32,000 bases of DNA from the NCBI GenBank assembly GCA_016784105.1, contig JADHVG010000004.1:1-32000 (forward strand). The letters are read 5' to 3'. Source of the stretch: Candidatus Woesearchaeota archaeon. GTDB taxonomy: Archaea; Nanobdellota; Nanobdellia; Woesearchaeales; GW2011-AR4. Below the pieces are notes generated by a model. It ran no database searches and was not told the origin of the DNA. It saw nothing but the letters and a program-made list of their open reading frames with translations. The translations under genes and the position numbers were made by a program. Positions 1 through 32,000 of the stretch are shown here, piece by piece (position 1 is the first letter of the stretch; every line of letters begins with the position of its first letter).

Positions 1-472
1 GGAATTCATGCCTCGGATCACCACCCTATATATGGATCAGATATCTGAGCATCAGAGAGATTTAACTAATTCCGCTACCTCCAGATTTGTTGCTGAGATT
101 CTAGCAGCTTTTTACATTTCTGTTTCCAGATTAAACAGGACTATGGCAAACTTGGTTGTTGATAAAGAAAACATAAAGAAAAATTTTGATCTGAACCGTG
201 GCATGATTGTTGCAGAACCTTTGTACATTCTTTTAGCTGCTCACGGTCATCCTGATGCGCATGAAGCTGTTAGAGAATTAACTCTGAAATCCCAACAAAC
301 AAAAAAACCGTTGCAAGACTTAATTAAAGATGAAGATTCGTTGAAGCCTTATCTAAAAAAATTTACTGTGAAGCAGATATCCGTTATAACCAATCCCGAG
401 AATTATGTTGGGATAGCCTCCCAAAAAGCATCTTCTATTTGCAGGTTCTGGAAGAAAGAGCTGAAGATTTAG
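1..472 (+). CDS. purB: adenylosuccinate lyase, C-terminal portion (5' end outside the window)
   Basis: The frame is open from the window edge to TAG at 470-472. The translated tail (SEHQRDLTNS, MIVAEPLYILLAAHGHPDAHEAVRELT, ENYVGIA) matches my memory of the fumarate-lyase superfamily ADSL C-terminal region. Confidence 0.75.
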   Translation, partial: EFMPRITTLYMDQISEHQRDLTNSATSRFVAEILAAFYISVSRLNRTMANLVVDKENIKKNFDLNRGMIVAEPLYILLAAHGHPDAHEAVRELTLKSQQTKKPLQDLIKDEDSLKPYLKKFTVKQISVITNPENYVGIASQKASSICRFWKKELKI

Positions 473-958
473 TCACTTTACGGTCTTACTAACGTACAAC
501 CACAATTTTTGCTGATAGCGTGCCATCATCCCAGATGGTGTTAACCTTAATAATTTCCTGAATGAAGTTTTGAAGTAAATAACTCCCCAGTCTTCAAATT
601 CTTGCAAAAATTTGTCAGTTCTTTTTATTTTCTCAGTAACACTTTTTACTATGTCCTTGACAGAATTTTTTGTAGAAGAATAGTAATCGTACATTTTTTC
701 TTTGACTCCTGAAATATAGTCTTTTAGGACACTTGCAAGATAACTTCCTTCATTTTTTTCAGTTTGAGAATTTAGGATTTTATTATTAAAAAAGAATTCC
801 TCTTTTTTCTCTTCCTTAGTTTTAGTTTGGGAAATATCGATGTGTTTGGATTCAGTTTGTAGTATGTTCTCCACAACTGAAGGCAATGTTTCTTCTTTTC
901 CTCTTTTTTGATTTCTTATAGCAGCGGAAATCTCAAGAATACTTTCCAAGCTATTCAT
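473..958 (-). CDS. hypothetical Lys/Glu/Ser-rich protein (161 aa)
   Basis: Long ORF with a TATA-like box (minus-strand cctttataac, 981-990) ending 23 nt upstream of its ATG. I recognise no family. Its stop codon directly abuts the purB stop. Confidence 0.5.
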   Translation of the reverse strand: MNSLESILEISAAIRNQKRGKEETLPSVVENILQTESKHIDISQTKTKEEKKEEFFFNNKILNSQTEKNEGSYLASVLKDYISGVKEKMYDYYSSTKNSVKDIVKSVTEKIKRTDKFLQEFEDWGVIYFKTSFRKLLRLTPSGMMARYQQKLWLYVSKTVK

Positions 959-980
959 GCCCTTGATGTCCGGAATTAAT

Positions 981-994
981 GTTATAAAGGTTTT
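981..994 (-). promoter_or_regulatory. BRE/TATA box of the divergent 161-aa ORF
   Basis: The minus strand reads aaaacctttataac, ending 23 nt before ATG 958. Confidence 0.45.
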
Positions 995-1013
995 GGTTCT
1001 CTAACATCTCAAT

Positions 1014-1029
1014 AAAAAACCTTATAAAC
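1014..1029 (+). promoter_or_regulatory. BRE/TATA box of purM
   Basis: aaaaaaccttataaac ends 22 nt before ATG 1051. Confidence 0.45.
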
Positions 1030-1050
1030 AAAGATTATTTCTATTTTGTC

Positions 1051-2139
1051 ATGTCTTATCAAAAAAGAGAATCAAAAGCTGTTGATGCAATCAAAAGTGC
1101 GATTCCTTCTTCTCTGAAAAGTGATATGTTAAAAGCAAGTAAGGGCATGTTCGCAGAGCTTTATGAAACTAAAGTTATTCCTAATCATTATCTCGCAACT
1201 GGAATAGATGGGGTTGGTACAAAACTAATCCTTGCGGAAGCAATGGGAATTTATGATACTATAGGTATTGATCTTGTGGCTATGAGTGCAAATGATCTTG
1301 CAACTTTAGGTCCGGTAAGTCCTTTCCTGTTCATGGATTATTTGGCATGCCAAAGTAAGATTCAAGAAAAAAAGATAACTGGAAAAATCATTAGAGGAAT
1401 TGTTAAAGCATTGAAGCAGTGTGATGCTTCTGCCATATTAAGAAATTCCATAAGGTTAAATTTTGGGAAGGGAGAAACTGCTTCTGTTGATGAACTTATT
1501 GATGCAACTAATCCTGGTTATGGTTTTGATGTTGCTGGCTGCATGCTTGGTTTCATTGAAAAAAAGAAGTTCAAGAAGCAAAAAGTGCAAAGCGGAGACA
1601 AAATAATTGCGTTAAAAAGTTCTGGGCCTCATTCCAATGGATACACTGATCTAAGACATCATTTATTGAATGGTAAGTTTGATTCCAGAAAGAAATACCG
1701 GAAATTGTACAAAGGTAAGTTTTCATTGAACTCTAAGTTTGATAATTCTACTATTGGAAAAAGATTGCTAGAACCTACTGAACTATACTTGAAAAACATG
1801 GTGAAGGTTTCTAAAAACTTGGATGTTCTGGGAATTAATAACACTGGTTATGGTCTTAAGAACTTAAACAGACTAAAAGGTTTTGAGTTCAGGATAAACA
1901 ATCCTATCAAGCCTCAACCGATCTTTGAACTTATGCAGACTCATTCTGGTTTCTCAGATAAGAAGATGTATGAGACCTTTAATATGGGCATGGGTTTTTT
2001 TATAATGGCAAGAAAGAAGGATGCTGATAAGATCTTGCAGATAACTAAAGGAAAGATTGTTGGAGAAGTAAGAAAAAGTTCTAAAACAAGAACAATTCTC
2101 GAAGATAAAAACAAAAAGATTTCTTTTGAGGGTTATTGA
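1051..2139 (+). CDS. purM: phosphoribosylformylglycinamidine cyclo-ligase (AIR synthetase)
   Basis: Collinear with E. coli PurM as I recall it: GIDGVGTKL, DTIGIDLVAMSANDL, GETA, YGFDVAGCMLG, SGDKIIALKSSGPHSNGY, LLEPTELY, MYETFNMGMGF. A TATA box ends 22 nt upstream of the ATG. Confidence 0.85.
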   Translation: MSYQKRESKAVDAIKSAIPSSLKSDMLKASKGMFAELYETKVIPNHYLATGIDGVGTKLILAEAMGIYDTIGIDLVAMSANDLATLGPVSPFLFMDYLACQSKIQEKKITGKIIRGIVKALKQCDASAILRNSIRLNFGKGETASVDELIDATNPGYGFDVAGCMLGFIEKKKFKKQKVQSGDKIIALKSSGPHSNGYTDLRHHLLNGKFDSRKKYRKLYKGKFSLNSKFDNSTIGKRLLEPTELYLKNMVKVSKNLDVLGINNTGYGLKNLNRLKGFEFRINNPIKPQPIFELMQTHSGFSDKKMYETFNMGMGFFIMARKKDADKILQITKGKIVGEVRKSSKTRTILEDKNKKISFEGY

Positions 2140-3170
2140 TCTATACTCAGAACTTTTCTTGCTATGTGTTTGGTAAATATTGATGATGCTTTTACATATT
2201 CTATAACTCTAGCTGCTGACAGCATGTTTTTTGATATTACATTAGCTTCTTTAGGAGATTTTTTTAGCGAGACTGACCAGCTCTTGCTTGCATCTTCTAG
2301 AAAATTATTACAATTTTTTATTATTTCTGAGTTAGTGGTCTCTATTTCCAGAGCAAGTTTCTTGTCAGTATTATAGTAGGATTTCATTGCTTTGTGAAAT
2401 CTCTCCTTGATATGTGTTATTATCTCTTTAAGTTGCTTAAGCTCTTTATCCTTGAAGTTAGTTTCTTCTATTAACCTGCTTATCCTTTTTTGCGTATCTG
2501 CTATCTCTTCTAATCTTGTTAACACAGCACGATCTATCAAAAGTTTCCAGGAGCTTGTATTTGATTTACTTATCAATTGAGGATGGTCCATAAGGTTTTT
2601 TATTGCTCTAAACCCAAGATAGTAGAGTCTGTTAAGGTCGTAGTCTTGATTGGTAACACTTTTTGGCTTACATTCCTTGTCTATGCATGCTATTGTGTCT
2701 TGCATCATGGATCTTGCTAGGACATCCATCCTCCTAACTATGCTTTGTATAGAAATGCCGTTAAGGTCTATCAGGTCTTTTGCAACTATTCTTGTTGCTG
2801 TTTGCTCAATTATTTCCATCCCTGATAAATTCCTTATGATTCCTTTAACAACTGGGGCATCATCTTGTAGTGTTTGTGAGAAAATTTCTATTGTAGAATA
2901 ATTGTTTAAGTAAGCACTAACGATCTCTGCTTTTACGTGTGCCAGTTTCTTGCCTTCCATTCCTATGGACATTATTTTTTCTTTTTTCTTTGAATCAGTA
3001 TTTTGGGCGCGGAACGTAAGCTCTTCCATGCTTTCTTCTATCCCTATAAGGTCTCCTTTCTTTAAGCTGTTTTTCTGGACCCATTTTTTTGGGACAGTAA
3101 CAACAAAAGAGCCATTGCTAAAACCTATAAGTTTTCGATAATCCATATTAACCACTCCATCAAGATCCAT
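2133..3170 (-). CDS. PhoU-family regulator with N-terminal AbrB/SpoVT-type DNA-binding domain
   Basis: The N-terminus (YRKLIGFSNGSFVVTVPKKWVQKNSLKKGDLIGIE) is a typical AbrB/SpoVT swapped-hairpin motif, followed by about 280 aa of helical PhoU-like repeats. This architecture is common in archaea. An alternative start at 3146 (MDYRK) is equally compatible with the upstream TATA repeats. Confidence 0.7.
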   Translation of the reverse strand: MDLDGVVNMDYRKLIGFSNGSFVVTVPKKWVQKNSLKKGDLIGIEESMEELTFRAQNTDSKKKEKIMSIGMEGKKLAHVKAEIVSAYLNNYSTIEIFSQTLQDDAPVVKGIIRNLSGMEIIEQTATRIVAKDLIDLNGISIQSIVRRMDVLARSMMQDTIACIDKECKPKSVTNQDYDLNRLYYLGFRAIKNLMDHPQLISKSNTSSWKLLIDRAVLTRLEEIADTQKRISRLIEETNFKDKELKQLKEIITHIKERFHKAMKSYYNTDKKLALEIETTNSEIIKNCNNFLEDASKSWSVSLKKSPKEANVISKNMLSAARVIEYVKASSIFTKHIARKVLSIDQ

Positions 3171-3266
3171 ACGTATATACTAGATATAGCGTATATATAA
3201 TATAGGGAATAAGTATATATATTTAAATTTTTCCTAACATTAGCATGGACCAGTGAGGTGGTGTAA

Positions 3267-3452
3267 ATGCAAGAAGCAGATGAAATAGACAAGATGGAAA
3301 AACAGGAAGAAGCCTTTGTGGAACCTGAACCAGAGTTTATCGATGACGAAAGCATTTATTCCGAACGGGTGCGCGACCAGCTGGTAGATGATGATGAATT
3401 ATCAGCGGAAGAAGCGGGCTTCATGAAAGGGTATGAAGAAGCAGCAACTTAA
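3267..3452 (+). CDS. small highly acidic protein (61 aa), unknown function
   Basis: ORF preceded by a strong Shine-Dalgarno-like GAGGTGGTG (3254-3262). It is very rich in Asp/Glu and ends AEEAGFMKGYEEAAT. No family recognised. Confidence 0.5.
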   Translation: MQEADEIDKMEKQEEAFVEPEPEFIDDESIYSERVRDQLVDDDELSAEEAGFMKGYEEAAT

Positions 3453-3453
3453 G

Positions 3454-3585
3454 ATGGAAAGAAAGAAATGCACAAGCTGCGGTTATGTGATATTCAAGAG
3501 TGCACACAAAGATCCATACATCTGCCGTGAGTGCGAAGGAAAATCAATGGACACAGAAAGATACGCATTCCTAGACAATGCATAA
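3454..3585 (+). CDS. 43-aa zinc-ribbon protein (CxxC...CxxC); not in the supplied ORF track
   Basis: My own translation is MERKKCTSCGYVIFKSAHKDPYICRECEGKSMDTERYAFLDNA. The ATG lies 1 nt after the TAA of the preceding ORF. There are two CxxC pairs, and a T-rich tract follows the stop. Confidence 0.45.
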   Translation: MERKKCTSCGYVIFKSAHKDPYICRECEGKSMDTERYAFLDNA

Positions 3586-3602
3586 TTTTTTCTTTTATTT
3601 TT
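3586..3602 (+). terminator. oligo-T tract after the zinc-ribbon ORF
   Basis: ttttttcttttattttt follows the TAA immediately. Archaeal intrinsic termination uses T runs. Confidence 0.35.
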
Positions 3603-3627
3603 CATTTGAAATTGATTTTAAGAATAA

Positions 3628-4311
3628 TTATTTTGAAGTGTTCATATAAAGCACGGTCATTCCATTTCCAAAATTTTCTGTAATTCTGCCTAGAAATTCC
3701 TCATGAGGTTGAGTAGATTTTTCTTTAGCTTGAGCCTTCCACCCTTCAATAGTGTTACCGGGTGTATTCATATATGCTATGACATCTGAAACACTAGCCG
3801 ATCCATCAGCAGACCTATACTCGTCTAAAGCATCTACACTGGCACTTACTTGCTCTAATCTTGATCTAAACACTACAACATCATCAGATCTATTCAAAGC
3901 ATCTGAGGATAGGTCCGAGGATTTTAAATTCTTAGATGCCATATTCTTCCACGCTGGATCTTTAAGACCTTGTGCAGCGTATTTAGCAGCTATCATACCT
4001 GACATTTCGGTAGTATCATATCGAGACATTCCAATTTCCTCCGCCTTGGACCAAATCGCAATAAGGTCTAAAGGTTCAAGATTGTAGTCTGCAGTTTGGT
4101 CTATTGCTTCTGCAAAAAAACCAAGATTATTCTTTATGTAATCGTTTGCCGTTGAGGGTTCATTAGTTTCTGGTCTTTCTGCAAAATATTTTTGAAATTG
4201 AGGCGTGAGTTCATCTAGAATTGTAAGCAAAGGGTGCTCTACACCTTCTCTAGCTACAGATTTTTCAACTTCTTCTATGGATAAAACCTTATCTGATATT
4301 TCTTGAGACAT
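3628..4311 (-). CDS. hypothetical soluble protein (227 aa)
   Basis: Long ORF. A minus-strand TATA box (gatttatatag, 4334-4344) ends 23 nt upstream of the ATG. No recognisable motif. Confidence 0.6.
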   Translation of the reverse strand: MSQEISDKVLSIEEVEKSVAREGVEHPLLTILDELTPQFQKYFAERPETNEPSTANDYIKNNLGFFAEAIDQTADYNLEPLDLIAIWSKAEEIGMSRYDTTEMSGMIAAKYAAQGLKDPAWKNMASKNLKSSDLSSDALNRSDDVVVFRSRLEQVSASVDALDEYRSADGSASVSDVIAYMNTPGNTIEGWKAQAKEKSTQPHEEFLGRITENFGNGMTVLYMNTSK

Positions 4312-4560
4312 TTTATGGATTATGTGATAACTACTATATAAATCTTTCTATTTTGTAACTACTCTTAAATAACAAATTTTTATAAATTCTTAATTCTACA
4401 AATTTTTTTCTTTTTCTAAAACCTTTAAATTCTCAACTTTTGGAGCTTAATTCCCTAAAATTCTAATAGAAACCTTTATATACTTTCTCATAATAATTTT
4501 GTATGGTTTGGGGCTTAAATCTCGACGGTAATTTATCATTTGAACTTAATCTACTAGTAA

Positions 4561-6465
<1,905 letters not shown>

Positions 6466-6723
6466 ATGGCATTTCTGATAGAATTAATAGGGTATTTTGC
6501 TGGTTTCATGACCACGGTAGCATTATTGCCTCAAGCACTTAAGTCGTGGAAGTCCAAGCACACTAAGGATGTTTCTTTAGGTTGGATAACTATCCTTACA
6601 ACTGGGGTTATACTTTGGATAATTTATGGCTTATTGACACTTACCCTTCCTCTGGTAGTTGCGAACATAGCAACCTTAGTCCTGTGTTTAACTGTTTTAA
6701 CCCTTAAAATCAAGTATGGTTAG
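6466..6723 (+). CDS. SemiSWEET-like PQ-loop membrane protein (85 aa, 3 TM)
   Basis: Three hydrophobic helices with an LPQ motif at the end of TM1 (TTVALLPQALKSWKSK). The size is typical of prokaryotic SemiSWEET / MtN3 half-transporters. The ATG immediately follows the gyrB TAA. Confidence 0.65.
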   Translation: MAFLIELIGYFAGFMTTVALLPQALKSWKSKHTKDVSLGWITILTTGVILWIIYGLLTLTLPLVVANIATLVLCLTVLTLKIKYG

Positions 6724-6726
6724 GAG

Positions 6727-6740
6727 AAACCTTTATAAAG
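6727..6740 (+). promoter_or_regulatory. BRE/TATA box of rps3ae
   Basis: aaacctttataaag ends 22 nt before ATG 6762. Confidence 0.5.
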
Positions 6741-6761
6741 CGATATTTTCTCCCACACATT

Positions 6762-7505
6762 ATGGCAAAATCGAAGAATTTGAAGAAACAATGGTTTCCA
6801 ATTATAGCTCCAAAGCTATTCAATAATACTGTTCTTGGAGAGACTCACGTTTATGATATTAATGCAGCAGTGGGAAAAGGTGTCAAGCAAAACTTGATGA
6901 ATCTTACCCGTGATGGAAAAAAGCAAAACATAAACATCAGTTTTGAAATTGGTAATGTAGAGGCTGGTAAGGCATATGCTGACATGACTGGTTATAATTT
7001 AATGCAGTCTTCTGTTAAGAGATTTGTGAGAAGGAATATAGACAAGATTGAGATGTCTTTTGTGTGCTCAACTCATGACAAGAAAAGTATGAGGATAAAG
7101 CCTTTAGTAATAACAAGGACCTCAGCAAGCAACAGTGTCGGAACTAGGATGAGAAGAACGGCAGAAACTTTTATTAGAAATTATATTGAAAAAATAAATT
7201 ATGATCTTTTCACTCAGGACCTTGTAGCGAGAAGGATGCAGGATGCTTTGAGAAGGCATTTGAGTAAGATACATCCGGTAAGAATTTGTGAGATAAGGTC
7301 TATGAAACTTGCTAAGAGTGAGGAGGGGGATGTTGTAGTTGAAGAAGCAAAAGAAGTTTCGGAAAGTGAAGTTAAAGAAGAAAAGAAGGAAATAACAGTC
7401 CGGGAAAAAGAAGTTCAAGAAGTGAAGAAAGCTGAACCAGCAAAGACAGAAGAGAAAACAGTTGAACCAGCAAAAGTTGAAGAGAAAACACCAGCTTCTG
7501 AATAA
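6762..7505 (+). CDS. rps3ae: 30S ribosomal protein S3Ae with a Lys/Glu-rich C-terminal extension
   Basis: The N-terminus KKQWFPIIAPKLFNNTVLGET... and the overall length of the core match archaeal S3Ae/eS1. A TATA box (6731-6740) ends 22 nt upstream of the ATG. Confidence 0.9.
   Translation: MAKSKNLKKQWFPIIAPKLFNNTVLGETHVYDINAAVGKGVKQNLMNLTRDGKKQNINISFEIGNVEAGKAYADMTGYNLMQSSVKRFVRRNIDKIEMSFVCSTHDKKSMRIKPLVITRTSASNSVGTRMRRTAETFIRNYIEKINYDLFTQDLVARRMQDALRRHLSKIHPVRICEIRSMKLAKSEEGDVVVEEAKEVSESEVKEEKKEITVREKEVQEVKKAEPAKTEEKTVEPAKVEEKTPASE
7434..7490 (+). repeat. tandem 27-nt repeat (30-nt period) inside the S3Ae tail
   Basis: gaaccagcaaagacagaagagaaaaca (7434-7460) versus gaaccagcaaaagttgaagagaaaaca (7464-7490) are 23/27 identical. 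They encode EPAKTEEKT / EPAKVEEKT. Confidence 0.8.
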
Positions 7506-7623
7506 ATTTTTAAATCAATTATTAATTCTAATTTTGTTATAGCCATGTAGTGCATTAGTCCAACTGGTTACGCTAGGTTGTCACGCAAGAGAATTTTCCT
7601 CGCTTTGCTCGTCAAACTCACAT

Positions 7624-7725
7624 AGTCCCGTAGTGTAGTGGTCAATCATCTGAGACTCTGGATCTTGGGACCTAGGTTCGAAACGAGGGGTTATTCAACC
7701 ATCAACGAAAGTCCTGGCGGGGCTA
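7624..7725 (+). tRNA. tRNA-Gln (anticodon CTG) containing a 29-nt intron in the T-loop
   Basis: Hand fold: acceptor AGTCCCG/CGGGGCT, U8, D arm GTGT-AGTGGTCAA-TCAT, anticodon stem TGAGA/TCTTG, loop CTCTGGA (CTG at 7658-7660), T stem CTAGG/CCTGG, discriminator A, no encoded CCA, then TTTT. The spliced length is 73 nt. Confidence 0.85.
7683..7711 (+). other. non-canonical tRNA intron (between tRNA positions 59 and 60)
   Basis: A bulge-helix-bulge is formed by TTCG (7677-7680) / CGAA (7706-7709), with 3-nt bulges AAA (7681-7683) and AGT (7710-7712) next to the T stem. Excision restores the consensus T-loop TTCGAAT. Confidence 0.7.
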
Positions 7726-7776
7726 TTTTATTATTAAACAAAGCACTTAAAAACAAAAACTTGTTTTTTTCATAGA

Positions 7777-9000
7777 ATGATACAAGAACTACAGAATTTA
7801 ATTAATACCAGAAGAAAAGAAATAATTTCTTGGGTGGAGGAGGAAAGGTCTAAGGTTCCTATGCCAGTTTATTCTTCCTTTGACATAAGGGATAATGGCA
7901 CTAAAGCCAGTATTGTTGACTCTAATTTATTTCCAGCGGGATTCAATAATCTTTCCTGGGAGTCTAGTAAGTTAGCTTCCGAGTATTTTAAGAGATTTCT
8001 TCCAACATTATGCAAATCAAAAAATATCCTTATAGTTCCGGAAGCACATACTCGTAACTTATTTTATCTTTCAAACTTGAACAGTTTGAAAAAAATATTG
8101 GAAGATGCTGATTATAAAGTAGCCTTGGGAAGTGTACGTGAGGACATAGAGGATATATTAAAGGTAAAGGACAGCAACAACAAGATTTTAACGTTGGAAA
8201 AGATGAAGAATGTAAATGGAAAATTAACAACTAAAAGTTTTGATTGTGGTATGGTGCTTTTAAATAATGATTTCTCAATGGAAACTCCAGATTTATTGAA
8301 AGATGTCCATGAGTGCATTGCTCCTCCTATCAAACTTGGATGGTTGCACAGAAAAAAAAGCCATCACTTCAATCATTTTTGTAAGTTGATTAACGAGTTC
8401 TCTAAAAAAATGGATATTGATGATTGGTTATTATGCCCAAGAACACATGAAGTTGACGATATTGATTTCATGACTGGAAAGAATGTGGAGAAGATTGCAG
8501 AAGCTGCTGACAAGATAATATGGGAGAGCAATGAGAAATATAAAAAATATAAAATCAAGGGGAAACCTCATGTGTTTGTTAAAGATAATTCTGGAACGTA
8601 CGGTATGGGTGTTTTTAGCGCTTATTCCGGAAAAGAAATTCTTGAGCTAAATAGCAAGCAAAGAAGAAAGATGAAATCCGGAAAAGAAAAGAATCCCATA
8701 AGCTCAGTTATAATCCAAGATGGAATTTCCACAAGATTCAATGTAAAATCTCATGCTGCAGAACCGGTTATCTATTCTGTTGCTGGAAAAGTTGTGGGGG
8801 GTTTCATGCGGATTCATGATTCAAAAGATCAAGAGCAAAGCCTTAACGCTCCCGGAGCAAAATTTGATGTCTTGCTTAAGGATAATATAACAAAACCCAT
8901 AATAGACTTCATAGGAGATAACACTCAGATATCTCTGTATAGCTTGCTTGCAAATATGGCAAATATTGCTATAGGGAAAGAGATGGAAGACGCAAAATGA
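7777..9000 (+). CDS. gshA: glutamate--cysteine ligase, bacterial stand-alone GshA type
   Basis: The N-terminal block VYSSFDIRDNGTKASIVDSNLFPAGFNNL resembles the FY.SVD.RNAGFK..PVD.NLFPGGFNNL signature I remember from proteobacterial GshA (Pfam GshA family). It is coupled to gshB by an ATGA overlap. Confidence 0.65.
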   Translation: MIQELQNLINTRRKEIISWVEEERSKVPMPVYSSFDIRDNGTKASIVDSNLFPAGFNNLSWESSKLASEYFKRFLPTLCKSKNILIVPEAHTRNLFYLSNLNSLKKILEDADYKVALGSVREDIEDILKVKDSNNKILTLEKMKNVNGKLTTKSFDCGMVLLNNDFSMETPDLLKDVHECIAPPIKLGWLHRKKSHHFNHFCKLINEFSKKMDIDDWLLCPRTHEVDDIDFMTGKNVEKIAEAADKIIWESNEKYKKYKIKGKPHVFVKDNSGTYGMGVFSAYSGKEILELNSKQRRKMKSGKEKNPISSVIIQDGISTRFNVKSHAAEPVIYSVAGKVVGGFMRIHDSKDQEQSLNAPGAKFDVLLKDNITKPIIDFIGDNTQISLYSLLANMANIAIGKEMEDAK

Positions 9001-9914
9001 AATTTTTATTTGTTATTGATCCAATTGAGAACTTAAACTTAGAAACAGATTCCACAATAGAGATAATGGATGAGTGTTCAAAAAAGATAGAAATTGATTA
9101 TTGTGAAACCCGAGATCTTTTTTTTGACAAAAGCAAGGTATATGCAACCTCTACCCAAATTTTGTTGAAGAACAAGAGATATAAAAAAGTAAAGGCTGAA
9201 AAAAAATTGTTGGATTTCTTTGATTTAATATTGATGAGGAAAGAACCTCCGTATGATCTGAACTATCATTACGCTACCATGCTCTTGGACAAAACAAAAA
9301 CTAAAGTTATTAACTCTCCTCAAGGTTTAAGAAATGCAAATGAAAAGCTTGCCATTTTGAACTTTCCTGAGATAATCCCCAAAACCATTGTTACTAAAGA
9401 AGAAAAGAAAATAGTTGAGTTTGTCAATACAAATAAGAAAGCTGTTATTAAACCGATTCATCTGTTTGGAGGACAAGCAGTCTCCATTCTTGAAAAAAAT
9501 GATAGAGATCTAAAAAAGAAAATTCATGATATAATAAAGAAAGAGCAGGATTATGCTATAGTGCAAGAATTTATTGAAGAAACGTACAAAGGAGACAAAA
9601 GAATTTTTTTGCTTAATGGAAAACTTTTAGGTGGGATCCTTAGAGTTCCTAAGAAAGGGGATTTTAGGGCTAACATGGCTGTTGGAGGAAAACCTCAAAA
9701 ATATATAATAACAAATAAGGACAAAAAGATAATAAGAATGATCAGGCCTTACCTAAAAAAAGAGGGTCTTGCGTTAGCAGGAATTGATGTTGTTGGAAAT
9801 AAGCTTATTGAGATTAACGTTACTTGTCCCACGGGACTAGTACAGATAAAGGATTTTGATAAAAATAACATAACTAAAGATATAGTGTCTTATTTAGTTA
9901 AAGAGGCAACATGA
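8997..9914 (+). CDS. gshB: glutathione synthetase (ATP-grasp)
   Basis: Collinear with E. coli GshB as I recall it: VIDPIENLNLETDST, LILMRKEPPYD, NSPQGLRNANEKL, VIKPI..FGG, GDKRIFLLNG, RANMAVGG, AGIDVVGNKLIEINVTCPTG. Confidence 0.85.
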   Translation: MKFLFVIDPIENLNLETDSTIEIMDECSKKIEIDYCETRDLFFDKSKVYATSTQILLKNKRYKKVKAEKKLLDFFDLILMRKEPPYDLNYHYATMLLDKTKTKVINSPQGLRNANEKLAILNFPEIIPKTIVTKEEKKIVEFVNTNKKAVIKPIHLFGGQAVSILEKNDRDLKKKIHDIIKKEQDYAIVQEFIEETYKGDKRIFLLNGKLLGGILRVPKKGDFRANMAVGGKPQKYIITNKDKKIIRMIRPYLKKEGLALAGIDVVGNKLIEINVTCPTGLVQIKDFDKNNITKDIVSYLVKEAT

Positions 9915-10531
9915 AACTTATTGCGCAAGGTTCAGAATCTAAACTTTATTTGGATGATAAAAAAATAGTAAAGAACCGTTTCAGGAAGAAATATAGGATT
10001 CCGGAAATAGATAACCCTCTCAGGGGATTTAGAACAAGAAGAGAAGCTAAAGTTCTTGAAAAACTAAAGGCTTTGAGGTTTCCCAGCCCTAGATTAATAA
10101 GGAATGATAAAAAAGAAAATCTGGAAATTGAACACATTAAGGGTAAGTTGGTCAAAGATATCTTAGACAGCAAAAATTGTTTAAAATTAGGAAAAGAGAT
10201 AGGTGAACTGTTGGCCATAATGCACAACAATAATCTGATTCATGGGGATCTAACAACCTCCAACATGATATCGAATAGGAAAGTTTATTTTATTGATTTT
10301 GGTCTTAGCTTTTTTTCACACAAGATAGAAGACATGGCAGTAGACATTCATCTCCTTAAAGAAGCCCTTGAATCAAAACATTCAGAAATTTGGAAGAACT
10401 GTTATGATTCCGTTTTGAAAGGCTACGAGAAAAAAATGGAGAAAGGAAAGGAGATACTGGAAAGGGTAAAGGTTGTTGAGAGCCGTGGAAGGTATAAGGG
10501 AAAAAATAAAATTAATAAGTTAAAAAAATAA
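9911..10531 (+). CDS. bud32: Bud32/PRPK-type atypical protein kinase (KEOPS subunit)
   Basis: IAQGSESKLY, KNRFRKKYRIPEIDNPLRGFRTRREAKVL, LIHGDLTTSNMI, YFIDFGLS, EDMAVDIHLL and ESRGRYKGK are the typical archaeal Bud32 motifs. A GAGG sits 5 nt upstream of the ATG. Confidence 0.85.
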   Translation: MKLIAQGSESKLYLDDKKIVKNRFRKKYRIPEIDNPLRGFRTRREAKVLEKLKALRFPSPRLIRNDKKENLEIEHIKGKLVKDILDSKNCLKLGKEIGELLAIMHNNNLIHGDLTTSNMISNRKVYFIDFGLSFFSHKIEDMAVDIHLLKEALESKHSEIWKNCYDSVLKGYEKKMEKGKEILERVKVVESRGRYKGKNKINKLKK

Positions 10532-10532
10532 A

Positions 10533-11243
10533 ATGGATTCATTTCTTATTGCTTTTTTGATAGGGGCTGCTTTTCTTACTTTGTACTGGGTTTTTTATGG
10601 TCAAAAAAAGCATAATGAGATGTTAAGCCCAAAAAGAAAGACAGAACTAAAAGCTGTCATTTTTGATTTTGATGGGGTTATTGCTGATTCTTTCGAGAGA
10701 CAATTTATCGTTTTCAAGGAACTATTCAAAAAATTCGGAAAAAAAGAATTAAGCAAAAAAGAATACACTGACAAGGTTTGGGGGAATTCTGTTAAGAAAA
10801 CATGTGATAAATATTTCAAAAATCATAGTTTCGAAGATATAACTAGGGAGTATGGGAAGATATCCAAAAAGCATGTTAAGGAAGTAAAGATAATAGGAAA
10901 TGCTCAAGAAGTTCTAAAGAAAATAAAGGAAAAAAAGTACAAGACGGCTTTGGTAAGTAATGCATTAAGGAATAGGTTGGTTAATGACACTAAGGCCTTG
11001 AAAGTGAATCAATATTTTGATGTGATGATAGCTGGAAATGACGTCGAAAGACAAAAACCGTATCCGGATCCAATCCTAAAGGCCTGTGAGCAACTAGAAG
11101 TTATGCATGACGAGATAATCTATGTCGGGGACACCAAGTATGATTATAAAGCCGCTAAGAGCATAGGGGCTTTCTTTGTCGGTATGAACATCAAAGGGGA
11201 TTTGATTATTTCTAAGATTGATGATATTCTTAAGCTGTTATAG
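10533..11243 (+). CDS. HAD-superfamily phosphatase with an N-terminal transmembrane helix
   Basis: HAD motif I is AVIFDFDGVIADS, followed by ALVSNA, then K...GDT.YD near the C-terminus. The N-terminal FLIAFLIGAAFLTLYWVFY is hydrophobic. Confidence 0.75.
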   Translation: MDSFLIAFLIGAAFLTLYWVFYGQKKHNEMLSPKRKTELKAVIFDFDGVIADSFERQFIVFKELFKKFGKKELSKKEYTDKVWGNSVKKTCDKYFKNHSFEDITREYGKISKKHVKEVKIIGNAQEVLKKIKEKKYKTALVSNALRNRLVNDTKALKVNQYFDVMIAGNDVERQKPYPDPILKACEQLEVMHDEIIYVGDTKYDYKAAKSIGAFFVGMNIKGDLIISKIDDILKLL

Positions 11244-11493
11244 TTATCAAAGAAAAATTTAAATATGTGTTGCGTTTTCTATGCTTCGATACACATGACA
11301 AGAGTTGGTTACATTCATTGTTCGTAAAAATATTTCTGATTTGATTAGTTTTAGTTCCGACGAAAAAAACACATTTTCTTATTTAATAACTTTAGGTAGT
11401 TCTACGTCTATACATCATCATTGTTGTTTCTAAAATTATTTGTTAAACATAAAAAAAATATAGCTGGCGAGCTTGGTACGTGGAGAAATCAAA

Positions 11494-12273
11494 ATGAGAA
11501 ATTATCAAAGTAGTGTTAGCCCTGAAGGCATCGTAGCTTATTTTCCCAAGGAGGATAAGGGAGGGTATCTGAGTAGGATTGGTTTAAGAAAAATTCGGAG
11601 GTTATTTCCCAGAACTAAAATAGTGAGTGTAGAAGAATCTGAGGAGAACATTTCTGGAGTGGTTGAATCTGAGATAGACAGTAATTACAAGGTCTTAGGG
11701 GTTTGCTCAGAACTACAAGTTGGAAGCAGTTTTTCTAGAAGAACTCCATTTAGGATGGATCTGAATCTGAAAGGCAACGGACCCTACGAATCAACAGTTT
11801 TTGGTTTGCCCACTGTTTGTTTGTTATCTAGGGATGGAAAAACGTTTGAAGAATACACTGGAAGCGGAGAGTATTTTCTGGATAGCAATCAAGTACCTTT
11901 AAGTAATGGAGACATAAATCAAAAACTTGAAGGAAAGGTTATAGGGATAGTTCCTCAGCTTAGGTCAAGAACAGATCTGTTAGGTTCTTTTGGAGAGGCT
12001 AGTGATATCCCTTATGAAGAAATCATAGATTTGAAAGAAAAACCTTATGGGACTGAAACTGTTTTTGTGGTAGACAAAGAACCTGCTAATAGGAATTTTC
12101 CAGTCAAGTCAGCAATACCTTATCCGGTTGAGGATATTGATGCAGTAGTTGATATCATCTTAGGAGAAGATAGGGTCAGAGACTCTGAATTTAAGGTGAG
12201 TGCAGTTATGCAAAGCATAGATGGGGTTTTGTTAGGGAACAGAAGGGCTATGATTGACTTTGTCAATAGATAA
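11494..12273 (+). CDS. hypothetical protein (259 aa from ATG 11494; the ORF track starts at TTG 11473)
   Basis: Long ORF with GGAG (11482-11485) 8 nt upstream of ATG 11494. No family recognised. Confidence 0.55.
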   Translation: MRNYQSSVSPEGIVAYFPKEDKGGYLSRIGLRKIRRLFPRTKIVSVEESEENISGVVESEIDSNYKVLGVCSELQVGSSFSRRTPFRMDLNLKGNGPYESTVFGLPTVCLLSRDGKTFEEYTGSGEYFLDSNQVPLSNGDINQKLEGKVIGIVPQLRSRTDLLGSFGEASDIPYEEIIDLKEKPYGTETVFVVDKEPANRNFPVKSAIPYPVEDIDAVVDIILGEDRVRDSEFKVSAVMQSIDGVLLGNRRAMIDFVNR

Positions 12274-12274
12274 C

Positions 12275-12285
12275 TATTTAAATTG
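12275..12285 (+). promoter_or_regulatory. TATA box of hisS
   Basis: ctatttaaatt ends 22 nt before ATG 12307. Confidence 0.45.
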
Positions 12286-12306
12286 TTTTTTTATTTTTTT
12301 AATAAA

Positions 12307-13587
12307 ATGAAACTACAACTTCCAAAGGGAACAAGGGATGTAGCTCAGGAAGCAGCTATAGCAAGAAGCAAGATAGTTTCAACTCTGAAGGATGTTTTTG
12401 AATTGTATGGGTTTTCCCCTTTAGAAACTCCCTTATTTGAGAGGTATGAGGTTCTCGCTTCTAAGTACGCTGGAGGAGCTGAAATCCTTAAGGAATCTTT
12501 CAAGTTTAAGGATCAGGGAAAAAGAGAGTTAGGATTGAGGTATGATCTTACGGTTCCTATGTGCAGATACATTGCCATGAATCCTCAGATGAAGCTTCCA
12601 TTTAAGAGATATGCTATCGGGGAGGTTTTCCGGGATGGCCCGGTAGAAAAAGCACGTTATAGGCAGTTTACTCAGTGTGATGTGGATGTTGTTGGAAACA
12701 GCAGCATGAATGCTGATGCAGAAATCATCACTTTAGTTTCAAGAGCTTTTAAAAAACTAAATCTTGATGCAGTAATCAAATTTAATAATCGGAATCTGCT
12801 TAATGAACTATTGGAAGACGCAGGAGTAAATAAAGACAAAACAGAAACAGCAATCTTATCTATTGACAAATTAGAAAAGTTCGGTATAGATTATGTCAAG
12901 AAAGAATTAAAAGACAAAAAAGTAAGCGAAGAAGAAATAAAAAGTATTGAAAAAATAATCAAGATTAAAGGAACAAATATCAAAAAGATAAATGAAATAA
13001 AAAAATTGGTTCCTGGTTCTGAAGGTATCAAAGAAATCGAGGAACTTATTTCTATATTAAAATCTTTAAAGATAATTGCAGAATTTGATATCTCTCTGGC
13101 GAGGGGTTTGTCTTATTATACTGGGACTGTGGTGGAAGTTTTCTTAAAGAATAGTTCTGTTAAGAGTGCGGTATGTGCTGGAGGAAGGTATGATAACATC
13201 ATTGGTTCTTTTATTGGCCGGGGAAATTTTCCAGCTGTAGGGATCTCTTTTGGTCTGGACAGGATTTATGATGCTTACATGGAAAAAAATAAGGATAATA
13301 AAAAAACAACTGCTAAAGTTTACATTGTCCCGATTAACACTTTGGAAGATTCTGTTAGGATAGCTGAAGAATTAAGAAATGAAAAAGTTTCGGTGGATAT
13401 TGACCTTGCAGGAAGGGGTCCTTCCAAGAATCTCAAGTACGCTAATAGTTTAGGAATTCCTTATGTTCTTTTTGTGGGTGAAGAAGAATTAAAACAAGGA
13501 AAAGTTAAGCTTAAGGACATGAATTCTGGGGAAGAAAAGTCTTTAACAGCAGAAGAATTAGTTGTTTTCTTGCAGGAGAACGATTAA
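12307..13587 (+). CDS. hisS: histidine--tRNA ligase
   Basis: MKLQLPKGTRD, LRYDLTVP, KRYAIGEVFR, QFTQCDVDV, GGRYDN and GISFGLDRI are class II HisRS motifs. The start is moved to ATG 12307 because a TATA box (12275-12285) ends 22 nt upstream of it. Confidence 0.9.
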   Translation: MKLQLPKGTRDVAQEAAIARSKIVSTLKDVFELYGFSPLETPLFERYEVLASKYAGGAEILKESFKFKDQGKRELGLRYDLTVPMCRYIAMNPQMKLPFKRYAIGEVFRDGPVEKARYRQFTQCDVDVVGNSSMNADAEIITLVSRAFKKLNLDAVIKFNNRNLLNELLEDAGVNKDKTETAILSIDKLEKFGIDYVKKELKDKKVSEEEIKSIEKIIKIKGTNIKKINEIKKLVPGSEGIKEIEELISILKSLKIIAEFDISLARGLSYYTGTVVEVFLKNSSVKSAVCAGGRYDNIIGSFIGRGNFPAVGISFGLDRIYDAYMEKNKDNKKTTAKVYIVPINTLEDSVRIAEELRNEKVSVDIDLAGRGPSKNLKYANSLGIPYVLFVGEEELKQGKVKLKDMNSGEEKSLTAEELVVFLQEND

Positions 13588-13618
13588 ATTTAAAATACGG
13601 TTATGTTTTCTTAGTAGG

Positions 13619-13984
13619 ATGATTAAATCTGAAGCAACACCTGCCAATACCGCTTTCCAGTATGTTGGACTGATATATCCTTATGAGAACTGGAATTTTG
13701 CGGTCAGGGCAGCATCAGATTTGGGAATGCGAAAAGCATTGAAAATAGATTCTAGGGGTGTAAGTTTAATAACAGTTAAACCCCCATTCCTAAAACAAAA
13801 AAAATGGAAGCTTGATGATTTGGAAGATGCTTTAGGAGAATATCAATCTGAGAGGTTCTCGCATTTTTATCAAAATGGTTTGGCTATTGGTGCTTTTTTA
13901 TGTTTAAATGAGCAGGAAAACTTCCTTAGAAAGTCAATAGAATTAAAAGTTTTACCAGAAAATACTGAAATTAGATACTTATGA
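13619..13984 (+). CDS. hypothetical protein (121 aa)
   Basis: ORF with a TATA-like attaaatttaaaat (13584-13597) ending 22 nt upstream of ATG 13619. The longer track ORF from 13562 overlaps hisS and is unlikely. No family recognised. Confidence 0.45.
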   Translation: MIKSEATPANTAFQYVGLIYPYENWNFAVRAASDLGMRKALKIDSRGVSLITVKPPFLKQKKWKLDDLEDALGEYQSERFSHFYQNGLAIGAFLCLNEQENFLRKSIELKVLPENTEIRYL

Positions 13985-14869
13985 TTTTGTTGTCACAATA
14001 ACTTCTCCTTCATCACTTATGAGGATTGTGTGTTCTGCCTGACTTACCATTCCTTTATTTTTATCGGCAAGAGGGGGATGTGAGTGTAACATGTCTAGCT
14101 GTTCCAGTTCTCTTAATGCAAGTTTTGCTTTCATACCGAATTTTTTGGTTAACCATCTGGTGCAGAACGGAAGGCCTTCATAACTAGCAATATGCTTTAA
14201 AACTTGTCTGGTTATGATATTTCGGACTGGCTTTATTTCTCTTAATTCAAAGACCGTTGCATTTCCAGAATCTTGTACAACTCCTGCACCATTGCTGGCA
14301 AACGGTTCTATTGCAAAGTGCATCCCTTTTTCTATTTTGGTATCATCTTGGTTGTTGAAGTTTGGAAAGCTGGGTTTTGTGTGTATTTTGTAGTGTCCAA
14401 GGCCGTGCCCGGATAAGTTTCTTACTGGAGCAAAATCATGTTTTTGTATGGCTTCTTGGATACTATTCCCAATTTCCCCTAAAGTAGCTCCAACCTTAAC
14501 AACATTAAGAGCTGCTTCCAGAGCTTCTTTTGATGCATTTACTAACTCAGAATAGTTTCCAGATAAGTCTACTGTAACGGCAGTATCTCCGATATATCCA
14601 TCCACGTGACATCCCACATCTAGGCTAACAAGTTCATCAGAAAACTTAAAAGGATCATTTTCTTCTGGACAGTAATGTGCTGCTATGCTATTGCAAGATA
14701 TCTGTGCTGGAAATGCAGGTTTTGCTCCTAGTTCAAAGATTTTTTCTTCTACTTTGTCAAGAACTTCAACCATCAAAGCATCCTTTTTTATCAGAGAAGC
14801 TCCATATTCTCGAACTTGCGCAGTTATCTTTCCTGCTAGTTTTATTTTCTCAATTGCTTCTTTATCCAT
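13979..14869 (-). CDS. map: methionine aminopeptidase, type 2 (archaeal/eukaryotic)
   Basis: The length (296 aa) and motifs PAFPAQISCNSIAAHY, DVGCHVDGYIGD, SGHGLGHY, AIEPF and SQAEHT fit archaeal MetAP2. Confidence 0.9.
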   Translation of the reverse strand: MDKEAIEKIKLAGKITAQVREYGASLIKKDALMVEVLDKVEEKIFELGAKPAFPAQISCNSIAAHYCPEENDPFKFSDELVSLDVGCHVDGYIGDTAVTVDLSGNYSELVNASKEALEAALNVVKVGATLGEIGNSIQEAIQKHDFAPVRNLSGHGLGHYKIHTKPSFPNFNNQDDTKIEKGMHFAIEPFASNGAGVVQDSGNATVFELREIKPVRNIITRQVLKHIASYEGLPFCTRWLTKKFGMKAKLALRELEQLDMLHSHPPLADKNKGMVSQAEHTILISDEGEVIVTTKS

Positions 14870-14981
14870 GAAGAAAAAGATTCGGAATCACTTTATAATC
14901 TTAACGATTGTAGCTTAAGGATAATTGCCAAATCTCTGGAATCAATCTATACCTTACTTTCTTAGCATATTTTTTAGGTAC

Positions 14982-15323
14982 TTATTTCTGCAACTCTTTT
15001 TTCATATCTTCATACTGTTTCTTCGTAATTTCTCCTTTTGCATATCTGTTTTTTAAAATTTTTAAAGCATCATCACCTTTTGAATGCTCGTGACTTTCAT
15101 GGCCCATGCCACACATACCGCCATGCTTTCTGCTCATCATAAAAAACATCATTATTATGAAAATAATAATAATTCCTGGGAAAAACATCATACTGCCACC
15201 CCAAAAACCAATAGGCCCAAAGGTTCCATAATCGTCTCTTTGTCCCATAAAACCAAATCCTATAAAGAACACGAACATTACGGCAACCACCATCATAAAC
15301 GGCCACATATTACGACTTCTCAT
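14982..15323 (-). CDS. Met/Phe-rich membrane protein with a His/Cys/Met cluster and C-terminal SHOCT domain
   Basis: There are two hydrophobic segments, then HGGMCGMGHESHEHS. The C-terminal ALKILKNRYAKGEITKKQYEDMKKEL matches the SHOCT short oligomerisation motif. Confidence 0.6.
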   Translation of the reverse strand: MRSRNMWPFMMVVAVMFVFFIGFGFMGQRDDYGTFGPIGFWGGSMMFFPGIIIIFIIMMFFMMSRKHGGMCGMGHESHEHSKGDDALKILKNRYAKGEITKKQYEDMKKELQK

Positions 15324-15408
15324 GTTATGTTAGTATAGTAAAATAAATATATAAATTAGAAACTTACCAAATAGATAGTTATAAAAATTATTGAAAAAAA
15401 ATAAAAAA

Positions 15409-15684
15409 TTATTTCATGTCGACTTTATCTTTTTCCTTTCCAAAATCGTCAAAAGGAAATGGTCTTTTGTTTGTGGCAAAGGTCATATATCTTAGAAAGT
15501 TGTATACGTAAGTAACCCATTTATTGCAGAATTCTGCCATGCCTTTATTTCTTTTTCCGGTAACTATTGCATAAACCCAGTGTACTATAACCACAACTTG
15601 TATCACAACTTTCCATAATCCTAAAATTATCCCGCATATTAATCCTATCGGAATCCTTAATATTGCTTCTAACCTATCTTCCAT
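15409..15684 (-). CDS. DUF4389-like small membrane protein
   Basis: RIPIGLICGIILG...WVYAIVTGKR...FCNKWVTYVYNFLRYMTF...RPFPFDDF resembles the DUF4389 pattern. The start is assigned to ATG 15684 because GAGGTG lies 6 nt upstream of it. The ORF track begins at GTG 15693. Confidence 0.55.
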   Translation of the reverse strand: MEDRLEAILRIPIGLICGIILGLWKVVIQVVVIVHWVYAIVTGKRNKGMAEFCNKWVTYVYNFLRYMTFATNKRPFPFDDFGKEKDKVDMK

Positions 15685-15732
15685 GTGCATCACCTCACTT
15701 TTTATTGTTTTTTAAGTTTAAATTTTTTGTGG

Positions 15733-16026
15733 TCATTGTTTAACATATCTATCTAGACTTCCAAAATCCAGATAATGTCTTTCTGGAATGGTATCGTCAA
15801 TTATTACTCTTTCTGGATTCCATGAAGGGTGAGCTTCAAGAAGTTTAGATACTTTTTGCACAAGTCCTGAAGCATTCGGCATTTCAACCCATTTGGTAGG
15901 GTCTCCATCATTTCCTGTTAAGGGAGTCGAAAATTCTGCTTTGAAATATCTGCTGTGAGAATTGTGAGGTCTGTCTTTAAGAGGGCCATAAACAGGATTC
16001 ACCGAAATAGTTATGTTTCCACCCAT
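15733..16026 (-). CDS. hypothetical protein (97 aa)
   Basis: ATG 16026 lies 1 nt after the signal peptidase stop codon, which indicates tight coupling. The track start at 16044 is a TTG. No family recognised. Confidence 0.45.
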   Translation of the reverse strand: MGGNITISVNPVYGPLKDRPHNSHSRYFKAEFSTPLTGNDGDPTKWVEMPNASGLVQKVSKLLEAHPSWNPERVIIDDTIPERHYLDFGSLDRYVKQ

Positions 16027-16027
16027 T

Positions 16028-16699
16028 TTAATACAATATTCCAACTACAACTCCCTCTACCTGAGAAATTCTTACTTTCTCTGGATCTTCTTTGTAGTAA
16101 TTGTCTCCTTTTGTTATATAATATTCTCCTAGTTCATCCTCTCCGATGTCAATAATTCTATGAATGAATACTTCTCCATCGAGATTGTAAGAGATTATGT
16201 CTCCTTTTTGTATTTCAGCATTTTCCGGATTTATTTCTATTATTGTTGAACCAAAATCAAGTAAAGGGTCCATGGAGTTGCTTTCTTTCAAGAAGCGCCA
16301 TCTTGCATTTTTCACATTAAACTTAACATCAAAAGAACTTAACCGTATATCGTTATTATTTATTCTGTCTGCTGGAGATTTTTTTTCCTGACCATAAAGT
16401 TTCTCGGGAGTTATACATTCAGCTTCCTTCTCAACAAACTCTGTTATGTAGACTTTATCCTTAACTGTGAATCCTGTTGGACCGGGAACTTTATATCTTT
16501 CTCCATTACATTGAACATAAGTTTTTTCAGTACATGTTTCATTATCAAAAGAATTCACACAATTTTCTTCCTTAAAAACTTCAAAACTGTCCTGTAAAGA
16601 GATTTCTTCAATAGGTTCTTCATTATTACTTACGAACAGTCCTAAACTGATCAATAAGATAATCGAAACAAAAAGAAAAGTTGATTTAAGCAAACTCAT
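16028..16699 (-). CDS. signal peptidase I, Sec11/archaeal type, with a long Cys-containing insert after the membrane anchor
   Basis: The protein has an N-terminal TM anchor, a catalytic-Ser box SNSMDPLL, GDIISY, a His box FIHRII (His rather than Lys, so ER/archaeal type) and TKGDNYYKED. Confidence 0.65.
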   Translation of the reverse strand: MSLLKSTFLFVSIILLISLGLFVSNNEEPIEEISLQDSFEVFKEENCVNSFDNETCTEKTYVQCNGERYKVPGPTGFTVKDKVYITEFVEKEAECITPEKLYGQEKKSPADRINNNDIRLSSFDVKFNVKNARWRFLKESNSMDPLLDFGSTIIEINPENAEIQKGDIISYNLDGEVFIHRIIDIGEDELGEYYITKGDNYYKEDPEKVRISQVEGVVVGILY

Positions 16700-16779
16700 C
16701 TAAAAAAAAGTGGAAAATTCTTTTATAAATATTATTAATTTTTTTACAGAAGAAACCACTAGGTAAAGACAAAATTTTG

Positions 16780-18675
16780 TTATTTTATCCTTACACATTC
16801 CAAGTTCCTTGGAGCTAAAGTTTCCATCCTGAATCCTTTATGGATTGCGGAAGCAACATCCAAGCACCTGGAGCTTTCTCCATGATTCAAGATAACTTTT
16901 TTCGGTCTTGGATCACAATTCTTGACAAAATTAAGCAATTGCGGCCTGCTACTATGTCCAGAAAATCCTTCTACTGTATGAAGTTCTAGTTTTATTTGTA
17001 CGTCTTCGGTGCTAGATGTTCCGGTTTTAACTGCGTATTGCCTTTCTCCCCTTTGAATACGTCTACCTAAACTTCCTTCTCCCTGATAATTCACAAACAC
17101 CATCGAATTTTTTGGATTATCTGCAAAATGTCTCAAATATTCCACGGATGGACCTCCTTGCAGCATTCCAGAAGTTGCTAAAACAACACATGGTTCTCCT
17201 TCCTGGATTATTTGCATTCTTTCTTTTTGGCTTCCTACTCTTCTGAAGATATCTGAAAGGAAGGGGTTTTGGTCTTTGTGAAAAATTTGTTTACGAATAG
17301 TACTGTTAAGGAATTCGGGGTACGCAGTGTGTATAGCGGTAACGTCCCATATCAATCCATCGATGTACACTGGAATTTTATCCATTTTTCCTGCAGCCAC
17401 AAGCTGTTCTATTGCTATCATTATTTCTTGGCTTCTTCCCACTCCTAATGTTGGAACTAATACTTTTCCACCACGCTTTATGGTTTTCATGACTACATCT
17501 TTGAAATCTTCATCACTTCTTTGTCTGTCTGGCATGTTATTCTCTTTTCCACCATAAGTAGCTTCCAAAAGTAAAGTTTCTAAGCGTGGAAAGTTTGTAA
17601 CAGCAGGATCCAATAGTAATGTTTTTCCGTATTTTTGATCCGCAGTGTATAGTATGTTGTGAAGACCATTACCTACATGCAGGTGCACCATCGCACTTCC
17701 AAGTATGTGGCCTGCATTGTAGAAAGTAACTCGAACATCAGGGGTCACATCAAAAACTTCTTCAAACTCAGTTGTTATGGTGTGCTTGACCATCTCCTTT
17801 ACGTCATCTGTGGTGAAGATAGGTTCGTTCCCTTCTGATCTTTGGATTTTTACAAAATCAAGAAGCATTAATGACATGACGTCTCTTGTTGGTTCGGTAC
17901 AGTAAACAGGACCCCTATATCCATATTTGAAAAGGTATGGCAAAAATCCGGTGTGATCTACGTGAGCGTGACTTATGATAACTGCATCCAGATCTTGTAT
18001 GTTGAATTCTGGAGCTTCAAGATATGGATAAGGATGTTTGTCCGATGCGACATCCACTCCACAATCCAAAAGAACTCTGCTTTCAGGAGTTTGTAATAGC
18101 AAACAGCTCCTTCCAACTTGTCTTCCGCTTCCAAGATAGGATATCCTGATCCATTCTTCTTTTTTTTCACGGATCCAACCATCATATATTCTATGGCCTA
18201 CTTTGTCAAGAAATTTTCTTCGATAATCAGAATTTTGATATAGGACTGCACGGATATTTTCGATAAGTTTGGACCTTATTGCTGGCTTTCTATGGATTAA
18301 TGGAACCCAAAATGTTTTTGTTCTTATTTCTCTCAGTAAAGATCCTTGTTTGCCTATTGCCAAACCTGGTTTTTCAGCTTCAATTATTACCCTACTTCTT
18401 TGGGGATCAAATATTATTTGGTCAACTCCTGCGTCTTCCGGAATTATTTTTCTTATTTCTTTTTCTGCTTCTTCTTGATCCAGAGTTATGCTGGGGTCCG
18501 GTCTTAATTCTACTCTCTTTTTGATGCTATCCACTATTTGTTTGATTATTCCGTTATTGTTAAGGAAAAAATCTTTATCTTTAGTGTACAATACGATGTT
18601 AGCAGCTTCAAAATTAGCTTCGCTTATTTTGCTAGGAGAAATGTGCTTCATTATTTCTTTTATTATGTCTGCCAT
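16780..18675 (-). CDS. KH-domain beta-CASP metallo-beta-lactamase ribonuclease aCPSF1 (archaeal transcription termination factor type)
   Basis: 631 aa with N-terminal KH repeats (VELRPDPS, GLAIGKQG), a metallo-beta-lactamase motif ISHAHVDHTG, and beta-CASP and C-terminal HGE motifs. Confidence 0.9.
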   Translation of the reverse strand: MADIIKEIMKHISPSKISEANFEAANIVLYTKDKDFFLNNNGIIKQIVDSIKKRVELRPDPSITLDQEEAEKEIRKIIPEDAGVDQIIFDPQRSRVIIEAEKPGLAIGKQGSLLREIRTKTFWVPLIHRKPAIRSKLIENIRAVLYQNSDYRRKFLDKVGHRIYDGWIREKKEEWIRISYLGSGRQVGRSCLLLQTPESRVLLDCGVDVASDKHPYPYLEAPEFNIQDLDAVIISHAHVDHTGFLPYLFKYGYRGPVYCTEPTRDVMSLMLLDFVKIQRSEGNEPIFTTDDVKEMVKHTITTEFEEVFDVTPDVRVTFYNAGHILGSAMVHLHVGNGLHNILYTADQKYGKTLLLDPAVTNFPRLETLLLEATYGGKENNMPDRQRSDEDFKDVVMKTIKRGGKVLVPTLGVGRSQEIMIAIEQLVAAGKMDKIPVYIDGLIWDVTAIHTAYPEFLNSTIRKQIFHKDQNPFLSDIFRRVGSQKERMQIIQEGEPCVVLATSGMLQGGPSVEYLRHFADNPKNSMVFVNYQGEGSLGRRIQRGERQYAVKTGTSSTEDVQIKLELHTVEGFSGHSSRPQLLNFVKNCDPRPKKVILNHGESSRCLDVASAIHKGFRMETLAPRNLECVRIK

Positions 18676-18765
18676 TTTAGTTAGAAGTTTATCAGTAATC
18701 CTTTATTATGTCCGCATATTTTTTTTAATAAAAAGTTATTAAGATTTAATATTATCAGAAAACAC

Positions 18766-19410
18766 TTATAATTCTATAGCAGTGTTTACCACTCTAGTCA
18801 TTACTTTCTTAACTCCGTCCTTGGTGATTGTAACCACATCCAGTCCGTTACCAGAAGCAATGTCTCTTTGCAAAGCCGCATTTACTGCTTTTGCGACAAG
18901 TTTTACTCCTTCTTCAACACTCATGCCTTCTTTGTATAAAGTTTCCAAGACACCATAAGCCATTACGCTTCCTGACCCTGAACTAACAAAATCATCTATT
19001 TCTGCTATGCTTCCGTCAGGTCCGATATCGTAAAGGAATAATCCGGAATTGTCTTTTCCTCCAAGAATGAAGTGACAGATTCCTGGAATGACACTGAATT
19101 TTCTTATATTGCCATAAACCATCATGGCTAGTAAGTTTGCTGCTTCTTTTACTGTGTTGTTCCTGCTGGTTCTTATTTCTTTTAGCTTTAGCTCCGATTT
19201 TATGTACTTTACAAGTAATTGAACATCTGATACTGTTCCTGCTACCGTTACCGCAAGATCATCAGTTACTTTCATAACTTTGTCAAACTTTTTGTTTGCT
19301 ATTAGATATCCAGAAGTTGCTCTCTTGTCTGCTCCAAGAACAAGACCGTCCTTGCACACGATAGCTACCGTTGTAGTACCTGTTTTCATAAAATTTTTGT
19401 CATCAACCAT
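18766..19410 (-). CDS. psmB: proteasome subunit beta
   Basis: A GTTTVAIVCKDGLVLGADKRAT active-site Thr context is followed by an Ntn-hydrolase fold. The track start at 19473 is improbable. ATG 19410 (MVDDKNF) or ATG 19389 (MKTG, with a TATA ending 22 nt upstream) are the candidates. Confidence 0.88.
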   Translation of the reverse strand: MVDDKNFMKTGTTTVAIVCKDGLVLGADKRATSGYLIANKKFDKVMKVTDDLAVTVAGTVSDVQLLVKYIKSELKLKEIRTSRNNTVKEAANLLAMMVYGNIRKFSVIPGICHFILGGKDNSGLFLYDIGPDGSIAEIDDFVSSGSGSVMAYGVLETLYKEGMSVEEGVKLVAKAVNAALQRDIASGNGLDVVTITKDGVKKVMTRVVNTAIEL

Positions 19411-19485
19411 TTTATATTTAAGAACTCTACAGTTTGAGATATTTAAGTTATATTTAAATGTTATGGTTTGCATTAAACCAATTGG

Positions 19486-19776
19486 CTAATTACCTTTCAA
19501 TGCATTCAAAACTTCTCGAAATTCAGTATCGTTAAGCGGTCTAAGAATTGATGGGTCAATGTTCCACTTAATATCTGGAACTCCGTTCTCAACTTTAAAA
19601 GGATCATTAAATAATCCTCTCGTAGATTCTGCATTCATATCTTCTGCAAGTTCTTGGGGGGTTTTTCTATAAACTGTGGAACTGCCTCTACCACAATCCC
19701 ATGGCCTACGGTATCCATATTCTTGTGCTCCAGAATGGTAGACTAAGGAAGTGTTAGCATCATTATTTTCTGCCAT
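19486..19776 (-). CDS. hypothetical protein (96 aa)
   Basis: The ORF starts 5 nt after the trmB-like TAA. No recognisable motif. Confidence 0.45.
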   Translation of the reverse strand: MAENNDANTSLVYHSGAQEYGYRRPWDCGRGSSTVYRKTPQELAEDMNAESTRGLFNDPFKVENGVPDIKWNIDPSILRPLNDTEFREVLNALKGN

Positions 19777-19781
19777 TTTTT

Positions 19782-20543
19782 TTATCTAGAACTATTCTCG
19801 AACATCTGAGTTAGAGCAGACACAAAATAAGGGCTTTTTATCCATACTCCTGCATCGTATTCTGGGGATGCTCCCGCCATGATGAAGAATATTTCATTGT
19901 CATCTACGCTGACAAATCTTGCGTCGTAATTTGTGTTTACAACTTCAACATTGTTGACATCAATTTTTACATCTGATGCATTAGTGTAAAGTTTTGTTTG
20001 AACTTTATTTTTGATAAGGTTGCTGTTGGTTTTTCTTAGCACTTTTAGTTTGTGTTTTATTCCTTCGTTATCGGTTACTATCAGGGCTTTTTCTTTTGCT
20101 CTCATAAGCATGTCTTTCATGAATCTGTTAACGTTACTTCTTCCCACAACCGAATCAGTTATGCTTTCAATATCAACCTTTTTGATTCCGGTTTTGTGTA
20201 GTAATTCCAGTTCTTTGAACAGGTCAGTCTCGCTTAGATTTTCCACAATCTTTATTTGTTCATCTGCTTCTCTTTGAAGTTTGTTCTTTACTCTGTCCAC
20301 AACAGCATCTGGCTGCACAGCAATATATTTTATTGGTTTCCCAACCTTCATGATTATGAATCCTTTCTTTTCAAGACTTTCTAGAACGTCATAGCACCTG
20401 CTTCTTGGAACTCCGCTTATGTCTGCAAGTTCGGATGCTGCTGCAATCCCTCTGCTTAGGAGTGCAGTCCATATTTTTACTTCATAAATGTTTAATTTGA
20501 ATCTTTGCCGTAACTCGTTCAGAGTTTCATTTTGCATTATCAT
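19782..20543 (-). CDS. TrmB-family transcriptional regulator
   Basis: An N-terminal wHTH (LNIYEVKIWTALLSRGIAAASELADISGVPRSRCYDVLESLEKKGF) plus a TrmB-type C-terminal domain. The TATA ctttataaac ends 24 nt upstream of the ATG. Confidence 0.8.
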   Translation of the reverse strand: MIMQNETLNELRQRFKLNIYEVKIWTALLSRGIAAASELADISGVPRSRCYDVLESLEKKGFIIMKVGKPIKYIAVQPDAVVDRVKNKLQREADEQIKIVENLSETDLFKELELLHKTGIKKVDIESITDSVVGRSNVNRFMKDMLMRAKEKALIVTDNEGIKHKLKVLRKTNSNLIKNKVQTKLYTNASDVKIDVNNVEVVNTNYDARFVSVDDNEIFFIMAGASPEYDAGVWIKSPYFVSALTQMFENSSR

Positions 20544-20566
20544 TTTAGTCTAAGTATGTGTAATTT

Positions 20567-20580
20567 GTTTATAAAGGTTT
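20567..20580 (-). promoter_or_regulatory. BRE/TATA box of the TrmB-family gene
   Basis: The minus strand reads aaacctttataaac, ending 24 nt before ATG 20543. Confidence 0.5.
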
Positions 20581-21363
20581 CTATTGTTTGTTACTTTGGA
20601 GTGAGGACATTTTTTGCTGTTGCTTTTTGTATGCGTCTTTCATGTCTCTGAGCTCTCCATTTTGTATTAATATACTAGCTTCATAACCCGTTGGCAATTT
20701 CATTAATTTGTCTCCCCAAACTGTACCTTTAGCCACAATTCTAAATTTAGTTCCATCCACTTCAAAATTAAGATAGGATCTGTTTATCTTTCCGTCTTTC
20801 TTTCCGTCTTTCACATGAATTCTTCTAGTATAATCTCTTCTGCGAAATCTGCTCTTGATAGAGTGATAGAACGTTATCCGTGGTGAAACTCCATTAAAAA
20901 GATACATGTCACTTGATTCGGGATCAAATTCATCTATAGAATCAACAGGTATAACTTTATCTCCAAACTTTTTGTCGCTTCCGGTAGGATTATCCGTAAA
21001 TTTTTGAAACCTTGTGTAGACGTGACCATCTGGTTCGAACGGTCCATCAGAATCTCTTATTGCAGTGTATGCATTTATTGCATTCCACACAGCAGTTGCT
21101 TCTGCGGCAAGGCTTAGAACCCCTAACCCCCCACCCACAAGGACTTGGGCTATTCCCTTTTGTAAGCCATCTAATTCTTCCCAGACAGAATTTAGTGTTT
21201 CAAATCCTCCAGAAAAAATTTCGTAATCAAGAAATCCCAAACCAACACCTACTAAAGCTGAAGTTCCAGCAACTATTGCTTGGATACTTCCATCTTTTTT
21301 ATAATTTATTGGATTCTCTTCACACTTTGTTTCTAAAGTTTCTTTTGCTGTTAGAAATTCCAT
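20581..21363 (-). CDS. hypothetical membrane protein (two Gly-rich TM helices plus a ~150-aa C-terminal domain)
   Basis: The hydrophobic segments are IVAGTSALVGVGLGFL and VLVGGGLGVLSLAAEATAVW. The basic beta-rich C-terminal part has no recognised family. Confidence 0.5.
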   Translation of the reverse strand: MEFLTAKETLETKCEENPINYKKDGSIQAIVAGTSALVGVGLGFLDYEIFSGGFETLNSVWEELDGLQKGIAQVLVGGGLGVLSLAAEATAVWNAINAYTAIRDSDGPFEPDGHVYTRFQKFTDNPTGSDKKFGDKVIPVDSIDEFDPESSDMYLFNGVSPRITFYHSIKSRFRRRDYTRRIHVKDGKKDGKINRSYLNFEVDGTKFRIVAKGTVWGDKLMKLPTGYEASILIQNGELRDMKDAYKKQQQKMSSLQSNKQ

Positions 21364-21437
21364 TTATATTTCCTCAATAAGGTTAAAACATTTTTTAGAA
21401 AAAAAAGCAAATAAAAAAAAGAAATCAAAAAGAGCTT

Positions 21438-22490
21438 TTAGCTCCTTTTTCTGACAACCATAACTACAATTACTATTGCAGCTAAAACAAGCAGTATTTC
21501 TCCAACAATCAAAGCTACTAATAGTCCGTTTCCGGATGATTTAGTTTCTTCTTGTGTTAGTGTTGGTGTTGTTACTGGCTGTGCAACTGCTTCTGTTGGT
21601 GCTGTGGTTACAGGAGGTTGTACAACAACTACTTCTGAGTCATCTTCTTCCTCTTCAACAGTTTTTAGCGCTTCACAAGACCTAACAAGAAGGTCTGCTG
21701 TTTCGGTTTCAGTGTCAGATCCGTCATCAAAAGTTACTTTTGATGTTATTGGATAGACTCCAGGACTAACTGAATCTTCAACTGTAAAAGTGAAGGTTTT
21801 CCTGAACTTACTATCGTCATCAAATGGATCGTCGCTTAGGTCAAAAGTTTCCCTAAAGTTAACACCTAGAGCAGCGTTTGAAACTTCTAGTGAAGCATCT
21901 TCCTGTTCATCGTTTCCGATGTTCATGACAGTTGTTGACAGTTGTGTGGTTCTGCTGCATGTGACTTCGGAAGGGGTCAGGTCATTCCTGTGTATCCTTA
22001 CTGCGTTGTCTTCCTTCTCAACTTCTATCTCCAAGTCCATCTTTGCTTCATGAGAACCGTTATTGTCAGTATCTCCTTCAACTTCGATCAAAACATCGAA
22101 AGTATCTTCGTCAACTTCCCATGGGATCTGTATTCTGATTTTGACATCTTCAGTATCGTCAGCGTCAATGTCGAATTCTTTAGCTTCTTCATCGATCTCA
22201 TCTCCATCATCAATATCTTGGATGGTGACTGTTATCTGGACATCTTCTATCTCGATGTCTTCTGAATTGGTATAGTTATTGTAAACTTCAATATTAAACT
22301 CAACAATATCTCCAGGTTTAGCTTCTTCACTTATCTTATCTCCGTCTTCCAGGTTTTTATCAGATTTACTGCCGACTTTTACGTCAACATCCGAAATGTA
22401 GAGTTTTCCTCCACTTACTATTTCTCCTACGTTAGTTTCTGCTGCGAAAGCAAAAGGTACCATAAGAGCTATTAAAAAAATTCCAACCAT
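21438..22490 (-). CDS. secreted, extremely acidic surface protein with a C-terminal membrane anchor
   Basis: Signal peptide MVGIFLIALMVPFAFAAE, then Asp/Glu-rich beta-sandwich-like (CARDB-like) repeats, a Pro/Thr/Val linker, the TM segment LLVALIVGEILLVLAAIVIVVMVV, and a terminal RKRS. Confidence 0.65.
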   Translation of the reverse strand: MVGIFLIALMVPFAFAAETNVGEIVSGGKLYISDVDVKVGSKSDKNLEDGDKISEEAKPGDIVEFNIEVYNNYTNSEDIEIEDVQITVTIQDIDDGDEIDEEAKEFDIDADDTEDVKIRIQIPWEVDEDTFDVLIEVEGDTDNNGSHEAKMDLEIEVEKEDNAVRIHRNDLTPSEVTCSRTTQLSTTVMNIGNDEQEDASLEVSNAALGVNFRETFDLSDDPFDDDSKFRKTFTFTVEDSVSPGVYPITSKVTFDDGSDTETETADLLVRSCEALKTVEEEEDDSEVVVVQPPVTTAPTEAVAQPVTTPTLTQEETKSSGNGLLVALIVGEILLVLAAIVIVVMVVRKRS

Positions 22491-22628
22491 TAATTTTATT
22501 CCTTTAATTTTAATCCCCCCGATAGTTCATTATTAATTTTAATATATGCCATGAAAACCACAACTAATATATAAATCTTTTGTTATTGGACAATAGTAAT
22601 AGATAGGTAGTTATTGGGAAGTAGTGTA

Positions 22629-22922
22629 TTATCTAGTTCCACTGAACTGATAGTGATCTGTCCTATACTCCACATTGGCATAATGAGCTCTTCCTCTACC
22701 CTTATCTTTTCCAGTACTGAGTAATCTTGCATCAAGATTGGCATGGATAGTTGTAAAGCTTCCTGTTTGTGTCAATTCCATAGCAGAGCTATCATTCCTA
22801 TTAATAACTACCTCGGCAAGTGATTGTTTAGAAGAAATATTTTTGAATAAAATGTGAACATCTGGTCCAACACCAACAAATACTCCCGTATTCCCCATGT
22901 TTGATTTTTTTTGGATAAGCAT
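22629..22922 (-). CDS. hypothetical protein (97 aa)
   Basis: The ORF has a minus-strand ttttaaataac box (22941-22951) 18-19 nt upstream of its ATG. No family recognised. Confidence 0.4.
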   Translation of the reverse strand: MLIQKKSNMGNTGVFVGVGPDVHILFKNISSKQSLAEVVINRNDSSAMELTQTGSFTTIHANLDARLLSTGKDKGRGRAHYANVEYRTDHYQFSGTR

Positions 22923-22954
22923 ATTAGTCGGGGATTATCAGTTATTTAAAAATT

Positions 22955-24388
22955 TTAATAAGCTTTAGCAAAGTAAACAAGATGTTTTGCTTCTTTATTG
23001 CAATGGACACACTTCCCTAGATCTGATGGTTGATTAAAGGGTATGACTCTGGAAGTAACTCCATTAGTTTTTTCTTTAATGTCTTCCTCACATTTAGAAT
23101 CTCCACAAAAGAAAGTCTTAATCATCTTTCTTTCTTTCGCTTCATTAACAAACTCTTTCCAATCTTTAACCTCGATAGTATTTTCTTCTAAAAATTCTTT
23201 GGCTTTAATAAACAGGGAATCTTGCATCTTATCCAGCAATTCTCTTGTCTTTTTTTCTATTTGGTCTTCTCTGACAAATTCCTTCTCGGAAGTATCTCTT
23301 CTTACAATTACAACCTGGCCTTTTTCCATGTCCCTAGGCCCAATTTCTATCCTTAATGGTATCCCCTTTAGTTCCCATTCATTGTACTTCCAGCCTGGAC
23401 TATAGCCTTCTCTATCATCAATAGCAGCCGAAAAAGATTTCATTTTATTCTTAATCTCATTGGCTTTCTTGATTATTTCTTCTTTGTTTTCTTTTTTGAA
23501 TATAGGTACTATGACTGCTTGCGTCGATGCAACTCTAGGAGGTAATACTAGACCCTTATCATCGCTATGCACCATTATCAATGCTCCGATCATTCTGGTA
23601 GAGATTCCCCACGAATTTTGCCAGGGAGTGTTTTCTTTTTCATCCTTTCCAAGAAATTTGATTCCAAATCCTTTTGCAAAGTTCTGTCCAAGATTATGTG
23701 ATGTGCCCATCTGTAAAGCTTTTCCATCAGGCATCAAAGCTTCTATCGCATAGGTCCTTTTTGCTCCTGCAAAACGTTCCATCTTGGTTTTTTCTCCTGG
23801 GATGACCGGAATAGCAAGTAACTCCTCTGCAACTCGTTTATATTCATCAAGATACTGTAAGGTTTCTTTTTCGCATTCTTCTTCTGTTTCATATACACAA
23901 TGTCCTTCCTGCCAAAGAAACTCGCGAGTTCTTAAAAATAGTTTAGTTTGCTTGACTTCCCACCTAAGAATGTTGCACCATTGGTTGATACGTAAAGGAA
24001 GGTCTCTCCATGACCGGATCCAATTGCTATAAGCATCGTACATGATAGTTTCGGATGTAGGCCTTATTGCTAATTTCTCTTCTTCATCTTTTTTTTCTAT
24101 CCACGCTAATTCCGGACTAAAACCTTCCGCATGTTCTGATTCCTTTTTAAAAAATGATTCTGGGATGAGTAAGGGAAAGTAAGCATTTCTGACTCCCAGT
24201 TTCTTTATATTAGCATCAAAAAACCCCTGAATTTTTTCCCAGATACTATACCCTTCAGGTCTGATTATCATGAACCCTTTTATCGGAGAGTGTTCTGCCA
24301 ACTGTGCCTTGATAACTACTTCATTGTACCACTCCGAGAATTCTTCTGATTTCTTTACTTTGATTCCTAGTTGTTCTTCTTTGGCCAT
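22955..24388 (-). CDS. proS: proline--tRNA ligase, archaeal/eukaryotic type
   Basis: 477 aa with FSEWYNEVVIKAQL, IRPEGYSIWE, RPTSET, LRINQWCNILRWE, FLWQEGH, a class II core, an anticodon-binding domain and a C-terminal Zn-binding tail (CGDSKCE...CVHC). Confidence 0.92.
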   Translation of the reverse strand: MAKEEQLGIKVKKSEEFSEWYNEVVIKAQLAEHSPIKGFMIIRPEGYSIWEKIQGFFDANIKKLGVRNAYFPLLIPESFFKKESEHAEGFSPELAWIEKKDEEEKLAIRPTSETIMYDAYSNWIRSWRDLPLRINQWCNILRWEVKQTKLFLRTREFLWQEGHCVYETEEECEKETLQYLDEYKRVAEELLAIPVIPGEKTKMERFAGAKRTYAIEALMPDGKALQMGTSHNLGQNFAKGFGIKFLGKDEKENTPWQNSWGISTRMIGALIMVHSDDKGLVLPPRVASTQAVIVPIFKKENKEEIIKKANEIKNKMKSFSAAIDDREGYSPGWKYNEWELKGIPLRIEIGPRDMEKGQVVIVRRDTSEKEFVREDQIEKKTRELLDKMQDSLFIKAKEFLEENTIEVKDWKEFVNEAKERKMIKTFFCGDSKCEEDIKEKTNGVTSRVIPFNQPSDLGKCVHCNKEAKHLVYFAKAY

Positions 24389-24409
24389 TCTAAAATTTCT
24401 TTCAATTAC

Positions 24410-25252
24410 CTATTTAAAGTTTTTGGGAAGGAATAAAGTTCCAAGAGGTTCACCTGAAAGCATTCTATCAATTCCAGATTCTTGTTTCCCTCCAAGGTGT
24501 ATAACATACATTCCATTTTCAAGAGCTTCTTTTGTGGCCTTCAGTTTTGATTTTGGACCACCTTTACCCATGCTAGATTTTTCTTCCGAAACATGATCCC
24601 ACATATAATTCGGATTATCAACCACATGAAACTTTTCTCCATTACCTTCCCTTAAGAATCCGTCTTTTTCTGTAAGCATAATAATGACTTCTATCCCTAA
24701 TGGTATGGCTGCCATCACGGAAAGTTGATCATTGTCTCCAAACCTCATCCCATTTTTTTGTTCTATTTCTTCCGTTGCCACAACATCATTCTCATTTAAT
24801 ATGGGGAGGCCTCCAAGTTGATAAGTCCAGTTAACAGCTTTCTTGAAATTTTCCAATCTTTCCTTATTTCTTAACTGATCATATGTGAGCAACATTTGCG
24901 CTCCTGCAATTCCATGCTTTTCCAGCTGTTCACAATAATGACTCATCAATCTTGCTTGACCTATTGCTGCAAGACCTTGATCCATACCGAGAGTTTCTTC
25001 CATGTGAACTGTGTAATCTGGAGATACAGATTTGCCTATTCCTATTGCTCCAGAACTCACGATAACTACTTTCTTGTCTTGTTTGTGCAGTCTTGCTGCT
25101 TGGTTCGCTATATCATCTATTCTCAATACATCTATTTCTTTGTTAGCATCTGTCAATACGTTAGTCCCTACTTTTATCAAAAATGAGTTTTTAGTAGCAA
25201 TAAGCGTGTTGTACATTTCTGACAATTGTGCCATATCATAGTCATTCATCAT
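24410..25252 (-). CDS. proB: glutamate 5-kinase (no PUA domain)
   Basis: Collinear with E. coli ProB as I recall it: IKVGTNVLT, VVIVSSGAIGIG, GQARLM, AQMLLT, PILNENDVVATEEI, FGDNDQLS, LTEKDG, GKGGPKSKLKA, GTLF. The start is taken at ATG 25252; the track start at 25261 is a TTG. Confidence 0.8.
   Translation of the reverse strand: MMNDYDMAQLSEMYNTLIATKNSFLIKVGTNVLTDANKEIDVLRIDDIANQAARLHKQDKKVVIVSSGAIGIGKSVSPDYTVHMEETLGMDQGLAAIGQARLMSHYCEQLEKHGIAGAQMLLTYDQLRNKERLENFKKAVNWTYQLGGLPILNENDVVATEEIEQKNGMRFGDNDQLSVMAAIPLGIEVIIMLTEKDGFLREGNGEKFHVVDNPNYMWDHVSEEKSSMGKGGPKSKLKATKEALENGMYVIHLGGKQESGIDRMLSGEPLGTLFLPKNFK
24411..24419 (-). promoter_or_regulatory. TATA box of proS, overlapping the proB stop codon
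   Basis: The minus strand reads ctttaaata, ending 23 nt before ATG 24388. Confidence 0.4.
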
Positions 25253-25426
25253 ATTCACCAAAAATTATCACCAAACGTTTTTTTTTTTTTTATTGAACTA
25301 AATAAGTAAATGCAGAACTAATATCTCGGTCTCGGAAATGTTTTCATATTTTTAGCTAATCTTATTTTTTTTATAAACATTTTGTTTTGGAAAAGCTTTA
25401 TAAACAAGATATAAACTAAAGTGTTT

Positions 25427-26179
25427 ATGTTAGAAGTATGGATTTACACATTAGTCAGCGTTTTTATCGTGAGTATGATTTCTTTGATTGGTGTAATCAC
25501 AATTTCAATTAAAACAGAGAAACTGCATAAGTTTCTTATCTATATGGTAAGTTTTTCTGCAGGAGCTTTATTAGGGGATGTGTTCATCCATCTGCTCCCT
25601 GAATTAATTGAAGAATCTGGTTTTGGAATAAATGTATCTCTGTACATTTTACTTGGAATATTATTTTCTTTTGTAATAGAAAAGTTTGTGCACTGGCATC
25701 ATTGTCATCTTCCTATAACCAAGCAACACGTGCATTCTTTTGCGGTCATGAACCTTGTTGGAGATTTTGTGCACAACTTTATAGATGGGATAATTATTGG
25801 TGTAAGTTATTTAATTAACATCCCTGTTGGGATTGCTACTACTGTTGCCGTTATCTTGCACGAGATTCCTCAGGAAATATCTGATTTTGGAGTATTATTA
25901 CATGGAGGTTTTTCAAAATCTAAAGCCTTGTTTTATAATTTCATAACTGCTATAACTTCTATTCTTGGAGCAGTACTAGCTCTATTTATTGGATCAAGGA
26001 TAGAGGGCATAACTCCCATATTAATAGCTTTGACTGCAGGAAGTTTCATCTACATAGCAGGTTCAGATCTAATTCCAGAACTGCATAAGGAAGAGTTCAA
26101 GTGGAAAAGTTCACTATTACAATTAGTTTCTATAACTCTTGGAATAGCAATCATGTTTGTTTTATTGTTCCTAGAATAA
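25427..26179 (+). CDS. ZIP-family divalent metal (zinc) transporter
   Basis: Multi-TM protein with GDVFIHLLPE, HNFIDGIIIG and HEIPQEISDFGVLL signatures of ZIP/ZupT transporters. ATG 25427 lies 22 nt after the TATA ctttataaac. The track starts at GTG 25421. Confidence 0.85.
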   Translation: MLEVWIYTLVSVFIVSMISLIGVITISIKTEKLHKFLIYMVSFSAGALLGDVFIHLLPELIEESGFGINVSLYILLGILFSFVIEKFVHWHHCHLPITKQHVHSFAVMNLVGDFVHNFIDGIIIGVSYLINIPVGIATTVAVILHEIPQEISDFGVLLHGGFSKSKALFYNFITAITSILGAVLALFIGSRIEGITPILIALTAGSFIYIAGSDLIPELHKEEFKWKSSLLQLVSITLGIAIMFVLLFLE

Positions 26180-26215
26180 TAATCTTTTTAATAGAAAACA
26201 AATCCCTCTTTTTTT

Positions 26216-26530
26216 ATGCCAGAAAATAATTCTCATGTTTGTGATGTCGTTGAGAAATTGAGCACTCAAGGGAGTGAAGCAATAAGATTACAATTAGGAA
26301 GAACGCATGATTCTGGAGAAGATCCAATCCCTTATATGTTGGGTCTCCTTAATGGTATAACTGGAACTCCAGGAGATGTTTTATCAATAGGAGAGAATGA
26401 ATCGTTAGAGGATAAGGGATTTAAAACAACTATTTGCGGGATAAATCTGGTTATTACCTATAACCTTGGAGACAAAACTTTTTATTTTGAAATTCGAAAT
26501 AGAGAATTTAGTCATAAGGAAACTTACTAG
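26216..26530 (+). CDS. hypothetical protein (104 aa)
   Basis: The ORF has a TATA-like ctttttaatag ending 22 nt upstream of the ATG. No family recognised. Confidence 0.45.
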   Translation: MPENNSHVCDVVEKLSTQGSEAIRLQLGRTHDSGEDPIPYMLGLLNGITGTPGDVLSIGENESLEDKGFKTTICGINLVITYNLGDKTFYFEIRNREFSHKETY

Positions 26531-26536
26531 GATTAT

Positions 26537-27493
26537 TTAACTAGTTATTTGTTCACGATATTGATTTATTATATCATCAACGATTTCTTTAACAACATTT
26601 GATTCAATTGCAAAACCTAAGCCTTCAAAGCCTCCGATCTTGAAATTATTTAGTCCTATGATTCTGGAGTTTGTATCGACTAATGGACCTCCGGAATTTC
26701 CTGGGTTGATAGGAACGTCCGTTTGTATGTATATGCTTAAATCATTAGGCCCTTTTCTTTTTAGGGCAGATACAATGCCTTCAGTAACGGTAAACGATAG
26801 ACCAACCGGATTTCCAAGAGCAATAACTCTTTCTCCAACATTAACATCATCAGAATCTTCGAATCTTAATGTATCAAGCGAAGCATCCACTTTTAGAACC
26901 GCAACGTCTACCACCTCATCGAACCCTATTAATGAAGCATCGTAAACTTCTCCTGAGTTGGTTAACACTCTGATTATTGTTGCACCATCAATCACGTGAT
27001 GGTTTGTAACTATGAACCCTTCACCATCTATGACTGCTCCGCTTCCCTGACCTACATTTGTGCCTATGCTCACAACAGATTTAAGAACCTCATTTATTAT
27101 GCTTGAGAAGTCAGTGCTTTCAACTTGAATTGTGCTTATCTCTTCTTTTAGTTCATTAAGTTTTATGTCGCTTTGTTTTTCTATCTCATCTATCAAAGAG
27201 TTGATAGTTTTAATGTCCTTATCATTTTTTTTCCTGAAATTTTGAAGATTGTTATCAACTAAACCAATCTCCATGCTCAGATTATTTTTTAGGGATGTGA
27301 ATGTTTGATCCACATCTTCTTGTAAGGTGTTTATGTTTCCAAGAATGTCCTTGTTTAACAGCACTAGCCTTGTGTCGAAGTTTTCATTCAAGACTTTTAT
27401 TTGATTATTATAATAATAAACAATTCCGGAAACTACAACTAACAATAACACTATTGAAATTACAAGTGCTTTGTTACTGTCTATTTTTGTCAT
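26537..27493 (-). CDS. membrane-anchored trypsin-like (S1C/HtrA-like) serine protease without a PDZ domain
   Basis: An N-terminal TM helix (ALVISIVLLLVVVSGIVYYY) and a ~110-aa Asn/Lys-rich coiled coil precede the catalytic triad contexts VTNHHVIDGA, DVAVLKV and GNSGGPLVD. The protein ends about 45 aa after the Ser. Confidence 0.8.
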   Translation of the reverse strand: MTKIDSNKALVISIVLLLVVVSGIVYYYNNQIKVLNENFDTRLVLLNKDILGNINTLQEDVDQTFTSLKNNLSMEIGLVDNNLQNFRKKNDKDIKTINSLIDEIEKQSDIKLNELKEEISTIQVESTDFSSIINEVLKSVVSIGTNVGQGSGAVIDGEGFIVTNHHVIDGATIIRVLTNSGEVYDASLIGFDEVVDVAVLKVDASLDTLRFEDSDDVNVGERVIALGNPVGLSFTVTEGIVSALKRKGPNDLSIYIQTDVPINPGNSGGPLVDTNSRIIGLNNFKIGGFEGLGFAIESNVVKEIVDDIINQYREQITS

Positions 27494-27509
27494 AACTCTT
27501 TTTTTCTTC

Positions 27510-28133
27510 TTATAAGCTTATAAAATTTTGTAAAAATAGTAAAAATATTGCTGCTCCGATAACTATTCCATAAACTTTCTTGTTCCACTTTAAAACTTTG
27601 GAACCATCAAGATTCCAGACAGGAATCATGTTGAATAGCGCTAACCAGGAATTAATAAAAAATCCATAGAATGCTACTATTTTCAAAATTCCTGTTGGAA
27701 ATGAGAACAGCATGGATAGGAACACCAGTGCCAAGATTATATTCACTATTGGTCCTGCAACGCTTATTTTTCCATTTCTAATTACTCCAACCGGACCAGA
27801 AATCATGACTGCTCCAGGAGCTGCAAAAATAAAACCGAAGAAAGACATTATTATTGCCAAAAACAGCATCTGGTCAAAGCTTCTGAATTCTGCAAAGCAC
27901 CCATATCTTTGGGCAACAAACTTGTGTCCTAGTTCATGCAGCAAGAATCCAGTACCGACTGTTATGAATGAGATTATGAATGCTTGATAGAACGGTAAAC
28001 CGATACTTGGTCTTAGGACGATCCCAAAAGCTATTGATATCGCTATCCATGCTTTAGTAAGATCGCGTATCTCGGTATCGGAAGTATTTATCTTCCCAAT
28101 GTAGAGCTGGTTTCCTCTATTAATTTTGTACAT
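27510..28133 (-). CDS. M50-family site-2 metalloprotease
   Basis: Polytopic membrane protein with HELGHKFVA (HExxH) in a TM helix and a second metal-ligand motif FNMIPVWNLDGSKV (NxxPxxxLDG). Its TATA ends 22 nt upstream of the ATG. Confidence 0.8.
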   Translation of the reverse strand: MYKINRGNQLYIGKINTSDTEIRDLTKAWIAISIAFGIVLRPSIGLPFYQAFIISFITVGTGFLLHELGHKFVAQRYGCFAEFRSFDQMLFLAIIMSFFGFIFAAPGAVMISGPVGVIRNGKISVAGPIVNIILALVFLSMLFSFPTGILKIVAFYGFFINSWLALFNMIPVWNLDGSKVLKWNKKVYGIVIGAAIFLLFLQNFISL

Positions 28134-28154
28134 AAGAAAAAAGATTAATAGCTT

Positions 28155-28165
28155 GTTTATAAATT
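28155..28165 (-). promoter_or_regulatory. TATA box of the M50 protease gene
   Basis: The minus strand reads aatttataaac, ending 22 nt before ATG 28133. Confidence 0.45.
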
Positions 28166-28169
28166 ATTT

Positions 28170-28730
28170 CTAAAAAGAATCAACAAATATTCTGTGCTTT
28201 TCTTTGCCTTCCAGCTCATCGATTATCCTTTTGATAACTGCTTTCTCCGGATCTGGCATTAATTTTACACGTTTTTTTATGTCAGCGAAGTTTTCAAACT
28301 CTTTTTCTTCCCTGGCATTTATTATTTCCCACATGTGTTTTTTCCCTACTCCTGGAAGTAGTTCTATTTGATGCATTCTTGTGCTTAATGGCATTGCCTT
28401 GTTGAAGAATTCTATTACCTTCTTTTCATTCTTATGAACTATTTCTTTGATAGCGAATTCTAACTCACTTTTTGCAGTTCTAGTAAGTTTTGACATTGGA
28501 AGTTTGCCCATTATGTGGTGTATTTTTTCTCTTTTTCCTTCTCCGATATAAACTTCTTCGTAAGGTTGTAAGTGTACTCCTTTCTTTGGAACTAGTTCGA
28601 GAAGCACAAATTTTTCTTTGCCTATAGCTTGAGCTACTGGGGTCTTCATGTACATTGGTCTGCTGTCTAGCGGATACCCGTTAGGCAAAAAATCAAGTAT
28701 TATTGCGTTTTCTTCTTTACTTTTTTCCAT
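28170..28730 (-). CDS. DUF655-family protein (OB-fold plus helix-hairpin-helix), conserved archaeal gene
   Basis: EENAIILDFLPNGY, KFVLLELVPKKG, YIGEGKR, and the C-terminal HQIELLPGVGKKHMWEIINAREE HhH motif are present. It sits in the usual position downstream of rpl21e-rpoF. The start is taken at MEKSKEE. Confidence 0.75.
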   Translation of the reverse strand: MEKSKEENAIILDFLPNGYPLDSRPMYMKTPVAQAIGKEKFVLLELVPKKGVHLQPYEEVYIGEGKREKIHHIMGKLPMSKLTRTAKSELEFAIKEIVHKNEKKVIEFFNKAMPLSTRMHQIELLPGVGKKHMWEIINAREEKEFENFADIKKRVKLMPDPEKAVIKRIIDELEGKEKHRIFVDSF

Positions 28731-28740
28731 TTTTTCAGTT

Positions 28741-29622
28741 TCAAAGTTCTGATGCGCATACATATTGGTGGAATGCTTGTTGATGGTCAGTGGTTATCTT
28801 TCCCAGCTTATCCATAGACAACACTCTTTTTTCTTTTGCTTTAAGCATTTTCTCTTTTTCTGAAATTACATGCCTAATCTTTCTTTTTATTTCCTTTCTT
28901 GATGCACTTTTATTTTTAATTTGTGAAAATATTTCTTTTTCCTTTGTGTATTCTGCTTCTAAATTTGAGAGCAATGCAAGCAGTTCTGGTATATGTTGGA
29001 CCTTCAGCAATTTTGCTTTTTTTGCAGGGGGAATTTTTACTTCCATCGCTTCCAAAAGCATACTTTGAATGTGCAAATTTTTCTCTATGTCCTTGATTTC
29101 AGTTACTTCTTCCCTAAAAACTTCTATTTCTTTTTCTTTGTAATTCTTTAACAGCTTATCATCAAATATGATTATTTCTTTTATGAGCGTGTATATGGTA
29201 TGTTCAATTTTTTCCAAGTAATTTTTTGACAATTGTTCTTGTTTTCTCAAAACTTGTTGGGGGTTCTTTGATTTTAATGCAGTGAGCATCAAAGGATTTT
29301 TCACAATTTTTATTTCTTTAAGCAATGATTCTCCAAGATAATGGTTTATTGATATTATCTTATTTATTATTTCCCTTATTGATTCTGCGTTTTTTTTAAG
29401 TTCAGGTAAGTTCACGCTTTTTGCGGATAGTGTGTTAAGCATCAAACCGTGCAATGCACCCATAAGTTTTTTCTTTTTTGTTTCTGCACTAAGGTTGGTG
29501 TTTGAAATAACTTTTTCCAAATCTTTCTTGCTTAATCTCTTTTTTCTTAACGAGGTATTATTGCATTCACGGATAACCTTCTTATAGCTATCAGCATATC
29601 TCTTCTCTATACCCACCCTCAT
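28741..29622 (-). CDS. hypothetical Lys-rich coiled-coil protein (293 aa)
   Basis: Long ORF whose TATA gtttatatac ends 23 nt upstream of the ATG. The sequence is helical and heptad-like. No family recognised. Confidence 0.55.
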   Translation of the reverse strand: MRVGIEKRYADSYKKVIRECNNTSLRKKRLSKKDLEKVISNTNLSAETKKKKLMGALHGLMLNTLSAKSVNLPELKKNAESIREIINKIISINHYLGESLLKEIKIVKNPLMLTALKSKNPQQVLRKQEQLSKNYLEKIEHTIYTLIKEIIIFDDKLLKNYKEKEIEVFREEVTEIKDIEKNLHIQSMLLEAMEVKIPPAKKAKLLKVQHIPELLALLSNLEAEYTKEKEIFSQIKNKSASRKEIKRKIRHVISEKEKMLKAKEKRVLSMDKLGKITTDHQQAFHQYVCASEL

Positions 29623-29644
29623 TTTTATTATTTTGAATATTTAT

Positions 29645-29654
29645 GTATATAAAC
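29645..29654 (-). promoter_or_regulatory. TATA box of the 293-aa coiled-coil ORF
   Basis: The minus strand reads gtttatatac, ending 23 nt before ATG 29622. Confidence 0.45.
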
Positions 29655-29719
29655 ATTTGCTTTTGAGGTTTTAAAATAACAATCACCAGCGATAACTATC
29701 CTAATTTCTTAAGAAAAAA

Positions 29720-30064
29720 TTACTTCTTTGTTATTGTGCTATTTATTGCATCAACAACTTTTTTCATGTTTTCTTGGGTAACACTGACTGTGTATCCTTG
29801 AAGAATTAATTTTAGATCTTTAACGGTTGTTGGCATTACATCAACAATCTTGTGAACTTGCTGTTCTCTTAATCTTGGAATTTTTAACTTCTCAATCTTA
29901 TTGTAAAGTTTGTCAGCATCTTTATATTCTGCTGCACTCGCAAGGTGTTCTTCGGTTTTTTGAGCTCTGAACTTTAGCTCTTTGTCTCTCTTCTTTATGC
30001 CAGCTAGTTCCTTTTTTACTTGGTAGCTGTTGATTGGTTGTTCTGATAGTATTTCTAATGCCAT
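29720..30064 (-). CDS. rpoF: DNA-directed RNA polymerase subunit F (Rpo4)
   Basis: 114 aa with the pattern EQPINSYQVKKEL...KIEKLKIPRLREQQVHKIVDVMPTTVKDLKLIL, typical of archaeal RpoF. The ATG lies 1 nt after the rpl21e stop. Confidence 0.8.
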   Translation of the reverse strand: MALEILSEQPINSYQVKKELAGIKKRDKELKFRAQKTEEHLASAAEYKDADKLYNKIEKLKIPRLREQQVHKIVDVMPTTVKDLKLILQGYTVSVTQENMKKVVDAINSTITKK

Positions 30065-30065
30065 T

Positions 30066-30356
30066 TTAATTTCCTTTTTTTAGGTGTACTGGATGTATTA
30101 TTATTGTTTTTTCTTTTCCTTGATCATTTATTGTAACTTCGTAGCAATCTCCTCTTGTCCCAGCCACTATTCCTGTGTGCCCCATGAATCTTGAGTGATA
30201 CATTCCTTTATGGACTGCTGGTTCAATAGAAAGATGTACTTTTTGGCCTTCTTCAAAGGTTTGCATATAGTTGCCTATGCTTAATTTACCTTTAGCCCTT
30301 ATTTCCTTTTTATATTTGAAACGCGCTTTTCTCCTCAAGCCACCTATCCTATTCAT
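30066..30356 (-). CDS. rpl21e: 50S ribosomal protein L21e
   Basis: From MNRIGGLRRKARFKY... the sequence GQKVHLSIEPAVHKGMYHSRFMGHTGIV...YEV matches L21e at the typical length of 96 aa. A TATA tttttaaag ends 22 nt upstream of ATG 30356. The track start at 30428 is an upstream extension. Confidence 0.85.
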   Translation of the reverse strand: MNRIGGLRRKARFKYKKEIRAKGKLSIGNYMQTFEEGQKVHLSIEPAVHKGMYHSRFMGHTGIVAGTRGDCYEVTINDQGKEKTIIIHPVHLKKGN

Positions 30357-30479
30357 AACATTTTGGTTTTTATGGTGCTTTAAAAATGTTTCGTTGCTAT
30401 GTCTCATTAGTAATGCTAATAGAAACATTTAAATATTTGTTATAATCATTTTTACTACAACAGAGATGTAGGTGGTAAA

Positions 30480-30905
30480 ATGAATAATTTTCTTTCAAAA
30501 ATCAAGGAAAAAATATCGGGAGCAAGTTCTCAAATTATGCACGAAGCCGAGGAAGAAGGCTATGTGGAATTAGGTGCTGATGCTTCTACTGAAAAAGGCC
30601 AAAGAATAACAGTAAGACCTTTTGTAATGGAGGACTTTGAAAGCATAAAGCCAATTCTTGATTCGTTAAGGGAAGGCCATACAATTGCTTTAGTTAACAT
30701 CAAACCTCTAAAAGATAAGGATCTTGTCGAGTTAAAACGGGCTATCAACAAGCTAAAGAAGACATGTGATGCTATCGAAGGAGACATTGCTGGTTTTGGT
30801 GATAATTGGATTGCTGCTGTCCCAAGCTTTGCGCACATTCACAGGCACAAACAGAAGACCGCTGCACCAGAACAAAGCATGCCAGAAGTTACAGAATACG
30901 ATTAA
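30480..30905 (+). CDS. sepF: archaeal SepF-like cell division protein (DUF552)
   Basis: An N-terminal amphipathic helix MNNFLSKIKEKI, a linker, then the core ITVRPFVMEDFESIKPILDSLREGHTIALVNIKPL...AINKLKKTCDAIEGDIAGFGDNW. AGGTGG lies 4 nt upstream of the ATG. Confidence 0.75.
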   Translation: MNNFLSKIKEKISGASSQIMHEAEEEGYVELGADASTEKGQRITVRPFVMEDFESIKPILDSLREGHTIALVNIKPLKDKDLVELKRAINKLKKTCDAIEGDIAGFGDNWIAAVPSFAHIHRHKQKTAAPEQSMPEVTEYD

Positions 30906-30929
30906 TTTTTTCTTTATTGAACTTTTTTT
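30906..30929 (+). terminator. oligo-T tracts after sepF
   Basis: tttttt and ttttttt runs lie directly after the TAA at 30903-30905. Confidence 0.35.
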
Positions 30930-31030
30930 ATTTGTAAATTATGATCTTCGTTGTTTATCTGGGTTTTTTATTTAGGTTGGTTCTCAAAATACTCAGATGA
31001 TTTTAAATAAAACCAAGTAGTAACCAAAAA

Positions 31031-31040
31031 GTTTATATAG
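31031..31040 (+). promoter_or_regulatory. TATA box of the wHTH-MNT gene
   Basis: gtttatatag ends 22 nt before ATG 31062. Confidence 0.45.
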
Positions 31041-31061
31041 TTTTGGATATTACTATGATTC

Positions 31062-31655
31062 ATGGTGCTTGGGAATTTAATTGGTAGTGGGATGATGACA
31101 GATTTGAGGGAGCTAAAGCAAGCATATCCTAAAGTATTATCTTGGTTTTTTTCTTATCCGACTAAAGAAATTGGCCTAACTGACTTGAGCGAAGTATTAG
31201 AAATAGCAAAAACAACTGCGCATCAAATAGTCAATAAGTTGGTCGAGGAAGAGTTTTTAAAAAAAGAAGTTATAGGAAAAGTTTGGAGGATTTCATGCAA
31301 TCAGGATCATCATTATAACCATTCTAAAAAAATAGCATACAACCTGCTCCATATTTATGAATCCAAAATAGTGGATAAAATAAAAAAGTCAATCCTAAAT
31401 TCAAGGTCGATAGTTCTTTTTGGAAGTTACAGCAAAGGAGATGATACAGAGGAGAGTGACCTTGACATCGCGGTTGAAATATTGGGAAACGGAGATTTAG
31501 AAATTGAAAATGTAGGGGTGATAAAGAAGTTAGGTTATAGGGAAAAAGTTCCGGTCAACGTACATATTTTTTCAAGAAATAAAATTGATTCGAATTTGTT
31601 TGCGAACATAGCTAATGGAGTGATCTTGGATGGTTTCTTGGAGGTCAGACCATGA
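31062..31655 (+). CDS. winged-helix plus minimal nucleotidyltransferase (MNT) domain protein
   Basis: An N-terminal wHTH-like region (LTDLSEVLEIAKTTAHQIVNKLVEEEFL) is followed by the NTase signature LFGSYSKGDDTEESDLDIAV. Its TATA gtttatatag ends 22 nt upstream of the ATG. Confidence 0.75.
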   Translation: MVLGNLIGSGMMTDLRELKQAYPKVLSWFFSYPTKEIGLTDLSEVLEIAKTTAHQIVNKLVEEEFLKKEVIGKVWRISCNQDHHYNHSKKIAYNLLHIYESKIVDKIKKSILNSRSIVLFGSYSKGDDTEESDLDIAVEILGNGDLEIENVGVIKKLGYREKVPVNVHIFSRNKIDSNLFANIANGVILDGFLEVRP

Positions 31656-32000
31656 CCATAAGATACAAGAAACCAGATAAAAAAAATGCGTTGAGTATAC
31701 TGGAAGCATCCAAAAGAGATATGAAATTTACATTATCTCTGGATTTATCAGATGAATCTGGAACAACTATTGCAAGAAATATTTATGAATGTTTTCGGAT
31801 GCTTGGAGATGCGTTATTAGTAGCAAAAGGAATCGAATCTAAGGACCATGTTTTGCCAATAAGTGAACTTTTAAAAATTCAAGCAGATACTAGACGTCCA
31901 ATACAATTAATAGATAATTTAAGAAAATTACGGCACAACATAAATTATTATGGATACCAACCAAGAAGAATCGAGGTGGAAGATGCTATTTCTATAGCTG
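31652..32000 (+). CDS. HEPN-like protein, 3' end outside the window (not in the ORF track)
   Basis: My own translation is MTIRYKKPDKKNALSILEASKRDM...IARNIYECFRMLGDALLVAKG...DNLRKLRHNINYYGY. The ATG overlaps the MNT TGA (ATGA), and GGAGGT lies 6 nt upstream. The start coordinate is derived from the track stop at 31655; my count from the printed lines differs by 1 nt. Confidence 0.55.
   Translation, partial: MTIRYKKPDKKNALSILEASKRDMKFTLSLDLSDESGTTIARNIYECFRMLGDALLVAKGIESKDHVLPISELLKIQADTRRPIQLIDNLRKLRHNINYYGYQPRRIEVEDAISIA

Follow-up and report, generated by a model that had tools for sequence, protein, structure and literature searches.

Bulge-helix-bulge (BHB) introns interrupt archaeal tRNA genes at several places, and position 59/60 is a listed non-canonical intron site (PMC4090602). 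Introns of this kind at 59/60 have been described in Crenarchaeota (Thermoproteales) and Nanoarchaeota (Marck & Grosjean 2003; Sugahara et al. 2008; reviewed in PMC4090602). Under the BHB rule, each bulge is cut behind its second nucleotide, and the motif can be transplanted from one tRNA position to another (PMC4090602). In parallel, disrupted tRNA genes were found together with an epsilon2 EndA in ARMAN-2 / Candidatus Micrarchaeum (PMC3239211). PMC5829648 reports that DPANN alpha4 EndAs carrying an L3 loop go with more disrupted tRNA genes, in a survey that took in a Woesearchaeota and a Pacearchaeota genome. The same study takes incomplete DPANN tRNA sets to suggest unidentified disrupted tRNA genes and calls for manual curation of such cases.

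Here, we describe a tRNA-Gln(CUG) gene of a DPANN archaeon that is, in all likelihood, a working gene with a 29-nt, protein-spliced archaeal intron at position 59/60. Both this position and disrupted DPANN tRNA genes are already published, and the gene is a further instance of each. It shares with the crenarchaeal and nanoarchaeal 59/60 introns the insertion point, the general logic of an outer tRNA stem, a 4-bp helix between the loop and the 3' end of the intron and splice sites in bulges, and the occurrence of relaxed hBH / HBh' forms at one site. Unlike the crenarchaeal examples, it resides in a low-GC (~35%) DPANN host, and, compared with earlier 59/60 systems, the intron can be traced at one tRNA-Gln locus across six lineages, with one intron-less allele. 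The locus, together with a related tRNA-Val gene introduced below as L188, belongs among the disrupted tRNA genes of the superphylum covered by PMC3239211 and PMC5829648; the latter does not appear to describe it. Neither this gene nor its relatives change the known splicing mechanism; what they reveal is a DPANN clade in which one orthologous tRNA locus has retained a T-loop intron.

The DNA studied, called the window throughout, is a 32-kb stretch of Candidatus Woesearchaeota archaeon (GCA_016784105.1, contig JADHVG010000004.1, positions 1–32,000). Its G+C content is ~35%, and it encodes the archaeal markers S3Ae, L21e, FttA, a proteasome subunit, RNA polymerase Rpb4/RpoF and TrmB, along with gyrase B, HisRS, ProRS and a gshA-gshB pair. 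The named homologs of its S3Ae are all from "Candidatus Woesearchaeota archaeon", at 35–48% identity, and a search with the S3Ae protein found no close relatives among species-representative genomes. The host is a low-GC, mesophile-type DPANN (Woesearchaeota-like) archaeon. Genes around the tRNA-Gln locus are ordered gyrB-PQ-loop-S3Ae-[gap]-gshA-gshB-RIO. Three contigs, each from a different sample (ENA and Logan), carry an identical tRNA-Gln precursor, which rules out an assembly artefact; one of them is a 118-kb metagenome contig that contains the window (ENA ERZ24794642).

Table 1. Parts of the tRNA-Gln gene in the window, elements of its precursor fold, and intron-bearing tRNA-Gln genes of related lineages (L-numbered loci, with positions in the locus named). 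In the two splice-site rows, the slash marks the predicted cut.
Feature	Position	Strand	Remarks
Exon 1, tRNA positions 1–59	7624..7682	+	ends with T-loop nt 54–59 TTCGAA; exon pairs covary across six lineages
Intron, 29 nt, ACGAGGGGTTATTCAACCATCAACGAAAG	7683..7711	+	between tRNA positions 59 and 60
Exon 2, tRNA positions 60–73	7712..7725	+	starts with T60; no CCA encoded
Acceptor stem AGTCCCG / CGGGGCT	7624-7630 / 7718-7724	+	U3-G70 wobble pair
Discriminator A73	7725	+	
D arm GTGT-AGTGGTCAA-TCAT	within exon 1	+	
Anticodon arm TGAGA-CTCTGGA-TCTTG	loop CTCTGGA 7656-7662; anticodon CTG 7658-7660	+	
Variable region GGAC	exon 1	+	
T stem CTAGG / CCTGG	7672-7676 / 7713-7717	+	
T-rich tract TTTTATTATT	7726..7735	+	directly 3' of the discriminator base
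Helix H, 5' strand TTCG (T-loop nt 54–57)	7677..7680	+	stacks directly on the T stem; minimum-energy fold
Helix H, 3' strand CGAA (in intron)	7706..7709	+	pairs with 7677-7680
5' splice site AA/A plus C	7681..7684	+	4-nt side of a 4x2 internal loop, opposite A7704 and A7705
3' splice site AG/T	7710..7712	+	clean 3-nt bulge; T60 is its third nucleotide
Inner helix h'	7685..7703	+	GA/TC 7685-7686/7702-7703, then a 2x1 internal loop
h', distal part GGTT/AACC	7689-7692/7697-7700	+	closes loop ATTC; minimum-energy fold
L006/L007	2697-2890 (L006)		CUG; intron 121 nt; gene order as in the window
L186/L187 (Tara Oceans and another sample)	2641-2819 (L186)		CUG; intron 106 nt; gene order as in the window
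L165	3513-3668	-	CUG; intron 83 nt; RIO kinase (55%) and HisRS (69%) in common with the window
L176	2529-2621		CUG; intron 20 nt; RIO kinase (54%) in common with the window
L158	11661-11764		UUG; intron 31 nt; archaeal contig with DNA ligase, FtsZ and 29% G+C

The initial annotation had read the locus as a tRNA-Gln(CUG) gene whose positions 59 and 60 are separated by a 29-nt intron, and all its coordinates and strings agree with the sequence. After deletion of the intron, ARAGORN recognizes a 73-nt tRNA-Gln(ctg), and the identity is borne out by a score of 69.2 bits against a tRNA-Gln profile hidden Markov model (HMM). The anticodon loop is uninterrupted and, as had been claimed, there is thus no intron at the usual 37/38 site. 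In the alignment of tRNA-Gln relatives, the A1-U72 pair and the discriminator A73 are invariant. Downstream of the gene, the T-rich tract is a probable archaeal transcription stop.

In its unspliced form, the gene escapes standard annotation tools, as had been anticipated. ARAGORN called no tRNA anywhere in the 32-kb window, and Rfam at gathering thresholds returned nothing there. At a permissive setting, the Rfam tRNA model (RF00005) scored the unspliced gene at 17.0 bits against a threshold of 29 bits, and aligned the wrong 3' half; a score under the gathering threshold is what would be expected of an interrupted gene. The intron-bearing relatives are likewise mis-called or fall under threshold with both programs. 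Annotation by ARAGORN or Rfam would leave the genome seemingly without a tRNA-Gln(CUG), which is an artefact, and a tRNA missed in this way also skews estimates of completeness and codon capacity for DPANN genomes. tRNAscan-SE 2.0 looks for non-canonical introns by default, with BHB models trained on phyla other than those of DPANN archaea, namely Crenarchaeota, Euryarchaeota and Thaumarchaeota (PMC8450103).

Folded alone, T arm plus intron adopt a minimum-energy structure that is exactly the one proposed, in which the first four nucleotides of the T-loop are paired with the 3' part of the intron in a central 4-bp helix, called helix H. Between AAA and CGAA, the interior of the intron spans 22 nt, and an exact CGAA at the required place has P ~0.003 per intron at the given base composition. 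On the 3' side, the splice site is a proper helix-bulge-helix, with the clean AGT bulge between helix H and the 5-bp T stem acting as outer helix. On the 5' side, AAA is not a clean 3-nt bulge and is found within the 4x2 internal loop. The inner helix h' is weak, made of 2 bp and 4 bp with an interruption, and a strict hBHBh' architecture, defined by a 3-nt 5' bulge and an inner helix h', is not formed. With its 5' site in an internal loop and its h' interrupted, the gene can be placed in the relaxed BHB class only, in line with the relaxed motif and weak intron-side helix originally suggested. The fold of the whole precursor is no more stable than that of shuffled sequence (z = +0.73), a value not counted against the model because only local structure matters.

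A direct comparison with the canonical 37/38 intron reveals the same geometry on a different arm. In both cases, a 7-nt loop is split between its sixth and seventh nucleotides, loop nucleotides 1–4 pair with the 3' end of the intron, and the cuts follow the second bulge nucleotide. The canonical hBHBh' is built on the anticodon arm and has a strict 3-nt 5' bulge, whereas in the window the motif is built on the T arm, and its 5' site occupies a 4x2 internal loop that adjoins a weak inner helix.

Introns at 59/60 of tRNA-Gln were identified in five further lineages and range from 20 to 121 nt (Table 1). L165, L176 and L158 were picked up by scanning metagenomes for tRNA-Gln genes in which position 60 is not T; L006 and L186 show synteny with the window, in the order gyrB-S3Ae-tRNA-gshA. 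The intron termini ACGA...CGAAAG are equal in L186 and the window. The interiors of the L006, L186, L165 and window introns gave no significant alignment, and only the termini are in common. All six lineages keep the T stem, the 4-bp helix between nt 54–57 and the 3' end of the intron, and an NN/T60 bulge immediately before the 3' strand of the T stem, with CGAA, or a covarying TGAA, in five of the six. Several relatives come closer to the textbook motif than the window gene does: L176 folds as a strict hBHBh', L186 differs from it by one extra unpaired G, and L158 lies within 1.2 kcal/mol of the strict fold.

An alignment of exons and intron termini from the six lineages was used to assess covariation. 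With the cloverleaf plus helix H as the model, 96% of cells are paired and 11 pairs have changed on both sides; none of 500 shuffles matched either value, and slid controls pair 27–48% of cells. Among the pairs that covary are some of the acceptor and T stems whose two strands lie on either side of the intron. Within helix H, 23 of 24 cells are paired and there is one compensatory change, TTCG/CGAA to TTCA/TGAA (G-C to A-U). This pattern of substitutions shows that the exon pairing and the splice-site motif have been conserved under selection.

Outside tRNA-Gln, a structural scan of the window and of a 51-kb stretch of the contig found no other interrupted tRNAs of the 59/60 type. In a related genome, L188 (GCA_053532555.1), a tRNA-Val(UAC) gene is interrupted at 59/60 by a 31-nt intron whose TTCA/TGAA helix and AG/T bulge have the same geometry as in tRNA-Gln; ARAGORN calls the gene only after deletion of the insert. 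Taken with the tRNA-Gln series, this gene indicates that T-arm introns are recurrent in the related group. A tRNA with two insertions adjoins the L188 tRNA-Val.

The exact position of the splice junction was examined with a profile HMM built from 76 unique intron-less archaeal tRNA-Gln genes. A loose tRNA-Gln pattern in genome contigs retrieves mostly intron-less methanogen genes, which serve as a reference set and not as relatives. Of eight registers, joining 7682 to 7712 gave the best, full-length match, and the other seven scored 57–67 bits. The resulting product is identical at 64 of 73 positions to an intron-less tRNA-Gln(CUG), L098. Cuts after the second nucleotide of each bulge, between 7682 and 7683 and between 7711 and 7712, yield the T-loop TTCGAAT, and the junction is predicted to read GGTTCGAA joined to TCCTGGCGGGG. 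The same junction is carried by an intron-less, syntenic ortholog, the tRNA-Gln(CUG) of L194, which reads ...GGTTCGAATCCTGGCGGGGCTA and, from T-stem position 51 to its 3' end, is identical to the spliced product predicted here. A junction of TTCGAA to T, with exon 1 ending at A59 and exon 2 beginning at T60, had been part of the original proposal and was upheld on both counts. A shifted register, in which the first cut follows, for instance, 7680 or 7681 and exon 2 begins with 7710 or 7711, would produce TTCGAGT and move the intron to 58/59 or 57/58. Owing to the A-rich junctions, shifts of -1 and -2 do leave 73 nt that form a cloverleaf whose T-loop looks plausible (64.3 bits), yet they score below 59/60, would replace an A at position 59 that is found in every inspected intron-less archaeal tRNA-Gln gene, and disagree with the BHB rule and with a T60 that is the third bulge nucleotide in all six lineages; we regard them as very unlikely. 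The positions of the cuts, after 7682 and after 7711, are thus inferred from the BHB rule (PMC4090602) and L194.

Two further explanations concern the fate of the insert rather than its borders. The 29-nt insertion into the T-loop could have inactivated the gene, leaving a pseudogene whose function is provided by another copy or by tRNA-Gln(UUG). Standard finders make no call, as would suit a dead gene, and the tRNA-Gln gene is gone from the locus in L005, so that loss is tolerated there. A pseudogene is nonetheless highly improbable: six lineages keep the insertion at the exact site with compensatory exon changes across it, all six preserve the splice-site helix and bulge despite interiors that cannot be aligned, and the cloverleaf of the spliced tRNA is sound except for a U13-U22 mismatch, which is its sole defect and is present in most relatives. 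In addition, CAG accounts for 55 of 186 Gln codons in 22 window ORFs, and a tRNA-Gln(CUG) therefore has codons to read. Alternatively, the insert might splice itself out, or might be retained as an enlarged T-loop in the mature tRNA. The 51 kb of contig, in which no endonuclease gene is found, would allow for this, but at 29 nt (20 nt in L176) the insert falls far below the size of a group I or group II intron, neither the window nor the relatives' long introns match any Rfam family, and the conserved features are exactly those that EndA recognizes (PMC4090602). Moreover, a retained insert would be expected to sequester T54-G57 and block the T-loop/D-loop contacts. Of the readings considered, self-splicing or retention is the most remote.

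Removal by the archaeal splicing endonuclease at a relaxed BHB is the most likely course, given the junction, the conserved layout, the covariation and the intron-less ortholog. In the precursor, T-loop nt 54–57 (TTCG) pair with the intron CGAA, in a helix stacked on the T stem. From archaeal tRNA splicing as it is known elsewhere (PMC4090602), we infer the steps of cleavage and ligation and the type of enzyme as follows. EndA would cut at the two predicted sites, an RtcB-type ligase would join the exons into the T-loop TTCGAAT, and the intron would be released, probably as a circle. Because nt 54–57 are paired in the precursor, the T-loop/D-loop contacts would form only after splicing.

With its relaxed 5' site, the motif suggests an endonuclease whose cutting does not depend strictly on a BHB. 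A broad-specificity enzyme in this host, as the initial annotation had it, would fit the DPANN literature (PMC5829648), in which non-canonical introns and endonucleases of broad specificity have both been described (PMC3239211, PMC5829648); a strict-specificity endonuclease might not cut a motif with such a 5' site and such a weak h'. The tRNA-Gln series, the tRNA-Val of L188 and its neighbor support an endonuclease able to cut relaxed motifs outside the anticodon loop. Neither endA nor rtcB was found in 51 kb of the contig, in a search that for endA covered the genes called in the flanks and, within the window, every ORF of at least 90 aa that is not contained in a larger one.

The orthologous loci also record differences in the intron itself. 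The introns of the orthologous genes are 20, 29, 83, 106 and 121 nt long, and L158, included by its intron position and not by synteny, adds one of 31 nt. L194, in which the intron is missing, has the gene order S3Ae-tRNA-RIO-HAD and promoter-proximal sequence that resembles L006. RIO kinase identities place L165, which has the intron, outside the group formed by the window, L006, L186 and L194; the simplest history is an ancestral intron that would have been lost precisely in L194. Among relatives with data, L005 is the closest (gshA 90% identical); it has an unrelated stretch of ~112 nt in place of the tRNA-Gln gene, which indicates that the gene can be lost or moved. With six intron lengths, one intron-less allele and one gene loss, the ortholog series is a small natural data set on intron gain and loss.

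The sequence between the S3Ae stop codon and the tRNA gene (7541..7616, + strand) resembles parts of the relatives' precursors. The segment AGCCATGTAGTG..TAGTCCAA resembles nt 1–22 of exon 1 of the relatives, and agrees at 11 of 12 positions with the start of their tRNA-Gln; the middle part resembles nt 6–30 of the L006 intron, and the last part resembles nt 8–30 of the L186 intron, with 19 of 23 positions identical. In a colinear gapped alignment to the L186 precursor, the element scores 29.4; none of 500 shuffles (14.2 +/- 2.3) gets that far, and the best of ~2050 other sliding windows stops at 26.5. Taken singly, the BLAST pieces lack significance (E 0.1–0.5), and the resemblance to the L006 intron is weak (p ~0.03), since chance gives better matches in other parts of the window. 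We considered and dropped the idea that the intron or leader encodes a small RNA, as 7541–7616 contains no C/D-box motifs; at permissive thresholds, Rfam found no RNA family in the introns or in the upstream element when the window, the long introns of the relatives and the extended contig were searched.

Tentatively, 7541–7616 may be the decayed remnant of a second tRNA-Gln copy that had a long intron, reduced to what looks like exon 1 and the 5' half of that intron, a reading that these scores make suggestive only and that we hold to be rather doubtful. By the same measure, the S3Ae-tRNA-Gln locus could conceivably record tRNA-intron turnover in progress, though we would not expect it to. 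The mechanism by which such introns shorten, vanish or move is still called unknown (PMC4090602), and the relic, if real, would point to duplication and recombination as a route by which an intron is shortened, lost or moved.

The position of the tRNA-Gln(CUG) gene varies in content among relatives of the window. A syntenic relative, L194, carries an intron-less gene at this locus, within the order S3Ae-tRNA-RIO-HAD and with both gshA and gshB missing. Its upstream sequence resembles that of the L006 gene, which is interrupted by a 121-nt intron at position 59/60. The intron-less L194 gene implies precise intron loss within the clade. In L005, the closest relative with data, the tRNA-Gln gene itself is missing from the spacer between S3Ae and gshA: the flanking spacer sequence is kept, and the gene is replaced by an unrelated stretch of ~112 nt that contains the hairpin GAGACAAAATT / AATTTTGTCT and was matched by neither ARAGORN nor Rfam.

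Features at the tRNA-Gln locus, in related genomes and elsewhere on the contig
Feature	Location	Strand	Remarks
gshA-gshB pair	window 7777-9914	+	adjoins tRNA; also L006, L186
S3Ae-gshA spacer without tRNA-Gln	L005 1490-1600		JGI 3300009513
Intron-less tRNA-Gln(CUG)	L194 1020-1092		syntenic position; ENA ERZ27267408
Possible decayed tRNA-Gln copy	window 7541-7616	+	alignment to relatives' tRNA-Gln and long introns
tRNA-Gln(CUG) with intron	L016 5245-5370		Candidatus Parvarchaeota MAG JAFCDO010000032.1
tRNA-Val(UAC), 31-nt intron at 59/60, CCA encoded	L188 1538-1645		NCBI GCA_053532555.1, JAIYOS010000065.1
tRNA with two insertions	L188 1669-1779		directly downstream of tRNA-Val(UAC); JAIYOS010000065.1
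Bacterial S15 leader match, sub-threshold (Rfam)	window 20055-20166	-	inside TrmB-family ORF
Purine-biosynthesis cluster	L192 10487-19340 and window 8-2139		L192 lies upstream of window on the same contig

Directly 5' of the window's tRNA lies a stretch resembling a decayed version of the 5' end of a relative's tRNA-Gln. It matches 11 of the first 12 nucleotides of that gene and a piece of its D-loop, and the tRNA-like part is followed by pieces similar to the long introns of L006 and L186. Taken singly, the pieces are not significant by BLAST; aligned colinearly to the L186 precursor, they score 29.4 against 14.2 +/- 2.3 for shuffles and rank top against ~2050 control windows.

Departures from the standard tRNA form were also found in other genomes. 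The tRNA-Gln(CUG) of L016 contains a very A/T-rich intron of ~55 nt at or adjoining the canonical anticodon-loop position, whereas the intron in the window's clade occupies the T-loop. On L083 and L111, contigs of Methanomethylophilaceae / Methanomassiliicoccales type, tRNA-Gln(CUG) diverges from the family consensus within the T arm or 3' acceptor strand; they may be truncated, may mark integration sites, or may be additional interrupted genes. The related genome L188 carries two interrupted tRNAs, neither called by ARAGORN on the unspliced sequence. The second has two insertions, one of ~12 nt within its anticodon loop and one of ~26 nt within its T arm; whether it reads as Gly-GCC or Cys-GCA hinges on which junction is chosen.

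The glutamate-cysteine ligase (gshA, PF08886) and glutathione synthetase (gshB) genes are conserved as a pair beside the tRNA on several DPANN-like contigs; to our knowledge, full glutathione synthesis is uncommon among archaea. The S15 leader match scores 22.6 bits, below the cut-off of 39.5 bits (E = 0.29), and is most likely due to chance. The purine cluster, comprising adenylosuccinate lyase, SAICAR synthase, AIR carboxylase, PurS, parts of FGAM synthase and an AIR-synthase-like gene, is notable because DPANN archaea are, as far as we know, usually described as being without de novo purine synthesis.
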